From assembly GCA_040767155.1 (NCBI GenBank), contig JAXGPC010000003.1, forward strand, positions 565,520-629,519: 64,000 nt of DNA, given 5' to 3'. This DNA is from Anaerolineae bacterium (GTDB lineage: Bacteria > Chloroflexota > Anaerolineae > B4-G1 > SLSP01). Below the pieces are notes generated by a model. It ran no database searches. It was given only the letters and a program-made list of their open reading frames with translations, and had not been told where the DNA came from. Made by a program: the position numbers and the translations under genes. This document shows, one piece after another, positions 1 to 64,000 of the stretch. Positions within the stretch are counted from its first letter, which is position 1, and every line of letters starts with the position of its first letter.

Positions 1-610
1 GTGCCATCAGTTCGACGCGCCGCACACCCAGAGCACTCGCCTCTGCATCACTCAAATAGGGGTCATAGACGGCGATGTCGCAATGAAAGGGCTTGAGCAA
101 CCCGATGACGCGTCGCCCGACCATGCTCGCCGACACAATGCCAATCCGCTTATGGTACAGCTCGTGAGCATAGCACTGACTCTTGGACCACCTCCGGTCC
201 CGTTTCATCAGGGTCTCGTACCGGTACAGATCGCGTTGCATGCTGAGCATCGCCCAGAGTGTATACTCGGCCACGGAGTCTGCGATGACGGCGGCGGCGC
301 TCAACACTACAATACCGCGATCGTACCCCTCTTTCGGCATCAGATGCTTCACACTCCCGGCAGCATGCCCCACGATCCTCAGCCGGTCGGCCGAAGAAAG
401 CAACTCGGGAGTGAAGGCCGGCGATCCCCATGAAGTCACCACGGCGTCGGCTCCGGGCAACAGAGCAGCCAGCTCCTCTGCGGTGAAATCACGGTCCGTC
501 TCATTCCACACGACCTCCCCCAAGCTTTCGAGTGTCGCCCGAGCATGGCCTGATAGAATATCCCGGCTAAGGCTCATCCGTGGCAAGAACAGGATTCTGC
601 GCGTCCCCAT
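1..610 (-). CDS. D-isomer-specific 2-hydroxyacid dehydrogenase family protein, N-terminal ~203 aa (gene runs off the window start; edge-truncated so not in ORF track)
   Basis: Manual reverse-strand translation from ATG at 608-610 with GGAGG 8 nt upstream: MGTRRILFLPRMSLSRDILSGHA...AGSVKHLMPKEGYDRGIVVLSAAAV...KRIGIVSASMVGRRVIGLLKPFHCDIAVYDPY; catalytic plus Rossmann NAD-binding segments typical of the family; frame open to position 2; the three ORF-track ORFs in 83..662 are other frames of this gene. Confidence 0.7.
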   Translation of the reverse strand, partial: MGTRRILFLPRMSLSRDILSGHARATLESLGEVVWNETDRDFTAEELAALLPGADAVVTSWGSPAFTPELLSSADRLRIVGHAAGSVKHLMPKEGYDRGIVVLSAAAVIADSVAEYTLWAMLSMQRDLYRYETLMKRDRRWSKSQCYAHELYHKRIGIVSASMVGRRVIGLLKPFHCDIAVYDPYLSDAEASALGVRRVELMA

Positions 611-824
611 AGTGTGCACCTCCTTCCGAAGAGTGATCGGAGCATCTCCACCGGACCCATAGCCAAGTATAGGCGTCAGCATCCGTCCCACAATCGCGGC
701 TGGCTGGACGCCCGCTATAATGCGGTCGTGCGCCGAATCACAGATGGGCCAGGAAAAGGGAATGCTCTCGAGAGCTCCTGTTTCCCTGATCACCCAGCCC
801 CTGCCAGCCCATACACATAGAGGG

Positions 825-1949
825 AAGATGGACCACCGAGAACGCTTCATCGCAGCTATGGAGTACCAACCCGTCGATGCCGTGCCCAACTGGGAGCTTG
901 GCGTTTGGGGCCAGACCCTGGATCGCTGGGAGGCCGAGGGGCTCGACCCGACCTCACTACACTGGAACTGGTTCGCCGGCGAGGCAACGCTTGGAATGGA
1001 TCCCAAGGAGTTCATTTACTTCTGTGGGGATCCCCTGCCCAGGTTTGAGGTTGAGGTCTTCACTGAGGATGACCGCACCATCACCTATCGCGACGAGAAG
1101 GGCATGGTTCGCAAGGGACTCAAGGAAGGCAGCGCGCATGGCACGCGCGCCTCGATGGACGAGTTCATCGACTTCCCGGTGCACACAATGGCGGATTGGA
1201 GAGAGGTCAAGAAGCGCTTCAACCCCACCAGCCCGCAGCGCTATGAGCCCAACTGGGACGTCTTCCGCGTCAAGGGTTGGCACCAGCGCACACATCCCCT
1301 GATTTTTGGCCCCAACTGCACCACACTGGGCTTTTACTGGTGGGCACGCGAACTCATGGGTACCGAGGGGCTCTCCTATGCCTGGTATGACCAGCCAGCC
1401 CTCGTCCACGACATTATGGAACACCACGCCGAGTTTCTGATCGAGGGGGCGCGCCCGGTCCTCGAACGCACCACCGTGGACTACATCTGTCTCAATGAAG
1501 ATATGGCGATGAAGACCGGGCCGCTGCTCAGCCCGCGCACCTACAAGGAGTTCATCTTTCCACGCATGAAGCGTGTCGTCGACTTCTATAAGTCCCATGG
1601 CGTGCGCTACGTCGCCGTCGATACCGACGGCAACCCCGAGCGCCTGATACCTCTGCTGATGGAGGCCGGGGTCGACATCGTATGGCCGCTGGAACGCGCA
1701 GCAGACCAGGATCCTGTCCGCCTCCGCAAGCAGTTTGGCAGATCACTGCGGCTTTGGGGGGGTGTCGACAAACGTGTTCTCGCCCGGGGTTCCCAGGCCA
1801 TCGATGCTCACCTGCTCACGCTGGCTCAGCTGGTCGAAGAGGGAGGGTACATTCCCATCATCGACCACACGGTCCCACCGGACGTAAGCTGGGCCAACTT
1901 CCGGCACTATATGGAACAGAAGGCCAGGCTACTTCGCGGTGCACTATAG
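825..1949 (+). CDS. uroporphyrinogen decarboxylase (URO-D)-like family protein (MtaA/CmuA-type fold), function unknown
   Basis: ORF 720..1949; preferred start ATG 825 (MDHRERFIAAMEYQPVDAVPNWELGVW) preceded by AGAGGGAAG; family-typical segments ICLNEDMAMKTGPLLSPRTYKEFIFPRMKRV and YVAVDTDGN. Confidence 0.7.
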   Translation, partial: KMDHRERFIAAMEYQPVDAVPNWELGVWGQTLDRWEAEGLDPTSLHWNWFAGEATLGMDPKEFIYFCGDPLPRFEVEVFTEDDRTITYRDEKGMVRKGLKEGSAHGTRASMDEFIDFPVHTMADWREVKKRFNPTSPQRYEPNWDVFRVKGWHQRTHPLIFGPNCTTLGFYWWARELMGTEGLSYAWYDQPALVHDIMEHHAEFLIEGARPVLERTTVDYICLNEDMAMKTGPLLSPRTYKEFIFPRMKRVVDFYKSHGVRYVAVDTDGNPERLIPLLMEAGVDIVWPLERAADQDPVRLRKQFGRSLRLWGGVDKRVLARGSQAIDAHLLTLAQLVEEGGYIPIIDHTVPPDVSWANFRHYMEQKARLLRGAL

Positions 1950-1968
1950 AGGCATGGCGCACACATAA

Positions 1969-2004
1969 GGCCGGATCGGCGCACAACTCCAGGCCGATCC
2001 GGCC
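1969..2004. terminator. bidirectional terminator-like hairpin between convergent genes
   Basis: GGCCGGATCGGC-12 nt-GCCGATCCGGCC, perfect 12-bp stem. Confidence 0.45.
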
Positions 2005-2051
2005 TCGTGACGATCGGAAAGCTTCTCCGGGCCGCTGAGAGAGGTATTCCT

Positions 2052-2825
2052 CTACTTGCCCATCCGCCGAAGGGCTGCCAGGCTCCGCCGGGGAATGTCG
2101 AAGCCAGTCCCGGTACCTTCTTCAACCACGTACCACTCCGGGTGGTGGAGCGTCTCGGCAATCTCGAAGAACTCGTCCCAGTTCGCTAGCCCTTCGCCGA
2201 TCACGGCATCTGGCCCGGCGCCGTAATCCTTGATGTGCAACGTTCGCCCGCGTCCCGGGAATTTGCGCAGAATTCCATTCGGATCGCCGTCACCGTTGGC
2301 ACAGTTGCCATTGTCCATCTGCATCACGACGTCGGCACAGGTATTGCTGAAGAGGATCTCCCAGGCCGTCTCGCCACCGAAGCGCATGAAGTCAAAAGGA
2401 TGGGCATGGTATCCCGTCCACATCCCGAGCGGCTTGAGCGTCTCTGCCGTCCGATCGAGGATGTCAGCCAGTTCCATGATCCGATCCACCGAGCTCATCC
2501 GGGCCTGGTCGGCTGCAATGATAAGGAAATGACTGCCCAGGATCTGGTTGAGCTCGACCGTGCGCTGGAGCTTCTCACCCATCAGTGCCTCAGTTCGCAC
2601 GTGCATCCCACAACAGGCCAGGCCGTTGTCATCCAGCACCGTGCGCATCTGATGAGGCTCCCAGCCCATCCATTCGAGCTTTTCCCCGTCATAGCCATAG
2701 GGCTCGACGCCTGCATAACCGATCTTCGCGATCGACTCAAATGCAAAGGGCAAGTCCTTGGTGACCTCATCCCGTACAGAGTAGAGCTGCAGGCCAATAG
2801 GAACCTTCTTCGTTGTCTCTGACAT
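2052..2825 (-). CDS. sugar phosphate isomerase/epimerase (xylose isomerase-like TIM barrel) family protein
   Basis: ORF 2052..2867; preferred start MSETTKKVPIGLQLYSVRDE with GGAGGA RBS; AP-endonuclease-2/xylose-isomerase-like TIM barrel sequence features. Confidence 0.75.
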   Translation of the reverse strand: MSETTKKVPIGLQLYSVRDEVTKDLPFAFESIAKIGYAGVEPYGYDGEKLEWMGWEPHQMRTVLDDNGLACCGMHVRTEALMGEKLQRTVELNQILGSHFLIIAADQARMSSVDRIMELADILDRTAETLKPLGMWTGYHAHPFDFMRFGGETAWEILFSNTCADVVMQMDNGNCANGDGDPNGILRKFPGRGRTLHIKDYGAGPDAVIGEGLANWDEFFEIAETLHHPEWYVVEEGTGTGFDIPRRSLAALRRMGK

Positions 2826-2888
2826 TCCTGATCCTCCTGGATTGTGTAGGGAACACCATCGGCGCATCGGAATCTCGAAACCGGATCG

Positions 2889-3494
2889 TCATTCTCCGGA
2901 ACGGAAGTCCATGACAGGCTGGGGACTCAGCTCAAAACACGAGAACGTTGCGTGACAACCACCCACAAAAGGAGCTTGTGCGTGGACACCGACCATGACC
3001 GTCTCGGGCAACGCAAGGCCAAATGTGCGCACAAAACGCCACCCCTTGCCGTCCAGACTGTAGTGCATGCCGAACACATCACCGCGGCGCGTGATCCGCA
3101 GAGCACACTCGGGTCCGGGAAGCAGTTCGTTGTTGGCGTCATCCGACCATGGGTTGGTCACCACCGATACGACAGAGATGTCACCGATGGGACTGCGCTC
3201 CAGGCATAGTTTGGCCCACTGTGTTGGGGCCGCGCGCACGGTCAGGGCCACCGCGTCGCCGAAACCCACCAACTCGGCGCGCGCATGGGTCACGGCGGTG
3301 AAGTCCCCCGTCACCTCAGTGTACAAGAGGCACGCATTGTCCTTCGGTGTTCCCTGATAGGGACGGAAGAAATCCGTCTTCGCCCAGGGCACGATGTGCA
3401 GGCCTTCAGTGTCGAAGCGCCAGTCCGGCGGCTCCTCAAGCCATGCCAGTCCATCCGCCAGCTGCCGCCCGTGACAGCCCTCAAACAGGTTCAT
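2889..3494 (-). CDS. DUF1349-type (concanavalin A-like lectin/glucanase fold) protein
   Basis: 201-aa ORF ...WRFDTEGLHIVPWAKTDFFRPYQGTPKDNA...; co-oriented with and 63 nt upstream of the sugar isomerase gene. Confidence 0.55.
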   Translation of the reverse strand: MNLFEGCHGRQLADGLAWLEEPPDWRFDTEGLHIVPWAKTDFFRPYQGTPKDNACLLYTEVTGDFTAVTHARAELVGFGDAVALTVRAAPTQWAKLCLERSPIGDISVVSVVTNPWSDDANNELLPGPECALRITRRGDVFGMHYSLDGKGWRFVRTFGLALPETVMVGVHAQAPFVGGCHATFSCFELSPQPVMDFRSGE

Positions 3495-3547
3495 GCTGCC
3501 GCCTCCCGCCTAGTGAGCTAAGCCGAGTGTACACCACGAACCTGAAA

Positions 3548-3568
3548 CTGCCAGAACCGCTCTGGCAG
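3548..3568 (-). terminator. putative intrinsic terminator downstream of the MscS gene
   Basis: CTGCCAGA-accgc-TCTGGCAG palindrome followed on the minus strand by UUUCAGGUU. Confidence 0.4.
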
Positions 3569-3604
3569 CTCGCCCCAGGCCTGCCCGGCACTTCGTCGGC
3601 TTGG

Positions 3605-4831
3605 TCAGGCAACCGCTGCCAGAACGCGGAAGTCCGTGCCCGTAGGCTGCTGGAAGACCCGCAGGCCAAAGGCCGGTGCGGCAGCGACCAGGTGCTCGAA
3701 GATCTCGGCCTGGATTGCCTCATATGAGCCCCACGCCGTTGTCTTGGTAAAAGCGTAGACCTCAAGGGGGAGTCCCATCGGTCCAGGATCGAGCTGTCGT
3801 ATGAGAAACGCCATGTCGCCTTCCTGGTGGACATCGGCACGACTCTTCAGATAGGCACTTATGTACACTCGAAACACACCCACGTTCGTCAGCTCGTGCT
3901 CGGCACATACATCCCGGGTGCACGCATCATCACGACCGCCACGCGCCACCACATCAGCAATACGTTGCTCCACATAGTCCTGGATCAGGCCGATGCTCCG
4001 AAAACGCTCGATCATCTCGGAATCGCAGAATGCGATGCTGGTGAGGTCGACATGCAGGGCGCGCTTGATCCGGCGCCCCCCACTCTCGGTCATTCCTCGC
4101 CAATTTCGATAGGGCGTGTCAAGGAGCTTGTGCGTCGGCACGACCGTGATCGTGTTGTCCCAGTTCTGCACCTTGATAGTGTGCAGCGCGACGTTTGTCA
4201 CGATGCCGTCAGCCTCATAGGCTGACATCTCGATCCAGTCGCCCTCGCGGACCAGGTCGTGCGATTGGATCTGTAAACTGGCCACGAAGGAGAGGAGTGT
4301 GTCGTGGAAGATCAGGACCAGCACTGCCGTGATCGCCCCAAGGCCACTCAAGAGCACGATGGGCGATTTCCCCGTGATCTGAGCCGCACTCAGGATCACG
4401 CCTACTACAATCGTCAGCAGCTTTCCAAGATCCAGATAGCTCTGGATCGACACGCCACGATAGCTGCTACCACTCTCGTAGATGACGTTGATTGCCGTGA
4501 AGAGCCCGAGAAACGTGACCACAACAAGCCATAGGATGGCAATCAGGACAAGCGTCTGTGCCGTTTCGGTCCATTGGGGAACCCACGTCGCCAGGTAATA
4601 CGTCAGCAGGAGCGGCGCCAGCCATGCAAAACGATACGGCCGCATATGCTTCACCAGGATGTCATCAACGCGGGTCTTCGACCGTTGGGCCAAATAGACG
4701 AGGCCTCGGGCGATCAGGTTGCGCGCAACCAGCAACACGACAGCGTTGAGTACCAGCGCAATCCCCACCAAGACCCACGGCGCCAGCACCGGGTTATCCT
4801 CAAGCCAGCGCGCTATGCGCTCAATCGTCAT
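3605..4831 (-). CDS. mechanosensitive ion channel, MscS family
   Basis: 408 aa; N-terminal TM helices followed by MscS beta-domain signature ...ITGKSPIVLLSGLGAITAVLVLIFHDTLLSFVASLQIQ...DWIEMS..GIVTNVALHTIKVQNWDNTITVVPTHKL. Confidence 0.8.
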   Translation of the reverse strand: MTIERIARWLEDNPVLAPWVLVGIALVLNAVVLLVARNLIARGLVYLAQRSKTRVDDILVKHMRPYRFAWLAPLLLTYYLATWVPQWTETAQTLVLIAILWLVVVTFLGLFTAINVIYESGSSYRGVSIQSYLDLGKLLTIVVGVILSAAQITGKSPIVLLSGLGAITAVLVLIFHDTLLSFVASLQIQSHDLVREGDWIEMSAYEADGIVTNVALHTIKVQNWDNTITVVPTHKLLDTPYRNWRGMTESGGRRIKRALHVDLTSIAFCDSEMIERFRSIGLIQDYVEQRIADVVARGGRDDACTRDVCAEHELTNVGVFRVYISAYLKSRADVHQEGDMAFLIRQLDPGPMGLPLEVYAFTKTTAWGSYEAIQAEIFEHLVAAAPAFGLRVFQQPTGTDFRVLAAVA

Positions 4832-4906
4832 CGTCTCACCTCACGACACAGAATTTGAGATAGGTTGGCAAGCAAGCAGCAGAACCGAAAGCCGCGCCTC
4901 AGAGCC

Positions 4907-6103
4907 CTAAGGGGCCGGGGTCAGACCCTTGACATGCAGGTCGAAGAACGCCACCGACCGCTGCATGGCCGCACCGAAGCCGCTGCTGATGTTGTGATTG
5001 TCATTTGGATAGATGAAGAGTTCCGATACCTGTCCAGCTTCCCCTAGAGAGGCATGTAGAATCTCGGAATACTCGACCGGAACCGAATCGTCTGCAGTGC
5101 CGTGATGGATCTGAACCGGCCCCGAGATCTCGTCAAGGTACGAGAACGGGTCAATCGCCTCCCAGAAGGCGCGATTCTCCTCAACCGCATCGAGCCGGAA
5201 GATCTCATCATTCCAGTCGTTGGCTGTATCATCCGGGTTCGGTGTCGGCGTGGGGCGATCTGCCCACCGGTCGGCCCACCGTTGGATGATCATCGGGTAT
5301 GGAGCCGTCACGCCCGCCCAGATTACGCCTGCCTTGATTGTGTCGGTCACCACCATCGCCCGCAGCGTGATCGAGCCACCCATCGAGTGTCCCCACATAC
5401 CCACCCGATCTGAGTCTGCATCGGGGTACGCCATCACCGACGCCATCGCGTTGAGAACGTCCACGGTATAGGCGGGAGACGCGAAGGAGTTGGTGGGGGT
5501 TCCTTCGGAGGACCCGTGGCCCCGATAGTCAGGCCGAAGAAGGATATAGCCATTCCGCGAGAAAGCGTCGGTATAGGCGATGTAGCGCTCCGTTGTGCGG
5601 TACTGCGTTGGTGGGATGTAACCATGGTTGAAGATCACCACAGGCCACCCCGTTGCAGGTTTCTCACCCCGCGGCACCGTCAAGAGAGCGTAGATCTTGA
5701 GCCCCTCCGAGAGATAGGACACGATGGTTCGGTCGTAGTTTGATCCCGGCGACAGCGTCTCTTCAATGACCAGCTCGCTACCCGGATACGCATCGGCACG
5801 CATCACCTCGACCATCAGAGGATGCGTAGGGGTCGGTGTCGGCGTAGGCGTGGCTGTCGGTTGGGGTGTCAGCGTCGCAGTCGGCACCGGCGAGGCCGTG
5901 GCAGTTGGGGGCGGCGTGGCGGTTAATAGGGAAGCCGTGGAGCTGGCCGTTGGCCGGTCAGCCGTCAAGGTCTCCGCAGGCACGGATCTGTCAGCCGGCG
6001 ACACACATCCGACGGCAAGCAACAGAAGCAGGTGGCTCCCCATCCAGAACGCGAGCACGTTCGGCCTTCGGCGTCCGGTGTTACGCTGTTTCTTTCCTGC
6101 CAT
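4907..6103 (-). CDS. secreted/lipoprotein alpha/beta hydrolase (S9 peptidase / dienelactone hydrolase-like) with Pro/Thr-rich linker
   Basis: Signal peptide with possible lipobox LLLLAVGC; PT-rich linker TATASPVPTATLTPQPTATPTPTPTPT; nucleophile elbow GHSMGG; C-terminal catalytic His region. Confidence 0.75.
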   Translation of the reverse strand: MAGKKQRNTGRRRPNVLAFWMGSHLLLLLAVGCVSPADRSVPAETLTADRPTASSTASLLTATPPPTATASPVPTATLTPQPTATPTPTPTPTHPLMVEVMRADAYPGSELVIEETLSPGSNYDRTIVSYLSEGLKIYALLTVPRGEKPATGWPVVIFNHGYIPPTQYRTTERYIAYTDAFSRNGYILLRPDYRGHGSSEGTPTNSFASPAYTVDVLNAMASVMAYPDADSDRVGMWGHSMGGSITLRAMVVTDTIKAGVIWAGVTAPYPMIIQRWADRWADRPTPTPNPDDTANDWNDEIFRLDAVEENRAFWEAIDPFSYLDEISGPVQIHHGTADDSVPVEYSEILHASLGEAGQVSELFIYPNDNHNISSGFGAAMQRSVAFFDLHVKGLTPAP

Positions 6104-6305
6104 GCAAGGCTCCTATTGCTTTCTCCGATTTTAAACACCATTATAGCACATATATGCACTCGGCGCGACGGCAATCCCGTCCCTGCACCTTCTGGCACTT
6201 TCTAGATTCTGGTGTACGGTGGTTTGTACCCAGTCAGGCGGTCAGACCCTCCTGACTCGCGGTTAGGAATGCGGCGGCGTAGCCAGCCCCAAGAAGGACA
6301 GTCGT

Positions 6306-6845
6306 ATGGCACCTCGCAAATCCAAGACCGATCCGGAGATCGTGGAGCTACCCTCGCGCACGATGGCGGTTGTTCGCACGGTTGGGGATCCAAACGAGAT
6401 TGGTGAGCGTGTGTTCAAGGCACTCTATGGCGCGGCCTACACGCTCAAGTTCGATCTTAAGAAACGTGGGGACACGTTCAAGATCGAGCCACCACGTGCC
6501 CGTTGGTTTGCTGGCGAAAATTGGCGCGATGTGCCTCGCGATCACTGGACTGCCGCCTGGGCACTGCCAGTTCCGGACGGCACAACCGAGGTCGTGCAGA
6601 AGGTGCCCGAACAACCTGTGACCATCGAGGGCTGGGACTACGGCACCGTCGCCCAAATCCTCCACATCGGCGCCTATGCGGATGAGGCACCGACGATCGA
6701 GAGGCTTCACGCCTTTATCGAAGCCCAAGGCTACGAGATCGCCGGGCCCCACGAAGAAGAGTACCAGTCGCGTCCTGGTGCAAAGACGCAGAAAACCGTC
6801 ATTCGCTATCAGGTACGCCAGAAGATGGGGACCGATGCTCTTTAG
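6306..6845 (+). CDS. GyrI-like small-molecule binding domain protein
   Basis: 179 aa; C-terminal ...ILHIGAYADEAPTIERLHAFIEAQGYEIAGPHEEEYQS typical of GyrI-like/AraC effector-binding fold. Confidence 0.55.
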   Translation: MAPRKSKTDPEIVELPSRTMAVVRTVGDPNEIGERVFKALYGAAYTLKFDLKKRGDTFKIEPPRARWFAGENWRDVPRDHWTAAWALPVPDGTTEVVQKVPEQPVTIEGWDYGTVAQILHIGAYADEAPTIERLHAFIEAQGYEIAGPHEEEYQSRPGAKTQKTVIRYQVRQKMGTDAL

Positions 6846-8169
6846 GTCCACGTCCGTCGCCAGGACATGGGATACCTGGGTGTACCACTATGCAGGAACT
6901 TACCACCTGTACTACTGCACGAGTGAAACCGGCCCAGGTGATGGTTTTGGGGTAGCCACTTCGGAAGACGGCGTCACCTGGGTTGACCATGGACGCGTAT
7001 TGGGACCCTCCGACAAGATGGTCAGGTATATGGGCGCCGGCTCCGTATGGAAGTCCATAAGCTCCTCGGAACCGGAGCAGTTCATCTGCAACTATTCTGA
7101 ATGGCGGATGGAGGATGACGACGCCATCCAGCGCATCCTCTTCGCCCGGTCGAACGATCTGGTTCATTGGCACAAGGTTGATGACGCTGCCAGCTTCAGG
7201 ATCGACGAGCGGTTCTATCAGAAGATCAAGAAAGACCCCCATGGGCCGTGGGAGTGGCCTCGTTGGGATGGACTCTGCGTCATTCCACGCCCAAACGGTG
7301 GATACTACGGCTACTGGACCGCCACACCAAGGGACGCGTTAGGGTTTGGCTTCGGGGAGAGCGACGATGGATTGCACTGGCGCGCACTCGAGCCGCCGCA
7401 GATCGCGTGGGGCGACCCACCCGAGCTCTACTTCGTCGAGGTCGGTGGCGTTCATGAGTTCGACGGGAAGTTCTACTGCATGGTGGGTGATTACGCAGAC
7501 ATCAACTGTGGGATGTACACGCTGGTGGCCGACGCTCCAGGAGGTCCCTTCCGCCCGGCGTCGAGAAACTTCGGTCTCCTGCGGAACCGGACCAGGATGC
7601 ACGTCTACTTCTCACGGTTCCTCGACACGCCCAACGGCGTTCTCGTAAACCACCACACGCTCGCCGAAGGAAAGTTCTCAGACGAGCACTTCGTCGTCTA
7701 CGTCGCGCCGCTCAAGCGAGCTCGGATCATCGATGATGGCCTCTATCTCGCCTGGTGGTCAGGGAATGACAAGCTCAAGGGCACGGAGATCGCGATATCC
7801 GCTACAGACAAGGATACGGTGAGCACCCGTGCCGATACCGGTCTCATACTCGAGGGCACATTGGCGCTACCAGGAAGCCTCTTCATCGGCACCCAGGGCG
7901 AAGCCGGGGTATCGATCTCCGTCGATACGGACGCCACGACCATAATCGGCCCTGCCGCACAGGACGGAGTGTTGGCCAACTGTGAGGAAGAGGTCAACAG
8001 GGAGATCTCGCTTGGCCCTTGCCCTCGATTTCGTCTGCTGCTCCGTCACACGATGCTCGAGTTTTACCTGGAGGATCTGCTCGTTCAGTGCTACACCATG
8101 GCGCGTCCGATGAACGGTACCATCTCCTATCACAACGCCGCTGCGCTGAAACTCTGGAGCTGGACCTAG
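6835..8169 (+). CDS. glycoside hydrolase, five-bladed beta-propeller superfamily (GH43/GH32/GH130-like), family not resolved
   Basis: ORF 6676..8169; preferred start ATG 6835 (MLFRSTSVARTWDTWVYHYAGTYHLYYC...GDGFGVATSEDGVTWVDHGRVLGP) overlapping the previous stop by 11 nt. Confidence 0.5.
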   Translation: MLFRSTSVARTWDTWVYHYAGTYHLYYCTSETGPGDGFGVATSEDGVTWVDHGRVLGPSDKMVRYMGAGSVWKSISSSEPEQFICNYSEWRMEDDDAIQRILFARSNDLVHWHKVDDAASFRIDERFYQKIKKDPHGPWEWPRWDGLCVIPRPNGGYYGYWTATPRDALGFGFGESDDGLHWRALEPPQIAWGDPPELYFVEVGGVHEFDGKFYCMVGDYADINCGMYTLVADAPGGPFRPASRNFGLLRNRTRMHVYFSRFLDTPNGVLVNHHTLAEGKFSDEHFVVYVAPLKRARIIDDGLYLAWWSGNDKLKGTEIAISATDKDTVSTRADTGLILEGTLALPGSLFIGTQGEAGVSISVDTDATTIIGPAAQDGVLANCEEEVNREISLGPCPRFRLLLRHTMLEFYLEDLLVQCYTMARPMNGTISYHNAAALKLWSWT

Positions 8170-8223
8170 GCTGCAACATGGACTGCGGACTGAGCGAAGA
8201 CCGACCTCAGACAAGGAGTCGCT

Positions 8224-9090
8224 ATGACGCCCTGTAAACTCGTGCTGGTGGAGGGCATCCCCGGGTCGGGGAAGACGACGACAGCTACGTTTGTCAAGCG
8301 CCTGTTGGATCGCCACGACGTTCCCAACCGCCTCTTTTGTGAAGGCGATCTGGACCACCCGGCGGACTTCGAGAGCGTCGCGCACTTCGACAGCCCCGAC
8401 TTTGAGACGTTTCTTGCAAACCATGCCCCCTATCGGCATCTGTTGGAGCAGCACGTCGTCAAGGAAGGCGCTGACTGTTTCGTGCCATACCGCAAGCTCA
8501 GAGGAGACCATGAAGATGTGCCCCTCGATGGCCTTATAGCCGAGCTCGCCAAACGGGAGGTCTATGAGACACCACTGGCAGGCACATACTGCCGACTGGC
8601 AGCGGCCCGGTGGCGACGGTTCGTCGATGAAGCCCGAACGCGCCACGAAGTCACGGTCTTCGAAACGTGTTTCCTGCAGAACCCGCTGACAGTACTCCTC
8701 GGCAAACACAATGTACCCGTATCAGATGCCCTCGATCACATCCACACGATCGTGAAAACAGTCCAGCCGTTGCAGCCGGTCCTGGTATACCTGCAGCAAC
8801 GCCATCCTCGCGCCACGGTCGAGCGAGCCGCTGCCGAGAGACCACAAGCATGGAAGGAATTCCTCATCACGTATTTCATTCAGCAAGGATGGGGCAAGGC
8901 TACAGGCGCCCAGGGCTTCGAGGGTGTCATCGCATTCTACGAGATGCGGCAGCGCGTTGAGTTGCAGGTCATACGCAGCGCCGATCTGGATTACCTGATC
9001 ATCGACACTGATGCCAGGAGCTGGGACGAGAACCAACGTATCCTGGCTGCCTTTCTGGGATCGGCACTCGACCTCACCACTTCGCCCTGA
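8224..9090 (+). CDS. P-loop NTPase / kinase-like protein of unknown specificity
   Basis: Walker A VLVEGIPGSGKTTTA at the N-terminus; 288 aa. Confidence 0.55.
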   Translation: MTPCKLVLVEGIPGSGKTTTATFVKRLLDRHDVPNRLFCEGDLDHPADFESVAHFDSPDFETFLANHAPYRHLLEQHVVKEGADCFVPYRKLRGDHEDVPLDGLIAELAKREVYETPLAGTYCRLAAARWRRFVDEARTRHEVTVFETCFLQNPLTVLLGKHNVPVSDALDHIHTIVKTVQPLQPVLVYLQQRHPRATVERAAAERPQAWKEFLITYFIQQGWGKATGAQGFEGVIAFYEMRQRVELQVIRSADLDYLIIDTDARSWDENQRILAAFLGSALDLTTSP

Positions 9091-9112
9091 ACGCATTGAA
9101 GGAGTCAGACCC

Positions 9113-9556
9113 ATGGGAGACCGCGGAACCGCAACCCGTATCCTGGCAATCTTTGGCACCGTTTTAGTGTGGCTGCCTGTCTTGGCGCCGATCGTCTTGG
9201 CGTTCGTGGCACTGTTCAGAGTCGGCCGGTTCCTCTTCGACTATCTGATGCCGGCCGAGCTCTTTGCCATCGTCCTGCTGGGAGGGGCGCTGTTGATTGG
9301 ATCAGCCGTGCGCGCCCAGTCGAGGCGTGCGCTCATCATCTGGAGCCTTGTGATCGCTACGGTGTTGCTTTTCGGTAGCCAGGCCCTCGCTGTTGAAACC
9401 GGACTGGCCTCAGGCGCACGAGAGCCGACTGGGATATGGTACGTGCTCGTTCTGAGTGGCATCATCGCTATGAACCTCGCCGTGGCTGCTATGGGCGTTG
9501 GCGGCGTCCTGCTCGTGCGGGACCTCTTCAGCCCTCACCAACAACCGGACGTATAG
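9113..9556 (+). CDS. hypothetical integral membrane protein
   Basis: ORF 9011..9556; preferred start MGDRGTATRILAIFG at 9113 after AGGAG RBS; four predicted TM helices. Confidence 0.5.
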   Translation: MGDRGTATRILAIFGTVLVWLPVLAPIVLAFVALFRVGRFLFDYLMPAELFAIVLLGGALLIGSAVRAQSRRALIIWSLVIATVLLFGSQALAVETGLASGAREPTGIWYVLVLSGIIAMNLAVAAMGVGGVLLVRDLFSPHQQPDV

Positions 9557-9603
9557 GCGCTCTTCGGGCACCCAACGGTCGATCCAGCGCCAACAGAGTG
9601 ACG

Positions 9604-10023
9604 ATGAAGATCTCCACACCCCACTTTGAGACGAAGGTCTTGCCGCCGGAACCAGACTGCACCGCCCCCGACGGCTCGTACGTGCGCCTCCTATTACGCC
9701 TCGAGCGCGGCAGCATGGCCCACTTCGAACTCCCGCCCGGCGCGACCTCTGCCGCGGTCGTTCACCGGACGGTGGAGGAGATCTGGTACTTCCTCTCGGG
9801 CCACGGTGAGATGTGGCGTAGATACGGCGACGACCAGGACGTTGTGCCAGTCGAGGCGGGTGTCTGCATCACGATCCCACCGGGCACCCGTTTCCAGTTC
9901 CGCGCCTTTGGCTCTGTGCCGCTTTCTGCCATCGCAGTTACGATGCCTCCCTGGCCCGGAGAGGGTGAGGCGACGGTCGTCTCGGGAAAGTGGAAACCCA
10001 CAGTGAACCACGGAGGATTGTAA
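9604..10023 (+). CDS. cupin domain protein
   Basis: ORF 9436..10023; preferred ATG 9604 (MKISTPHFETK...); cupin-like ...WYFLSGHGEMW...VEAGVCITIPPGTRFQF; its TAA overlaps the next ATG (TAATG). Confidence 0.6.
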   Translation: MKISTPHFETKVLPPEPDCTAPDGSYVRLLLRLERGSMAHFELPPGATSAAVVHRTVEEIWYFLSGHGEMWRRYGDDQDVVPVEAGVCITIPPGTRFQFRAFGSVPLSAIAVTMPPWPGEGEATVVSGKWKPTVNHGGL

Positions 10024-11345
10024 TGAACCTCGTTACCGACGCAGTAACATCAGCGTCAACCGCTCACCTCCGGATGCTGGGGGCGCACTTTGTCGATCCT
10101 CAGGGCCGCCACGTGCTGCTCCACGGTATCAACGTCGTCAACAAGAATTGCCATGAGGGCTACATCGTCGACGAAGGGCCTGGCTTATACGCGAGGCTGC
10201 GCGATTGGGGGTTCAACGTCATCCGCCTGGGCGTCATCTGGGATGGCCTGGAGCCGGAGCCTGGGGCCTACGATGAAGCGTACCTGAAGCGTCTCGACCA
10301 ACAGATCGCCTGGGCCAAGGCACTCGGGATACTTGTCTTTCTCGACATGCACCAGGATCTCTACAGCATGCTGTACTCGGACGGCGCGCCCGCATGGGCA
10401 ACGCTGACCGGCAGCGCACCGCACGTTGACCTTGGCGGCGTTTGGAGCGACGCTTACTTCACAAGCCCTGCCGTGCAGGCGGCCCTCGATAACTTCTGGG
10501 CCGGTGCTCCTGCACCTGATGGCATCGGCATCCAGGAGCACTATGTCCGTGCGTGGGCGCACCTGGCACGCCGCTACGTTCAGGAATCTGCTATCATCGG
10601 CTTCGACATCATGAACGAACCGCTCCCGGGTTCAGCCGCGCTACGGATTCAGGAGCTGATGTTCGTGAGAGGCGCCGAGCTGATTGCTGCGATGGGGGCG
10701 CCGTTCGAGGGCACGCCGTTCCCCATCACGGCAGACGCTTCGCCGGTGGAGTCACTGACTGAGCAATGGCTGACACCCTCAGGGCGCTCCGCGATCCCTG
10801 GACTCCTGCGCGACACCGATCTCTATGCCCAGGTCGTTGACGCCACTGAGCCGCTATATGCGGAGTTCGAAGCGACGTCTCTGATGCCCATGGTTCACCG
10901 GGTGGCTGAGGCGATCCGGGCGACCGGGAGTAAGCAGGCGTTGTTCCTCGAGACAACGATGGGCTCGAACATGAGCGTGCGCAGCGCCATCGTCCCGGTG
11001 GAATTGGCAGGTCAGCGCGACCCCGCCCAGGTCTATTCCCCCCACGGGTACGACCTGGTTGTCAACACCCCGGACATCGCCCAGGCAAGTCCCGAACGTG
11101 TGGCCTTCATCTTCCGGCGGCATGGCGAGACGGCAGAGCGTCTGGGTATGCCGATGTTGGTTAGTGAGTGGGGCGCCTACGGTGACCACCCGGGCACTCT
11201 CCCGGCAGCCTGGCACAACGTAACCGGCGCACCGATTTGCCCGATAGGCGCACCGGAGTCAGAATGGTACGCGCGTCACGGTCGGTGCCGCCTGTGTCTG
11301 CCCATCACAGTTGACCACTTTGCCAAGGAGACAACATCAAGATGA
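10023..11345 (+). CDS. glycoside hydrolase family 5 protein
   Basis: ORF 9990..11345; start ATG 10023 after GGAGG; GH5 acid/base IMNEPLPG and nucleophile region MPMLVSEWGAYG. Confidence 0.7.
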   Translation: MNLVTDAVTSASTAHLRMLGAHFVDPQGRHVLLHGINVVNKNCHEGYIVDEGPGLYARLRDWGFNVIRLGVIWDGLEPEPGAYDEAYLKRLDQQIAWAKALGILVFLDMHQDLYSMLYSDGAPAWATLTGSAPHVDLGGVWSDAYFTSPAVQAALDNFWAGAPAPDGIGIQEHYVRAWAHLARRYVQESAIIGFDIMNEPLPGSAALRIQELMFVRGAELIAAMGAPFEGTPFPITADASPVESLTEQWLTPSGRSAIPGLLRDTDLYAQVVDATEPLYAEFEATSLMPMVHRVAEAIRATGSKQALFLETTMGSNMSVRSAIVPVELAGQRDPAQVYSPHGYDLVVNTPDIAQASPERVAFIFRRHGETAERLGMPMLVSEWGAYGDHPGTLPAAWHNVTGAPICPIGAPESEWYARHGRCRLCLPITVDHFAKETTSR

Positions 11346-13489
11346 CTTCGAACTCAGCCTTGCTCCATCACACACCTTCGCCCGATGACAAAAGCGCCAC
11401 GCTGATCGTCGACGTACGGGCGCGCGCACCCTATACCATCAGCCCCCTGCTCTATGGCAAATTCTGTGAACACTTGGGTGCCAACATCTACCATGGTATG
11501 GAAGCCCAGATCCTGTTCAACTGCACCTTCAGCAAGTGGCGCTTTAGCATCGGCGACAATCACCGGGATGGAGGCGTCCGTGAGGAGACAGACCGCGGCT
11601 GGGTGGAACAGCGCATTCAGGCTCACGCCACTCGCCTGGGCTGGCCAAATGCTCGGCAGGTCATCGATGCCTACTTCCTTGGGGGGGCATATGGCTGGTT
11701 CGAGGTAGGGCTGGCGGAGGGCGCCCGCGCCGGTGTGCGCCTTAGTCCTGACGTCGGCCCCTATGGCGATCGCGCCCAACGGGTTGAGGTGCTGAGTGCA
11801 TCGGAAAACACGCCCCGCGGCATCGGTCAATGGACCTATCTCCCGCTGCACCGAACGCGGCGCTACCACTTCCGCATGGTAGCACGAGCTGTAACCCCCT
11901 GCACGCTCGACGTCACCCTGAGGCCCGTCGATGCAGGAGAACCGGTCGCGTCGGCGATCGTTGACCTTGGTACCGGCTGGCAGACGCTCAAAGGCACGCT
12001 AGTCCTGCCTGAGGACACCCCGCCCGATGCTCTCTATGAGGCGGCCCTCACCTCCGCCGCCCCGGCACACGTCGTGATTGATCGTCTGTTGCTCTACCCG
12101 GATGACGCCATCGATGGCGCGGACCCCGACATAATCCGTATGCTGCGCGAAGCACACCTACCCCTCCTCCGTTGGCCCGGCGGCAACTTCGTCTCGGGCT
12201 ACCATTGGCGCGATGGCGTCGGGCCGGTCGATGCACGCCCAACCTTGCCCAATCCTGCGTGGGAAGGTCTCGAGTTCAACCTCTTTGGCACAGACGAGTT
12301 CATCGTTTTCTGCCGTGCGGTGGGCTGCGAGCCGATGATCTGCGTCAACGCCGGCAACGGTACGCCTGAAGAGGCTGCCGCTTGGGTGGAGTACTGCAAC
12401 GGCAGCGCCGACACGCCGATGGGACGGCTGCGCGCAGAGAATGGCCATCCGGAGCCCTATGACGTCCGCATCTGGGAGATCGGCAACGAGATCTACGGCC
12501 ACTGGCAGGTCGGATGGACCACGCCCGAGGGCAATGTGGATCGCTATCGCCGCTTCCGTGAGGCTATGCTCACCGCCGATCCCACGCTCCGCATCCTGGG
12601 CTGCGGCTATGGCAACGAGCCCGATTCGGAATGGAACCATCGTCTGATAGAGGATACGGGTGACACCCTCCAAACCATCACCGATCACATCCTCACGGGT
12701 GGCAGCGTGACCGCCGAAACCGACCCGGCCGAGCTCTACCACGCTTTCATGGGCTATCCGATGATCCTGGAAGAGCGCTACCGAACGCTCAAGGAGCGTA
12801 TGCAACGCGCCGGCATCGGTGATCCGCACCTCGCCATCACCGAACTCCAGCTCTTTGCGCACTTCCAGGGTGAGCCCCAACCCGATGGCAAACTCACACC
12901 AGCGATGATGCCGCGCCCCGACACCATCGCGGAGGCACTGTCGCTCACCGCCATCACGCATATGGGCATTCGGCTCGAGGGCTTCCTTGAGTTGCTGACC
13001 CACTCGGCCACGGTCAACCACGGCGGCGGTCTGCGCAAGGAGCGCGAGCGCGTCTACGCCAATCCCGTGCACCACGCGCACGCCTTGGGTCACGCCGTCG
13101 TAGGAGGCACCCCTGTCGCTGTGCGGTTGACGTGTGGCACCCTCAGCACAAGCCATGCATTTGCCCATATTCCACCGATGGAGAACATCCCCCTGATCGA
13201 TGCCATGGCCGTGGTCGCCGCGTCGGGCGACCTGGTCATCACGCTCATCCACCGCGGCGCCGAAGTCGGTCCCATTGAACTGACAATCAACCTGGAGGGC
13301 TTCCAGGCACAGCAACAAGCTGACGCAGTCACGCTCGCTGGCGATACCTGGTACGACAGAAGCACGCGTGAGACCCCCGAGAAGGTCAGTCCCAAACACA
13401 GTCAGGTCGCCCTGGGATCCGGGCAGCGGTTCTCGCTGACGCTGGCACCCTTCTCTGTCACGCAGCTCACGCTTAAGGCGGCATCGTAA
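11342..13489 (+). CDS. GH51-like alpha-L-arabinofuranosidase family glycoside hydrolase
   Basis: 715 aa; LLRWPGGNFVSGYHWRDGVGP...RP and IWEIGNEIYGHW resemble the GH51 AbfA catalytic (beta/alpha)8 domain; ATGA overlap with the GH5 stop. Confidence 0.55.
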   Translation: MTSNSALLHHTPSPDDKSATLIVDVRARAPYTISPLLYGKFCEHLGANIYHGMEAQILFNCTFSKWRFSIGDNHRDGGVREETDRGWVEQRIQAHATRLGWPNARQVIDAYFLGGAYGWFEVGLAEGARAGVRLSPDVGPYGDRAQRVEVLSASENTPRGIGQWTYLPLHRTRRYHFRMVARAVTPCTLDVTLRPVDAGEPVASAIVDLGTGWQTLKGTLVLPEDTPPDALYEAALTSAAPAHVVIDRLLLYPDDAIDGADPDIIRMLREAHLPLLRWPGGNFVSGYHWRDGVGPVDARPTLPNPAWEGLEFNLFGTDEFIVFCRAVGCEPMICVNAGNGTPEEAAAWVEYCNGSADTPMGRLRAENGHPEPYDVRIWEIGNEIYGHWQVGWTTPEGNVDRYRRFREAMLTADPTLRILGCGYGNEPDSEWNHRLIEDTGDTLQTITDHILTGGSVTAETDPAELYHAFMGYPMILEERYRTLKERMQRAGIGDPHLAITELQLFAHFQGEPQPDGKLTPAMMPRPDTIAEALSLTAITHMGIRLEGFLELLTHSATVNHGGGLRKERERVYANPVHHAHALGHAVVGGTPVAVRLTCGTLSTSHAFAHIPPMENIPLIDAMAVVAASGDLVITLIHRGAEVGPIELTINLEGFQAQQQADAVTLAGDTWYDRSTRETPEKVSPKHSQVALGSGQRFSLTLAPFSVTQLTLKAAS

Positions 13490-13526
13490 CACGTGTCTGT
13501 TCATCCATTCCGCAGGAGGTAGACCC

Positions 13527-14198
13527 ATGGCTGAGACTCCACGACCCTGGAAAGCGGGACGGATCGCTGCCCTGGTTCTCATGGGGCTGATCGTCTTCTT
13601 CACCCTTACTGGAGGCATCGGGACGACGTGCGTCGCCCTGGGGGCTGAGAATTATGAGAGTATGGCCCGTCTGGTGCCCTACAAGCCGTTGTACCAGGTG
13701 CTCGTCGTCATCAGCATCGCTGCCGGCATCTGGGGTATTCCGGTGATGATCTCGCTTGTGCGCGGCAGGGCATATGCCTACCGCAACGCGATCATCGTCC
13801 TCGTCGGCGGCGCCGTGACGTCTGGTATTCAGACGGCAGTATCGCAGTCCGTGCGGGGGTCATCAGCACCGGCGACTGTGCAGTTTGCCGTCACAGTCTT
13901 CACCCTGATCGTATTCCTGCTCTTTCTCCTGCCCCCGCTCTGGCGCAAGATGCGATTCGACCAACCGCTGAAGGGCAATGCTGCCAGAACGGCAGGAGGA
14001 GCATCCTTCGCGGTCCGCGGCTTGCTCACGCTGAGTGCCCCCTTGTGGGTCGCACAGACGCACATGGCCCCCTGGATCAGCGGGATGCGTATGCCGCTCA
14101 TCGCACTGGGCGTGACCTTGACCCTCCTGGGTGTAGCCCTGCTTGCCGCTGATTCCAGAAGCTTGGTCACAAGGCAAATCGCCTCGGCCAACCAGTAG
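13527..14198 (+). CDS. hypothetical integral membrane protein
   Basis: 223 aa, about 6 hydrophobic helices; RBS AGGAGG. Confidence 0.5.
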   Translation: MAETPRPWKAGRIAALVLMGLIVFFTLTGGIGTTCVALGAENYESMARLVPYKPLYQVLVVISIAAGIWGIPVMISLVRGRAYAYRNAIIVLVGGAVTSGIQTAVSQSVRGSSAPATVQFAVTVFTLIVFLLFLLPPLWRKMRFDQPLKGNAARTAGGASFAVRGLLTLSAPLWVAQTHMAPWISGMRMPLIALGVTLTLLGVALLAADSRSLVTRQIASANQ

Positions 14199-14271
14199 CG
14201 GCCTGTCTCCGGGGGCCCTCTCTACAGAACAGCAAAGCGCGGGCTTAGGATCACGAAAGGTCAAGGTAAGG

Positions 14272-14610
14272 ATGGCGCGTGAAAGTGCAAGGTTGCGGCG
14301 CGAGGCGCGGACCTTGACGGCGATGATCGAGATCGCCTGTCATGGCATGCATGGAACGGCAAAGGGACTGCTATGCCCGTCCTGCCAGGCGCTCCTAGAG
14401 TACGCACTGGCACGTCTCGACAAGTGTCCCTTTCAGGAAGCCAAGCCAACCTGCGCTAAATGCCCCATCCACTGCTACCGTCCGGCACAGCGTGAGCAGA
14501 TCCGGGCTGTCATGCGCTATGCGGGGCCACGGATGCTCCTGCACCACCCCATCCTGGCCTTATATCATCTATGGGACGGCCTCAGGAAACCGCCGCGTCC
14601 GCGCCGCTAG
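14272..14610 (+). CDS. nitrous oxide-stimulated promoter family protein (YgbA_NO-like Cys-rich small protein)
   Basis: ORF 14143..14610; preferred start MARESARLRREARTLTAMIEIACHGMHG; conserved CPSCQALLEYALARLDKCPFQEAKPTCAKCPIHCYRP..IRAVMRYAGPRML matches the YgbA_NO family pattern. Confidence 0.65.
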   Translation: MARESARLRREARTLTAMIEIACHGMHGTAKGLLCPSCQALLEYALARLDKCPFQEAKPTCAKCPIHCYRPAQREQIRAVMRYAGPRMLLHHPILALYHLWDGLRKPPRPRR

Positions 14611-14631
14611 AATCAGTCTGAGAATAGCGTA

Positions 14632-14682
14632 CAGTCCGCCTTTCTGCTATCCTTACTCAAAGGACAGTAGAAAGGCGGACTG
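14632..14682 (+). promoter_or_regulatory. long hairpin between the ygbA-like stop and the crp/fnr start (terminator and/or translational control element)
   Basis: CAGTCCGCCTTTCT...AGAAAGGCGGACTG 14-bp perfect stem with nested TCCTT/AAGGA pairing; ends 7 nt before the ATG at 14690. Confidence 0.5.
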
Positions 14683-14689
14683 CGTTTGA

Positions 14690-15388
14690 ATGGACAACCA
14701 CAATGCACAGGCCGACGCCAACAGCCTTCTGGTCTCGCTATCTCAAACGGCCTGCTTCGAGGGGCTGGAGCCGGCGCTGCTCGCTGAGCTCGGCCGTTGT
14801 GTTGAGAGTTATCACTACGATGAAGGACAGGTCGTCCTGCTGGAAGGGGAGCCATGCACAGGGCTCGGCATTGTCCGATCGGGCCGCCTGAAGGCTATCC
14901 GGCTCTCAACATCGGGAAGAGAGCAAACGCTCAGCGTCCTCTGGCCAGGTGAGATATACGGTGCTGCCAGCGTCTTTGCCGATGCCCCTAATCCGGTCAC
15001 GATTGTTGCCCTTCAGCCCACCGACATCTGGGTCATACCCAAGGAAAGCCTGGACTCCCTCCAGGAACGTTACCCCAGGCTGGCTCAGATCGTCGCGCGC
15101 AACCTGGCGAGGCGTGTCATGACGCTGGTCGACCTTGTCGAGGACCTCTCGTTGCGCACCGTGGAGATGCGTCTAGCTCACCAACTTCTGGCCAACGCCA
15201 GGGGCAACATCGTACAGCGCGAAGCGTGGGCCACGCAGGCCGAGATGTCTGCCCGCCTTGGAACGGTGACATATGTGCTCAACCGGGCATTGCGTAGCCT
15301 TGAAGAGGAAGGCCTGATTCGCGTGGAGCGCGATGAAATCACGATCATCGATGCCGAAGGCCTGGCAGCGAGAGCCGAAGCCCGGTAG
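14690..15388 (+). CDS. Crp/Fnr family transcriptional regulator (cNMP-binding domain plus C-terminal HTH)
   Basis: 232 aa; cNMP-binding beta-roll (VLLEGEPCTGLGIVRSGRLKAIR...) and HTH (TQAEMSARLGTVTYVLNRALRSLEEEGLI). Confidence 0.8.
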   Translation: MDNHNAQADANSLLVSLSQTACFEGLEPALLAELGRCVESYHYDEGQVVLLEGEPCTGLGIVRSGRLKAIRLSTSGREQTLSVLWPGEIYGAASVFADAPNPVTIVALQPTDIWVIPKESLDSLQERYPRLAQIVARNLARRVMTLVDLVEDLSLRTVEMRLAHQLLANARGNIVQREAWATQAEMSARLGTVTYVLNRALRSLEEEGLIRVERDEITIIDAEGLAARAEAR

Positions 15389-15394
15389 CACGAG

Positions 15395-15408
15395 TTGACT
15401 TAAGTCAA
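15395..15408 (+). promoter_or_regulatory. FNR/CRP-family-type operator, perfect palindrome TTGAC-TTAA-GTCAA
   Basis: 14-bp perfect 5-4-5 palindrome 7 nt after the crp/fnr stop and about 150 nt upstream of the polyferredoxin start. Confidence 0.55.
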
Positions 15409-15546
15409 AGACATTTAGGGACCGGGCTGGTACCCTGCATGGGATCGCCCGGTCTCTTGTCACATCCCTGAAGAGATGGACCGCTCCAGAAGCGGGATAG
15501 ACAGGATACCAGATGCTATCTATCTCGATTTCTCAGGAGCAATTCA

Positions 15547-16356
15547 GTGCCCCATACGCCTGCCATGAACCCCTTGACGCTGACCAAGTTCGTAGCCTGG
15601 ATCGCCGTAGCCATAGTTGCGACATATCTGCTTGCCCACCGCAAGATGACCCGTCATGTACGCCGTGCCTTCGTCATCGGAGGTACGCTGCTCTTTGGCT
15701 TCGTCTATGGGGCTCTGCTCCGCTCGGGGCTTAATCCTAGCCCGCCGGCCTCATTACGTTCCGTGCTGAAAGCAATCGTGCAGGGCAACATCGCCGTGCC
15801 TGTTTTCGCGATGCTACTCGTCCTGCTCCTGGTCACCTGGATCTCCAACAAGTCCATCTGCGGCTATGGCTGCCAGTTGGGGCTGTTGCAGGACTGGCTG
15901 CACCGTGTGCGCCTCCCCAAGTGGCAACCGCCCTTCTGGCTGAGCAACGGCATCCGTGCGCTGGCGTTCATCGCCCTGATCGTGGGGCTGGTCGCAGCGG
16001 GGCTTGACTGGATCGGCATCGTCGATCCCTTCAGCTTGTTCCAGTTCAACCTGACACTGCCTGCCGTCCTTGTCACCGCGGTCGTGTTGGTGGGCAGCCT
16101 CTTCGTGTATCGACCTTGGTGCCGCTTCCTCTGCCCCTTTGGATTTGTGAGCTGGATGGTCGAGCAGGCGAGCCTATACCGTCCTCGGATCAACCGCGAC
16201 GTGTGCAGGAACTGCAAGGCATGCGTCAGAGCGTGTCCATCTGGCGCGATGGCGGACTTCTACGCAGGGAAACGTATTCACGCCGATTGCTTCGCCTGCG
16301 GCGCCTGTATCGAAGCGTGCAAGGTCAAAGACGCGTTGGGATGGCGGAAACCGTGA
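15547..16356 (+). CDS. NapH/MauN-type membrane-bound polyferredoxin (COG0348), 4Fe-4S binding
   Basis: GTG start with AGGAG RBS; TM helices; CGYGCQLG and CRFLCPFG motifs; C-terminal CRNCKACVRACP and CFACGACIEAC ferredoxin motifs. Confidence 0.7.
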   Translation: MPHTPAMNPLTLTKFVAWIAVAIVATYLLAHRKMTRHVRRAFVIGGTLLFGFVYGALLRSGLNPSPPASLRSVLKAIVQGNIAVPVFAMLLVLLLVTWISNKSICGYGCQLGLLQDWLHRVRLPKWQPPFWLSNGIRALAFIALIVGLVAAGLDWIGIVDPFSLFQFNLTLPAVLVTAVVLVGSLFVYRPWCRFLCPFGFVSWMVEQASLYRPRINRDVCRNCKACVRACPSGAMADFYAGKRIHADCFACGACIEACKVKDALGWRKP

Positions 16357-16396
16357 TGGCGCAAGGCGCCGTCGATCAGTGCTGGGTGGGGAGACG

Positions 16397-17062
16397 CTAG
16401 AAGACGTCCTGCCGACGTAGCTCCCTGAGGTGATGCGCGTCGTTCCAGCGCACGACGACGGGACCGAGCGGGCGGACCTCGATCTCGGCAATGGCAGTGT
16501 TATCGACCGCGAACTGCCAATAGTCGGCCAGGGGATGCCCCAGCAGAACGCATAGAATGATGCGGATCGTCCCGCCGTGTGAGACCAACGCAACTGTGCC
16601 GTCCCTGGTATCGCGGTGCACGTCGTCGAGCAAGTCTCTCACGCGGGCTGCCATCGCCCCCAGACTCTCCCCACCAGGGGGTCTGCAGTTGACCCGGTCG
16701 CGGTTCCACGCTGCCAGCGCTTCGGGATCGCGCTCGCCGATCTCCTGGTATGTCAGCCCCTGCCACTCGCCAAAGCTCAGCTCACGCAGGCGCGGCTCAG
16801 GCCGGGGAGCTAGCCCACACGCCGCTCCCACAATCTCAGCCGTCTGCCAGGCACGGGCCAGATCGCTGGCATAGATCGCGTTGATCGAGACTGGCGGGCC
16901 GCCAGGGTCGATCGACCCGGACAGCTCGTTTCGCAGCCGACAGCCAAGGATCCTGGCCTGTTCGATTCCGGCTTCGTTCAACGGAATGTCCATCTGGCCT
17001 TGATAGCGCCCGGAAGCGTTCCAGTCGGTCTCACCGTGACGAATCAGCAGCAGACGCAGCAT
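16397..17062 (-). CDS. histidine phosphatase family protein (phosphoglycerate mutase-like)
   Basis: ORF 16397..17116; preferred start MLRLLLIRHGETDWN (RHG motif). Confidence 0.75.
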   Translation of the reverse strand: MLRLLLIRHGETDWNASGRYQGQMDIPLNEAGIEQARILGCRLRNELSGSIDPGGPPVSINAIYASDLARAWQTAEIVGAACGLAPRPEPRLRELSFGEWQGLTYQEIGERDPEALAAWNRDRVNCRPPGGESLGAMAARVRDLLDDVHRDTRDGTVALVSHGGTIRIILCVLLGHPLADYWQFAVDNTAIAEIEVRPLGPVVVRWNDAHHLRELRRQDVF

Positions 17063-17148
17063 CAGATCTCCCTCTACATCGCCTGGGCGCCGCTCACGCG
17101 ACGCCCAGGCACCCATGCATAGTTTTCCGTCCTACTCCGAACAACCAC

Positions 17149-19530
17149 TCAACCCATCGGCAATGGCTGAAGGTCCTCACCAAACCGGTATGTCCTGCCT
17201 GCGGACGCATCGAGACGAGCGGAAAGATCACCAACCTGCAGCAGGCACTGGCCGTCGCGATCGGCAACAACCGTGACCTCACTCAGTTGTCTGCCCTTCC
17301 AGACCAGCGAGACCTCGTATCCTCCTCGCGCCCGCAACCCCTGGATGCTGCCATCGGGCCATAGGGAAGGCAGCGCCGGCAACAGGTGAAGGACTCGGAC
17401 GCCATCGTCTGAAACGCGGTGGCTCTGGAGCAACATCTCTGCAATTCCAGCCGTCGCACCGAAGTTGCCATCGATCTGGAACGGCGGATGGGCATCGAAA
17501 AGGTTCGGGTAGGTGCCCCCACCCTGCATGTAATTCGTCTCTCCACCGGTCACCAGCGTGAGCATCGTGCGGAGCATCTTATAGGAGTGGTCACCGTCGC
17601 GGAAACGTGCCCAAAGCACAATCTTCCATCCCATCGACCAACCCGTCCCTCCGTCGCCGCGCAGCTCCAGTGACCGTCGGGCCGCACGGACCAGGTCCGG
17701 TGTACACTCGGGCGTCAACTGATGGCCCGGATAGACCCCGAAGAGGTGCGACACGTGCCGGTGATGATCATCAGGGTCATCCCAGTCGTTGGACCACTCC
17801 TGAAGCTGGCCATGCTGACCGATCTGGTAGGGCAGGAGCCGGGCTCGCGCGACCTCGAGTGCAGCGCGGAAGTCGGCATCCACATCCAGAATGCGCGAAG
17901 CCTCGATGGTATGGCTGAAGAGGTCCCAGATAATGGCCAGGTCCATCGACGAGGCCACGCTGACCGCCAGTCTCTCCCCGGTCGCAGGAAGCGTGTACAG
18001 ATTCTCCGGAGAGGTCGCCGGGGCAGTCACGAGATGACCGTTGCCATCTTCGACCAGCCAATCCAGACAGAAGTGCGCAGCGCCCTTTAGAAGAGGATAG
18101 GCCTGCTCGCGCAGGTATGCCTCATCCTTTGTGAAGGCATAGTGCTCCCAGAGGTCCTGGCTCAGCCAAGCACCTCCCATAGGCCACATAGCCCACACAG
18201 GATTCCCCTGACCATAGTTGCCCACGGGCGCAGTCTGCCGCCACAAATCGCTGTTGTGGTGCGCCACCCAACCGTGACAACCGTAGTTCACCTGTGCAGT
18301 GACCGCGCCGTTGACCGCAAGCTCACCGATCATCGTCAGAAGCGGCTCGTGGCATTCACTCAGGTTACAGACTTCGGAGGGCCAGTAGTTCATCTCCGTG
18401 TTGATGTTGATCGTGTAGTTGCTGTTCCACGGAGGTGTAATCATGTCATTCCAGATGCCCTGGAGGTTGGCAGGCTGGGTGCCCGGGCGCGAACTGGCAA
18501 TCAGCAAGTAACGACCATACTGAAAATAGAGTGCCGCCATCTGCGGGTCACTGTCCTCGTGGAAGCGTGCCAGTCTCTGGTCAGTTGGGGCGCTGGCAGC
18601 GTCCGTTGTGCCGAAGTCAACGGCCACACGTCGATAGAGAGCCTGGTAGTCTTCCAGGTGCGCCTCGAGCAAGGCCGCATACCCTCGGGCGGCAGCAGCC
18701 GCAGTCTCGGCTCTCGTCGCTACAGCGGGATCGCGACCCTCGCGACCTGGCGAACGCTGGAAGCCGTTGAAGCTGGTCGCAGCGCTGAGCACGAGCACGA
18801 CTTCGTCAGCGCTCTCAACCCGGATGGCATCGGCATGGGCAAAGACACGACCGCCCGTCGCCATCACGCAAAGTCGCGCCTCAAAGGTTGCTCCCTCCCC
18901 GGCCGGCGGGTCGTAACGGATCGGATCCTCACCTTCGTGGCCCTTTGGGTCCACATGACTCGGAGCCTTGCCGCTGAGAACGAGCGTGGTCGCATTCTCA
19001 GCTTTCGTGATCGCACGCAAAGGGGTCGTCAGCCGGGCGGAGAAGGTCAATCCACCAGGCAAATCGCCCGCCAGTCTCACGATGAGCACCCGATCTGGAT
19101 AGCTGCAGAAAGAATCGCGGCGAAAGGTCTTCCCATCGACACGATAGGTCACCGAAGCCACGGCCCGCTCGAGATCCAGATCGCGCTCATAGGCCTCAAC
19201 ACTGCCTTCGTGCTTGAAGTCCAGCAGCAGGTCACCGAGCGTGAGGTAGGGCTGCGTAAAGGGACCCTGCATCTGCTTTGAGAGTTCATTCGCCGTCGCG
19301 AAGTCGCCCTTGAACAGCGCCTCGCGCACCCGGAGAAGTGCAGCTCTTGCACCCGGGTTGTTCCAATCCCGCGGGCCGCCAGCCCAGAGCGTGTCCTCGT
19401 TGAGTTGGTAGCGCTCATGCATGACACCACCAAAGACCATCGCCCCGAGCCTGCCATTGCCCAGAGGTAGCGCCTCGACCCATCGCTCCGCGGGTTTCTC
19501 ATACCACAGTCGCCACACGTTTGATGTCAT
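17149..19530 (-). CDS. glycoside hydrolase family 95 (alpha-L-fucosidase-like)
   Basis: ORF 17149..19713; preferred start MTSNVWRLWYEKPAERWVEALPLGNGRLGAMVFGG; GH95 N-terminal and (alpha/alpha)6 regions. Confidence 0.8.
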   Translation of the reverse strand: MTSNVWRLWYEKPAERWVEALPLGNGRLGAMVFGGVMHERYQLNEDTLWAGGPRDWNNPGARAALLRVREALFKGDFATANELSKQMQGPFTQPYLTLGDLLLDFKHEGSVEAYERDLDLERAVASVTYRVDGKTFRRDSFCSYPDRVLIVRLAGDLPGGLTFSARLTTPLRAITKAENATTLVLSGKAPSHVDPKGHEGEDPIRYDPPAGEGATFEARLCVMATGGRVFAHADAIRVESADEVVLVLSAATSFNGFQRSPGREGRDPAVATRAETAAAAARGYAALLEAHLEDYQALYRRVAVDFGTTDAASAPTDQRLARFHEDSDPQMAALYFQYGRYLLIASSRPGTQPANLQGIWNDMITPPWNSNYTININTEMNYWPSEVCNLSECHEPLLTMIGELAVNGAVTAQVNYGCHGWVAHHNSDLWRQTAPVGNYGQGNPVWAMWPMGGAWLSQDLWEHYAFTKDEAYLREQAYPLLKGAAHFCLDWLVEDGNGHLVTAPATSPENLYTLPATGERLAVSVASSMDLAIIWDLFSHTIEASRILDVDADFRAALEVARARLLPYQIGQHGQLQEWSNDWDDPDDHHRHVSHLFGVYPGHQLTPECTPDLVRAARRSLELRGDGGTGWSMGWKIVLWARFRDGDHSYKMLRTMLTLVTGGETNYMQGGGTYPNLFDAHPPFQIDGNFGATAGIAEMLLQSHRVSDDGVRVLHLLPALPSLWPDGSIQGLRARGGYEVSLVWKGRQLSEVTVVADRDGQCLLQVGDLSARLDASAGRTYRFGEDLQPLPMG

Positions 19531-19619
19531 CTGTATCCCCTTCAGTTCGCTATAGCGAGCCACCATCCACGAGCATCGGCGCAGTCTCTGCCCCGTTCCA
19601 GCCTTCGATACCCAGTCCC

Positions 19620-20594
19620 CTAGCTGAAGTAGCCCCGGTAGCGCTCCAGTGCGTCGAAGATCGCCGCGATGTTGTCCAGGGGCACATCCTCCCCGATCTC
19701 TGCCTTGAGCCAAAGCCCACCCTCTGGTGCACCCAGGATCTCGACGGCCTCACGCACATGGGTATCGATCTGCGCGGGCGTCGCAAAGGGGAACATCTGC
19801 CGGTCGAGATCCAGATCCACGCAGACCTTACCCTTGCATGTCCTGGCCAGGGCCTCCAGCCCGTTAGCGCCGACCTGCGGGTTGACCACGTTCACCCCAC
19901 AGTCCACGAGATCCGGAATGATCTCGACGATGTGGCCATCGGTGTGCATGTAGACGTAATACCCGGCATCACGGAACGGCCTGTAGATGGCCGAGAAGCA
20001 TGGCTTGAGGTACTTGCGCCATTTCCTCGGACTGATCGGCAGCGATTGCTGCATACCCAGATCGTCCCCAAAGGTCACGATCGACCCGGGACGACCCTGC
20101 TCCTTCAACGCCTTCAACAGGAGATCGCCCTGCCGAAGGTTGTAGGCCAGGACCTTGTCGATGAGCATCTGCAGCTCAGGTGGCTCCTCGCCGAAGTCGA
20201 CCATCAGTTCCTCAAACCCGCGGAGGTCCTGCAATCGCAGATACATGAACCCGTGAGGGAACCCGGCATCCTTCTCCGGGATCTGCAACTTGTGGACGTC
20301 AGCACGCGTGGGAACTGGGTGGCCCGTTACGATCGCCTCCATGCCTGTCTTGAGGTTGCTCCAGACGCACCCCCAGACATCCACGTGCTCCCCCTCGATG
20401 TAGGTCTCGACGTAGATTGCATCATAATCGCGGGCCTCTCCCGGCGTGCCGAAGAGCGCCGGATGCTGGGCAACGAGGTCATCCAGGGCCTCACGATACT
20501 TCATCCACGCAGCGGGAAGGATCCCAACCGAGACGGGAATCATCTCGGGTCTGTCGAAGGTCAGGGATTTGATGCGATCGTGTTCAAGCGTCAC
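19620..20594 (-). CDS. URO-D-like family protein, paralogue of 825..1949
   Basis: ORF 19620..20705 overlaps the upstream gene by about 100 nt; likely GTG start at about 20594 (VTLEHDRIKSLTFDRPEMIPVSVG) with GGAGA RBS 4 nt after the upstream stop; alternative first ATG at 20543; URO-D-like C-terminal half (YVYMHTDGHIVE...). Confidence 0.65.
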   Translation of the reverse strand: MTLEHDRIKSLTFDRPEMIPVSVGILPAAWMKYREALDDLVAQHPALFGTPGEARDYDAIYVETYIEGEHVDVWGCVWSNLKTGMEAIVTGHPVPTRADVHKLQIPEKDAGFPHGFMYLRLQDLRGFEELMVDFGEEPPELQMLIDKVLAYNLRQGDLLLKALKEQGRPGSIVTFGDDLGMQQSLPISPRKWRKYLKPCFSAIYRPFRDAGYYVYMHTDGHIVEIIPDLVDCGVNVVNPQVGANGLEALARTCKGKVCVDLDLDRQMFPFATPAQIDTHVREAVEILGAPEGGLWLKAEIGEDVPLDNIAAIFDALERYRGYFS

Positions 20595-20598
20595 GTGT

Positions 20599-21345
20599 TC
20601 AGTCTCCTTGAGATAGGTCGTCGCTGGTGATCGATGGGCACCAGAATCGCTCAATGTAGCCGATGACAAGCTGAGTGCCCGTGTCATGATCCACGTACGG
20701 GGCACGGGCCGGATTGTACATCGCGTCCGTCAGATCGCGTACCAGAGCTACCGGGACTCGCCACCGCACCATTTGCTTGATGCCGAACGAGCGATTCAGC
20801 ACACACATGTTGGTGTGCACCCCCATGATGAGCAACTGCTCGATGTCCCAGAGTCGCAGGAGGTTATGGACCTCTCCGCCGTCGTCGGAGATCGCGTCTT
20901 GTTCGTGATCGATCCGGATCGCCGGGTGTTGGCGCGACCAGGCGCGGAAGGGATGCAGCTCACCGGTGTCGGATCCTTCATCGGAGTCATCGATGGGCAG
21001 CGGTGGATCCGCATGCTGAATGGGTTCAGGGGTCGGGATTGCCGGCGCTGCCAGAGCCCGATCCCTGGCCGGAGTTCCCGCGTAAGCAGCCAGAGTATCG
21101 GATGGGGCATGGATGATATGCACCCCCCTGGCACGCGCAACGCCGATGACATGGTCCATCACCGGAGCCATCGCATCAACACGCTCCGTAGCGCCACGGC
21201 TCCAGTGGGCATCCCACATGTCACAGATCAGGATTGCGGTTCTGGTAGCAGGCACCCGCCTCTGGAGCGTTTCGACACGCCACATCGCATGCCCGCCCCC
21301 GTCTTTGTCGAGACACCACTGGCGAAGGTTCAGTTTGAAATCCAT
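20599..21345 (-). CDS. isochorismatase-family cysteine hydrolase
   Basis: 248 aa; AILICDMWDAHW and LLIMGVHTNMCVLNRSFG motifs. Confidence 0.7.
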   Translation of the reverse strand: MDFKLNLRQWCLDKDGGGHAMWRVETLQRRVPATRTAILICDMWDAHWSRGATERVDAMAPVMDHVIGVARARGVHIIHAPSDTLAAYAGTPARDRALAAPAIPTPEPIQHADPPLPIDDSDEGSDTGELHPFRAWSRQHPAIRIDHEQDAISDDGGEVHNLLRLWDIEQLLIMGVHTNMCVLNRSFGIKQMVRWRVPVALVRDLTDAMYNPARAPYVDHDTGTQLVIGYIERFWCPSITSDDLSQGD

Positions 21346-21472
21346 CGTTGGCTCCGTAACCTGTCATGATGGGTCGCGCCGCCCCATCGCGTTCGGAGCG
21401 GCGCAGAAACATTGTAGTGTCGATCAGAGGCCGGTCAAAACAGCGGAGTCGGCTGGACCGGTGCAGGTTGTG

Positions 21473-21748
21473 CTATCGTCTTCTGCTCACCAACTCCGCC
21501 CGAACCGCGTCGAGGGTCAACCCGCGCGACGCCAGCAGGACGAGGAGATGGTACAGCAGATCCGCCGACTCCTCAACGAGGCGCTGGTCGCTCTGGCCCT
21601 TCCCCGCCAGTACCACCTCGATGGCCTCCTCGCCCACCTTCTTGAGCGCCTCGTCACCATCGGCAAGCAGCTTGGCCGTATACGAACCCGCTGTCGGGTT
21701 CTCTTTGCGATCGAGGATCACCGCGAAGAGTTCATCCAAAACATCCAT
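21473..21748 (-). CDS. hisE: phosphoribosyl-ATP pyrophosphatase
   Basis: 91 aa ...TAKLLADGDEALKKVGEEAIEVVLA...ESADLLYHLLVLL. Confidence 0.85.
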   Translation of the reverse strand: MDVLDELFAVILDRKENPTAGSYTAKLLADGDEALKKVGEEAIEVVLAGKGQSDQRLVEESADLLYHLLVLLASRGLTLDAVRAELVSRRR

Positions 21749-21754
21749 ACCACC

Positions 21755-22099
21755 CTATCCTTCCTCTGACCAAATCCTGCGGTAGAAACAGCTCTGCGCC
21801 CCGGTATGGCACGCTGGCCCTGCCGGGTCGACCCTCAGGAGCAGGACGTCGGCGTCGCAGTCCACCCAGATCTCGCGTACGCGCTGGACATTTCCAGACG
21901 TGGCGCCCTTGTGCCACAACGTCTGACGGCTCCGGCTCCAGAAATGGGCTTCTCCTGTCTCCTGAGTGAGCCGCAGTGCCTCGGCGTTCATCCAGGCGAC
22001 CATCAGCACCTGACCCGTCTCCGCGTCCTGGAGCACCGCCGGAATCAGACCACGATCGTCATACCTCAGAGTGTCAACAGTCTCCATAGGGTCGCTCAC
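21755..22099 (-). CDS. hisI: phosphoribosyl-AMP cyclohydrolase
   Basis: 114 aa ...[26 protein letters not shown]...WHKGATSGN...[19 protein letters not shown]. Confidence 0.85.
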
Positions 22100-22866
22100 G
22101 AGCGTCGAACCGGGATGCCGTGCTGCGCGAGGTAGTCCTTGACCTCGTTGATAGTCAGGACCCGATCGTGGAAGAGTGACGCGGCCAGGGCGGCATCGGC
22201 CTTGCCATCCGTCAGTACCTCGGCGAAGTGTTCCAACGTGCCAGCACCACCGCTTGCGATCACTGGTACGGAAACGGCCTCGGCGACGGCCCGAGTCAGT
22301 GCCACATCATACCCCGCAAGCGTGCCGTCACTGTCCATGCTCGTGAGGAGGATCTCCCCCGCACCGAGCTCCACGCCACGCACACACCACGCGATAGCGT
22401 CCAGGCCCATTGGAATCCTGCCACCGCTGACATAGACCTCCCAGCGTGCCGGATCGACGGCCACACGCTTCGCGTCCACAGCCAGGACGATGCACTGGCT
22501 GCCGAAGTGCTCCGCACCGGCGGTCAAGATCTCAGGCGTGCGGACGGCAGCGGAGTTCAAGCTTACCTTGTCCGCCCCAGCCAGGAGCAAGGCCCGGACG
22601 TCGTCGATGGTGCGCACACCGCCGCCAACAGTAAAGGGCATGAAGACCTCTCCGGCGACCTGTCGGACAACCTCGATCATGGTCTGCCGGCCTTCATGGG
22701 TCGCAGAAATATCCAGAAAGACCAGTTCGTCTGCGCCCTGAGCGTCATAGGCACGCGCCTGCTCGACCGGGTCACCCGCATCCCGCAGGTTGACGAAATT
22801 GACACCTTTGACAACTCGGCCCTCTTTAACGTCCAGACACGGAATGATCCGCTTGGCTAACATCAC
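22096..22866 (-). CDS. hisF: imidazole glycerol phosphate synthase cyclase subunit
   Basis: 256 aa [23 protein letters not shown]...; 4-nt overlaps with neighbouring genes. Confidence 0.9.
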
Positions 22867-23717
22867 GCCTCCTTACCTGCTTGAAGTGCTTCAGCGAGGT
22901 CGACCTGACCTTCGTACAGCGCGCGCCCGATGATGATGCCCGACAGGCCTGCCTCCCGCACACGTATCACGTCCTCCAGGGAACGTACACCGCCCGAGGC
23001 AATCACGTTCAGCCCGGCCTCGCGCGCGATGTCAACCGTGGCGGCGACGTTGATGCCACGCCCCATCCCGTCCCGCGAGATATCGGTGAAGACAAGCCAA
23101 CGCCCGCCGTCGGCAGCCCATCGCCGTGCCAGCTCGCTCGCCTGCAACGCGGCCTCGGTTCCGGCGCCCGTAGGCGTTCCGACGCCCTCCAGCGTTCTGA
23201 CGCCCTCCAGCGTTCTGACGCCCTCCAGCGTTCTGACGCCCTCCAGCGTTCTGACGCCCTCATCCCGACGTGCTCCCTCCTGCCATCCCCGGATCCGCAC
23301 TATTCCGTCCAACGCATCGATCCCCAGTGCCACCCGCTCCGGTCCATACCGTTGGAGCGCTTCAATCACGAAGGCCGGACTCTCAACATACGCCGTGCCC
23401 GCAACAACGCGCGAGACTCCCAGTTCCAGTGCCCGAGACAGCGATGCCATATCACGCAGGCCGCCACCAAACTGCACAGAGAGCGAGCACTCCAGTATCG
23501 CCGCAAGTGCTGTGTGATTTGCAATCCCATGCTCTCCGAAGGCCCCATCGAGATTCACCACATGGAGCCATTGCGCACCCGCCGCCTGCCATTGCTGCGC
23601 CACACGCAGCGGATCGGTACTATAGGAAGTCTCCCGCTCCGGATCGCCCTGCGCCAGCCGCACAACGCGCCCCTGTCGCAAGTCGATCGCCGGATAGATC
23701 GTAAACGCCTCCATCAA
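22863..23717 (-). CDS. hisA: ProFAR isomerase, with an in-frame 18-nt tandem-repeat insertion
   Basis: 284 aa [21 protein letters not shown]...; loop insertion [30 protein letters not shown] encoded by the 18-nt repeat. Confidence 0.85.
23175..23260 (-). repeat. in-frame 18-nt tandem repeat (CGTTCTGACGCCCTCCAG, about 4.8 copies) inside hisA
   Basis: One variant copy, three perfect copies and one partial copy; encodes (LEGVRT)n. Confidence 0.9.
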
Positions 23718-23760
23718 ATGTCCTCCTCGCTTCCCCTTCCAACCGGGCCTCTAGCCACCC

Positions 23761-24414
23761 TCATGACACACGCTGCACAAAGTTGCGCAAGATGGCCAGC
23801 CCGATGGACTGGCTCTTCTCGGGGTGGAACTGCGTGCCATAGAGGTTGCCCCGGCCCACAACGGAAGCGAAAGGGCCACCGTAGTCCGTCGTGGCCAGGG
23901 TGTTTTCAACTGCGGCCTGACAGACATAGCCGTGGTTGAAGTAGGCCCAGGCATGCTCGGGTAAGCCGTGGAGCAAGGGAGTCGACACGACAGGTTCGAC
24001 CAGATTCCACCCGGTATGTGGCACCTTGAGCGATGTACGCACTGCGAAACGCGTCACGCGGCCTGGCAGCAACCCGAGACCCTCGGACCCGCCCAGTTCC
24101 TCACCATAGTCGAAGAGCACCTGCATTCCCACGCAGATCCCCAGAAAAGGCGTTCCAGAGGCAACAACGTGGCGAATCGGCTCCACCAGACCCAGTCGGG
24201 TCAGGCTCCGCATACAGTCAGCGAAGGCTCCAACGCCCGGTAGGACGACTTTCTCAGCGATCAGCACGATTTCGGGGTCATGCGTCACGATCACGTCGGT
24301 TCTGACCGCCCCGGTTCTGACCGCCCCGGTTCTGACCGCCCCGGCCCCAGCCGCCTGAAGTGCCTTGTGGACCGACCGTACATTGCCGGCGCCGTAGTCG
24401 ATCAACGCGATCAT
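23761..24414 (-). CDS. hisH: imidazole glycerol phosphate synthase glutamine amidotransferase subunit, with an in-frame 15-nt tandem-repeat insertion
   Basis: 217 aa [15 protein letters not shown]...GICVGMQVL...HPEKS; N-terminal insertion GAVRTGAVRTGAVRT. Confidence 0.85.
   Translation of the reverse strand: MIALIDYGAGNVRSVHKALQAAGAGAVRTGAVRTGAVRTDVIVTHDPEIVLIAEKVVLPGVGAFADCMRSLTRLGLVEPIRHVVASGTPFLGICVGMQVLFDYGEELGGSEGLGLLPGRVTRFAVRTSLKVPHTGWNLVEPVVSTPLLHGLPEHAWAYFNHGYVCQAAVENTLATTDYGGPFASVVGRGNLYGTQFHPEKSQSIGLAILRNFVQRVS
24298..24342 (-). repeat. in-frame 15-nt tandem repeat (GGTTCTGACCGCCCC x3) inside hisH
   Basis: Three perfect copies encoding (GAVRT)3; shares the GTTCTGAC(C)GCCC core with the hisA repeat. 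Confidence 0.9.
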
Positions 24415-25001
24415 CAGAGCACGCCCTTGGTGGATGGGACCGATCCGCTGCGCCGCGGATCCAACCGGGTGGCGACATCCAACGCCCGCCCCAACGCCTT
24501 GAACAGCGCCTCGGCCTTGTGATGGTCATCTCGCCCATAAAGCACCCGGGCGTGGATGTTAGCCCGGGCCGTGACCGCAAGGGAGACGAAGAAGTGCTCC
24601 CAGAGCGTCACAGGGATGCACCCCGTCATGGGTCCAGTCCACGTGACGTCGACTGTTGCATAGGGACGCCCTGACAGGTCAACAGCGACGAAGCCAAGAG
24701 CCTCGTCCATTGGCACATAGGCGGATCCCATCCGGGCGATGCCCGCGCGGTCACCGAGTGCTGTGTCTATCGCCGAGCCCAACACAAGCGCCACATCCTC
24801 GACTGTGTGGTGCGGGTCGACGTCAAGATCGCCCTCGGCCCGAACTCTAAGATCGAACAGCGAATGAACGGCGACGTGGGTGAGCATGTGATCCAGGAAG
24901 CCCAGTCCGGTCACAATGTCGTGCTTGCCCGTGCCATCGAGCCTCAACGATACCTCAACCCGCGTCTCGCGCGTCTCGCGTCTCAGATCTGCAGTACGCA
25001 T
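24414..25001 (-). CDS. hisB: imidazoleglycerol-phosphate dehydratase
   Basis: 195 aa ...[42 protein letters not shown]...; N-terminal RETRETR repeat. Confidence 0.85.
24961..24984 (-). repeat. in-frame 9-nt tandem repeat (CGCGTCTCG, about 2.7 copies) at the hisB 5' end
   Basis: Encodes RETRETR at residues 8-14 of HisB. Confidence 0.8.
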
Positions 25002-25028
25002 GCTCTCCTCCTCATTCGGGTCGACCGC

Positions 25029-26120
25029 CTATGCAAGCTTCCTGAGCGCGCTGATCACCACCGCAGTCTGCTCAGGCTTGCCCACCGTGAACCGCACATA
25101 GTCGGCCAATCTCGGTGTGGCATAGGTGCGGACCAGGATTCCTTCCCCCTCCAGCGCCAGTTTCAGCGCCTCAGCACTGCGGCCCATCAAGCGGCACAGG
25201 ATGAAGTTCGACTCGGACGGATAGGGCTGTATGTAAGACACAGATCCCAGAATCCCCGAAAAACGAGCGCGCTCCTTCACAATCCGCTCGACCTTATCCG
25301 TGAGCCACGGCAGATCGCCCAGTGCGGCAATCGCGGCGGCTGAGGCCGCGACCGACACATTGTACGGCTGTTTGATCTTCCAGAGATGCGCCATCAACGC
25401 CTCCGGAAATGCGCCATATCCCACCCTCAGACCAGCAAGTCCAGCAAGCTTGCTGAAGGTGCGCAGGACGATGAGGTTATCTCGCAGAGGCACTTGCCGG
25501 ATGCGGCTACGGGCCATTCCAGCGAACTCGACGTACGCCTCATCCAGCACTACCACCACCGGCAATGCCAACAGCCGCTCCAGCACTTCATCGGCAAGCC
25601 AACTCCCATCGGGGTTATTGGGCGATGCCACAAAGATCAGCTTTGGTCGGTGCCGGTGTACTGCGGCTTCCACAGCCTCGATGTCAACGTCAAAGTCGGC
25701 GCGACGCTCCACCGCGACCACCTTCGCTCCATTGATGGCTGCGTCGAACGGATACATCCCAAATGTTGGGGGACAGTTAAGAACTGTATCACCAGGCTGT
25801 AGGAACAGGCGCATCACAAGGTCGATCAACTCATCGGCGCCTGCCCCAGCCAGGAGAAAGTCGCCCGGCACCCCGGCAAACGCCGAGAGAGCCTTCCTGA
25901 GCTCACGGCTCTCCGGGTCGGGGTAGATATGGGCGTCCTGCAGATTCGCCAACGCCGCACGCACACGCGGCGAGGGCCCGTAGGGATTTTCGTTGGCATC
26001 CAGCTTGATGATATCCTCAGGCGCGCGCCCCAGCCGCGCAGCCACGACCTCGAACGGGTAGATCGGCGTGTACGGCTCCATCGTAGCGATGTCAGGCCGG
26101 ATCAAGTCGGTTGCATTCAT
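25029..26120 (-). CDS. hisC: histidinol-phosphate aminotransferase
   Basis: 363 aa class-II aminotransferase ...KLDANENPYGPSP...SPNNPDG...RTFSKLAGLAGLRVGY. Confidence 0.85.
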   Translation of the reverse strand: MNATDLIRPDIATMEPYTPIYPFEVVAARLGRAPEDIIKLDANENPYGPSPRVRAALANLQDAHIYPDPESRELRKALSAFAGVPGDFLLAGAGADELIDLVMRLFLQPGDTVLNCPPTFGMYPFDAAINGAKVVAVERRADFDVDIEAVEAAVHRHRPKLIFVASPNNPDGSWLADEVLERLLALPVVVVLDEAYVEFAGMARSRIRQVPLRDNLIVLRTFSKLAGLAGLRVGYGAFPEALMAHLWKIKQPYNVSVAASAAAIAALGDLPWLTDKVERIVKERARFSGILGSVSYIQPYPSESNFILCRLMGRSAEALKLALEGEGILVRTYATPRLADYVRFTVGKPEQTAVVISALRKLA

Positions 26121-27463
26121 GATTTCCTCGAGGCTCCAGTGACCCTCCAGCGCGCGGCAGCGGCATGGGCTGTTAGAGACTCAGCCGATGCAATCTTATC
26201 AGCATCGGCCGCCAATGCGCGCGCAGTCTCAGCATCCAGTCCAATGACGTTGATGACCTTGACGAAGTCAAGAACGTTCACCGGTCCGGTGAATCGCGCC
26301 GTCCCGCCAGTGGGCATGATGTGGCTCGGACCAGCGACGTAGTCACCCAACACCTCAAAGGAGTGTTCGCCGATGAAAATCCCCCCCGCATTGCGAATCT
26401 TCCCGGCCCACGCGTCAGGCTCGGCAACCGACAGGCACAGATGCTCCGGTGCGAACTGGTTGGCGAGCGCGACTGCCGCGGCCAGGTCTGGGGTCAGGAC
26501 GATGCCGCCCTGACCGGCCAGTGAGGTGCGGATCACTTCAGCGCGACTGAGCTCTCCTGTCTGCCGCGTGACTTCGGTCTGCACCGCCTCAGCCAGGGTC
26601 CGCGATGGCGTAAGCAGAATCGCCGTTGCCAGGACATCGTGCTCAGCTTGCGCGAGTAAATCCGCTGCAACCCATGCCGGGTCAGCCGTGTCATCGGCAA
26701 CCACCACGGTCTCCGTCGGCCCATACAGCCCATCGAGCCCCACAATCCCATAGACCTGGCGCTTTGCTACCGTCGTGAAGAGCCCTCCTGCGCCCACCAC
26801 TTTGTCCACGCGGGGAACACTCTCTGTACCATACGTCAGCGCTCCCACGGCCAATGCACCGCCCAGGGCAAAGACCCGGTCGACGCCTGCGACAAAGGCA
26901 GCCGCGAGAATCAGCGGCGTGGGAAGACCAGTACCCCTATCCGCTGGCGTGCATACGATGATCTCGTCCACACCTGCCACGCGTGCCGGTACGGCGCCCA
27001 TGAGCAACGAGGAGGGTAGCGGTGCTGTCCCCCCTGGAACGTAAAGCCCAACACGCTCGAGCGGTACCAACCTCTGTCCCAGCGTGCCACCCATGGCGTT
27101 AGTAGTCCAGTTCTCGATCGGCTGAAGAGCGTGGAAGTCGCGGATACGTCCCGCCGAACGTTCCAGCGCTTCCCTCAGCGCCGGATCCAGAGACCGGTAA
27201 GCGGCCTCCCATTCAGCCTTCGGAATCTCCAGTGTCGCGACCTTGACCCCATCGATGCGTTCTGTCCACTCAATCAGGGCCGCATCGCCGCGCACTCGCA
27301 CGTCAGCCAGCAAGCGCGCAACCGCGGCCTCGGGCGTCAGCGGTTCACCAAAGACCCGAGCGATACTTGCCAGAACGACTTCGGGTACATCCTCAACCGT
27401 CTCCATCGTACGCCGTGTCAGTATCCGCGCGCCCGCCGCAGGACTGTCGTAGATCGTGATCAT
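26117..27463 (-). CDS. hisD: histidinol dehydrogenase
   Basis: 448 aa ...GLYVPGGTAPLPSS...AQAEHD...IFIGEHSFEVLGDYVAGPSHIMPTGGTARF. Confidence 0.9.
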   Translation of the reverse strand: MITIYDSPAAGARILTRRTMETVEDVPEVVLASIARVFGEPLTPEAAVARLLADVRVRGDAALIEWTERIDGVKVATLEIPKAEWEAAYRSLDPALREALERSAGRIRDFHALQPIENWTTNAMGGTLGQRLVPLERVGLYVPGGTAPLPSSLLMGAVPARVAGVDEIIVCTPADRGTGLPTPLILAAAFVAGVDRVFALGGALAVGALTYGTESVPRVDKVVGAGGLFTTVAKRQVYGIVGLDGLYGPTETVVVADDTADPAWVAADLLAQAEHDVLATAILLTPSRTLAEAVQTEVTRQTGELSRAEVIRTSLAGQGGIVLTPDLAAAVALANQFAPEHLCLSVAEPDAWAGKIRNAGGIFIGEHSFEVLGDYVAGPSHIMPTGGTARFTGPVNVLDFVKVINVIGLDAETARALAADADKIASAESLTAHAAAARWRVTGASRKS

Positions 27464-28473
27464 TGTGACACCTCCTGTACCGCAGCCATCATCGCCCTAT
27501 AGCGATCCGGCTCCTCCTCAAAGATGTAAGTCACAGGCGTCACCACGACACCGCTACCACCGATCGCACGCAACTCCGCAATCGCTTCGATCAGGGCATC
27601 GCGCCGCACGACGATCTGCACAGCGTACCAGTTCGGGTTGCCGTCGGCGACAAGCACCGGAGCGATAGTGGGTCCCTGCAACCCACCCAGGACACGCTCG
27701 CCCAGCATCCGCGACGCGATGGCTTGTGGTGACTCCCCGCGCATGTTCGCGACAATCATCAGGTGATCCTGCGCACGTAGGTGCGCTTCCGTGAACTCCA
27801 GAAGCGTCCGGGCGATGCCCAGGACCTCGCCCCGGCGACTGAGCGCCGCGCGGTTGGCGATGAGCACCGCCTGCGAGCGGAGGATGACGCCTCCCTCCAA
27901 GGCGCGCAGCCGGTTGTCCTGTAGTGTCTGGCCCGACGACACCAGATCGACGATACAGTCAGCATAGCCAATCGTCGGCGCGACCTCCAGCGTTCCCTCG
28001 GCATACACCAACTCAAACGGCTCAACGCCGTTCGCAGCGAGGAAGTCCTGCGCCAAATGGGTGAACTGCGTTGCCACACGCAGCGGGCGCTTCCAGGACC
28101 GGGCTTCCTGCGCCAGATCAGCCACGGCCCTGACCGCCGTCCACGATTCCGGAACCGCCACGGCCAGCCGACACCCCCCAAATCCCAGGGCCTCGTGCAG
28201 AACCAGGATCTCGCCCTGGGTGCCTCCATGCTCCTTGGTGACGTCGAGGCCCGTAATGCCGAAATCGACGCTGCCGTCGCGCACGCTGATAACGATGTCG
28301 GTCGGGCGCTGAAAGAGCACCGTCAAACCAGGAAGGGCCGGGATCGCTGCAGCGTACTGGCGAGGATTGGGCTTGTGCACCTTCAGCCCACACGCCGCCA
28401 TGAACTCCACCGCCTCCTCTGCCAACCTTCCCTTGCTGGGCAAGGATATCCGGATCTCGTCACGTTCGAGCAT
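27460..28473 (-). CDS. hisG: ATP phosphoribosyltransferase (long form with C-terminal regulatory domain)
   Basis: ORF 27460..28608; preferred start MLERDEIRISLPSKGRL at 28473 after AAGGAGG; catalytic domain plus HisG_C-like tail. Confidence 0.85.
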   Translation of the reverse strand: MLERDEIRISLPSKGRLAEEAVEFMAACGLKVHKPNPRQYAAAIPALPGLTVLFQRPTDIVISVRDGSVDFGITGLDVTKEHGGTQGEILVLHEALGFGGCRLAVAVPESWTAVRAVADLAQEARSWKRPLRVATQFTHLAQDFLAANGVEPFELVYAEGTLEVAPTIGYADCIVDLVSSGQTLQDNRLRALEGGVILRSQAVLIANRAALSRRGEVLGIARTLLEFTEAHLRAQDHLMIVANMRGESPQAIASRMLGERVLGGLQGPTIAPVLVADGNPNWYAVQIVVRRDALIEAIAELRAIGGSGVVVTPVTYIFEEEPDRYRAMMAAVQEVSQ

Positions 28474-28498
28474 TGTAGCCTCCTTGGATAACACAAAA

Positions 28499-28520
28499 CC
28501 CCCCGGATCGATCCGGGGGG
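28499..28520 (-). terminator. terminator-like hairpin in the his leader (candidate attenuator)
   Basis: Perfect 22-nt palindrome CCCCCCGGATCGATCCGGGGGG followed on the minus strand by UUUUGUGUU, then AAGGAGG and the hisG AUG. Confidence 0.5.
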
Positions 28521-28649
28521 TTCGCATTCTCTTTGTCTGAACCAGGCTAGGTCCCGCTAGATGCAAGCGAAACCCCACCTCCCGAATCGGGCGGTGTCCG
28601 CTTCGCATGATGCATGTGGAGAGCCTGCATGCCTGTATTCACAATCAGC

Positions 28650-28677
28650 ACAATACCACAGTTGCCACGCTTGTCAA
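28650..28677 (-). promoter_or_regulatory. putative sigma70-type promoter of the his operon
   Basis: Minus strand TTGACA-16 nt-TATTGT with TGn extended -10; about 170 nt upstream of the hisG ATG. Confidence 0.45.
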
Positions 28678-28689
28678 TGCGCGACCGAA

Positions 28690-29679
28690 TCAGGGGACGA
28701 GGAGCACTTTCTTGACACCATCCAGACCCTGCTCGATCATCGCGACGCCCCGCTCAAACCCCTCAAGAGGCAGCCGGTGTGAAACAAGGTCGTTGACCCT
28801 GACCGCTCCCGATTGCAGGAGCGCAATAGCCTGGGTCGAGTTGCGTAGCGAGGTGAACGAAGAGCGCAACGTCAGACCCTTCTCAAAGATCTCAAAGGCA
28901 TCCAGCGTCAAGGCGCTGCCGCGCGGCGGCACACCGAAAAGTAACACAGTGCCCCCACCACGCGCCAGGGCCACCGTCGCAGCCATAACCTTGGGCGCAC
29001 CCGTCGCATCGATGACTACATCGTAGCCTGAAGGTGTGAGATCACTCAGATCGCTAACACCCCTCCGAGCTCCGTACGCCTTCGCGAGGTCAAGTCGCGC
29101 CGCCTGTCGTTCCAGAACGGTGATTTCGATCGCTCCACGGCTCAGGGCGACCTGCAAGAGTAGCAAGCCGATAGGCCCGGCGCCCAGGATAACGATCCGA
29201 TCGCCGATCCGAATCCCGGCGCGTTCGATGCCGTGAACAACACACGACAGTGGCTCGACAAACGCCGCCTCGTCGTAGGCGAGCGTTCCAATGTCGAAGA
29301 CGGCCTTCTCCGGTGCGACCACATACTCGGCCATGCCGCCCGGGCGCGTGACACCCACTGCTTGCCAGTTCAGGCAGAAGTTCTGGCGGTTGTTGAGACA
29401 GTGATAGCAGTTGTCGCACGCAATGTTCGGCTCCACCGCAACACGATCCCCGGCCCGGAACCGGCTGACCCGTTCTCCAACGGCGACAACCTCACCGGCA
29501 AACTCGTGCCCGGGGATCACGGGATACTCGCCAAGGTACTCGCCTCGCAGAATGTGGACGTCGGTGCCGCAAATGCCACAAGCAGCGACCTTGACCATGA
29601 CTTCCTCGGGATTTGGAGCCGGCATCGGAACTTCAACGACACTAACACTGTTAGGCTTGTGAATTGTCAGAGCTCGCAT
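28690..29679 (-). CDS. zinc-dependent alcohol dehydrogenase (threonine/sorbitol dehydrogenase-like MDR)
   Basis: 329 aa; GICGTDVHILRGEY, GHEFAGEVVAVG, Cys cluster CDNCYHCLNNRQNFC, GAGPIGLL Rossmann. Confidence 0.85.
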   Translation of the reverse strand: MRALTIHKPNSVSVVEVPMPAPNPEEVMVKVAACGICGTDVHILRGEYLGEYPVIPGHEFAGEVVAVGERVSRFRAGDRVAVEPNIACDNCYHCLNNRQNFCLNWQAVGVTRPGGMAEYVVAPEKAVFDIGTLAYDEAAFVEPLSCVVHGIERAGIRIGDRIVILGAGPIGLLLLQVALSRGAIEITVLERQAARLDLAKAYGARRGVSDLSDLTPSGYDVVIDATGAPKVMAATVALARGGGTVLLFGVPPRGSALTLDAFEIFEKGLTLRSSFTSLRNSTQAIALLQSGAVRVNDLVSHRLPLEGFERGVAMIEQGLDGVKKVLLVP

Positions 29680-29731
29680 AGTGTGTTAGTCACCTCACGA
29701 TTGGCCCAGTGCAGGCCATCTGGTACTTACT

Positions 29732-30667
29732 CTACATAACGAGACGTTCGTACAAGGACTCAGGGCTCAGAGTCGCGCAAACGTTCTCACGGCACATCAC
29801 GGTCTGTGCAGCAGCAGCCATACCCAGGCGTACAGCCTCCTCAGGAGAGACGCCCTCGAGCAGTCCGTAGGCGACGGCGGCAGTCAGTGCATCGCCAGCT
29901 CCGCTGGGATCCAGCACCTCTGCGGGGAATGCCGCGATGTGCCCACTCTCCTCAGACGTTGCATAGCAGAGCCCTTCTGCGCCCAACATGATCGCAGCCA
30001 ACTCCACACCTTCCTGCACCAGGCTGCGCGCCGCAGCCTGAATCGCTGCATCATCTCCCAGCGTCGTTCCCAGCAAAGCCTCTGCCTCGTCGCGGCCCGG
30101 GGTGATCGCCGTAATGGCTGGCAGATAGGGGCGCAACTTCCCTGCCAACAAGGCTGCAGTGGGATCCACGCATACAGGAACGTCGTACTGCTGCGTCAAA
30201 CGGAACAGGGTCTTCAGCGCACCCGGCGATGGATTGGCGTCAATGCAGACGATGTCCGCCTCGCGCACCAACCGTCGCAAGCGGTTCAGGTGGCCCGGCG
30301 TGATCGACTCGATGATGCCCATAGCGTCGAAAGCAACCTGCAACTCGCGTGCTCGGTTGTAGACGGCAACGTAGGACGATGTCGGCTGACCTTCTACGAC
30401 AAGACACCCTTCGGTGCCAATCCCCAGTTCGCCAAGCCTTCGGAGGAGTGCCCGTCCCCACCAGTCGTCGCCCACTGCCGTGATCAGTTGTACTTCAGTG
30501 CCCAAACGCGCCAGGTTTTCGGCCATGTTGCGGGCTACGCCTCCCCAACCCCAGCGAATCTCGCCGGGGTTGGAGCGCCCTAAGGCAACCTCGGCAGTGC
30601 GCGGGCGAACCTTCAAGTCCAGTCCGGCTGCCCCAACGACCAGCACGCGATGCTCATGATCGCTCAT
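29732..30667 (-). CDS. PfkB-family carbohydrate kinase (ribokinase-like)
   Basis: 311 aa; VLVVGAAGLDL...; C-terminal DPSGAGDALTAAVAYGLL anion-hole motif. Confidence 0.8.
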   Translation of the reverse strand: MSDHEHRVLVVGAAGLDLKVRPRTAEVALGRSNPGEIRWGWGGVARNMAENLARLGTEVQLITAVGDDWWGRALLRRLGELGIGTEGCLVVEGQPTSSYVAVYNRARELQVAFDAMGIIESITPGHLNRLRRLVREADIVCIDANPSPGALKTLFRLTQQYDVPVCVDPTAALLAGKLRPYLPAITAITPGRDEAEALLGTTLGDDAAIQAAARSLVQEGVELAAIMLGAEGLCYATSEESGHIAAFPAEVLDPSGAGDALTAAVAYGLLEGVSPEEAVRLGMAAAAQTVMCRENVCATLSPESLYERLVM

Positions 30668-31613
30668 CAGTCCTCCCCCTTCGAATCACGGCTCGAGGTA
30701 TCCCCAGATCCTTCAGGCGCTCCAGGAGCACCTCAGCGCCCTCGCCGCCGGTTGATGGCGATTCACCAGCCAGCGCGAATCGTCTACCGGCGATCGATCC
30801 CGTTGCCTCCCGTTCAACGATCACAAGGTACGCATCCCCCTCCCCGGGCGCCGTGTCACGCGTGGCGGTTTGTACAGCCACATACCGTGACGCTGGATTG
30901 AGGTACGGGAAGCCGCAATCACCCGTTTGCCCAGGCTGGAGATCCAGAGGAAGGTAGCGTGAAAGAACTTCGGAGGGTAGTGTAGCTCGAACACTCTCAA
31001 CGGCAACCGCGCCAGTTCTGACCAGGCCGCCCTCTGCGGCGGTATAGACCGGCAGAACGGCCGTCAACCCAGGGCTGGACAACGCCTTCTGAACGTCCAG
31101 AAGGTCACCTATCCAACCGACCACATTGCGACAATCCGAGGATCGTGCGTCGTTATGCTCGAAACTCCAGTGGCGCTCGCTCTCCCCCAGTACGTGCTGG
31201 GCATAGGCGAACGTCTCCACCATACGCTCTCTGGCCCCAAGCGTGAAGTGGATCACCCCCTCTACGTAGACTGCGATAGCTTCGTTGTAGTGTGCGACCG
31301 CAGCAACCTGAAGCTCCAGCCAGTGGAGCGCCGATCGAATCGCGTCCAGGCCCTCCTCCCATCGCCAAAGGCAACGATAGGCCTCAGCCTGACAGAGCAG
31401 GGCCAGCGCCTGTCCATGGCGATCGCGCAGATGTTTGGCCTGGCCGAAAGCCCGCCCCGCGGTCAGCAGAGCGAGATCGGGACGGCCTTCCTGCAACTGC
31501 TGCAGAGCCACTCCCAGAGCATCACGGTTGGGCCGGATGACATCACGCACATCCAGCAGACGGGACAGCGATAGCTCGTCAGGCAGCGAAATCCAACGCA
31601 TCAAGGAGAACAC
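30654..31613 (-). CDS. hypothetical protein (helical N-terminal half, unassigned C-terminal half), last gene of the SPFH operon
   Basis: 319 aa, no TM; overlaps the SPFH gene upstream by 0-1 nt and the PfkB gene downstream by 14 nt. Confidence 0.45.
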   Translation of the reverse strand: MFSLMRWISLPDELSLSRLLDVRDVIRPNRDALGVALQQLQEGRPDLALLTAGRAFGQAKHLRDRHGQALALLCQAEAYRCLWRWEEGLDAIRSALHWLELQVAAVAHYNEAIAVYVEGVIHFTLGARERMVETFAYAQHVLGESERHWSFEHNDARSSDCRNVVGWIGDLLDVQKALSSPGLTAVLPVYTAAEGGLVRTGAVAVESVRATLPSEVLSRYLPLDLQPGQTGDCGFPYLNPASRYVAVQTATRDTAPGEGDAYLVIVEREATGSIAGRRFALAGESPSTGGEGAEVLLERLKDLGIPRAVIRRGRTDERS

Positions 31614-32996
31614 CTATGACGCATCGGGGTGCAGCGGCAACTGGGGTGCGTCACCTCGAGGTGTGGAAGTAGATCCCTCGTCTCGGATAGCGTTCACTAC
31701 ATGCAACAGACTGTCGGCCTGCTGCAACAGCATCTGCTGGGCCGCCGGGTTGCTCTCCGACATCGATTGGAGCACTTCGACGAAACTCGCAATCACCAAC
31801 TGAGGCGGTATCGTCAGTCCGGCGGTGCGCAGCCGCTGCACCTCCTCGAGCATGCGATTGACAAACGCCACTTGCGCTTCGAACCTGGCGCTCTCAGCCA
31901 ACTGCTCGTTGGCGGACTCGGCCTCCATCGTGTAGCGGTCAATGCCTGTTTGCAACTTGGCCTGCCAGAACTCGAGCCACTGGCGTGAGATGGCCGCCTC
32001 GGTCGGGCGGACGGTGCCCAACTCGAGACGCTCCACCATCACCCCGCGGCTTCTGGCCTCCGCTTTCACAAGCCGTCCAATTTCGACCTCCAGGTCGGCT
32101 ACAAACCGTGGAACTGCCGCCGTCCGCGGAGGTCCTTCCTCACTGCCCAACCAGTACTGCGGATTGAGGAATTCGTCGAGACGATAGAGCTCCAGCCTGT
32201 CGCGCACGACGCGTTCCAGCACATCACTGGCCATCCTTGTCACCCAGTCCGCGATGCGATTGCTACCTTCGAGCCCGCGCACCGCTTTCGCCGTTGCCAC
32301 CTTCAGCACGGCATCCTCATCAAAGGCGAAGGGCGACCCCGCTGGCGATACCCTCCTGGTCACCGTGGCCCCTGCTGCGCGGAGCTCATCATTCGTAACG
32401 GCAGCATGGCCAGGAGGTGCCACCCTACAGACGACGCTCGCCTGGCACGTTGCGGGAATACCATCGCGCGTCACAAAGTCCACGACCACCGTACGGCGCT
32501 GCGGGCGCAGGTCAACCACCTCCCATACCCGCTCGTAGGGCTGCAGGACGTGAAGCCCGGCACCCAGGACCCTGTGCAGCACTCCCAGACGACTGGTCAC
32601 GACGGCGTTGTTAAGATCTACGCTCAGCCTTGCCGGTCCGCCGACCTTGTGGACGATAGGAGGCCCGTCCAGGTCCACGCGCCCGGATTGCACCCGCAGG
32701 ACCGACGCACCAGCCAGTGTCTCACCGCCGAAGACAAGCTGCGTCGCAAGATCGTTCGCATCCTCCGGTGCCAGGTCATGTAAGGCTTGAAGGTACTGCT
32801 GCAAGGCCCTCAGGACGTGCACAACCGAAGCAGCTAGAGCAAGTCCAAACCCACCGACCAGGATGAAGAAGTTGATCTGATCAGCTCGCGTGACAATGGC
32901 AGTCGGATCATTCCACAGCGCGAGCGGCAGCGAGGCAGCATACGCGAGAAAGAAAGCACCCACGATCAGGGGGATCAGCAGCTTCGTTGGGCTCAA
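31614..32996 (-). CDS. SPFH/band-7 domain membrane protein (flotillin/YqiK-like) with coiled-coil C-terminus
   Basis: 460 aa; N-terminal TM helices; SPFH-like core ...LRPQRRTVVVDFVTRDGIPATCQASVVCRV...; long alpha-helical tail. Confidence 0.6.
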   Translation of the reverse strand: MSPTKLLIPLIVGAFFLAYAASLPLALWNDPTAIVTRADQINFFILVGGFGLALAASVVHVLRALQQYLQALHDLAPEDANDLATQLVFGGETLAGASVLRVQSGRVDLDGPPIVHKVGGPARLSVDLNNAVVTSRLGVLHRVLGAGLHVLQPYERVWEVVDLRPQRRTVVVDFVTRDGIPATCQASVVCRVAPPGHAAVTNDELRAAGATVTRRVSPAGSPFAFDEDAVLKVATAKAVRGLEGSNRIADWVTRMASDVLERVVRDRLELYRLDEFLNPQYWLGSEEGPPRTAAVPRFVADLEVEIGRLVKAEARSRGVMVERLELGTVRPTEAAISRQWLEFWQAKLQTGIDRYTMEAESANEQLAESARFEAQVAFVNRMLEEVQRLRTAGLTIPPQLVIASFVEVLQSMSESNPAAQQMLLQQADSLLHVVNAIRDEGSTSTPRGDAPQLPLHPDAS

Positions 32997-34594
32997 GGCT
33001 CGTCCTCCGACTCGGCCAGATCGCTGACCTGCTCATACAGGTGTTCGAGCGTGGGGAGGGCTGACTCAGGCAGCATATGCTGCACCTCAGGGTTTGCTGC
33101 CATCCGAATCAGGCTGCTGAGCATCGTGTAGGCGATGAAATCGCGCTGCGCATCGCTGTCCGTCGCGATCAGGCGCCGGCTCGCTTCCTCGATCATCTCG
33201 GATAGCAGCTTCTCACGGGCCTCCTGTCGGATCTTGCTCTGTGCCAACGCCCGCTTCCGTTCGAGCTCTGCTTGCCAGTCCACGACCTTGGCCACGAATC
33301 GGGACTTCCAGGCCTCAACGCGTTGCTCGGTCACACCGTGACTCAGCGGCTCGATCGATCCGCTGATGCCCACGTCGTCAATGTCAAATCCCCGCGGCTC
33401 CAACGCCTTCCGGACCGCCCGCAGGGCCAGGCGGCTGATGGTCAGGCGGGTCAGTGAATCGCCCATGTCAGCCGCAACTTCTAACCCCAGTGCCGACTCG
33501 ACTCGTCGATGGGTCTTGAGAAGCTCGATATGGCCGTTGACGCCGGCTGCGTGCTCGGTCTCTACCCCGCTTGCCGCGCCTCCATAGAGCTGATCCAGGC
33601 TATAGTAGGAGATCGCCTGCTCCAGCTTGTGGGCCGCGATCTTCACAGGGAGATCCTCCCAGGGATGGGCCATATGGGCGTCGACGAGGCTATGCCCCGC
33701 AGGATCCACTTCCTCGGCAAAGAGCGCCTGCAGCACATCGCCTTGGCTCCGGAAGGGCCAGGCCTCGCCGAGCTGCACGTCGCGGTTCCCGCGGTTCACC
33801 CTGAACGTGGCCGCGACGGAAGCGCGGATCTCAATACCGTCACGCGTCAGCGTCGTAATGCGCGCGCTGCGAGATTGGTCGCGCAGATCAACCACGCGGT
33901 AAGGCATCTCCGAACGCTGCAGTAATACCACACCCGGGCCGGCGACCCGCGCGATCTCGGACCCTGCCTTCAACACGACAACATTCTCCGGCTCCGTCAT
34001 GAGCAATCCCGGGCCGGCCCCGGACCACGGATTGCCAGTGATACGCGTGCGCACGTACCCGTCTTCAACAACCCAGACGCTCTTCGGACCACCGGACAGG
34101 AAACCGAGCACTAGATCCATCGCCCACGAGCTCCGTCGTTCAACATCTTCCGGCAAAGGGACGACGCGTGGGGTCCAGAGGGTGAGCAGCCAGCACGAAA
34201 ACAGAATCGGACCAACAAGCGAGATGACGAAAAGGCCCATTCGACCATACAGCAGCCCAGGCGTGGTGACCGCTACAGCCACTGCAAACAAGGTGATCAG
34301 TACAATGAACCCCGCCGTAGTCGTAGCCATCATGCGCCTTCGCCAGAGGAACAGCGCCAGGCAAGAGAGGGGCAATAGCAGGCTCAGAAGGATGATCATA
34401 CCAGGGGACAGGTTCAGGATCCCGAGCCAGAGAAGCCCGGGAAAGGGCCAGAGCGAAGGCCCCCAGATCCACCAGATGACCTTTCCGGACGTCGGATCGC
34501 TGGTCGATCCCGGCATGCGCCCCCGAAGGTAACGGCTCAGGGCAGCCATTCCCCCCACATAGAGCACTAACAAGCCGATCCGTACGCCAAGCAC
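32993..34594 (-). CDS. SPFH/band-7 domain membrane protein (paralogue), multi-TM N-terminus
   Basis: 533 aa; about 5 TM helices then ...LRDQSRSARITTLTRDGIEIRASVAATFRV... SPFH core and coiled-coil tail; 4-nt overlap with the downstream paralogue. Confidence 0.6.
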   Translation of the reverse strand: MLGVRIGLLVLYVGGMAALSRYLRGRMPGSTSDPTSGKVIWWIWGPSLWPFPGLLWLGILNLSPGMIILLSLLLPLSCLALFLWRRRMMATTTAGFIVLITLFAVAVAVTTPGLLYGRMGLFVISLVGPILFSCWLLTLWTPRVVPLPEDVERRSSWAMDLVLGFLSGGPKSVWVVEDGYVRTRITGNPWSGAGPGLLMTEPENVVVLKAGSEIARVAGPGVVLLQRSEMPYRVVDLRDQSRSARITTLTRDGIEIRASVAATFRVNRGNRDVQLGEAWPFRSQGDVLQALFAEEVDPAGHSLVDAHMAHPWEDLPVKIAAHKLEQAISYYSLDQLYGGAASGVETEHAAGVNGHIELLKTHRRVESALGLEVAADMGDSLTRLTISRLALRAVRKALEPRGFDIDDVGISGSIEPLSHGVTEQRVEAWKSRFVAKVVDWQAELERKRALAQSKIRQEAREKLLSEMIEEASRRLIATDSDAQRDFIAYTMLSSLIRMAANPEVQHMLPESALPTLEHLYEQVSDLAESEDEP

Positions 34595-34677
34595 GATCGC
34601 TACCTCCCGACCCCACCCCTCACGCTCACTGTAACACAGATCCCGAAATGAGAAACCACCTTGCGCATAGGGTCATC

Positions 34678-34693
34678 TTGCGACCGCTCGCAA
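34678..34693. promoter_or_regulatory. palindromic candidate operator TTGCGA-CCGC-TCGCAA in the divergent SPFH/folC intergenic region
   Basis: Perfect 6-bp inverted repeat with 4-nt spacer; a TTGCG half-site is repeated 17 nt upstream. Confidence 0.3.
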
Positions 34694-34802
34694 AGGGGGT
34701 AGAATGCTTGCTCGATGGCCGACGCGGACCTGTGCATCACTGGGCTCCCAACGTCAGTCGCCCTGACCACAATCCCATGGACGGAACCTGGCAAGTAAAC
34801 AT

Positions 34803-36176
34803 ATGAGATACCATGATGCACTGCGCTATCTGTATGGGCTGGTCGACTATGAGAAGCGCCGTATCGACCGCTATTCACCCCGGGAGTTCAAACTCGAACG
34901 CGTCTCCGACCTGTTGACACGTCTGGGCAACCCTTACCAGGCCTACCCCACGCTTCACGTCGCTGGCACCAAAGGCAAAGGATCGGTGTCGAGCATCCTT
35001 GCCGGCACAGCACGGGCAGGAGGGCTGCGTGCAGGGCTATACACGTCGCCACACCTGCATACCTACCGCGAGCGCATCCAGATCGACGGTAACCCCATCT
35101 CACGCCGGGGCATGGCCGACCTGCTTACCGAGATGCTGCCGACGATCGAGAGCGTCCCCGGTCTCACGACGTTTGAGGTGACCACAGCGCTTGCCTTCCT
35201 CTACTTCCAACGCGAAGAGGTCGACCTGGCGGTTATGGAAGTAGGTCTGGGAGGACGACTGGATGCAACGAATGTCGTGACGCCCGAGATCAGTGTGATC
35301 ACCTCCCTGAGCCTCGATCACACCTACTTGCTCGGGGATACCTTGGCCCAGATCGCCTTCGAGAAAGCTGGAATCGTCAAACCCGGCATCCCCGTCGTAA
35401 CAGCGCCACAGAAGGACGAGGCTCTCCAGGTGCTTGAAGGGATCGCTTCCGAGCGGTCCTCTCCTATCACAGTCGTTGGTCGCGACTGGTTGTGGGCCCC
35501 CGTCACGCGCTCACTGAGTGGGCAGACGATGCACATCTGGCGAAACGGGACCCCGTCGCCCTTTGACGGCACCTATGAAGTCGCGCTTCTCGGCGACTTC
35601 CAACAAGAGAACGCTGCGGTTGCGATCGCGACGATTGCACAACTCCACACGGATGGGCACACCTGGGCAACACCCGAGGCCTTGCGCGAAAGCCTCGGTT
35701 CAGCGAAGTGGCCGGGACGCATGGAAATCCTCAACCAGACGCCGCCTATCGTTATCGACTGCGCCCACAACCCCTACTCCGCGGAGACGCTGGCCAGATC
35801 GCTCCAATCGTGGTTCCCGGACGTTTCGTGGATCCTGATCTTCGGCTCCTCCAGCGACAAGGACGTCAAAGGTATGCTCGAGGCGCTTTTGCCGGTCAGC
35901 AAGCACGTCATCGTCACGCGCTCCTACCACCCGCGCGCCACGGCTCCCTATGCCCTTGCCGATCTGTGCGCGGACCTCGGTCACGGCGCGGAGATTGCCG
36001 TGAATCCCCGGCGTGCCCTCGAACAGGCATCCCACAGCCTTGAGCCAGGCCTTGGCATTGTCGCGACGGGCTCGATCTTCCTGGTAGCCGACGTGCGCGA
36101 GGCCTGGGCCCACCACACCAACCTCGACCTCCCCCTGGGAGACTGGGTCGATGAGCCGTGGGAGAAACACCCTTGA
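34803..36176 (+). CDS. folC: bifunctional folylpolyglutamate synthase / dihydrofolate synthase
   Basis: 457 aa; HVAGTKGKGS P-loop; Mur-ligase middle and C-terminal domains. Confidence 0.85.
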   Translation: MRYHDALRYLYGLVDYEKRRIDRYSPREFKLERVSDLLTRLGNPYQAYPTLHVAGTKGKGSVSSILAGTARAGGLRAGLYTSPHLHTYRERIQIDGNPISRRGMADLLTEMLPTIESVPGLTTFEVTTALAFLYFQREEVDLAVMEVGLGGRLDATNVVTPEISVITSLSLDHTYLLGDTLAQIAFEKAGIVKPGIPVVTAPQKDEALQVLEGIASERSSPITVVGRDWLWAPVTRSLSGQTMHIWRNGTPSPFDGTYEVALLGDFQQENAAVAIATIAQLHTDGHTWATPEALRESLGSAKWPGRMEILNQTPPIVIDCAHNPYSAETLARSLQSWFPDVSWILIFGSSSDKDVKGMLEALLPVSKHVIVTRSYHPRATAPYALADLCADLGHGAEIAVNPRRALEQASHSLEPGLGIVATGSIFLVADVREAWAHHTNLDLPLGDWVDEPWEKHP

Positions 36177-38608
36177 TGGACTGGGACAGCCTACCTCTCG
36201 CGCCGGAGGAGTTGTTCGGCATGGGTATGGATGCTTCACCCACGAAAGGTGGACCCTTCAAGGCTGTCATTCTGCCACTCCGCGAGTTGGTTGTCTACCC
36301 TCATATGATCAGCCCCCTCTACGTCACACGTGACCCGTCGCTGCAGGCGCTTACGACGGCGATGCAGGAGGACTGGCCGATCGTGGTCATCGCACAGCGT
36401 GACGATCGACGTGAGACCTACCCAGGACCGGACGATCTGTATACCATCGGCACGGAGGTCGTCATCGCACGCTCCATTCGCATGCCCGATGGCACGACAA
36501 GTGCCATTGCGCAGGGCGCCGGACGCGTGAAGCTCATCAAGGTCGTTCAGAAACTCCCCTATCTTGTCGGCATCTTTGAGGCGCTTCCCGAGGTCACGGA
36601 CGACTCGGCCCTGACCGAGGCCCTGACGCGTGCGATCCTGACCATGTTCGAGAAGGTCGTCCGGCTCAACCCTGCCTTGCCAGATGAAGCGTACGTCCAT
36701 GCCATGAACGTCAAAGGACCAGGGCAACTGGCCGATGTGGTGGCCCAGATCATCACGCTTTCGACGGCAGTGCGACAAGAGCTCCTGGAGACTCAGGATA
36801 TCACGCAGCGCCTCAGGCAAATCAGTACGCTTCTGGCACGCGAGCTCGACGTCCTTGAGTTAGAGGATCAGATCCACACCTCGGTCCAGAAAGAGGTCGA
36901 CAAAACACAGCGAGAGTATTTCCTGCGTGAGCGTCTGAGAGCCATTCAGCAGGAGCTTGGCGAGATCGATGGATTCACCAGAGACATGGCCGCGCTCCGC
37001 CGTCGCCTGGAAGATGGTGAGTACCCCGACCACGTTACCAAACGTGCGGAGGAGGAACTGAGACGCCTCTCGATGATGCCATCGATGGCTCCCGAGGTCG
37101 GCATCCTGCGCACCTATCTGGAGTGGCTACTGGAGCTTCCATGGTCCAAGGCGACCCAGGACAACCTCGACATCGCCCACGCGGAGAAGGTACTCGAGTC
37201 ACAGCACTTCGGCCTCCCCAAGGCCAAACAGCGCATCCTCGAATACATCGCCGTCCGCAAAATGGCGCAGGCGAGACGTCAGAGCACGATCCTGTGCTTC
37301 GTCGGGCCGCCGGGCACAGGCAAGACCTCGCTAGGGCGCTCTATAGCGGAGGCACTGGGACGCGAGTTCGTGCGAGTATCCCTCGGCGGAGTCCGCGACG
37401 AGGCTGAGGTACGAGGGCACCGCCGGACCTACGTCGGTGCCCTGCCAGGACGGATCCTGCAGACGATGCGTCGTGCCGGAACGACCAATCCCGTTTTCAT
37501 GCTCGATGAAGTCGACAAGATCGGGACCGATTTCCGGGGCGATCCTTCATCGGCGCTCCTCGAGGTGCTCGACCCCGAGCAGAACTGGGCCTTCTCCGAC
37601 CACTATCTGGAGATTGCCTACGATCTGTCGCAAGTGCTCTTCATCGCTACGGCCAACGTCCTCGGCACCATTCCCCCGGCACTCCAGGACAGGATGGAGG
37701 TGATCGAGTTCCCCGGCTACACAGAGTTGGAGAAGATGGAGATCGTCAGGCGTTACCTCATTCCGCGGCAGATCGAGCAGAACGGCCTGGGCGTGGCGCC
37801 GCCGGTATTTCCGCCGGCGACTCTCCGCAGACTCATCCGGCAGTACACCTACGAGGCGGGCGTCCGTAACCTCGAACGCGAGATTGGCAGCATCTGCCGC
37901 AAGGCCACGATGCGGCTCGCGTCGGGAAAGCCTCCCTTGCACACCGTCACCGTGCAGTCGCTGCAGCGCTATCTCGGCCCGCCCCGCTACCAGCAGGAAC
38001 ATGCCGAAACCGAGAACGTGGTCGGCCTGAGCATGGGACTTGCCTGGACCCCCAACGGTGGGGACCTGCTTCCAGTTGAGGTCACCTTGACACCCGGGAA
38101 GGGCAATCTGACACTAACTGGGCAACTGGGTGGGGTGATGCAGGAATCGGCTCGCGCCGCACTCACCTACTTGCGCTCCCAGGCCACTGCCTGGAATCTC
38201 TCGCCAGAGGCTTTCGAGAAGTCCGACATCCACATCCACTTCCCGGAAGGAAGCATTGCCAAGGATGGCCCGAGCGGCGGGATCACCATTGCCACGGCCC
38301 TCGTCTCGGCATTCACAGGTCATCCGGTCAGCCATGCCGTGGCGATGACCGGCGAGATAACCTTGCGAGGACGCGTGCTCGCCGTCGGGGGACTCAAGGA
38401 GAAGCTACTGGCGGCTCATCGTGCCGGAGTGCGGACCGTCATCCTGCCGGCACGAAACCGCAAGGACATCCAGGACGTACCCAAGGAGATTCGTAGACAG
38501 CTATGCCTCGTCTATGTCGAGACGATGGACGAAGTGCTCGCCGGAGCACTCATCCGCCCCACTGACACCGGGCTAGCTTCAGACGACTCCGCCCCGTCAG
38601 CAGCCTGA
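36176..38608 (+). CDS. lon: ATP-dependent Lon protease
   Basis: ORF 36158..38608; ATG 36176 overlaps the folC TGA (TGATG), GGAGAA upstream; LON N domain, AAA+ [15 protein letters not shown], protease Ser in [21 protein letters not shown]. Confidence 0.9.
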
Positions 38609-38641
38609 GCCTCATGCGCTAGCTGCAGAGCTCAGACACAC

Positions 38642-38671
38642 AACGAGGCGCACCCATAAGTGCGCCTCGTT
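38642..38671. terminator. bidirectional terminator hairpin between convergent lon and hpf
   Basis: AACGAGGCGCAC-CCATAA-GTGCGCCTCGTT, perfect 12-bp stem. Confidence 0.55.
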
Positions 38672-38688
38672 CCTTGAACCGGTGAAGG

Positions 38689-39246
38689 TCAATAAGTAGG
38701 CTTGAGAACGCCGTAATCTCCATCCTCTCGGCGATAGACCACGCTCAGCCGCCCATCCGTCGCATCGACAAAGATGAAGAAGCGGTGCCCCAACAACTCC
38801 ATCTGCTCAATCGCCTCATCCGCCAGTATCGAGCTCACCTCGAACTCCTTGACCCGAACAATGTGAGGCACTTCCTCCTCAACCTGCTCCATCTCAGCCT
38901 CTGTCATGGGAGACACAATCGGTTCGGCCACAGTAGGTCGTCTCCGCATTTGTTGGCGCCCTTTGTATCGCTCCACCCGCCGGGACATCTTATCCATCAC
39001 CGCATCAATTGCCGCGTAGATATCACCGGCCCGCTCCTCCGCGCGCAGAATCGCCTTGGGGACGTATATCGTGATCTGTGCGACCATGCGCCGTGTGCTG
39101 TCTCGGTTATTGCTTTCGGAAAGGTCCACCCGGATACTGTCAAGATTCGGCAGATACCGCTGCAGTTTGGTGACCTTGCCATCCACATAATCGCGCAGAC
39201 GGTCTGTCAACTCCAGGTTTCGCGTGTAGATCTGCAGCATTTCCAT
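38689..39246 (-). CDS. hpf: ribosome hibernation promoting factor, long form
   Basis: 185 aa; sigma54-modulation/RaiA N-domain plus C-terminal dimerisation domain (...VKEFEVSSILADEAIEQMELLGHRFFIFVDA...). Confidence 0.85.
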   Translation of the reverse strand: MEMLQIYTRNLELTDRLRDYVDGKVTKLQRYLPNLDSIRVDLSESNNRDSTRRMVAQITIYVPKAILRAEERAGDIYAAIDAVMDKMSRRVERYKGRQQMRRRPTVAEPIVSPMTEAEMEQVEEEVPHIVRVKEFEVSSILADEAIEQMELLGHRFFIFVDATDGRLSVVYRREDGDYGVLKPTY

Positions 39247-39275
39247 ACGTCAAACCTCCTCGTCACAGAGATGAA

Positions 39276-39986
39276 CTAGACGGCATGTGCCAATGTGAAG
39301 GCATTCACCGTCCTGGCGCCCCGAGCCAGCAGGGCAACAGCACACGCATCAAGCGTCGCGCCGGTCGTTGCCACATCGTCGACCAGGGTAATGCGCAGGC
39401 CCGTCAGATCGGTCGCAGTGGCGCAAGCGAAAGCATCTTTCACATTGCTCCAACGTTCACGCGGGCTAAGCCGCGTCTGTGAAGCCGTCGCCCTTACCCT
39501 ATACAGAAGCAACTCCGCCAAAGGTAAGCCAATCTGAATAGCCAACTCACGAGCTAGTAGTTGCGATTGATTATAGCCGCGTTGTGCCTCGCGATCAATA
39601 TGCAGGGGAACTGGCACAAGCAAGTCAGCGGCCAAATGGTGCACCTGCCAGGCGTCTGCCATACGCTCTGCCAACGGGCGCGCCACACCCTGCCCGCCGC
39701 GGTACTTCAATGCGTGGATGGCATCTCGTACCGCGTCTTCGTAGACGAAGGCTGAGGAGATCGAGGCCAGATGAAGGGGCGTCGTTCGGCAACGATCACA
39801 CACACCCGGGCCTTCCCAGGCATCGCCACAGCGGGGGCACACTGGACGGTCGGCAAGGGGAAGCTTCTGCGCGCACGTGCGACACAACCACGTCTCCACC
39901 CGGCCACAGACGACACACCTGGGTGGCAGAACCAAGTCCAGCAGGACACGGTATAGCTGTTGGGCGAAGCGGGTGCCGCGTGCCAC
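39276..39986 (-). CDS. comF: ComF family protein (phosphoribosyltransferase domain with N-terminal zinc-finger)
   Basis: 236 aa; CVVCGRV...CRTCAQ...CPRCG...CDRC Cys4 motifs plus PRTase motif ITLVDDVATTGATL. Confidence 0.75.
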   Translation of the reverse strand: MARGTRFAQQLYRVLLDLVLPPRCVVCGRVETWLCRTCAQKLPLADRPVCPRCGDAWEGPGVCDRCRTTPLHLASISSAFVYEDAVRDAIHALKYRGGQGVARPLAERMADAWQVHHLAADLLVPVPLHIDREAQRGYNQSQLLARELAIQIGLPLAELLLYRVRATASQTRLSPRERWSNVKDAFACATATDLTGLRITLVDDVATTGATLDACAVALLARGARTVNAFTLAHAV

Positions 39987-40013
39987 GCGCCCCCACCTCC
40001 TGATCAGACCGAC

Positions 40014-40949
40014 CTAGAACGAGCCGAAGACGCCAGAATCTCGGATCTGGATCAACGCAGGACCTAGCAGCACAATCAGGATAGTCGGGAATATGAAAAA
40101 GACCAGCGGGATCATCATCTTGACGGGCGCCTGCCGTGCTTTCTCCTCAGCCCGCTGGCGCCGCTTCATGCGCATCGTATCCGATTGGATACGCATCACC
40201 TTCGCCATACTGACACCGAGCTGGTCAGCCTGGATGATTGCAGCAGTAAAGCTGGTCACGTCGGGAACATCCATGCTTCCAGCCATATCGCGCAGCGCCT
40301 CACGCCGCAACTTACCCAACTGCATCTCCTGCACCGTTCGCGAGAAGGCCCGGCTCAGCTCATTGTCCCACTTCTCTGCTACCTTCTGCATCGCTGCGTC
40401 GAAGCCCAGGCCTGCTTCGACACAGATCGTTAGAAGGTCAAGCGCGTCAGGCATGGCCTTGGTGATCTCGTCCTGACGTTTCTTGATCTTCGACCCAAGC
40501 CACGTCCCGGGGAGAAGATAGCCCAGGACGAAGCCAACGCCGATGATCAACAACCTCTGCATGAACGGCATCACCGATGAAAGAACGACCAGGACCGCCA
40601 GCACCCCAAGAACCAGGGCGCCCCCTATGCGATAGGCCAGAAACTGTGCCGGCTTGAGCTTGTGGGATATGCCCGCCAGCATCAACTGGTGTCTGACTGT
40701 CTCGAGCGAATTCTGAGGGGTGAACCGCTGAGCGACCTTTGCCAACGCCTCGAACATCGGAATCAGCACGCGCTGGCTAAAAGGCTGAGATAGCTCTAGC
40801 TCCTCGAGCGTCACCGACTGCCCTGACGCAGCCAGTTCGTTGAGCCGGTCCTCAATGCTCTGGGATGATCCGCGCCCTCTCAGGGCCGCGATGGTCAGGA
40901 CCGCCGCGACTGCCACCAGTCCACCAATGATGAATAGCGGTTCCATCAT
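40014..40949 (-). CDS. tadC: Flp pilus assembly protein TadC (type II secretion system F domain)
   Basis: 311 aa; T2SSF domain; polytopic. Confidence 0.75.
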   Translation of the reverse strand: MMEPLFIIGGLVAVAAVLTIAALRGRGSSQSIEDRLNELAASGQSVTLEELELSQPFSQRVLIPMFEALAKVAQRFTPQNSLETVRHQLMLAGISHKLKPAQFLAYRIGGALVLGVLAVLVVLSSVMPFMQRLLIIGVGFVLGYLLPGTWLGSKIKKRQDEITKAMPDALDLLTICVEAGLGFDAAMQKVAEKWDNELSRAFSRTVQEMQLGKLRREALRDMAGSMDVPDVTSFTAAIIQADQLGVSMAKVMRIQSDTMRMKRRQRAEEKARQAPVKMMIPLVFFIFPTILIVLLGPALIQIRDSGVFGSF

Positions 40950-40955
40950 CCCTCC

Positions 40956-41909
40956 TCAGACCTCGATGTTCACAATCTTGCTGATCGAGATGTATCCAAT
41001 GACAATGAGTACCAACGAGATCCCCACCATCAACCATCCGCACGGATCGGCGAACAGCGGTCCCATGAACTCGGGGTTGATCATATAGATCACCCCACCA
41101 AGCACGAACGGAAGGGCTGTAATGAGGTAACCAGTGTAGCGTCCCTGAGACGTCAGAGTTCGGATCTCTCCCTTGATACGGACACGCTCGCGGATCGTGA
41201 AGCTGATCGCATCGAGCACCTCAGCCAGGTTGCCACCGACCTCACGCTGAACGCTCATCGCCGTGATGATCAGGTCCATGTCCGAACTGGGCATGCGCCG
41301 CATCAGGTTACCCATCGCGGTATCGAAACCGACACCGAGCTGCAACTCGAGCACGACACGCCCGAACTCCGTCGAGATGGGCGCAGGCATCTCATTGGAA
41401 ATGACCTCCAACGCCTGAACCGTGCTATAGCCTGCCCGGAGCGAGTTCACGATCAGGTTAAGTGCATCGCTTAACTGCCCGTTGAATTCCTTAAGTCGTT
41501 TGCTTTTCCGTGCACCCAGGTAGATCCGCGGAATAAAGAAACCGGCAATCACACCAACAGGGATGAGCACATAACGCCCCAGAACGTAGAAGATGAGTCC
41601 AAGCAGCAACGCCAACAGAAACGCCGAAACGAGGAACTCACCGACAGTCCATTTGAGGTCGGCCTGGGCCAGCTGGGTTGCCAGATTCTGGGCGAAGCTA
41701 CGTCCTTCGACGGCACGGTCAACGGCTGCGCTGACGATATTGTCGCGCCGGTCGGCCTTGCGTTCGGACTCCGCTCGCTCAGCCTTGCGTGATTGGCGCC
41801 CGAGCCGCTCCTCGACCAGAGCATCGCCCGCCGGCTTCCGCGTAAGGGCAACGATCAGCAGAATGACCCCGAAGAGGGCAATGCCCCCAGCTATAGCCAG
41901 GAATTCCAT
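40956..41909 (-). CDS. tadB: Flp pilus assembly protein TadB (type II secretion system F domain)
   Basis: 317 aa; T2SSF domain. Confidence 0.75.
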   Translation of the reverse strand: MEFLAIAGGIALFGVILLIVALTRKPAGDALVEERLGRQSRKAERAESERKADRRDNIVSAAVDRAVEGRSFAQNLATQLAQADLKWTVGEFLVSAFLLALLLGLIFYVLGRYVLIPVGVIAGFFIPRIYLGARKSKRLKEFNGQLSDALNLIVNSLRAGYSTVQALEVISNEMPAPISTEFGRVVLELQLGVGFDTAMGNLMRRMPSSDMDLIITAMSVQREVGGNLAEVLDAISFTIRERVRIKGEIRTLTSQGRYTGYLITALPFVLGGVIYMINPEFMGPLFADPCGWLMVGISLVLIVIGYISISKIVNIEV

Positions 41910-41976
41910 GATCAGTCACCTCTTCTACACCAGTCAGCTCGCTGCTACTGGGCACAAAGGACTAACCCAACCAGCA

Positions 41977-43377
41977 TCAGTACTTCAGCCGCTGGGCCAC
42001 ACCGAAAATCGAAGGCGGCAGATGGATGCCAGCTTGCTCGATGCGGTCAATGAACTTCGGGCGGATCCCTGTGGGTCTCAGACGACCGATGACGCGCCCA
42101 TCCTCGAACCCGCTCTGCTCAAACTTAAAGATATCGGCGGTAGTGATGACATCTCCCTCCATCCCCTGCACCTCAGTGATGGAGACAACTCGCCGAGAAC
42201 CGTCGCGCAAGCGCTCCAACTGCACGATCATATCAATCGCCGCTGCAACCTGCTCACGAATGGCCCGATGGGGAAGCTCCATACCCGCCATCAAGACCAT
42301 TGTCTCAAGTCTTGACAGCGAGTCTCGGGTGTTGTTCGCATGGATCGTAGTCATGCTACCTTCGTGGCCCGTGTTCATCGCCTGAAGCATGTCCAGGGCC
42401 TCTCCACCGCGGCACTCACCGACCACGATTCGATCCGGGCGCATCCGGAGTGCATTGATCACCAGATCGCGGATCGAGATCGCTCCCTTCCCCTCCACGT
42501 TCGGCGGACGGGACTCCAGGGTGACGACATGCTCTTGCCGTAGTTGCAGCTCCGCCGCATTCTCAATCGTGATGATGCGGACATCGGACGGAATGAAGCT
42601 GGACAGAACGTTAAGAAACGTTGTCTTCCCCGTGCCAGTGCCGCCGGACACGATGACGTTTGTTGCCGCGACGACGGCGGCCCGCAAGAACTCGATGGAC
42701 TCCTCAGTAATAGTTCCGAAGCGGACCAAATCCTCGACAGTCAGTGGCTTCTTGAAGAACTTGCGGATGGTAAGTACCGGTCCCTGCAACGAGATCGGCG
42801 GAATAACCGCGTTGACTCGCGACCCGTCCTTGAGCCGTGCATCCACCGTCGGGCTGCTCTCATCGATGCGCCGGCCCAACGGCGCTACGATGCGTTCGAT
42901 GATGCGCATCAGGTGTTCATCCGACTCAAAGGAGACGTTGACGCGTTGAATGCGACCAGCCCGCTCTACGAAGAGCTTCTTTGGACCGTTCACCATGATC
43001 TCGGTGATGGTGTCATCGGCTAACAGGGGTTCCAGGGGACCCAAGCCCAGGATCTCAGCGACAATCACCTCGAACAGCGCGTCCCGCTCACGGCGCCCCA
43101 GGATGATGCTCTCCTCTTGGAGGATCTCATCGTACATGACCTTGATCGTCTGCCGCACTTCTGCCGTGCGAGATACGTCCATCGCTGGGTCAAGTTCAGC
43201 AATAAGCCGGTTTTGCACGCGGTTCTTGAGATCCATGTAGGCGTCACGTGCCTGGGGTACCGGGCGGCGTTGTACGCCCTGGTCCGTGGGACCACCGTTG
43301 CCCAGAGACGAGTCCGGCTTCGCACCCGCTTCCGCCGGTTCAGCCGGCTTACGATCTAGCCTACGCAATAGAGACAT
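41977..43377 (-). CDS. cpaF: Flp pilus assembly ATPase CpaF/TadA (type II/IV secretion system protein E family)
   Basis: 466 aa; Walker A VIVSGGTGTGKTTFLN; TadA-family C-terminal domain. Confidence 0.85.
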   Translation of the reverse strand: MSLLRRLDRKPAEPAEAGAKPDSSLGNGGPTDQGVQRRPVPQARDAYMDLKNRVQNRLIAELDPAMDVSRTAEVRQTIKVMYDEILQEESIILGRRERDALFEVIVAEILGLGPLEPLLADDTITEIMVNGPKKLFVERAGRIQRVNVSFESDEHLMRIIERIVAPLGRRIDESSPTVDARLKDGSRVNAVIPPISLQGPVLTIRKFFKKPLTVEDLVRFGTITEESIEFLRAAVVAATNVIVSGGTGTGKTTFLNVLSSFIPSDVRIITIENAAELQLRQEHVVTLESRPPNVEGKGAISIRDLVINALRMRPDRIVVGECRGGEALDMLQAMNTGHEGSMTTIHANNTRDSLSRLETMVLMAGMELPHRAIREQVAAAIDMIVQLERLRDGSRRVVSITEVQGMEGDVITTADIFKFEQSGFEDGRVIGRLRPTGIRPKFIDRIEQAGIHLPPSIFGVAQRLKY

Positions 43378-43411
43378 AGCTCACCTCGTCGCTAGCGCTC
43401 GACAGCGCTGT

Positions 43412-44701
43412 TCACAACAAACGCCCAAGCCCAGTACGGCGCTGAGGCTCAGCAGCAGCGTCCTCCTCGGCGACCTGAGCGTGGACCCGCCCGTGGACTC
43501 TCTCAGCCAGGGTCGTTAGGGCCTGACCCAAGGGCGTGCGCGCACCCTTGACCATAATGGGCTCGCCCAGGTTAGCCGAGCGTAGGGCAATGCGCTCATC
43601 CATCGGCAGGTGCACGATGGCAGGCATCATCGCGCGCTCGATCGCCTCAGGCTGGATCCCCATACGCTTGTTGTCCACGCCATTGACAACCAGGCCGATC
43701 TTGCCCAGGTCGAGATGCATCCTGCTGCACAGATCGAGAAACATCCTGGCCCCACGGATCTCGGGGATGACCGGGCGCGTGACCACCAGCAGCAGATCAC
43801 TCGAATCCAGCGCTGTCAACAACACATCATCAACCTGATGCGCTGTGTCGATCAGTACGTAGTCGAACTGCGGCCGCACGAAATCGAGGATCGCCCGGAA
43901 AGGGCTGGCCATCCCATTGCCTTCGATCTCTCCGTCATGGAAGATATCTGCCTCTTCCGGGGACACAGGTGCGCAGAGCACCTTCACCCCCGACGCATGG
44001 GTGACCACAATGGAGTTGAGAAGATTGGGGTCGAGATCGGCTGCATGGGGGGCAAGGTCAGCAAGCGTACGCGAAGGCTGCAGCTTCATGAAGATCGACA
44101 CATCGCCGAACTGAAGGTTCGCGTCGATCAGGCAAATTCGAGCCTCAGGTCCCAGCAGGTTCTGCAGGGCCATAGCCAAGTTCACCGCAACCGTCGTGCA
44201 GCCGGTGCCCCCCTTGGGACTGTAAACAGTCACGAGCTTGGCCTCGGTAGCATGCGCCGACTGAGAACCGGATGCGCCGGATGCCGCTATGGCGCTAGCA
44301 GGTAGAGGGCCCGTACCCATCTTCTGCTTCAGTTTGTAGGCCCGATGGATCGCGTCCATCAACTCATCGGCCCCCGGTGGTTTGGTCAGATAGTCGCGCG
44401 CCCCGGCCATCATCGCCCGCCGCAGGTAGTCGGTCTCACCCTGAACCGACAACATGATCACCTGCACATTGGGGATGATCTCAATGACCTTCGACGTCGC
44501 GGCGATGCCGTCCATACCCGGCAGGTTGATGTCCATGAGGATGACGTCAGGCATGGCGCGGGTCACCTCTGAGACCGCAGCCTCGCCCGTCGCGACCATC
44601 GCCACCACCTCGACATCAGGGTCAAACGAGAGCAGTTTGCGAAGCTGCTCTCGTGTCTCCACGATGTCGTCGACGATCATTACCCGGATTCGGTCAGCCA
44701 T
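43412..44701 (-). CDS. cpaE: response-regulator receiver domain fused to CpaE-like ParA/MinD-family pilus assembly ATPase
   Basis: 429 aa; REC domain (VMIVDD...ILMDINLPGMDG...) then deviant Walker A KGGTGCTTVAVNLA. Confidence 0.75.
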   Translation of the reverse strand: MADRIRVMIVDDIVETREQLRKLLSFDPDVEVVAMVATGEAAVSEVTRAMPDVILMDINLPGMDGIAATSKVIEIIPNVQVIMLSVQGETDYLRRAMMAGARDYLTKPPGADELMDAIHRAYKLKQKMGTGPLPASAIAASGASGSQSAHATEAKLVTVYSPKGGTGCTTVAVNLAMALQNLLGPEARICLIDANLQFGDVSIFMKLQPSRTLADLAPHAADLDPNLLNSIVVTHASGVKVLCAPVSPEEADIFHDGEIEGNGMASPFRAILDFVRPQFDYVLIDTAHQVDDVLLTALDSSDLLLVVTRPVIPEIRGARMFLDLCSRMHLDLGKIGLVVNGVDNKRMGIQPEAIERAMMPAIVHLPMDERIALRSANLGEPIMVKGARTPLGQALTTLAERVHGRVHAQVAEEDAAAEPQRRTGLGRLL

Positions 44702-44715
44702 CGCCGTCTCTGATC

Positions 44716-45840
44716 CTATTCCTCAGGAATGGGTGTCGGCTCGGGCAGGACCTCCAGTGGCGGATGGAGTGGTGCGGGGCCAACCGGATCGTCGGGCATC
44801 TCGCCAGGCAGTTGGTACCGATCGAGAATGTACCTGAACCAGATCGGTTGGGTCTGCAAAACAGTGCCGGTCACCCCTGCAGGACGCAAGGCAAGGTCCA
44901 GGTCAGCACCCATTTCATACAGGTACTTCAGAACGAGAGCATCTTCACGAGTCACAAGCAGGGTCACCAGTTCGACCGTGCGCTCCTCTTCAACAGGAAC
45001 CGGTGTAGGAGCAGCCGCCTGGGCCGCACCGATCCCGCCCAGGACTCCCCCTTCACCTTCTGCCGCGGGTGCCATCTCGGCTGCGACATCGGTCGCACCA
45101 GTGTCTTCCTCCCAGGTCCCCACGTGCCAGACCACGGCATCCTGCACCGTCATCTGCACCAGCAGTGCCGGGTCAACGGCGACTTCGGTCTCCAAGGGAT
45201 GAATCGCCGCCCACTGTCCATTGGGCAAGAGCTCGAACCGACCAAATGGACTGGTCTGGGCAACGGCTTCCTCACCGGTGGACTGCAGATACGTGAACTG
45301 CTTGACGCCATCATCGAGGAACTCGGTGTACACCGGGACCATATTGAGTGCAGCCAGGACATCGACGCGGTCACCAGGTTCAATAGCCCAGCCAATGGCA
45401 CCCTGCACGTCAATAGGAATGGCGTAGGCTACCCGGTCATCAGGCTCGAACAGAGCAGCGGCAGAGCCTGAGACGGAGAGCATTCCCCCAGGTCGCCCCA
45501 CCATGTCCGGCAAGACCGGCATCCCGCGTGGGATCTCCATGCGCGCGAATTTCCCATCGACTTCCTCGAGCGAGGTAAAGTACTCATAGGGAAGGTTCTC
45601 GGTTGGCCACGCCTGCAGCGCGATCGCGTTGTCCTCAACACTGATCTGCATGCCGCGCGCGACATTCTGGATCGCCACTACGATGTCCACGGTCTCCACC
45701 GGGGCGGTCTCGGGAGTAATCTCCACCTCCTCGCCCGGTGTGTCTCCCGAACGCTGGAGGTACAGATAGGCGGCGCCGGCAAAGGCAGCCAGGATTACCA
45801 GAATCAAAGCAAAGATGACCAAACCTCTGTTCCCGCGCAT
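44716..45840 (-). CDS. cpaB: Flp pilus assembly protein CpaB (SAF/RcpC domain)
   Basis: 374 aa; N-terminal TM anchor, SAF-like domain, acidic/Pro-rich C-terminus; GGAGG RBS. Confidence 0.7.
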   Translation of the reverse strand: MRGNRGLVIFALILVILAAFAGAAYLYLQRSGDTPGEEVEITPETAPVETVDIVVAIQNVARGMQISVEDNAIALQAWPTENLPYEYFTSLEEVDGKFARMEIPRGMPVLPDMVGRPGGMLSVSGSAAALFEPDDRVAYAIPIDVQGAIGWAIEPGDRVDVLAALNMVPVYTEFLDDGVKQFTYLQSTGEEAVAQTSPFGRFELLPNGQWAAIHPLETEVAVDPALLVQMTVQDAVVWHVGTWEEDTGATDVAAEMAPAAEGEGGVLGGIGAAQAAAPTPVPVEEERTVELVTLLVTREDALVLKYLYEMGADLDLALRPAGVTGTVLQTQPIWFRYILDRYQLPGEMPDDPVGPAPLHPPLEVLPEPTPIPEE

Positions 45841-45933
45841 CAGGACCTCCTATTGACCAGGATGCTTCGGCGTACCGTTGCTGAGCTCGACCGATGGGCC
45901 ATACAGCCCCAAGTCAGAAGCGATTGTTTCGGT

Positions 45934-45967
45934 GCCTTTCATTATAACCTAATCTTAACGAATTTCC
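45934..45967 (-). promoter_or_regulatory. candidate promoter of the cpaB-cpaE-cpaF-tadBC operon
   Basis: Minus strand TTGACA ... TATAAT (perfect -10, long 23-nt spacer) in an AT-richer stretch about 90 nt upstream of the cpaB ATG. Confidence 0.3.
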
Positions 45968-46176
45968 ACTGTCAATGTGTCCGCGTGTCCGCATGACGCC
46001 CGAGATGGCACCGCTACGTCAGAGAATGGTAGTACAGACATTGTAGCATAGCGACAACACGCTGCAACAAAGAAGACGTAACGAGAACGTTGCAGATTAG
46101 AGGCAGATCACCATGCTTACATGCCCTGCTGTACGTCGGGAATGTCCGGATCGCGCTGCAGCGAGTGTCGGAACGC

Positions 46177-46204
46177 TTGACGCGCCAACCCCTACCGCTA
46201 TAAT
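46177..46204 (+). promoter_or_regulatory. near-consensus sigma70 promoter upstream of ftsY
   Basis: TTGACG-16 nt-TATAAT, about 65 nt upstream of the ftsY ATG. Confidence 0.55.
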
Positions 46205-46269
46205 CCCCGCACATGGTGCAGCGAGCGACACCATCCTCGCAGCGCAACCTTGAGAGGAACCCTGCCTGT

Positions 46270-47178
46270 ATGAAAAGCATTTTCGAGAGCCTTCGCAAGA
46301 CCCGCAACAGCGTCTTCGGCCAGATCGTGAACCTGTTTGGCGCTGGCGAGATCGACGACTCGACATGGGAAGACATCGAGTCCTTGCTGATCCAGGGTGA
46401 TGTCGGCGTAGAGACAACACTTGCCCTTGTGGAACGATTGCGACACAGGGTGGAGGCGGAGGGCATCTATCGAACGCAGAACCTTCATCGTGTCCTGCGT
46501 GAGGAGATCCGATCGCTGATGCCGGACCCTGGTCCGCTCAACCTCGACTGGCCTCTGGCTGTCATCCTCATCGTGGGGGTCAACGGATCGGGCAAGACCA
46601 CCAGTATCGGCAAGCTGGCTGCACACTACAAGGCTCAGGGCAAAAAGGTGGTCCTTGCGGCAGCCGATACCTTCAGGGCAGCAGCGATGGACCAGTTGGA
46701 GGTTTGGGGTACCCGCGTTGGCGTGCCCGTGATTAAGGGCCCCGAGGGCGGAGACCCCAGCGCCGTCGCTTTCGATGCGATGAAGCACGCACAGGCTCAC
46801 AGTGCCGATGTGCTCATCGTCGATACGGCCGGGAGGTTGCATACGCAGCACAACCTGATGTCAGAGCTCGAGAAGGTCCAGCGCGTCATCTCCAGACGAG
46901 TCGCCTGGGCTCCCCACGAGACCTTTCTTGTGCTCGATGCGGCGACCGGCCAGAATGGCCTCATCCAGGCGCAGCAGTTCTTCGCAGCCGTCAAAGTGAC
47001 TGGCATCATCCTGGCGAAACTCGACGGCAGCTCGCGAGGTGGCATGGTGTTGTCCATTGGCCACCAGCTTCATCTACCGGTCCGTTTTGTCGGGACGGGA
47101 GAACATATCGAGGATCTTGCACCGTTCGACCCGGAGGCCTTTTGCGATGGGCTACTTGGTGACCGGTCGGACACATAG
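46270..47178 (+). CDS. ftsY: signal recognition particle receptor FtsY
   Basis: ORF 46213..47178; preferred ATG 46270 ([18 protein letters not shown]); SRP54-type GTPase [20 protein letters not shown]. Confidence 0.9.
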
Positions 47179-47206
47179 GACATTTCGAGAGAGGATAACC
47201 ACGACC

Positions 47207-48296
47207 ATGAGTGAACTGAGAGACCGCTTCGAGGACCTGTCGGCCCGCGTTGAAGCTATCTGGAGGCGTCTTTGACTTGCCCGAACGCGTTCGGGAGCTT
47301 GCGTCACTAGAAGAGCAAAGCGGAGACCCCAATCTGTGGAACAACCCTGATGGCGCTCGCCAACTCCTCCGTCGATTGGCGACGCTGCAGGAAGACGTCA
47401 GCTACTGGACCAAGCTCCGGCAAGAGATCCACGACGCCGCAGAGCTTGAGGCATTGGACGAGGACGAACTGGGGATGGAATTGGCTGCTGAGGCCGAACG
47501 GCTTGAGGAACAGCTGGGTAAGGCAGAGTTCCGCCTGATGCTCTCTGGCCCCTACGACCACGGCAATGCCATCCTGGCCATTCACGCCGGTGCAGGCGGC
47601 ACAGATTCGCAAGACTGGGCCGATATGCTGCTGCGTATGTTCCTGCGCTGGGTTGAGCGGCGCGGCTTCAAGTCCGAGATCCTTGACCTGATGGAAGGAG
47701 AAGGCGCCGGGATCAAGAGCGTCACGTTGGGCATCAATGGAGCCTACGCCTATGGCTACCTTCGATCAGAGCGCGGCGTCCATCGCCTGGTGCGACTATC
47801 TCCATTTGATTCAGCGCACCGGCGGCACACCTCATTTTCCCTGGTCGAGGTGTGGCCCGACATCGAGGCTGACGCGGAGATCACCATCGACCCCACCGAT
47901 CTGCAGATCGACACCTTCCGCGCCTCATCGGCTGGCGGACAGCACATGCAGAAAAACGAAACGGCGGTTCGGATCACGCACATACCCTCAGGTCTCGTCG
48001 TGACCTGTCAGAACGAGCGCTCGCAGACCCAGAACCGGGAGACAGCGCTTCGAATTCTGCGGGCTCGCCTGATCCAGATCCAGGAAGAGGAGCATCGCGA
48101 GCAACTCGCAGCGCTCAAGGGAGAGCACGTAGATGCCGGGTGGGGAAACCAGATTCGGTCCTATGTCCTTCATCCCTACCAGATGGTCAAAGACCATCGA
48201 ACCGACTACGAAACGGGCAATGTTCAGGCAGTTCTGGATGGCGATCTCGATGCACTTATGGAAGCCTTCCTGCGCGAGCAAGTGGGCGATGGCTGA
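47207..48296 (+). CDS. prfB: peptide chain release factor 2, requires +1 programmed ribosomal frameshift: join(47207..47272,47274..48296)
   Basis: Frame 0 MSELRDRFEDLSARVEAIWRRL ends at CUU UGA C (47270-47276) with GGAGG 3 nt upstream; +1 frame continues DLPERVRELASLEEQS...SAGGQHMQKNETAVR (GGQ motif). ORF track shows this as two ORFs (47039..47275 and 47250..48296). Confidence 0.9.
47261..47276 (+). other. prfB: prfB programmed +1 ribosomal frameshift site
   Basis: TGGAGGCGTCTTTGAC: SD-like GGAGG, 3-nt spacer, slippery CUU, in-frame UGA followed by C. Confidence 0.9.
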
Positions 48297-48394
48297 GTCG
48301 GATGCACGCGGTGGGGAAATGCAACGGTACCCGGTTTGCGCCCCAGCACGCTGACGACTCCCTTAACACAACTGACAACAGAGCGGAGGCTAAG

Positions 48395-49660
48395 ATGACA
48401 GCAAAGCGAAAACCGGCACCGTCTGCGGGTGGCAGCAAGTCCTCGGGCAAGCCACCGTCGCGCCCTGCGCCGTCAGACCGTATCCTCTCCTCGAAGATAT
48501 CGTCCAGCTCCCCTACGCCCAGACCGAAGCCCTCTTCGAGTTCTCCCAAGCCGGCGTTCACACCCCAACGCCCGCAGGCACCGGTGGCTCCCTCTCTGGT
48601 CAGCGCCAGCAGCGAAATGGCCACCAGACTGGCTATCGTGCGCAGCAACTGGGAAAGTATCGCGGGCGGCGTGGCCCTGGCCTCGCTCTTCGACGCACTC
48701 GAGCAGGTCACGGGTCAGATTGACGGCGTGAGCCAGGCCCTATCCAGCGTCCGGGCACGGGGATACCGATTTGGACGGGAGTGGGAGACCCAGCTCGAGG
48801 CAATCAGCGGCCGCTGGCCACAACAGCACACACAGGCTATTCGGCTGCTCGAGGGTGAACGCCGCGTCCTGCAAAGCGCTGCCCAGGACGTCGACAACCT
48901 GTTGCAGCGTGCCAATCGCGACGCAGGCCTGGTCAGCACAGCAGAAAGCCGCATTGCCGTTCTGCAGAGTAACATCAATGCTGCAGAGCGCCGCGTGCGC
49001 GATACGTTCGACCAGACCCAACAGCAGGCCTATTCGCTGCAGCGCGAGATCGACAAGGTGCAGTTTCTACTCGACGCCCTGGACGAGGCCTCGTTTGACC
49101 TGCTCCCGGATGAACACGCTATCGCTGCGTGTGAGGCTGTTTGGGCCAGCGACCAGGAGGAGCCTGAGGGGCGCCTCTTCTTAACCGATGCTCGCCTCAT
49201 CTTCGAGCAATGGCAGGAGGTGGCAAAGAAGAAAGTCCTCTTCATCACGACCGAAAAGGAACTGATCCAGAAAAAGCTTTGGGAATCCCCGATCGGTGCG
49301 GTCGAGGAGCTGGAAGCAGAGGACAAGAAGTCGTTCCTTCGCCGCCAGGAGTTGCTCACGCTGCGGTTCAGCGAGCGCACCCGCGAAACCCCCGGCGACG
49401 TCACATTGCAGCTCAAGGACACGGACAATGAGTCATGGCGTGCGCTCATACGCAAGGCCAAGACCGGCCAGATCGACAACGAACGCTACGGCGCCCCCGC
49501 CCCCGAGCAACAGCTCGCCGCAACCATCGAGCAGGAAGCTACGACACCGCCCAAGGAGCTGCCCACCGTCTGTCCAAACTGTTCCGCACCCTTGCCACCC
49601 ATCTTCAAGGGTATGAAGCAGGTTGCCTGCGACTACTGTGGCACGATCATCAACATCTAG
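48395..49660 (+). CDS. hypothetical protein: basic Ser/Pro-rich N-terminus, coiled-coil region, PH/GRAM-like segment, C-terminal zinc ribbon
   Basis: ORF 48140..49660; preferred ATG 48395 after GGAGG; C-terminal CPNCSAPL...CDYCG. Confidence 0.55.
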   Translation: MTAKRKPAPSAGGSKSSGKPPSRPAPSDRILSSKISSSSPTPRPKPSSSSPKPAFTPQRPQAPVAPSLVSASSEMATRLAIVRSNWESIAGGVALASLFDALEQVTGQIDGVSQALSSVRARGYRFGREWETQLEAISGRWPQQHTQAIRLLEGERRVLQSAAQDVDNLLQRANRDAGLVSTAESRIAVLQSNINAAERRVRDTFDQTQQQAYSLQREIDKVQFLLDALDEASFDLLPDEHAIAACEAVWASDQEEPEGRLFLTDARLIFEQWQEVAKKKVLFITTEKELIQKKLWESPIGAVEELEAEDKKSFLRRQELLTLRFSERTRETPGDVTLQLKDTDNESWRALIRKAKTGQIDNERYGAPAPEQQLAATIEQEATTPPKELPTVCPNCSAPLPPIFKGMKQVACDYCGTIINI

Positions 49661-49715
49661 GAAGAGTCGCCCGGCATACCGGTCCAACACGCGGCCGCAA
49701 AGGGTGCGAGGTGTG

Positions 49716-49753
49716 CGGAGCGCCGAACTGAACAGTGGTATGACAGCGCTCCG
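49716..49753 (+). terminator. hairpin downstream of the 48395..49660 gene (weak terminator candidate)
   Basis: CGGAGCGC-22 nt-GCGCTCCG; no U-tract. Confidence 0.25.
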
Positions 49754-49774
49754 AATTGGCATCTAAGGGGAATT

Positions 49775-51268
49775 ATGGACCTTCTACACGACGTTAGCGC
49801 CTACATCGAACGGTACAAGCTCATCAGACCAGGAGCAAGGATCGTCGTGGGCGTGTCGGGAGGCCCTGATTCGGTCGCGCTGCTTCATCTTCTACAGCAG
49901 ATCGCCCCTGCCCTCGACCTCGAGCTCCACGTGGCGCATCTTCACCATGGTATTCGTGGCGCCGACGCCGATGCAGACCTTGAGTTCGTCGCCCAGTTGG
50001 CCCGCGATGCAGGGCTTCCGTTTTCTACCGAGTCCGCTGACGTGCCAGCGCTCGCTGCAGGGGCCCGGTTGGCACTGGAAGAGACAGCCCGCCGGGTGCG
50101 CTATACCTTCCTCGCACGGGTTGCCCAGCAGGTTGGTGCCCAGTCCATCGCCGTTGGGCACAACGCGGATGACCAGGCCGAGACAGTACTTATGCACCTG
50201 CTCCGCGGCGCAGGGCCTGCAGGGTTGCGCGGTATGCTGCCGGCAACGCGACTGCGCGACTACCACCTCTTGCAGGAAGCTGAGGGACTCCCGCCAGAAC
50301 TGGTCATCATTCGTCCGCTTCTCGCGACCACCCGAGCCGAGATCGAAGCCTACTGCAATGCTGCCGGTCTGGTCACACGCCTTGACCGGTCCAACCTAGA
50401 TACCACCTACTTCCGCAACCGCCTGCGCCACGAAGTCTTGCCCTATCTGGCAGAGATCAACCCGCGCATCTCTGAACGCCTGAGGAACCTTGCCGAGGTG
50501 GTACGCGCAGACTACGGATTGCTGCACGAGTTCATCACTGTCGCACAAGATACGCTCCTGGTTGCCACCTACCCTGACGCCCTGGTCTATGATCTACGCC
50601 GCTGGCGCGAACAGCCCCTTGCGGTCCGGCGTGCCCTGATCCGGCGATCGGCCTACGAACTCCGGCGTTCGCTGCGGGACGTCGCCTTTGGACACGTAGA
50701 GCAGGCGGTCGATGTGGCCCAGAATGGACAGACTGGTGCTCAAGCAACGCTCCCGCGCGCACTGAACCTGACAGTGGGCTACACAACAGTGATCATTGCC
50801 CATGAAGGGGCACTGCACCTTCCGGTCGAGCGACCGTGGCTACAGCCGAAGCAGGAGATCCCGGTCGCGATCCCCGGTGTCACAGCCTTGCCCGACGGAT
50901 GGATGCTCCACGCTACCGTATGCACGGACTGGGACAGCCAACGGATAGAGACCAATCCCAATCCATTGGTGGCCTGGATCGACAAAGATGCGCTGGGCAG
51001 CCAGCTCGTGATCAGAACGCGGCGCGGTGGCGACCGGTTCCAGCCCCAGGGTATGCACGGCGCCGAAGTGCGCCTGAGCGATTTCCTGACCAACACCAAG
51101 CTGCCGCGCCCCTGGCGCGATCATCTCCCGCTACTTGCCTCCGACGATCGGTTGCTGTGGGTCATCGGCATGCGGGTGAGCCACGGGGCGTTGGTGCGCG
51201 CCACGACAACGCGCGTGATCCATCTCCGGGTCTCCGGCCCACCGGAGAATGCGGCGCGGCGCGACTGA
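49775..51268 (+). CDS. tilS: tRNA(Ile)-lysidine synthetase
   Basis: 497 aa; PP-loop VGVSGGPDSVALLHLL; TilS substrate-binding and C-terminal domains. Confidence 0.85.
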   Translation: MDLLHDVSAYIERYKLIRPGARIVVGVSGGPDSVALLHLLQQIAPALDLELHVAHLHHGIRGADADADLEFVAQLARDAGLPFSTESADVPALAAGARLALEETARRVRYTFLARVAQQVGAQSIAVGHNADDQAETVLMHLLRGAGPAGLRGMLPATRLRDYHLLQEAEGLPPELVIIRPLLATTRAEIEAYCNAAGLVTRLDRSNLDTTYFRNRLRHEVLPYLAEINPRISERLRNLAEVVRADYGLLHEFITVAQDTLLVATYPDALVYDLRRWREQPLAVRRALIRRSAYELRRSLRDVAFGHVEQAVDVAQNGQTGAQATLPRALNLTVGYTTVIIAHEGALHLPVERPWLQPKQEIPVAIPGVTALPDGWMLHATVCTDWDSQRIETNPNPLVAWIDKDALGSQLVIRTRRGGDRFQPQGMHGAEVRLSDFLTNTKLPRPWRDHLPLLASDDRLLWVIGMRVSHGALVRATTTRVIHLRVSGPPENAARRD

Positions 51269-51304
51269 GGCCGGAGCGATACTGGGGAAACTTGAAGGAG
51301 AACG

Positions 51305-52687
51305 ATGGCTACCGAGCCCGGCGAGGAACTGACCGAACGCGAACTCGAGATCACGGCACTTGTCACAGAAGGGTTGACGAACCGTGAGATCGCCGCACGC
51401 CTGTTCCTCAGCCACAACACCATCAAGGTACACCTGCGCAACATCTTCACCAAGACTGGGGTAGCATCCCGCACCGAGCTGTCGATGCTCGCGGTTCAGG
51501 AAGGATGGGTTGCAGTCCCGGGCTTGGTCGAACCGGCAGCGACACCTTCGACGGACAGCTCGCCACTGGCGTCCATGCTGGACGAGGGTGCCCTGGATCA
51601 GGGCCTGGAACTTCCACCGAAGCCGGCACCTTGGCCGCTTCCGCGCTGGATCGCGCTGGCACTCGGTCTGGCCCTGGCACTCTTTGTAGCACTCCTGCCC
51701 CAGAGCCGCCAGGGACTCCCCGCAACAGCCGGCCCAGGCGTTGTCTTTGGTGCTGTGGATCCCGTGACACGCCCATCGGCTCCAGTGGCAGGCGATGGCT
51801 GGCAGGAGCGCACGCCGCTCCCCGTGCGGCGCGCGGGCATGGGAACGGCGAGCGTCGGCGACCGCGTCTATCTGGTCGGTGGCATGACCGATACAGGCAC
51901 GAGCGACCGCGTGGACGTCTACGACACCGAATCCGACACCTGGCACGCAGCGGCCCCGCGCCCCATAGCCCTGGCCAACGTCAGCGCGCTCGCGGTTGGC
52001 GAGGGAGTCCTCGTGCCCGGGGGATGTACGGATGACGGCAATTGGACCCCGAGTGCCGCGACCCACCTCTACGACCCTTCAAGCGACACCTGGTCCGATG
52101 TTGGCCCTCTCCCAACACCCCTCTGCGCCTATGCGTTGGCAGCGTATGACGGGCGAGCCTATCTGTTTGGCGGATGGGATGGGCATGCCTACCGGCGATT
52201 AGCCTACCGCTATGATCCGGTCACCGCGGTCTGGGAGGATCTCGCTGACCCGGCGCATGCGCGGGGATTCGGAGCGGCCGCGGCCATAGAGGACCGGGTC
52301 CTGTATGTCGGGGGATTCGTGGATGACCGTGAGGTGGCCACCTGCGAGGCCTATATCCCCGCCGAAAATCGATGGGAGAGCTGTCAGTCAATGCTTCAGC
52401 CGCGTGGAGGGCTGAGCCTCGTGGCCATAGGGGGCAGAGCCTATGCCATTGGCGGGGGTTGGCATACCCCGTTGGGGTTCAACGAGCGCTATACGCCCGG
52501 TCAGGATGCTTGGAGTGTCGTAGAATCGCCCATCGTGGGTGAATGGCGCAACCTGGGGGCTGTCTCTTCTGATACCTCGATTTTCACCTTCGGCGGATGG
52601 GGAGAGACGGGGTTCCTGAACGGCACCTATGTCGTGGAGGTCATGCCCTGGCGGGTCTTCATCCCAGGGACGTTCCGCACCCCCTGA
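51305..52687 (+). CDS. membrane-anchored LuxR/GerE-family HTH regulator with extracytoplasmic Kelch-repeat beta-propeller
   Basis: N-terminal LTERELEITALVTEGLTNREIAARLFLSHNTIKVHLRNIFTKTGVASRTEL; single TM RWIALALGLALALFVALL; Kelch-like repeats (VYLVGG, AYLFGGWDG, LYVGGF, AYAIGGGW, IFTFGGWG). Confidence 0.7.
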   Translation: MATEPGEELTERELEITALVTEGLTNREIAARLFLSHNTIKVHLRNIFTKTGVASRTELSMLAVQEGWVAVPGLVEPAATPSTDSSPLASMLDEGALDQGLELPPKPAPWPLPRWIALALGLALALFVALLPQSRQGLPATAGPGVVFGAVDPVTRPSAPVAGDGWQERTPLPVRRAGMGTASVGDRVYLVGGMTDTGTSDRVDVYDTESDTWHAAAPRPIALANVSALAVGEGVLVPGGCTDDGNWTPSAATHLYDPSSDTWSDVGPLPTPLCAYALAAYDGRAYLFGGWDGHAYRRLAYRYDPVTAVWEDLADPAHARGFGAAAAIEDRVLYVGGFVDDREVATCEAYIPAENRWESCQSMLQPRGGLSLVAIGGRAYAIGGGWHTPLGFNERYTPGQDAWSVVESPIVGEWRNLGAVSSDTSIFTFGGWGETGFLNGTYVVEVMPWRVFIPGTFRTP

Positions 52688-52695
52688 GCCCGACG

Positions 52696-53715
52696 TCAGG
52701 CTAGTTGCAGCCCGGGCTCGATATCAAGATCCCATCCAGCACGCTCTCCCGCCTGGAACCGGAAGTAGCCTGCAGCAGCAATCATCGCAGCATTGTCGGT
52801 GCATAGAATCCGGCGCAGTGTATAGACGGGCACTGCCACCTCCGAACGCATCGCTTCGCGCAACGCGGCATTCGCCGATACGCCACCGGACAACAGCACC
52901 GCGTTGACACCGAGTTCCTTCGCTGCACGTGCAGTCTTCTCCACAAGCACATCGACCACCGACATTTGAAACGCTGCAGCCATATTGGCATAGAAACTGT
53001 GAGAGACCGGTTCGGTGTAGCGCTGCTGTACACGCAACACCGCCGTCTTCAGCCCACTGAAACTGAAGTCATACGTACCGGGCAGCCATGCCCGGGGCAA
53101 ATCGAAAGCCTGCGGGTCCCCATTCTTCGCCGCCTGCTCGATTGCCGGGCCACCGGGGTAGCCCAACTTGAGCATGCGCGCCACTTTGTCAAACGCCTCG
53201 CCGGCAGCATCATCCAACGTGCTGCCCAAGCGCTCGTACCGGCCATGGTCGTGGGCCAGAATGAGATCCGTGTGCCCTCCAGAGACGATCAGCGCGATCA
53301 GCGGAAAGCGTGCCTTGCCATTCGCACTCCCCTCGGCACCCGTATTCAACCAGTGGGCGTAGAGGTGTCCTTCCAGATGGTTGACAGGGACGAGCGGCAA
53401 TCCCTTGGCAAGGGCCGCGCCCTTGGCATAGTTGAGCCCGACCAGCAGCGAACCGGGGAGGCCGGGGCCGTAGGTCACAGCAATGGCATCGAGATCGTCC
53501 CACCCCACGTAGGCCGCTGCCAGCGCCTCATCCACCGTCGGGATAATCGATTCGACGTGCATGCGCGAGGCCAGTTCCGGAAAGACCCCACCATACTGGG
53601 CGTGAAGCTCCGCTTGAGACGCCACGACGTTCGATAGAATGGTCGTTCCGTCCTCGATGACGGCAGCAGCAGTCTCATCACACGACGTCTCAATCCCGAG
53701 AATGCGAACCGTCAT
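52696..53715 (-). CDS. tsaD: tRNA N6-adenosine threonylcarbamoyltransferase
   Basis: ORF 52696..53742; preferred start MTVRILGIETSCDETAAAV; ATGA overlap with upstream peptidase gene. Confidence 0.85.
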   Translation of the reverse strand: MTVRILGIETSCDETAAAVIEDGTTILSNVVASQAELHAQYGGVFPELASRMHVESIIPTVDEALAAAYVGWDDLDAIAVTYGPGLPGSLLVGLNYAKGAALAKGLPLVPVNHLEGHLYAHWLNTGAEGSANGKARFPLIALIVSGGHTDLILAHDHGRYERLGSTLDDAAGEAFDKVARMLKLGYPGGPAIEQAAKNGDPQAFDLPRAWLPGTYDFSFSGLKTAVLRVQQRYTEPVSHSFYANMAAAFQMSVVDVLVEKTARAAKELGVNAVLLSGGVSANAALREAMRSEVAVPVYTLRRILCTDNAAMIAAAGYFRFQAGERAGWDLDIEPGLQLA

Positions 53716-54974
53716 CGGCCAATCTCCCTCTCCGCAGACCACTCGGGCATTGGCACTACCAGGTCATAGTCCATCTGTGTCAGCGTATGAACCTTGCCGG
53801 CGTCATCTATCCAGACCATGTCCTCGACACGACAACCCATGCCCCGTTCCGGATAGTAGAGCCCGGGCTCGAATGCAAACACATGGCCAGGCTCGAGAAC
53901 CATCGTGTTCCCGGGACTGTCGTGGAAGCCTGGGACCTCGTGAATGTCAAGACCGACCCCGTGCCCGACACTATGAACATAACCACTCTGAATGGCGGGG
54001 TCGTCAGCAATGGTCGCATGGCCGCGCGCTTTGAAGAAATCACACGTCATCCGCTGGTAATTGCGGACTTCCTCACCCGTGTGCAGGGCAGCCTTTACTG
54101 TCGTCAAGCACTCGTAAACATCACGATGGAGGCGCATAACAGCTTCGGGAGCGTAGCCAAGGCAGAATGTCCGCGTCAAGTCAAAGAAGTAGCCCCCACC
54201 CATCTGCCGGGGGAAAATATCGAAGACGATCGACTCTCCCAAGCGCATCGGCGCGTCAGATGTCCCCCGGCTGTGTGGAATACCAGCATCTCCTCCGGTG
54301 GCAAAGATGAACCCCTCAGGGTCCTCCAGACCCTGCGCCGCGATCAGGCGGACAATCTGTGCATGAACTTGCCCTACAGTGAGCACACTGCCGTCCTGCT
54401 TGCGCAAGATCTCATCTTCTCCCACATCGTGAGACTGCAAGAAGGCTCGCGTCTGCCGTACAACGTTGGCCGTTCTTATTCCCACCTCGCGGATGATTGC
54501 CACTTCGTCGGCATCCTTGGTTGCCCGCGCCACACGGATGAGATCCGGATCCATCTCCCCCACGATCTCGACATCAGGCGTTGCAGCATTCAGAGCGGTC
54601 AGGAACGTGTAGGCATACCCCTGGTCTAGATATCCGTAGCACCCCAGCCGACCCGTGATTCCCAAGTCGGCAAAGATGCGTTGGTAATAGGCGACCGATG
54701 CAGCCAATTCGTCACCGCCATGCTGCTCCAGGAGTGCGTTGTACTCATACCGTGTCGTCAACACTACCGGGTAACCCGCCTGTGCGGCAGAGCCACGATC
54801 CATCGGCCCCACAATGAGCGTTGGAGTCTCGCCACGTTTCTTGATGAGTACAGCACGGGTAACATGGGCCCCATTCAGCAGATAGACCAGGGGGGGATTT
54901 CCCAGGACTTTGCCGCTAACGAGGATGGCATCGAGGTTCCGAGCAGTCATCAGAGCATCGAGATCGCGCTTCAT
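53712..54974 (-). CDS. M24-family Xaa-Pro aminopeptidase/dipeptidase
   Basis: ORF 53712..55118; preferred start MKRDLDALMTARNLDAIL; M24 pita-bread fold with metal ligands ...HSVGHGVGLDIHE... Confidence 0.75.
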   Translation of the reverse strand: MKRDLDALMTARNLDAILVSGKVLGNPPLVYLLNGAHVTRAVLIKKRGETPTLIVGPMDRGSAAQAGYPVVLTTRYEYNALLEQHGGDELAASVAYYQRIFADLGITGRLGCYGYLDQGYAYTFLTALNAATPDVEIVGEMDPDLIRVARATKDADEVAIIREVGIRTANVVRQTRAFLQSHDVGEDEILRKQDGSVLTVGQVHAQIVRLIAAQGLEDPEGFIFATGGDAGIPHSRGTSDAPMRLGESIVFDIFPRQMGGGYFFDLTRTFCLGYAPEAVMRLHRDVYECLTTVKAALHTGEEVRNYQRMTCDFFKARGHATIADDPAIQSGYVHSVGHGVGLDIHEVPGFHDSPGNTMVLEPGHVFAFEPGLYYPERGMGCRVEDMVWIDDAGKVHTLTQMDYDLVVPMPEWSAEREIGR

Positions 54975-55121
54975 TGGGCACACCTTTCGGAGCGATGGAC
55001 GGCCGCCAGACTCCAGAATGCAGTCTGACATCATTGTGCCACAGGCAATGGAAAACGCAACGGCAGGTGCGCGTTGTCGCCTGGCCCTTTCCAAGTATAC
55101 TGGGCGGCACGAGGACATTCT

Positions 55122-56516
55122 ATGCTCAAACCATTGGTTGCTATCATAGGACGCCCCAACGTGGGCAAGTCAACACTCTTCAACCGCATCATTGGCGAAC
55201 GTCGGGCCGTCGTGAGCGACATCGCCGGTACCACCCGGGACCGGATTGTCGCTGACGCCGAATGGAACGGCCGCACGTTTCAGGTTGTTGACACCGGCGG
55301 CGTTGAAATCCTCCCGTCGACGGTGGAGAGTGGGCGCGCACCACTTGGCAGAGAGCCTCTCCTCCTCGACTCCGAAGACTTCATCCCCCTGATCCGGGCT
55401 CAGGCTGAGACCGCGATCGAGGATGCGGATCTCGTGCTATTCATCACGGATGCTGAGGCGGGCGTCACCGCCGCAGATCGTGAAGTTGCCGATCTCCTGC
55501 GTAAGTCGAAGAAACCGGTGTTTCTCGTTGCCAACAAGGCCGAGAGTCACGCACGCGAGCAGAATGCGCTGGAGTTCTACGAGCTCGGTATTGGAGACGT
55601 CTACACGGTATCCGCCATCCACGGCAGCGGTGTTGGCGATCTTCTCGATCTCATCGTCGAGCGCCTCCCGTGGATCGAGGAAGACGAGCAGCCCGATGAC
55701 AATGCCATCCACATTGCCATCATTGGCCGTCCCAACGTGGGGAAGTCCTCGTTGTTGAACCGCCTGTTGGGCCACGAGCGGGCCATTGTGAGCCCCGTCG
55801 CTGGAACCACCCGTGACGCGGTCGACACTTCGATGGAGTATGAGGGGCAGCAGTATGTTCTGGTAGACACCGCCGGGATCCGCAGGCGTGGAAAGGTCGA
55901 GGCCGGCGTCGAAAAATGGAGCACACTGCGCACGGCACGAGCGCTACAGCGAACGGACCTGGCCCTGCTGCTCATTGATGCCACGGAAGGAATCACGGCG
56001 CAGGACACCCACGTTGCCGGAATGACGCTCGATGAGGGCGTAAGCGTCGTCGTCCTGGTCAATAAATGGGATGCGATCGATGCGGAGTTGCGACAACGAC
56101 GTGCTGACATTGAGGAGCACGTTCGTGAAGAACTGAAGTTCCTGAGCTATATCCCGGTGCTCTTTGTCTCGGCGTTGACCGGCATGGGGGTGCACCAGAT
56201 CCTTCCCATGGCCAGAGAGGTTGTTGAAGCACGGTACCAGCAGCTTCCTGCCAACCTGCTCAACGACCTGATCCAGAAAGCGACGATAGAGCACGCACCT
56301 CCCAGCAGGAGTGGTCGCCGTCTACGCATCTTCTCGGTTGCGCAGACCCGTGTAGCCCCTCCCCACCTCGTCTTTTCAGTCGACGATCCCAAGCTGGTTC
56401 ATTTCTCCTATCAGCGTTACCTTGAGAATCGCATACGCGAGGCGTATCCCTTCCCTGGGACCCCGATCCAAATGACCTTCCGCGGAAACAGGCCAGACCG
56501 GAAAACAAAACGATAG
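55122..56516 (+). CDS. der: ribosome-associated GTPase Der/EngA (tandem GTPase domains plus KH-like domain)
   Basis: ORF 55074..56516; preferred ATG 55122 (MLKPLVAIIGRPNVGKSTLFN); second G domain IAIIGRPNVGKSSLLN. Confidence 0.9.
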   Translation: MLKPLVAIIGRPNVGKSTLFNRIIGERRAVVSDIAGTTRDRIVADAEWNGRTFQVVDTGGVEILPSTVESGRAPLGREPLLLDSEDFIPLIRAQAETAIEDADLVLFITDAEAGVTAADREVADLLRKSKKPVFLVANKAESHAREQNALEFYELGIGDVYTVSAIHGSGVGDLLDLIVERLPWIEEDEQPDDNAIHIAIIGRPNVGKSSLLNRLLGHERAIVSPVAGTTRDAVDTSMEYEGQQYVLVDTAGIRRRGKVEAGVEKWSTLRTARALQRTDLALLLIDATEGITAQDTHVAGMTLDEGVSVVVLVNKWDAIDAELRQRRADIEEHVREELKFLSYIPVLFVSALTGMGVHQILPMAREVVEARYQQLPANLLNDLIQKATIEHAPPSRSGRRLRIFSVAQTRVAPPHLVFSVDDPKLVHFSYQRYLENRIREAYPFPGTPIQMTFRGNRPDRKTKR

Positions 56517-59500
56517 GTGGTACTCGTGCGATCAGAGCTCAGGGTCGAGATCAGCAAACTGGGCAACAGGTTTCTGGCCGTCACCAGACGCCACGATGGC
56601 CAGGAGATACTGAGCAACGAGTTCCGCCTCGATCCGTCCAATCCGTCCGAGCACCTGCCGCAATGGCTGCTTGAACGGGATCAACTCGGCCAAGAGCGCA
56701 GCTTACAGCGAGATCGTGCCCGATCCCGGCATCAGGCAATCGCCACGGGGCGCAGCCTTTACCGGTACCTCTTTGGCAATGGGAAAGGTCTGCGGGCCTA
56801 CCTGGCGCAGCAGCCCGCCGGTGGGCCCTTGCAGTTCACGCTTTCAATCGGTCGTGAAGCCTATGCCCTCTGGCGATTCCCGTGGGAAACCCTCCATGAC
56901 GGCAGGCAATTCCTGGGCCTGGACGGACCTTTTCTCATCAATCGCCGACCGACCGACCTGCGCACGCTCACGCCTCAGCCCGGCGTTTCTCCGCTAAGAG
57001 TTCTGGCCGTCATTGCCAACCCCGAGGATCAGGCACGCTATGACACCACAGTAGTGTCGGATGTCCTGCTACAGTCGCTCGAGTCGCTCATCGGCCAAGG
57101 ACTGGTCAGGTTTGAGATCCTCACCGAGCCCACGTCGGCAGCGCTCCTGGCTGCCGTGCGCGAAAATACCTACCACGTAATCCACTTCATCGGGCACGGC
57201 GTCTTCTACCTCACCGAGAGCCAGGGTTTTCTGTGCCTTGAGGATGAGGTCGGCAAGACAGAGTTGCTGAGTGGCGCGCAACTTCCGCGGTTCCTGGAAG
57301 GCTGGACTCCGCGCCTCTTCTTGCTTTCGGCCTGTCCGACGGCCCAGGTCGGCACATCCGACGCCTTTACGGGTGTGGCCGATGAGCTACTCCACCACGA
57401 ATTCCCAGCGGTGATTACATCTGCGATCCATCTAGAGCCACCAGCGGCAGTTGCATACCACAGGGCGCTCTACTCTGAGCTCGCAACTGGCGCGTCGCTA
57501 ACCGAGAGCGTCCAGAGAGGCCGGCTTGCACTGCACGAAAACGATGACGGCGTGCGTCAGGATTACCAGGCTCTCGACTGGGCTACCCCGACCCTGTATC
57601 TGCGCGCGCCTGACATGAGGCTCATTCAGACTGAAGGAGAACCCGCTGCCGCGGAGGCCCCTGAGGGCGCCGTCCCGACTGCACCTGCCAGCGATCACGC
57701 AACACTCAAGGATGCGATCGGCCGAAAGCACGAGCTCCAGACCATTCGCAAAGCACTCAATGCCGGAGACCGGGTCTTCTACATCTGGGGCCATGAGGGC
57801 ATTGGCAAACGGCACCTTGTCTCGCGGCTTCTTGCGCACTGGCAACCCAGACCAAGCGCAGTTCTCAGGATTAGCTGCCGAACCACGGTAGAACCGCTTG
57901 TCGCCCTGGGGCGGATCGCAGACTTCTGGCGTGACATCTCGCCAGAAGGGAATCGCGAAGCCGCCAGGACCCTGCTCGATCTACGCCTCGATCCGTATGA
58001 CCGCGCCCGCACGGCTATGCAACAGGTGGCCGACAAACGGTATGTGGTCATCCTCGACGATATCGATGCGTGGTTCGACGACAGGGGTAACGGCCTGACC
58101 GGTACCATCGCCGACGTCACCGTTCGGAACATTCTGCTTGGCCTCATAAGCGTGACGAACCAGTCTGTCTTCCTGATCACCGGCAGCAGGTCCTGGACGG
58201 ACCTCACCACGGCGAATCTGGCCAACTTACGGCAGATACACGTTCCTCTCCTGCCGCTTGAGGCGACCATCCAACTGATGCATCAGTGGCCTGAGTTGCG
58301 TGGCCTCTCTACCGGCCAAAGAGAGTTGGTTCACTGGAATCTGGGCGGCCACCCAAAGGCGATCCAGCTCCTGGCTGGCTGGGTGCGCTGCGGGGGCGAT
58401 CTGGAAGCGCTACTCGCGGATCCACCTGTTGGTGATCGCGCGACACAGGCATGGGTATCATACCTCGCTGGGGACATCCTTGCCCGCCTGGACCCCGGCG
58501 AATATGACGTGCTGCGATCGCTGGCAATCCTCACCCAACCATTCACGTCTGCTACGATAGCCAGGCTAACACCTGTGACCGCCGAACACGCAGCCACTCT
58601 GGTCGCGGATTGGCAACGCCTCGGGCTGATCGACAATGCCGACACGGACGTACCGGCGATCTCGGTCGTGCAGCCTGAAGTACGGCGCATTATCCTGACC
58701 AGGCTCTCCGACGATGAGGCCAGTGCGCTGCATCGGCAGGCCGCGGCGTTCTACGGTGCGCCGTTGGTCGAAGCCGCTCGCCGGCAGATCCTGGCCCGCA
58801 ACGTCACGGCCTGGTCTCAGGAGCGGGTCGAATGGCTCGCAAGCGATACCAACGGCATCCTCGGCCTCTGGCTGCGCCAGCCACCGGGTGAGAGTAAGGT
58901 GAACAACGTATTGGAGCGTGCGCTGGCATGGCAGTACCACCTCACGCGCGCCGGTGCCCTATCTGCCGCAGCTCACGTCGTCCAGACGATAACCCCCGAG
59001 CTCAATCGCCAGGGTCAGCGGGACCTTTCCAAGAAGCTCAGCCAGCAGACCACAGAGACACCCGAGACGAGCTCACCCTTGGCTCCAGGCACCAGTACGG
59101 GCGACCTGACTGCCACCGCTCGGGCCTACGAGCGTGCCTACAAGGCGCTGGATCCGAAGAAAGACAGACGCAGGCGAGCACAGGTGCTTATGCAGCTAGC
59201 CGATGTGAACCGGCAGCTTGGACGGCGCCAGGCGGTTGTTCAGTGCCTGCGGACGGCGACCGAAGCGCTGCGCCAGGAACAGGATAGCAGAGGCGAAGCA
59301 GAGAGTCTCTACAGATTGGCCAGGGCATACCGCGACCTCCCCGATCACAAGCGTGCCCTGGCGGCAAGCCAGGCAGCGCTCGAGATCTTCGAATCGCTCA
59401 CCCTCCCCCACGGCCTCGCAGCGGTCGAGCGCGAGCAGGGGCTGATCCTGCGTGAGTTGGGATTCCCGGACGAAGCACTGAAGCGCTTTGCGTCGAGCCT

Positions 59501-59762
59501 GCGAACCTGCCGCGATCTGGATGATCGCCCCGGCGTCGTCGCAAACCTGATGGACATCGGGTTACTCCTCGAGCGACTCGGAAAGACCGAGATGGCCATC
59601 CAGGTCATCGAGGAGGCGCTCGATCACTGTGACTATCTACACGACCCTGACCACCCCGAGGTGCTGTCACTGCTTGAGCGGCTCTACGGTCGGCAGCAGC
59701 GTCTCAGCGAGGCAATGGCACGCTACCGCACGGCCAGACGCAGCGCTGAAGCACAATCCTAG
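56517..59762 (+). CDS. CHAT (caspase-like) domain / STAND-type P-loop NTPase / TPR-like repeat protein (NLR-like tripartite architecture)
   Basis: 1081 aa; non-ATG (GTG) start directly after the der stop; CHAT-like His/Cys context HFIGHGVFYL...LFLLSACPTAQ; NTPase IWGHEGIGKRHLVSRLL (Walker A-like) and VVILDDIDAWFDD (Walker B); C-terminal helical repeats with TPR-like periodicity. Confidence 0.7.
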   Translation: MVLVRSELRVEISKLGNRFLAVTRRHDGQEILSNEFRLDPSNPSEHLPQWLLERDQLGQERSLQRDRARSRHQAIATGRSLYRYLFGNGKGLRAYLAQQPAGGPLQFTLSIGREAYALWRFPWETLHDGRQFLGLDGPFLINRRPTDLRTLTPQPGVSPLRVLAVIANPEDQARYDTTVVSDVLLQSLESLIGQGLVRFEILTEPTSAALLAAVRENTYHVIHFIGHGVFYLTESQGFLCLEDEVGKTELLSGAQLPRFLEGWTPRLFLLSACPTAQVGTSDAFTGVADELLHHEFPAVITSAIHLEPPAAVAYHRALYSELATGASLTESVQRGRLALHENDDGVRQDYQALDWATPTLYLRAPDMRLIQTEGEPAAAEAPEGAVPTAPASDHATLKDAIGRKHELQTIRKALNAGDRVFYIWGHEGIGKRHLVSRLLAHWQPRPSAVLRISCRTTVEPLVALGRIADFWRDISPEGNREAARTLLDLRLDPYDRARTAMQQVADKRYVVILDDIDAWFDDRGNGLTGTIADVTVRNILLGLISVTNQSVFLITGSRSWTDLTTANLANLRQIHVPLLPLEATIQLMHQWPELRGLSTGQRELVHWNLGGHPKAIQLLAGWVRCGGDLEALLADPPVGDRATQAWVSYLAGDILARLDPGEYDVLRSLAILTQPFTSATIARLTPVTAEHAATLVADWQRLGLIDNADTDVPAISVVQPEVRRIILTRLSDDEASALHRQAAAFYGAPLVEAARRQILARNVTAWSQERVEWLASDTNGILGLWLRQPPGESKVNNVLERALAWQYHLTRAGALSAAAHVVQTITPELNRQGQRDLSKKLSQQTTETPETSSPLAPGTSTGDLTATARAYERAYKALDPKKDRRRRAQVLMQLADVNRQLGRRQAVVQCLRTATEALRQEQDSRGEAESLYRLARAYRDLPDHKRALAASQAALEIFESLTLPHGLAAVEREQGLILRELGFPDEALKRFASSLRTCRDLDDRPGVVANLMDIGLLLERLGKTEMAIQVIEEALDHCDYLHDPDHPEVLSLLERLYGRQQRLSEAMARYRTARRSAEAQS

Positions 59763-59770
59763 TCTATCAT

Positions 59771-62700
59771 TCAGGGCGAGGCCTGGACATCAACCGTGGT
59801 GAGAAGTGCACGGTCCTCCGGAACCCGCTCGTCCCCCACGTAGAGCGCAGCCCGCAATCCATCCCTGGCATCATACAGCCCAATGTATAGCCCATAGGTA
59901 CCTGAGGGCGCACCGGCATCAAGCATGAGGACGTGCTCGTCGGCGATGATCTCTCCAGCAACCCAGGTCGTCGTTGGAGCATAGCCCTGGGCAGGCCACA
60001 TGTCAGACTGTCCCCACACCCGGCCATCAGGACCCACAGCATGCACGAAGACCGTATAGTCGCGGGCAACGTCGCCTGATGCACGCCAGTAGAGCGTGAC
60101 GCCAAGTGCACCACCGGGCTCCAATGACACCGGCGAGACATCAGCACCGAGGAGGCTGCCGATCCGCTCTACGCTCAGGCTGGAGGAAACGGCAGGCTGA
60201 TGGGAGAGCGAATACGTCCGGGCGCGCTGCGTGATCGCGAGCTCTCCCAGGATGACCGCCTCATGTGCAGTCGAGGGAACGGCAGGGTCACCGCCGGCTG
60301 GCCTGACTGAAAAACAGCACGTTTGCTCCAGAGCCGCGCCTAGTGTCGCCGGGTTCAGGCGCGGCGCGAAGCGCAGGACATAGCGCGCTCCCGTCGCCCA
60401 GAGATCCGCCGCCCTGGCTGGCAGCGATAACGTGCCACCATCGCGACTCACACCACCACACTCCAGGTCCCAATGAAGGCCATCCGGCAGTTCACCTTCC
60501 AGCCGCTCTACGCCAAGGCTGAAGGGGAGCCGCTGACCGGCCTGCACACGCGTTGTGCTAAACCCGGTTGCCACAACCCGCAGCCCTGGCCAGTCGCTAT
60601 CTGCGGGCCTATCCAGAGTCAGTTCAGCAGCAGGCCCACGCGCCGGCCCCACCTCCACGACACCCAGGGCCAACTCCGTCCCGCCAAAGCTCCCGTCGGC
60701 ACGTCCGATGCCCAACATCCCCTGCAGGCCACTGACGCGCAACACGAGGCGGTAGGACCCAGGGGGAAGGTGCGGCGGCAGGACAATGTAGGCCTCTGTG
60801 TCGACAGCCACTCCCACAGGCCAGTCCGGCGCGGCCCAACCCCAGTCACTGAGCAGCCTGCGTCCTCCTTCCGCCCAGATGACCTCATCCCCATCACCGT
60901 CACCGCGCAGGGCCAGGTAGACCTCCACCTCTTCCTGGGGTACCTGAGCCCACCAGCGCAAGCGGACTGTCAGCGGATCGGGAGGTCGCGTCACATCATC
61001 CCAGGTCGTGGCCAGGAGATCCAGACCGCCTCCAAAACGCGCAAGGTAAGGAGAGTCCTTCGGGAGGTCGGCCAGGACCGTGCACTTCTCGACCTCCCAC
61101 CCGAAGATTGGAGCGTCCGCCTCACAGGCGAGACTTCCCGTTTCAACTGCCTCATCGAGGGCACGTTTGAGCTGAGCCTCCGTCAATGGATGGCATTGCG
61201 GGGCATGGATCCAATAGAAACTTCCCTCTGAGGTCTGTTGCGCGAGCCACGCCCACAACGTAGCGGAATCTGTGGCGGGGGCCCCAGCATCGGCAGGCAG
61301 CCCCGGAAGTGGGCCGGGCGCGACGAATGTCCCTGGAGACTCAGATGTCTGCACGTGGCCATAGACTCGCGATTGCGCTCTCCCGCCAGATCTGAGGTCA
61401 GCCAGCAAAGCATACTGCTCGGGCAAGGGGCTGTCCCCGCCAATGAGGAAATCCGTACAGCCCAGGCAAGTCTCGTCCCAGGCAATGGTGCTCCCCACGA
61501 AGAAACCCGCCGTGCCGGGCACGTTGCCTGTCATCACCGATGTGCCCTCGGCGTGACGGTTCAACCATCGGGCTGCTAACCCCGACGCCTCCCCCCAACC
61601 CAGAGGCACCACATGCTGAGCAACCCACGGCCCCCCAAGCATAGGATTTGCGTACTGCAGCGGTAACAACGCCACGAGCGCCCAGGGCAGTGCCAGGCTG
61701 ACAAGCACAGCAATCCGCACGCCCTGGCGCCGGTGCGACCAGGCCATTGCCGCCACAAGTGTGAGCAGCGGGATGAGGGTCAACACATACCGGTCGAACT
61801 TCTTCTCTGCGGTCGTAATGCCAATCAGAGTACTGAGAGCGGGTAATAGCGTCCAGATCAGGGGACGGAAACGGCTGAAGTACCTGTCGCGACGATGCCC
61901 AATCCAGGAGAGGAGGCCAGTCAACACCGGCGGCGTCAACCGGAAAAGCAACACGACCAGGTAGAACCACGCCCCCGGATCGGTGCTCGTCTCACCGGCA
62001 AAGAACACGGGACGGAGGCCGATGCCCTCGTGGTAGGTCACGGCTCCAATGAGCGATGCCAATGCCTCCCGGGGTGACAGCCACATGGCAGGATAGAGCA
62101 GCACCAGGAATGCCATTGTCAGCAGTGCTAGCACGGCGACGCGGGCGATCCGCAGATAGATTGGGCCTTTCCACCAGAGAAAGAGAGCCAGTGCCAACCC
62201 CGGAGCCGCCAGTAGCCCGAGCATCTTGGTCAGGCCCGCCAATGCCAGAAAAGCCGCGCTCGCCACGATGCTGGGTAGCCATTCACGAACGGCTGTGTCT
62301 GTTGCGCGGCGACGAACCGGCAGGGTGTAGGCCACAGCCAGGAGTACAAAGGTTGCCTGAAGCCCATCCGTGTGGAGCAGACCCGAATGACCGGCGAGAA
62401 AGGGGTCAAGGGCCAGACACAAAGCCGCCAACCTGGCAACCCGACCGCCGATCCGGCGTCTGATGACCACGTGAACAAGAGCCAACCCCGCCGACGTCAC
62501 GCACGCAACGAGGATCCGGCCTGCAGGCAGAAAGGCAACCAGGTGTGGGAAAGCCGCGCCATTCTCAGGCGCCAGCGTGGCGATACGATCGATCCAATCG
62601 CGCTGTGCTGCAGCCTCGGCTGGATTAACCCGCTCCGATAGCCAGATGCCCAACGCCCCAAGAGCCATCGTCGTCATCCCGGGATGGCCTGTCTGAGGGA

Positions 62701-62875
62701 TAGCTGCCAGATCGGAAGTCTCGACAGCCTGGAGGAACTCGTGACTGCGCAGAACCCAGATCGGTTCATCCGGCGTGACGTAGAGTCCCAACGGCATCAG
62801 ACGAACGATGAACGCCACAGCGAAGATCGCGGCGCTCAAGGCGATCGAATCAGTCCGGCGCGACCGCCGTTTCAC
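59771..62875 (-). CDS. GT-C fold glycosyltransferase (ArnT/PMT-like, GT39/GT83-type) with about 600-aa extracytoplasmic C-terminal domain
   Basis: 1034 aa; about 11-13 N-terminal TM helices with GT-C loop motifs; large soluble C-terminal region. Confidence 0.65.
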   Translation of the reverse strand: MKRRSRRTDSIALSAAIFAVAFIVRLMPLGLYVTPDEPIWVLRSHEFLQAVETSDLAAIPQTGHPGMTTMALGALGIWLSERVNPAEAAAQRDWIDRIATLAPENGAAFPHLVAFLPAGRILVACVTSAGLALVHVVIRRRIGGRVARLAALCLALDPFLAGHSGLLHTDGLQATFVLLAVAYTLPVRRRATDTAVREWLPSIVASAAFLALAGLTKMLGLLAAPGLALALFLWWKGPIYLRIARVAVLALLTMAFLVLLYPAMWLSPREALASLIGAVTYHEGIGLRPVFFAGETSTDPGAWFYLVVLLFRLTPPVLTGLLSWIGHRRDRYFSRFRPLIWTLLPALSTLIGITTAEKKFDRYVLTLIPLLTLVAAMAWSHRRQGVRIAVLVSLALPWALVALLPLQYANPMLGGPWVAQHVVPLGWGEASGLAARWLNRHAEGTSVMTGNVPGTAGFFVGSTIAWDETCLGCTDFLIGGDSPLPEQYALLADLRSGGRAQSRVYGHVQTSESPGTFVAPGPLPGLPADAGAPATDSATLWAWLAQQTSEGSFYWIHAPQCHPLTEAQLKRALDEAVETGSLACEADAPIFGWEVEKCTVLADLPKDSPYLARFGGGLDLLATTWDDVTRPPDPLTVRLRWWAQVPQEEVEVYLALRGDGDGDEVIWAEGGRRLLSDWGWAAPDWPVGVAVDTEAYIVLPPHLPPGSYRLVLRVSGLQGMLGIGRADGSFGGTELALGVVEVGPARGPAAELTLDRPADSDWPGLRVVATGFSTTRVQAGQRLPFSLGVERLEGELPDGLHWDLECGGVSRDGGTLSLPARAADLWATGARYVLRFAPRLNPATLGAALEQTCCFSVRPAGGDPAVPSTAHEAVILGELAITQRARTYSLSHQPAVSSSLSVERIGSLLGADVSPVSLEPGGALGVTLYWRASGDVARDYTVFVHAVGPDGRVWGQSDMWPAQGYAPTTTWVAGEIIADEHVLMLDAGAPSGTYGLYIGLYDARDGLRAALYVGDERVPEDRALLTTVDVQASP

Positions 62876-62876
62876 G

Positions 62877-63845
62877 CTACTCCTCAGTTCGGATCGCGTA
62901 GACCGGTTTTTCCTGGACCTCGTAATAGGTTCGCGCCTGGAGCTCGCCCAGCAAGCCCATCACCAGGAACTGCGCGCCGAGGATCATGAGCAGGATCGCC
63001 AGCGAGAGCAATGGGCGGTTGCCGATGTCAGCGCCAGTGAAGATCTTGAACAGCGCGAGGTACAGCGCCACCAGGAAACCAATGCCCCCACTGGCCAGCC
63101 CCGCCAGGCCAAAGAGCTGCATCGGGCGGCCCATATAGCTTAACAGGAAGGAGACCGTCACCAAATCCAGGATGACGCGAACCGTTTTGGATAGGTTGTA
63201 CTTCGATTTCCCGAAGGTGCGGGGGCGATCGTTGACCGGAACCTCGGCAACTCGCACACCAAGCCCCGAAGCAAGCGCCGGAATAAAGCGGTGAAGCTCA
63301 CCGTAAAGGTTTACGTTCTTCGCGACATCGTGGTGGTAGATCTTCAACGAACATCCATAGTCGTGAAGCTTGACGCCAGTAGACCGGCCAATGATCCGGT
63401 TGGCCAGCATCGACGGCAAGCGTCGTGACAGGAGTGGCTCCTTGCGCTCCTGGCGCCAACCACTCACAATGTCGTAGTCGCCCTCTTCCGCTACCTTCAG
63501 CATCTTCGCGACATCAGCCGGATCGTTCTGTCCGTCGGCGTCCATCGTGATGACATACCGGCCTCGCGATAGATCAAACCCGGCGGCAAACGCAGCAGTC
63601 TGCCCGAAGTTGCGTCTGAACCGGACGATGCGCAGATGTGGCTCATCCGACTTCAGTGTACGCAGTATCGCCACACTGTCGTCGGAGCTACCATCGTCCA
63701 CAGCAATGATCTCGTAGGCGCGTCCCAGGGCACCCAACGCAGCAGACAACTCCGGGATGAAGAGCTGCAGGTTTCCGGCCTCGTTGTAGATCGGCAACAC
63801 GATCGAGAGTTCGAGCTCGGGTGCTCCCACATGCTTGTGCGACAT
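62877..63845 (-). CDS. GT2 polyprenol-phosphate sugar synthase (DPM1/ArnC-like)
   Basis: 322 aa; LSIVLPIYNEAGNL, VDDGSSD, TMDADGQND motifs, C-terminal TM helices; GGAGGAGG RBS; 1-nt gap to the downstream GT-C gene. Confidence 0.8.
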   Translation of the reverse strand: MSHKHVGAPELELSIVLPIYNEAGNLQLFIPELSAALGALGRAYEIIAVDDGSSDDSVAILRTLKSDEPHLRIVRFRRNFGQTAAFAAGFDLSRGRYVITMDADGQNDPADVAKMLKVAEEGDYDIVSGWRQERKEPLLSRRLPSMLANRIIGRSTGVKLHDYGCSLKIYHHDVAKNVNLYGELHRFIPALASGLGVRVAEVPVNDRPRTFGKSKYNLSKTVRVILDLVTVSFLLSYMGRPMQLFGLAGLASGGIGFLVALYLALFKIFTGADIGNRPLLSLAILLMILGAQFLVMGLLGELQARTYYEVQEKPVYAIRTEE

Positions 63846-64000
63846 AGATGGTTCCTCCTCCAGAGCACAACGACCCTGACCACAGGCCGGGCGCAGTTCC
63901 CCATCGTTCTACCACGAAGGCCCGATTCCTCAACCTGCCCGGCTTCCAGGGCTCTCGCATTCCGCTGGCGCGGGAGTGCACAGCCTCCCTTCGCAAGGTT

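Follow-up and report, generated by a model that had tools for sequence, protein, structure and literature searches.

Bases ahead of an Anaerolineae his operon most likely form a stalled-ribosome switch with read-through when histidine is scarce

The leader of the enterobacterial his operon, hisL (RF00514), carries an open reading frame (ORF) with seven consecutive His codons, led by a Shine-Dalgarno sequence, before hisG, together with alternative hairpins and an intrinsic terminator; a ribosome stalled in it frees the strand that sequesters the 5' arm of the terminator. Candidate His-leader attenuators of Firmicutes, found by comparative genomics in the Bacillus cereus group, Peptostreptococcaceae and Erysipelotrichales (PMC9413887) and at hisS/hisZ in bacilli (PMC2965389), are lineage-specific, with three to five His codons in a row, terminator and antiterminator hairpins and no RF00514 match. 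Leaderless leader peptides of attenuators, with experimentally mapped starts, have been described in Deinococcus deserti (PMC4007540) and, as polycysteine short ORFs, in mycobacteria (bioRxiv 10.1101/834739), and they contain much of the amino acid that corresponds to the gene or operon they control. In Corynebacterium glutamicum, Lactococcus and many Firmicutes, his genes have T-box leaders (PMC9413887), which bind uncharged tRNA directly and need no translation.

We analysed a window of 64,000 nt from an Anaerolineae bacterium (the window being this whole stretch of DNA), in which the 185 bases ahead of the his operon are most likely a switch worked by a stalled ribosome, with read-through when histidine is scarce. 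The proposed logic is identical to that of hisL, and the parts correspond (an ORF with His codons before hisG, alternative hairpins, an intrinsic terminator), whereas the window has three His codons, only two of them consecutive, no Shine-Dalgarno sequence, and an ORF that apparently opens the transcript; its layout (a clamp plus a hairpin, here called hairpin A, and an antiterminator reaching into the terminator loop) and its sequence also differ. The Firmicutes candidates belong to another phylum, have unrelated sequences and were not described as leaderless (PMC9413887, PMC2965389). The peptides of Deinococcus and mycobacteria are likewise rich in a cognate amino acid, but phyla and target operons are different, and the start proposed here is read from promoter spacing alone. 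With the T-box the window leader would share its goal (tRNA-His charging) and a terminator-versus-antiterminator output upstream of his genes. Papers on attenuators of Chloroflexota or Anaerolineae were not found in the literature, and an earlier description may exist.

In the comparison with Rfam, RF00514 scored 19.5 bits on the leader (E = 2.2) against a gathering threshold of 49, and 18.7 bits on the reverse strand; the score came almost wholly from the terminator stem, and no homology of the leader to this family was detectable. At E ≤ 10 only sub-threshold matches driven by the terminator stem were obtained, the rnk leader (22.8 bits) being the other one. No Rfam family reached gathering level and no tRNA gene was found in the whole window. 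A T-box consensus had been looked for and not found when the letters alone were read, and the Rfam scan of 27900..29300 agreed, yielding none at a cutoff as lenient as E ≤ 10. The elements considered in this work, all on the minus strand, are the following:

28672..28677, minus strand: -35 hexamer TTGACA (promoter scan)
28650..28658, minus strand: extended -10 element TGgTATTGT, with hexamer TATTGT at 28655..28650 (promoter scan)
28547..28642, minus strand: putative leader peptide ORF MNTGMQALHMHHAKRTPPDSGGGVSLASSGT, from GUG 28642 (inferred leaderless start) to UAG 28549..28547
28607..28618, minus strand: candidate regulatory His codons CAC-AUG-CAU-CAU (read from the sequence)
28600..28606, minus strand: region 1, clamp 5' strand GCGAAGC, pairing with 28573..28567
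28576..28596, minus strand: hairpin A, CACC-G-CCCG AUU CGGG-A-GGUG, forming the top of the 1:2 anti-antiterminator
28578..28590, minus strand: region 2 core CCGAUUCGGGAGG, antiterminator strand, with the terminator 5' arm and loop (28520..28508) as partner
28567..28579, minus strand: segment GGUGGGGUUUCGC, singled out by the sequence-only reading; its GUUUCGC (28573..28567) is the clamp 3' strand
28550..28558, minus strand: AGCGGGACC, which would pair with GGUUUCGCU as a side hairpin (-11.6 kcal/mol) of the predicted antiterminated fold
28496..28523, minus strand: intrinsic terminator hairpin GAACCCCCCGGA-UCGA-UCCGGGGGGUUU, regions 3 and 4 (12 bp, -23.0 kcal/mol)
28490..28498, minus strand: U tract UUUUGUGUU (read from the sequence)
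28479..28485, minus strand: hisG Shine-Dalgarno sequence AAGGAGG, 5 nt from the ATG at 28473
27460..28473, minus strand: hisG, ATP phosphoribosyltransferase, long form (ORF list; Pfam HisG and HisG_C)

As relatives we used 53 hisG loci from metagenome-assembled genomes of Anaerolineae/Thermoflexales, with HisG 55-95% identical. A promoter, an in-frame His ORF, an anti-antiterminator hairpin and a terminator were present together in 44 of them; three more could not be assessed because contig ends were too close.

The hisG product (337 aa, with Pfam matches to HisG and HisG_C) is encoded by the first gene of an operon with the order hisG-hisD-hisC-hisB-hisH, followed by three more ORFs on the same strand (ORF lists). 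Upstream of the leader lies a zinc alcohol dehydrogenase gene on the same strand, with its stop codon at 28690. The promoter scored 10/12 plus the TG extension, with 16 nt between TTGACA and TGgTATTGT. Three promoter-like sites were found in the 2.4 kb scanned, against 0.5 expected, and on the minus strand between 27400 and 29800 there was none besides the leader promoter. In 43 related loci TTGAC(A/T) was kept at the equivalent place, the most distant group having TTTACA instead, and the TG-extended -10 element was seen in most group A relatives. The terminator and its U tract (28523..28490) are located between the leader ORF and hisG, the hairpin ending 10 nt short of the hisG Shine-Dalgarno sequence and the U tract lying about 16-17 nt from the hisG ATG. 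The promoter (28650..28677), the AAGGAGG-N5-AUG of hisG (28485..28479, then ATG 28473) and the 22-nt GC palindrome at 28499..28520 with a U tract after it had already been listed by the sequence-only reading, and all three are there as described.

That reading had also proposed a 27-codon ORF with three His codons. The ORF exists, from ATG 28630 to TAG 28549..28547, encoding MQALHMHHAKRTPPDSGGGVSLASSGT (ORF list), and so do the codons (CAC 28618..28616, CAT 28612..28610 and CAT 28609..28607), giving H-M-H-H with His in three of four positions; its start, on the other hand, is probably elsewhere. The 27 codons are nested in a 34-codon ORF opening at GTG 28651, and AUG 28630 is in frame with GUG 28642. 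Among the 44 loci the leader start codon fell 6-10 nt past the -10 hexamer (mode 7), a gap too short for any Shine-Dalgarno sequence, and in the window GUG 28642 sits 7 nt past it, the spacing of most relatives. Thus the leader ORF probably starts at GUG 28642, with no 5' leader, rather than at AUG 28630, and the peptide would probably be of about 31 aa and translated leaderless; the sensor ORF seems to open with the first nucleotide transcribed. No Shine-Dalgarno sequence precedes either GUG 28642 or AUG 28630 in the leader sequence.

The reading frame was conserved in the relatives. A start 5-11 nt past the -10 hexamer was in frame with the His run, with no stop between, in 43 of the 44 loci (the exception being an artefact of run detection), and 7-12 codons preceded the run in the related leaders. 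The aligned site held 2-6 His codons, 3-6 in most relatives, and His was the commonest residue of the leader peptides (13.1%; 44 loci). Within the run CAT and CAC interchanged (95 and 49 uses, respectively) whereas the first two codon bases were fixed. Some features count against an attenuator: only two His codons are consecutive in the window and its closest relatives (L001 and L106), the window has GUG, not AUG, at the conserved start position, and its U tract is broken up by other bases.

The leader RNA can adopt two mutually exclusive folds. In the terminated one, the clamp 5' strand, beginning 0 nt past the last His codon (columns 12-18 of the alignment A4, described below), pairs with GUUUCGC below hairpin A (-11.3 kcal/mol), and the perfect palindrome CCCCCCGGATCGATCCGGGGGG (28520..28499) extends to the 12-bp terminator stem (28523..28496), followed by TTTTGTGTT. 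In the antiterminated one, GAUUCGGGAGG takes the 5' arm and loop of the terminator as its partner and excludes the terminator; of the adjoining segment, either GGUUUCGCU can pair with AGCGGGACC (28558..28550), with the leader stop codon directly 3' of the latter, or GGGGUUU with GAACCCC (28523..28517). The GGUUUCGCU:AGCGGGACC hairpin also appeared in the folds of L001-L004, and checking by eye showed a U-A pair of the window as C-G in L003. The segment at 28579..28567, reading GGTGGGGTTTCGC, had been taken as the partner of the terminator. Its pairing with the terminator side (GGUGGGGUUUCGC:GCGAACCCCCC) can indeed form in the window, but in relatives 73% of the cells were paired and the helix was weakened even in L001 (95% identical), and the conserved core is the strand at 28590..28578. 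The comparison indicates that the segment is an auxiliary, partly conserved extension, with the antiterminator core adjoining on its 5' side, and that the main conserved role of GUUUCGC is pairing with GCGAAGC as the predicted anti-antiterminator clamp.

Attenuator antiterminators are usually predicted from energies only. To obtain comparative evidence, relatives were aligned with plain MAFFT, from which RNAalifold retrieved hairpin A and a portion of the terminator only, the 3' arm being misaligned because loops differ in length; this alignment was replaced by A4, a structure-guided alignment of 29 sequences built from a covariance model. In A4 the terminated fold had 88% of cells paired and 15 pairs that changed on both sides, with a covariation of 0.204 vs. 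0.110 in shuffled alignments (reached by 0 of 500) and at most 0.075 when partners were slid; the antiterminated fold had 92.8% of cells paired and a covariation of 0.158 vs. 0.107 (0 of 500). As the sequences are kin, these shuffle controls overstate significance. By element, changes on both sides occurred in six of the seven clamp pairs and in seven pairs of the terminator helix (92.4% of cells paired), and hairpin A had 88.6% of cells paired. The pair 28588:28510 (columns 30/123), joining the loop-closing base of hairpin A with a base of the terminator loop, was GC in 13 sequences, AU in 11, GU in 3 and other in 1, a pattern for which long-range pairing is the only explanation. Both folds, and the conservation of the leader in 44 of 53 loci, were thus supported by the hisG-upstream alignment that had been suggested from the letters as a check. 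In about 40 of 44 leaders, the upstream strand pairing best with the terminator arm was region 2, and the antiterminator duplexes ranged from -17 to -25 kcal/mol, close to the -18 to -27 kcal/mol of the terminators. The most distant group (L041-L044) has its region 1, CACGUCC, immediately 5' of the His run, and its region 2, AGGACGUGCU, pairs with either region 1 or the terminator arm AGCGUCCU, which points to the same switch logic in unrelated sequence.

The 174-nt leader folded at -71.9 kcal/mol (z = -4.0 vs. dinucleotide shuffles, with 0 of 200 shuffles as stable). In the alternative-structure analysis, another check put forward earlier, equilibrium folding with ribosome footprints (size as in E. 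coli) did not cleanly separate the two states in the window: in truncated RNA without ribosome the antiterminator was already the lowest-energy fold, and once the A site was placed on CAU another fold competed and was better by 1-2 kcal/mol. Equilibrium folding being ambiguous, the switch would have to be kinetic, and refolding barriers were estimated instead; these values were taken along direct refolding paths and are heuristic, marking upper bounds. In the window the barrier to the antiterminator was 14.9 kcal/mol without ribosome vs. 6.2 with a ribosome stalled at the last His codon. Median barriers were 14.5 and 9.6 kcal/mol, respectively, and the value without ribosome was the higher one in 20 of 21 comparable leaders.

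The conservation and covariation in the 44 related loci bear out the claim of His-codon attenuation made from the letters, and it is highly probable that the leader is a ribosome-mediated transcription attenuator tying his expression to charged tRNA-His. We infer that transcription starts about 7 nt past the -10 box, with the RNA 5' end at or next to GUG 28642, and that a 70S ribosome translates the ORF of about 31 codons, in which codons 9-12 are His-Met-His-His. With plentiful histidine, the ribosome would reach the stop codon at 28549 and the 1:2 hairpin (-22.8 kcal/mol for clamp GCGAAGC:GUUUCGC and hairpin A together) would re-form behind it, so that the terminator 5' arm would stay free, the terminator would fold (-23.0 kcal/mol) and RNA polymerase would halt at UUUUGUGUU. 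With scarce His-tRNA, the ribosome would stall at the CAU codons; under an E. coli footprint the anti-antiterminator strand is within its reach, and by this presumed geometry the clamp 5' strand would be masked. Region 2 would then be retained by the weak hairpin A alone (-11.3 kcal/mol), and CCGAUUCGGGAGG, aided in this genome by GGGGUUU, would pair with the terminator 5' arm and loop, blocking the terminator and allowing transcription of hisG to hisH and the following ORFs.

Other readings of these elements were weighed. The hairpin lies 167 nt downstream of the alcohol dehydrogenase stop codon (28690) and shares its strand, that gene and hisG have no other terminator between them, and read-through from it would meet the hairpin too, so the hairpin might be a mere terminator of this upstream gene, the ORF and complementarities being incidental, as the sequence-only reading had allowed. 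Nevertheless, a strong promoter-like site is interposed between that stop codon and the hairpin, and the His run, the reading frame and the antiterminator covariation are all conserved. Furthermore, alcohol dehydrogenase is upstream in just 14 loci and is absent from 25 loci that bear the leader and extend 1.4 kb or more upstream; the unit follows hisG whatever gene precedes it, which argues against the alcohol dehydrogenase terminator and leaves it a next to negligible probability. A structured RNA switch whose His codons are untranslated, either a histidine/tRNA riboswitch or a target for a protein recognising hairpin A (CACCGCCCGAUUCGGGAGGUG), has a slender chance at best. It would suit the lack of a Shine-Dalgarno sequence before the ORF and a conservation of hairpin A that is unusual for an attenuator (18 invariant columns over 28 sequences). 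This conservation is one of RNA and not of peptide, because L005, L007 and L015 read hairpin A in another frame and L013 has a stop inside it; for the same reason a conserved leader peptide, TPPDSGG, with its PPD/PPN stalling motif, was rejected as what causes it. It is also explained by one strand having two alternative partners, one of which pairs with the terminator 3' arm as well. Against an untranslated switch, the His run with its in-frame start is the one feature common to all sequence groups, including those with unrelated RNA, CAC and CAT interchange with the first two bases fixed, and the leader region has no match to the T-box or any other Rfam family beyond the stem-driven ones given above.

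The elements could also be real and control be exerted through translation or mRNA stability, the hairpin serving for processing or stability or the ORF loading ribosomes for hisG, although we give this very little credence. The interrupted U tract of the window (UUUUGUGUU), a poor one in L047 and the nearness of the hairpin end to the hisG Shine-Dalgarno sequence (10 nt) would fit. However, that sequence and the hisG start codon are outside the hairpin, most relatives have 4-7 U past the stem, and in several of them the terminator is 80-340 nt upstream of hisG, a distance that rules out direct occlusion or ribosome re-initiation.

As a transcription attenuator, the leader would represent a regulator of known kind in a new sequence family, as judged from sequence comparison, and would bring classical His attenuation into Chloroflexota (Anaerolineae/Thermoflexales), a phylum whose gene regulation has hardly been characterised; the mechanism being a textbook one, this comes as no surprise. 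The leader defines an RNA family that Rfam lacks, with a 29-member alignment and a covariance model, and the clear covariation for both folds, including loop-to-loop pairs, is uncommon among attenuators. The start-codon spacing implies a leaderless sensor peptide, which could mark transcription-translation coupling in these organisms, and the family could aid the annotation of transcription starts and small ORFs in metagenome-assembled genomes. The switching strand GGGAGG resembles a Shine-Dalgarno sequence and its partners CACCGCCC and CCCCCC resemble an anti-Shine-Dalgarno, so the leader might respond to more than His-tRNA: ribosomes, translating or free, could bind the exposed GGGAGG by the 3' end of their 16S rRNA and add control by ribosome availability. 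That the locus is the first case of a hitherto undescribed class of leaderless attenuators specific to Chloroflexota, with possible sensing of this kind, we hold to be unlikely; if true, it would be direct evidence for coupled transcription-translation with 70S loading at the 5' end in Anaerolineae.

The covariance model built from the relatives gave a single match in the window (108 bits, 28491..28617), and no second copy was found there by His-codon runs, core motif, covariance model or a scan for promoter, short ORF and terminator. Doubled promoters in L041 and L032 were discarded as scaffolding artefacts around N runs, and a 26-bit match of the model in L107 was rejected as an unrelated repeat region. 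When metagenomes were scanned with the 15-mer CCCGATTCGGGAGGT, most matches were due to chance, and the model confirmed one of the 80 loci examined, L106, a 95% identical hisG relative bearing the same leader.

The his genes of the window follow hisG on the same strand in the order hisD, hisC, hisB and hisH, then three more ORFs (ORF lists, Pfam), and a PfkB-family kinase gene precedes the alcohol dehydrogenase upstream of hisG. The interval from the alcohol dehydrogenase stop codon to hisG contains all leader elements, and the promoter, His-codon ORF, antiterminator segment, palindrome and hisG ribosome-binding site described by the sequence-only reading were found in place:

29679 down to 28690 (written 28690..29679), minus strand: zinc-dependent alcohol dehydrogenase, upstream neighbour of hisG
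28677..28672, minus strand: -35 box TTGACA, 16-nt spacer to the -10
28658..28650, minus strand: extended -10 TGgTATTGT
28618..28607, minus strand: His codons CAC AUG CAU CAU within the short ORF
28606..28600 with 28573..28567, minus strand: clamp helix GCGAAGC:GUUUCGC, its 5' strand directly after the last His codon
28596..28576, minus strand: hairpin A, a helix of the terminated fold
28590..28578 with 28520..28508, minus strand: antiterminator, CCGAUUCGGGAGG pairing with terminator 5' arm and loop CCCCCCGGAUCGA
28579..28567, minus strand: antiterminator segment of the sequence-only reading, GGUGGGGUUUCGC
28523..28496, minus strand: terminator stem, the palindrome lengthened to 12 bp, then UUUUGUGUU
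28520..28499, minus strand: perfect 22-nt palindrome
3' of the terminator and UUUUGUGUU, minus strand: AAGGAGG, five bases and the hisG AUG
28473 (start), minus strand: hisG, long form, 337 aa (Pfam HisG and HisG_C)

Folding of this leader gave z = -4.0 against shuffled versions of itself. A promoter-like sequence on the plus strand (TTGACA-17-GATCAT, 10/12, 28712..28740), within the alcohol dehydrogenase 3' end and oriented away from the leader, probably matches by chance.

The hisG search, with one genome per species, yielded 53 loci (HisG identity 34-95%) from Anaerolineae, Thermoflexales or unclassified Chloroflexota, all in metagenome-assembled genomes. A leader of the window's design was present in 44 of them, with a promoter of TTGAC(A/T) or TTTACA, 16-18 nt and a -10 box frequently TG-extended, and with a structured region terminating in a GC-rich hairpin and a U run. 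Three loci were not assessable because their sequence ends too near hisG (L037, L048, L053), and six had no leader of their own, hisG lying 0-40 nt behind another gene (L027 plus the five remotest loci, L045, L046 and L049-L051). No copy was found elsewhere in the fetched DNA of these six with R1, a covariance model built from relatives; their lineages must either regulate his differently or have the control element further upstream. The main alternative raised earlier is that the hairpin is merely the terminator of the alcohol dehydrogenase gene. In only 14 loci does that gene lie upstream; among leader-bearing loci with upstream sequence of 1.4 kb or more, 25 have a different neighbour. The leader unit goes with hisG and not with the upstream gene, which removes this alternative.

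In the relatives, the leader start codon lies 6-10 nt past the -10 hexamer (mode 7), and this spacing leaves no space for a Shine-Dalgarno sequence. Most loci use ATG; GTG replaces it in the window, its 95%-identical relative L001 and L038, and a GUG start is a caveat for the window leader. Two to six His codons follow 7-12 codons after the start, in frame and with no intervening stop, in 43 of 44 loci, the sole exception (L020) being an artefact of run detection with an in-frame reading of H-Y-H. Histidine is the commonest residue of the leader peptides (13.1%), and its codons interchange CAT and CAC while C and A are invariant. The His codons and frame proposed for the short ORF were retained, and its start was moved to a probable GUG at 28642. 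The His run is short in the window clade (two consecutive; three of four codons in the window), which only slightly weakens the case because the trp leader manages with two regulatory codons. In L047 (2830-2875) the segment with His codons and clamp strand is tandemly duplicated (CATCATGCGCAGCGGATG twice), so that its peptide has two His clusters (HHH...HH); the U tract after the terminator of this locus, TTGTCATTATG, is poor.

Conservation peaks in the stretch CACCGCCCGAUUCGGGAGGUG, which in many loci codes for T-P-P-D/N-S/A-G-G. A constraint on this peptide was rejected as the cause, since the stretch is read in another frame in L005, L007 and L015 (I-P-I-R-E-A) and contains the leader stop codon in L013; the constraint therefore acts on the RNA.

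A covariance model trained on 15 close leaders in the terminated fold scored the window leader at 108 bits, found nothing else within the window and, at 45 bits or more, detected a single copy per locus in 28 loci. In the resulting alignment of 29 sequences, the three helices of the terminated fold (clamp helix, hairpin A and terminator) had 88% of cells paired and two-sided changes in 15 of 27 pairs. Covariation scores were 0.204 for this fold (0.110 shuffled, with 0/500 shuffles attaining the observed score; at most 0.075 with partners slid 1-3 columns) and 0.158 for the antiterminated fold (0.107 shuffled, 0/500; at most 0.071 when slid), although the aligned leaders are related and the shuffle statistics overstate independence. 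The antiterminated fold had 92.8% of cells paired in an alignment that is unbiased toward it, because it was fitted to the other fold. The pair 28588:28510, which links the base closing the hairpin A loop to a terminator-loop base, was G-C in 13 sequences, A-U in 11, G-U in three and unpaired in one, and these two bases have no reason to co-vary under the terminated fold. Independently, about 40 of the 44 leaders have the antiterminator strand as the best partner upstream of their terminator arm, with duplexes of -17 to -25 kcal/mol that resemble terminator energies. The two mutually exclusive pairings were thus observed directly in the sequences, as were the conserved elements and the reading frame.

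The antiterminator segment proposed earlier proved right in neighbourhood and logic; its core is really CCGAUUCGGGAGG, and the segment itself is only partly conserved. The window leader can lengthen the conserved pairing through GGGGUUU (28576..28570) and GAACCCC (28523..28517), and its best duplex (-21.7 kcal/mol) includes both core and extension. Across relatives this extension is partly kept (73% of cells paired, one pair changing from U-A to C-G) and it is weakened in L001, the nearest relative; the conserved role of GUUUCGC is that of clamp helix 3' strand.

The conserved unit in 44 loci and covariation for both folds support, at sequence level, the proposal that the window leader is a ribosome-mediated his attenuator, with ORF start and antiterminator core corrected. 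The RNA would begin at or beside GUG 28642 and be translated by a ribosome needing no Shine-Dalgarno sequence. With plentiful histidine the ribosome would read as far as the stop codon (28549), with the 1:2 hairpin (clamp helix plus hairpin A; -22.8 kcal/mol) re-forming behind it, and the terminator (-23.0 kcal/mol) would fold and transcription would stop 17 nt before hisG; the window U tract is interrupted, which is a caveat. With scarce His-tRNA the ribosome would pause at CAU CAU and cover the clamp 5' strand, if its footprint extends, as in E. coli, some 9-10 nt past the A-site codon; hairpin A alone (-11.3 kcal/mol) would then retain the switching strand, and the emerging terminator arm would capture it. 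In equilibrium folding, the truncated window RNA had the antiterminator as its minimum-energy fold even with no ribosome, and a competing fold was favoured at one footprint placement; the decision must therefore be kinetic, as in the trp operon. A rough heuristic estimate of refolding barriers is consistent with this: 14.9 kcal/mol without and 6.2 with a stalled ribosome in the window, and medians of 14.5 vs. 9.6 kcal/mol. In 20 of the 21 leaders that could be compared, the ribosome-free barrier was the higher one. By the same heuristic the antiterminator engages 6 nt or more of the terminator arm in 28/29 leaders when stalled vs. 21/29 when free.

Leaders L041-L044, the most distant (HisG identity about 55%), have no RNA sequence in common with the window. 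In their full-length fold AGGACGUGCU is paired with CACGUCC, which lies immediately 5' of the His run; in folds with a ribosome positioned over the first His codons, the partner of AGGACGUGCU is the terminator arm AGCGUCCU instead. Their logic is that of the window leader despite unrelated sequence. In L029, L034-L036 and L038 the switching strand CCGGGAGG perfectly complements the terminator arm CCTCCCGG. Three related loci (L028:2890-2990, L023:2950-2990, L025:2950-2990) have a variant leader (peptide MLTKT..WHHT..) and 4-8 tandem 8-nt units, NNATTCGC (CCATTCGC / AGATTCGC), between terminator and hisG Shine-Dalgarno. In L023 and L025 hisG follows the terminator only after some 340 nt. The units could be binding sites for a second regulator.

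His-codon attenuators are textbook regulators in enterobacteria (RF00514), and the window leader would work alike, but it falls outside that family: the His_leader model, whose threshold is 49 bits, gave 19.5, the score stemming from the terminator stem and being nearly equal on the reverse strand. The leader had no match at curated Rfam thresholds; the earlier report of no T-box held even at E <= 10. The 64-kb window as a whole has no Rfam family at gathering level, nor was a tRNA or tmRNA gene found in it. Candidate His-codon attenuators are described in several Firmicutes lineages (PMC9413887; PMC2965389), and PMC4833913 cites a conference paper on Actinobacteria. Leader peptides beginning at the RNA 5' end are documented in Deinococcus deserti (PMC4007540) and mycobacteria (bioRxiv 10.1101/834739), and leaderless genes are predicted in some Chloroflexi (about 4.7% of genes, 4/12 genomes; PMC3160421). 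Our search, with one broad survey outside its coverage, found no literature on Chloroflexota or Anaerolineae attenuators. The leader appears to be a new sequence family of a known regulator type.

Two other repeats were noticed. On the minus strand of a metagenome contig (L107:7380-7700), the palindrome CTCCCCAAACCGGTTTGGGGAG recurs in alternation with motifs of (C)GATTCGGG(G/A) type; this region is unrelated to hisG and was retrieved only through a 15-mer of the metagenome scan in one unit. Within hisH (minus-strand ORF 23761..24414) a perfect 15-nt tandem repeat of 3.2 copies (24297..24344; plus-strand consensus unit CGGTTCTGACCGCCC) encodes GAVRT three times in frame near the N-terminus of this glutamine amidotransferase subunit, and looks like a recent in-frame expansion.

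Follow-up and report, generated by a model that had tools for sequence, protein, structure and literature searches.

The window analysed here is a 64,000-nt stretch of DNA from an Anaerolineae bacterium. On its plus strand, at 56517..59762, it contains a 1081-aa open reading frame that opens with GTG, as the first-pass annotation had reported. This first GTG does abut the TAG stop codon of der (56514-56516), as was also reported, but it is not the likely start. The second GTG, at 56526, is probably the true start codon, giving a protein of 1078 aa, since the called orthologues P0001-P0004 begin at the equivalent codon, an SD-like AGGTGG lies 5 nt before it, and the junction is conserved in the loci L045 and L004. 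The junction from der to this codon is 9 nt long. The start of der itself is likely to be the ATG at 55122, and not the listed TTG at 55074. Downstream, the ORF of the convergent gene ends at 59771, which confirms the 8-nt spacing that had been described after the end of the CHAT gene. Residue numbers are counted throughout from the GTG at 56517. The genes and the parts of the protein are as follows.

55122..56516, plus strand: der (engA), encoding a ribosome-assembly GTPase of 464 aa, like its orthologues (Pfam: two MMR_HSR1 and KH_dom-like)
56515..56520, plus strand: SD-like AGGTGG overlapping the der stop codon, 5 nt upstream of GTG 56526
56526..59762, plus strand: CHAT-STAND-TPR gene in its likeliest extent, 1078 aa plus stop (from orthologue starts; the maximal ORF from GTG 56517 has 1081 aa)
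56517..56744, plus strand: N-terminal unit, aa 1-76, a conserved three-stranded beta-sheet (model residues 4-33 = aa 7-36) and then a poorly ordered stretch, preceding the Pfam CHAT match (AF2 model)
56745..57596, plus strand: CHAT (caspase-like) domain, aa 77-360, with His227 at 57195-57197 and Cys273 at 57333-57335 (Pfam)
57639..57707, plus strand: disordered, poorly conserved linker, aa ~375-397 (pLDDT <50 at model residues 372-394)
57723..58250, plus strand: STAND nucleotide-binding domain, aa ~403-578, with Walker A at 57789-57812 and Walker B (VVILDD) at 58044-58061
58257..58700, plus strand: helical domain and winged-helix domain of the NOD, aa ~581-728 (AF2 model; Foldseek match to PH0952)
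58710..59057, plus strand: helical arm or spine that joins the NOD to the TPR array, aa ~732-847 (conservation profile, invariant residues, dN/dS)
59106..59756, plus strand: C-terminal TPR array, aa ~864-1080, of about 5-6 repeats
59771..62875, minus strand: convergent gene for a 1034-aa polytopic membrane protein, GT-C-like, the conserved downstream neighbour (synteny; weak PMT_2 match of 19 bits, below the cut-off)
62877..63845, minus strand: GT2 family glycosyltransferase, the conserved partner of the large membrane protein (orthologues match PF00535)

Domain architecture

The first-pass annotation had read the protein as a CHAT domain, a STAND NTPase and a TPR-like array, and this reading is borne out both by profile matches and by a structure model. 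In Pfam, all three parts score above their cut-offs: CHAT (PF12770) at aa 77-360 with E=1.2e-26 and 94.3 bits against a cut-off of 24, over profile positions 3-286 of 289; AAA_16 at aa 401-525 with 35.9 bits against 32.6; and TPR_12 at aa ~865-1040 with 67 bits against 30.1. These matches are far above chance. An AF2 model, built from the window sequence together with the P-numbered sequences, reached a pLDDT of 83 and a pTM of 0.68. A Foldseek search with this model matched PH0952 (E=2e-13 over 693 columns), as well as Apaf-1, MalT and Avs3 (1e-7), and the model also resembles plant NLRs and CED-4. A sequence search of the PDB matched TPR proteins only; recognising the CHAT and NOD relationships took the structure model.

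The CHAT domain has a caspase-like alpha/beta fold, and in the window copy it is a putative peptidase, with the His (h-G-H-G) and the Cys (h-h-S-A-C) of the dyad in the expected order and on consecutive strands. It is followed by a three-domain NOD fold (NBD-HD-WHD), whose helical domain carries a GxP-type motif, LGGHP (G610-P613, at 58344-58355); the GGHP is kept in most relatives, out to the outgroup. With the CHAT effector at the N-terminus and the TPR_12 repeats, as a sensor, at the C-terminus, the modelled order of CHAT with a His/Cys dyad, STAND NOD and TPR array is an NLR-like layout. Conservation along the protein is lowest in the linker at aa ~375-397 and highest in the arm, at aa 754-828 (ARRQILARN.TAWS.ER.EWLA.D..G; AWQYHL). 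In the N-terminal unit, E7, L8, R9, E11, G16 and N17 are invariant among close orthologues.

Catalytic motifs and selection

The sequence motifs on which the earlier reading was based are all present, namely HFIGHG (H223...H227-G228), LLSACPTAQ (C273) and VVILDDID (aa 510-517). In the window copy both dyad residues, H227 and C273, are preserved, and they align with the dyad columns of more than 300 relatives. The Walker B pattern hhhhD[D/E] is matched by VVILDD at aa 510-515. The Walker A-like GHEGIGKRH is likewise found, at aa 425-433, but it departs from the canonical GxxxxGK[S/T]: in G425-HEGIG-K431-R432 an Arg follows the Lys, in place of the Ser or Thr that serves as a strictly conserved Mg ligand (10.1101/2022.06.23.497301).

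This substitution is not peculiar to the window copy. The Walker A Ser/Thr is replaced by R, H, Q or G in at least 19 clade members, within a deep subclade to which the window copy belongs, and Walker B is degenerate or deleted in L006, L007, L032, L016, L038 and L050. The GxxGxGK core is invariant in the aligned der-linked orthologues, and binding of nucleotide or phosphate may therefore persist. The CHAT dyad has been lost about ten separate times within the der-linked clade (the dyad-dead P0175, P0179, P0183 and P0186 being presumed to be der-linked), giving the states C>P, Y/S, Q/Y, C>G, N/Q, C>A, H>Q, C>S, Y/R and H>L. It is gone in about a quarter of clade members, while ~70-75% of orthologues retain it. 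Since it is kept in the window and in most orthologues, proteolysis is probably still selected in most lineages. The Y/S reading of the dyad-dead P0057 is identical on 5 contigs in the same der-adjacent slot, and the Q/Y state is common to L020 and P0176, which are 70% identical, so that it has persisted across 30% divergence. A canonical Walker A (GK[ST]) is found in the deeper orthologues and in the outgroup, all 16 outgroup sequences in a simple NJ tree are canonical, and distant relatives without der linkage retain canonical motifs. These alignments place the erosion of the catalytic motifs within the der-linked clade, where the protein itself is kept.

Full-length ORFs of ~1080-1110 aa are found in more than 30 lineages. 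Broken ORFs occur only in nanopore MAGs (L012 and L040); reading them as pseudogenes was rejected, nanopore frameshift error being likelier, as one nanopore MAG from that project has a split der too (L002/L005). Between the window and L045, dN/dS is 0.20 for the CHAT gene and 0.21 for the neighbouring glycosyltransferase gene, and the GT-C gene and the CHAT gene evolve at an equal rate. For the same pair, the values per domain are 0.12 for the TPR array, 0.11 for the arm and 0.26 for the NBD. Other pairs give 0.08-0.28, including those whose NBDs lack the Walker B acid, with 0.13-0.28 in the subclade with a degenerate P-loop against 0.08-0.17 in the canonical Thermoflexus-type group. Both per-domain identity and dN/dS show that constraint is, as a rule, strongest at the TPR end, and the idea of a hypervariable sensor was rejected on this ground. 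The values point to purifying selection along the whole length of the protein.

Genomic position

The order der, CHAT gene, GT-C, GT2 is found in more than 30 loci, including those of Thermoflexus-type genomes at 34-37% identity. At 45-87% identity the shared order extends to tilS - LuxR/Kelch - tsaD - M24 - der - CHAT gene - GT-C - GT2 - rpmG, and the GT2 glycosyltransferase is 76-95% identical across loci with a complete gene. In each of the 22 species-representative genomes that have der downstream of the glycosyltransferase, down to 34% identity, the CHAT gene lies between the two; no locus among those compared has der directly beside the glycosyltransferase without it. Among metagenome loci, der is immediately upstream in all eight that are at >=34% identity and have upstream DNA, and relatives at <=29% identity are never der-adjacent. 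In L047 the order is der, a UPF0020 (putative RNA methylase family) methyltransferase, the CHAT gene and a WecG-type glycosyltransferase.

Four loci anchored on the glycosyltransferase (L014, L015, L023 and L029) lack both der and the CHAT gene. They were considered as deletions of the CHAT gene and rejected as such, as der is absent in all four and the downstream genes in L014 and L029 are unrelated housekeeping genes. They are best read as synteny breakpoints, uninformative on presence or absence. Most of the genomes compared are MAGs, which limits the status of the gene from core to core-like.

The first-pass annotation had taken the gene for an inserted accessory gene. This is not borne out: GC (0.623) and GC3 (0.71) are equal to those of the flanks, so that the suggested comparison with the flanking genes revealed no deviation, and the same der-adjacent slot is occupied in more than 30 Chloroflexota loci. 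Viral contigs yielded no relatives, and plasmid relatives are partial CHAT matches only, with no full-length ones. The patchy distribution, defence islands and mobile elements of an accessory genome are replaced here by fixed synteny and native composition. Synteny and composition argue against the insertion of a defence gene and for an old, vertically inherited one that a Chloroflexota clade has fixed beside der. Among the observations named in advance as counting against a defence module was that of der-adjacent orthologues across the whole lineage together with evidence of a housekeeping role; the part of it that concerns position was made.

Possible functions and known systems

The explanation that we favour, with a probability of about one half, is that of an NLR-like protein that has been domesticated and has an endogenous role as scaffold or regulator. 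Its ancestor would have been a canonical NLR-like 'conflict-system' protein built from CHAT protease, STAND NOD, helical arm and TPR array. Fixation directly downstream of der would have taken place in an ancestor of the Chloroflexota clade whose MAGs bear the labels Anaerolineae, Thermoflexales and Thermoflexus, followed by vertical inheritance as a single, core-like gene, probably co-transcribed with der. The selected function would be binding, scaffolding or switching, rather than immune proteolysis driven by ATP hydrolysis; it would be carried by the TPR array, the highly conserved helical arm and the NOD fold, and would involve recognition of a conserved endogenous partner. The GKR P-loop suggests action without normal Mg-NTP hydrolysis, with nucleotide as a structural cofactor or with none. 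As H227/C273 is intact in the window copy, its CHAT domains may still be brought together when a ligand opens or oligomerises the protein, and a specific substrate in the cell could then be cleaved; proteolysis may thus be an optional output. A fuller version of this explanation is tentative and rather doubtful: exaptation from a conflict system into a core function, as a der-linked scaffold or regulator in (probably filamentous) Chloroflexota, able to work with no NTP hydrolysis and, in many lineages, with no protease activity either.

A real but unlikely alternative is an Avs-like NLR that still acts against phage by abortive infection. Its TPR array would sense a conserved phage protein, the NOD would oligomerise and CHAT would kill or arrest the cell, the gene having become lineage-fixed by chance. 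Some defence genes are likewise lineage-fixed. The effector-NOD-sensor layout, the structural likeness to Avs3, Apaf-1, plant NLRs and CED-4, and the intact dyad of the window copy are all consistent with it, and so are the CHAT-STAND-repeat relatives, which number in the thousands and show the TIR, WD40 and FGE fusions that are characteristic of conflict systems. Enrichment of such systems in bacteria that are filamentous and multicellular, Chloroflexi among them, has been reported (10.1101/2020.01.06.895854, PMC7159879, PMC8195603). However, the sole match in a PADLOC scan was to the generic TPR model PDLC01169 (8.7e-6), with none to models of Avs or NACHT, and Pfam NACHT stays below threshold (17.3 bits against a cut-off of 26.7). 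The housekeeping synteny is unvarying over deep divergence, with no empty sites and no association with mobile elements; the TPR end is the most constrained part and not diversifying; the Mg-ligand Ser/Thr is absent from Walker A of the window copy; and the dyad was lost repeatedly while the ORFs stayed under purifying selection. The small partner genes of canonical relatives are absent too: homologues of two small genes that lie beside those relatives were found neither in the window nor in der-linked loci. In the canonical three-gene cassette of L048 and L049, these small genes encode a predicted membrane protein of ~148 aa and a CxxC protein of ~70 aa. The function in defence or programmed cell death that had been proposed for this gene therefore finds no support beyond its architecture, given also that the dyad is dispensable in many orthologues.

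A function tied to the neighbours is improbable. The protein might join Der in assembling the 50S ribosomal subunit or in its quality control, as a scaffold or as a protease on an assembly factor, or it might regulate the convergent GT-C/GT2 pair in envelope glycosylation. The 9-nt junction with its SD-like site over the der stop codon fits this, no terminator-like site was seen on the plus strand between der and the CHAT gene, and the two are probably co-transcribed. Synonymous divergence is lowered in the first ~40 codons of the CHAT gene, which is consistent with translational coupling. The linkage to der survives different downstream genes (L047), and the GT-C gene evolves at the rate of the CHAT gene. 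Adjacency by itself is weak evidence, though; the gap after der is 97-315 nt in some loci (L046 and L003), der is absent from the 1.7 kb of DNA upstream of the gene in the basal relative L058, and the protein has no domain known for ribosome or glycosyltransferase binding. Far less probable still is a decaying relic, a once-active NLR-like gene that is turning into a functionless pseudogene. The erosion of Walker A, Walker B and dyad in many orthologues and the somewhat higher dN/dS in the subclade with a degenerate P-loop would agree with it, but dN/dS is well under 1 for every domain and pair, ORFs are full-length outside the nanopore MAGs in which der is also split, the arm and TPR array have long invariant stretches, and a dead dyad has lasted across 30% divergence. 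This reading is already largely refuted.

Multicellular bacteria commonly carry CHAT-STAND-TPR proteins, which tend to be presumed immunity or cell-death modules, but almost none has been studied. The der-linked group differs from this picture in being fixed beside an essential ribosome-assembly gene, in its purifying selection, and in the stepwise and repeated loss of the defining residues of both activities. Domestication, if true, would warn against labelling every NLR-like architecture as defence, and would provide a tractable evolutionary series for the role of the NLR scaffold after loss of NTP hydrolysis or protein cleavage.

Among known systems, the MalT/PH0952-type STAND ATPases of bacterial and archaeal signal transduction share the STAND module with a TPR-like sensor. 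They carry a DNA-binding domain where the window protein has an N-terminal CHAT protease, and it is in the subclade of the window that the Walker A Ser/Thr is missing. Avs and bNACHT proteins likewise combine three parts, effector, NOD and repeat sensor, in one polypeptide, in line with the Foldseek match to Avs3, and in general they oligomerise when triggered by a ligand, whereby the N-terminal effector is activated (10.64898/2026.08.25.746987). They have a patchy distribution in islands, whereas the window gene has fixed housekeeping synteny and belongs to a family with a conserved rather than diversifying sensor, a degenerate P-loop and effector residues that are often lost. In the apoptosome of Apaf-1/CED-4 the protease is recruited through CARD, while CHAT is fused in cis in the window protein, which is bacterial, has a TPR sensor instead of WD40, and probably handles nucleotide differently.

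HetF, a chromosomal and conserved CHAT protease of filamentous Anabaena, cleaves the endogenous PatU3 and has a role in cell division and differentiation (PMC9457339, PMC8406250), thus providing a precedent for a CHAT protease with an endogenous substrate. It is not an orthologue: HetF lacks STAND and TPR modules and has been described as part of the divisome, and the NCBIfam HetF model NF045509 matches the window protein only weakly (3.5e-7) and in the CHAT region only, at 28.9 bits against a cut-off of 1200. Csx29 (the TPR-CHAT of Craspase), SAVED-CHAT and separase differ in domain order, the TPR being N-terminal in Csx29. The switch here is a STAND NOD with no CRISPR or cOA partner; no gasdermin, Cas7-11 or SAVED/cOA partner genes adjoin the gene, whose conserved neighbours are der, GT-C and GT2.

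Loss of activity in related folds has precedents. Pseudo-orthocaspases conserve a caspase-fold domain in which Y/S replaces H/C (PMC6426788), exactly the state of the orthologue P0057, and inactive STAND modules (iSTAND), in which the NTP-binding motifs have eroded, have been described, as have inactive caspase domains (PMC7159879, PMC8195603). Those belong to other families and contexts, namely p20 orthocaspases and the MoxR-vWA ternary systems (Kaur et al. 2020), and no MoxR or vWA genes occur in the conserved neighbourhood here. In the der-linked clade, both kinds of erosion are found in one orthologous, syntenic, single-gene lineage, which, if the domestication reading is true, would hold a natural series of intermediates from an active NLR to a double pseudo-enzyme. 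The window copy stands half-way, with an intact dyad and an altered P-loop, and this combination with GKR would make it a natural separation-of-function allele.

The CHAT gene and its product

The open reading frame (ORF) picked out in the first-pass annotation was recovered as described, with its GTG start abutting the stop codon of der (a ribosome-assembly GTPase gene) and an 8-nt gap to the end of the convergent 1034-aa ORF, and it contains every CHAT and Walker motif quoted from it. The second GTG is likely to be the true start, giving a protein of 1078 aa; the called orthologues P0001-P0004 start at the equivalent codon. The der junction is kept in the closest relatives, and the CHAT gene is probably co-transcribed with der.

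Features in the window
56517-59762, + strand: CHAT gene ORF, 1081 aa from GTG
56515-56520, + strand: SD-like AGGTGG, overlapping the der stop, 5 nt upstream of GTG 56526
55074-56516, + strand: der ORF as listed, 480 aa
53712-55118, - strand: M24 peptidase ORF as listed, 468 aa
51305-52687, + strand: LuxR/Kelch protein, 460 aa

The first ~40 codons (56526-56645) show synonymous divergence markedly below that of the remainder of the gene in five of six close pairs (pS 0.07 versus 0.29 for the window and locus L045; 0.16 versus 0.40 for L011 and L028). The pattern suggests that the 5' mRNA is under selection, for translation initiation or coupling to der. Upstream, the listed ORFs of the M24 peptidase and der overlap head to head. 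Since their orthologues are shorter (411-420 aa and 463-468 aa), both true starts are probably internal, that of der at ATG 55122, which leaves a divergent intergenic region with a promoter-like site at 55074-55101.

In Pfam, CHAT (aa 77-360, E=1.2e-26, 94 bits against a cut-off of 24), AAA_16 (aa 401-525, 35.9 bits against 32.6) and TPR_12 (67 bits, four stretches, aa ~865-1040) all exceed their cut-offs, while NACHT gives a sub-threshold match only. Together with a confident AlphaFold2 model built on 16 homologues (mean pLDDT 83, pTM 0.68), these matches support the NLR-like effector-NOD-sensor layout proposed from the motifs.

Units of the AlphaFold2 model (1078-aa numbering)
4-33: small N-terminal three-stranded unit
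~100-360: CHAT domain, alpha/beta
372-394: disordered linker
400-575: NBD
578-631: helical domain
640-725: winged-helix domain
729-844: helical arm, separated from the TPR array by a short disordered loop
861-1077: TPR array

The domain architecture is already known and is common, with 4,234 cluster representatives at E<=1e-30; this is no new kind of system. The novelty lies in how the orthologous group behaves: a syntenic, der-linked and vertically inherited NLR-like gene, within which a graded series runs from fully canonical to doubly degenerate proteins.

Genomic position and distribution

A tight family of full-length orthologues was found, and those at 87, 61, 52, 45 and 43% identity all share one gene order: tilS, LuxR/Kelch, tsaD, M24 peptidase, der, CHAT gene, large GT-C-like membrane protein (convergent), GT2 and rpmG. 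The LuxR/Kelch protein, whose regulator architecture is unusual in combining a LuxR/GerE HTH at the N-terminus with a hydrophobic segment and a Kelch beta-propeller at the C-terminus, is 52-82% identical wherever its syntenic block was recovered.

A species-level scan (one genome per species, 41 loci) took the downstream membrane protein, not the CHAT gene, as its anchor. In 22 loci der lies downstream of this glycosyltransferase, and in all 22 a full-length CHAT gene lies between them, at identities down to 34-37% and in MAGs labelled Thermoflexus, Thermoflexales and Anaerolineales among others. Four loci with downstream DNA have neither gene. They were considered as empty sites, but are read as rearrangement breakpoints because der is absent too and the annotated downstream genes are unrelated housekeeping genes (ADP-forming acetyl-CoA synthetase in L014; hrcA-grpE-dnaK-dnaJ in L029). 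A complementary metagenome scan used the CHAT gene itself as anchor: der is directly upstream in 8/8 loci at >=34% identity with upstream DNA, and in none at <=29%.

At the base of the clade, P0059 (locus L047) has the order der, UPF0020 (putative RNA methylase family) methyltransferase (L047:6859-7923), CHAT gene, followed by a convergent WecG-type glycosyltransferase; thus, der linkage and a convergent glycosyltransferase neighbour persist although the individual genes differ. Another basal locus, L058, has no der within 1.7 kb. Der is only 65-70% identical at the deepest linked loci, and the arrangement is therefore old. Two ORFs make up der in L002 (group L002/L005), and the CHAT gene is truncated in L012 and L040, all of them nanopore 'MFD' MAGs; these breaks are probably long-read frameshift errors, not real pseudogenes.

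The proposal of an inserted accessory gene is contradicted by this constant slot and by native composition: GC (0.623) and GC3 (0.71) lie within the range of the neighbouring genes. No relatives were found in viral contigs, plasmids gave no more than partial matches (mostly the CHAT domain, <=27% identity), and no PADLOC defence model matches the protein.

Motif erosion under purifying selection

Motifs were scored in 24 aligned orthologues, and then in 319 database proteins and locus-derived orthologues against a family profile. Relatives below ~650 bits almost always retain His, Cys, GxGGxGK[S/T], hhhhFD and GGHP; the two that were checked, P0060 and P0061, are not der-linked. The clade at >=750 bits holds every der-linked locus, and in about a quarter of its members the catalytic dyad (His227/Cys273) is broken, in at least 10 different ways: C>P (P0007/L055), Y/S (P0057), Q/Y (L020, P0176, P0184), C>G (P0175), N/Q (P0179), C>A (P0183), H>Q (P0059), C>S (P0186), Y/R (L040/P0191) and H>L (L054). 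Der linkage was checked for part of these representatives, most genomes are MAGs and the tree is neighbour-joining. The losses are not errors, since the P0057 sequence is identical on five contigs in an unchanged slot, C>P recurs in an independent assembly, and L020 and P0176 share Q/Y at just 70% identity.

The nucleotide-binding site has eroded as well. After Walker A Lys431, deep, Thermoflexus-type orthologues have Ser, and a subclade of at least 19 sequences, to which the window copy (GHEGIGKR) belongs, has R/H/Q/G; several members of this subclade have the Walker B acid lost, displaced by an insertion or deleted. In P-loop NTPases this Ser/Thr is the Mg ligand and is strictly conserved (10.1101/2022.06.23.497301). 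The window protein is therefore most likely incapable of normal Mg-NTP hydrolysis, while phosphate binding may persist, as its invariant GxxGxGK suggests.

Between the window and L045 (dS 0.35, unsaturated), dN/dS of the CHAT gene is 0.20, equal to that of the GT-C gene (0.21) and higher than for der, tsaD and GT2 (0.06-0.08). The single domains have 0.18 (CHAT), 0.26 (NBD), 0.21 (HD/WHD), 0.11 (arm) and 0.12 (TPR). Six further pairs give 0.08-0.28, with 0.08-0.17 in the canonical-motif group and higher values, 0.13-0.28, in the degenerate-P-loop group; NBDs without the Walker B acid still show 0.13-0.21. Divergence is even along the protein, with no hypervariability of the TPR array, and the most conserved stretch is aa 754-828 in the helical arm.

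Both canonical relatives, P0060 and P0061, belong to a three-gene cassette in which two small, conserved genes follow on the same strand (L048:12708-13357 and L049:10564-11216). One encodes a protein of ~70 aa bearing a C-terminal CxxC pair (...CPYC...; 42% identity between the two loci). The product of the other, ~148 aa long, is a predicted membrane protein whose hydrophobic stretches apparently span the membrane (57%). Pfam gives no solid match for either, and neither has homologues in the window or der-linked loci. They may be substrates or effector partners of canonical systems. The most similar CHAT domains (P0064-P0170) occur in many other architectures in Chloroflexota, Actinomycetota and Acidobacteriota, fused to WD40 propellers, FGE-sulfatase (SUMF1), TIR, TonB_C, NB-ARC or NACHT, and a separate CHAT-NB-ARC-TPR protein (P0074) is annotated in a Thermoflexales genome; the same lineages therefore carry canonical paralogues as well.

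Function and known systems

The orthologous group behaves as a lineage-specific core gene, because its position is fixed, its composition native and its sensor conserved, and purifying selection persists in members that have lost either enzymatic centre. Domestication is the most economical reading, and we give it about an even chance: a canonical CHAT-STAND-TPR protein would have been retained in the der-linked clade for a binding, scaffold or switch role in which the arm, TPR and NOD fold engage a conserved endogenous partner, and proteolysis would be an optional output. A working defence NLR that became fixed in the lineage is possible but rather unlikely, and a function tied specifically to Der or the glycosylation genes is improbable. 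A non-functional relic is very improbable indeed, since the dN/dS values (0.20 against L045, 0.08-0.28 in the six other pairs) are not those of a decaying gene.

The protein has the architecture of NLR-like conflict proteins, which comparative genomics has described in filamentous and multicellular bacteria (10.1101/2020.01.06.895854; PMC7159879; PMC8195603), and ligand-induced oligomerisation, as in Avs-type activation (10.64898/2026.08.25.746987), is the obvious template. Regulated cleavage of a cellular substrate is still plausible for the window copy because it retains H227/C273, and cleavage of PatU3 by HetF (PMC9457339, PMC8406250) is a precedent. Precedents exist for each kind of erosion on its own, namely pseudo-orthocaspases with Y/S (PMC6426788), inactive STAND modules and inactive caspase domains (PMC7159879, PMC8195603).
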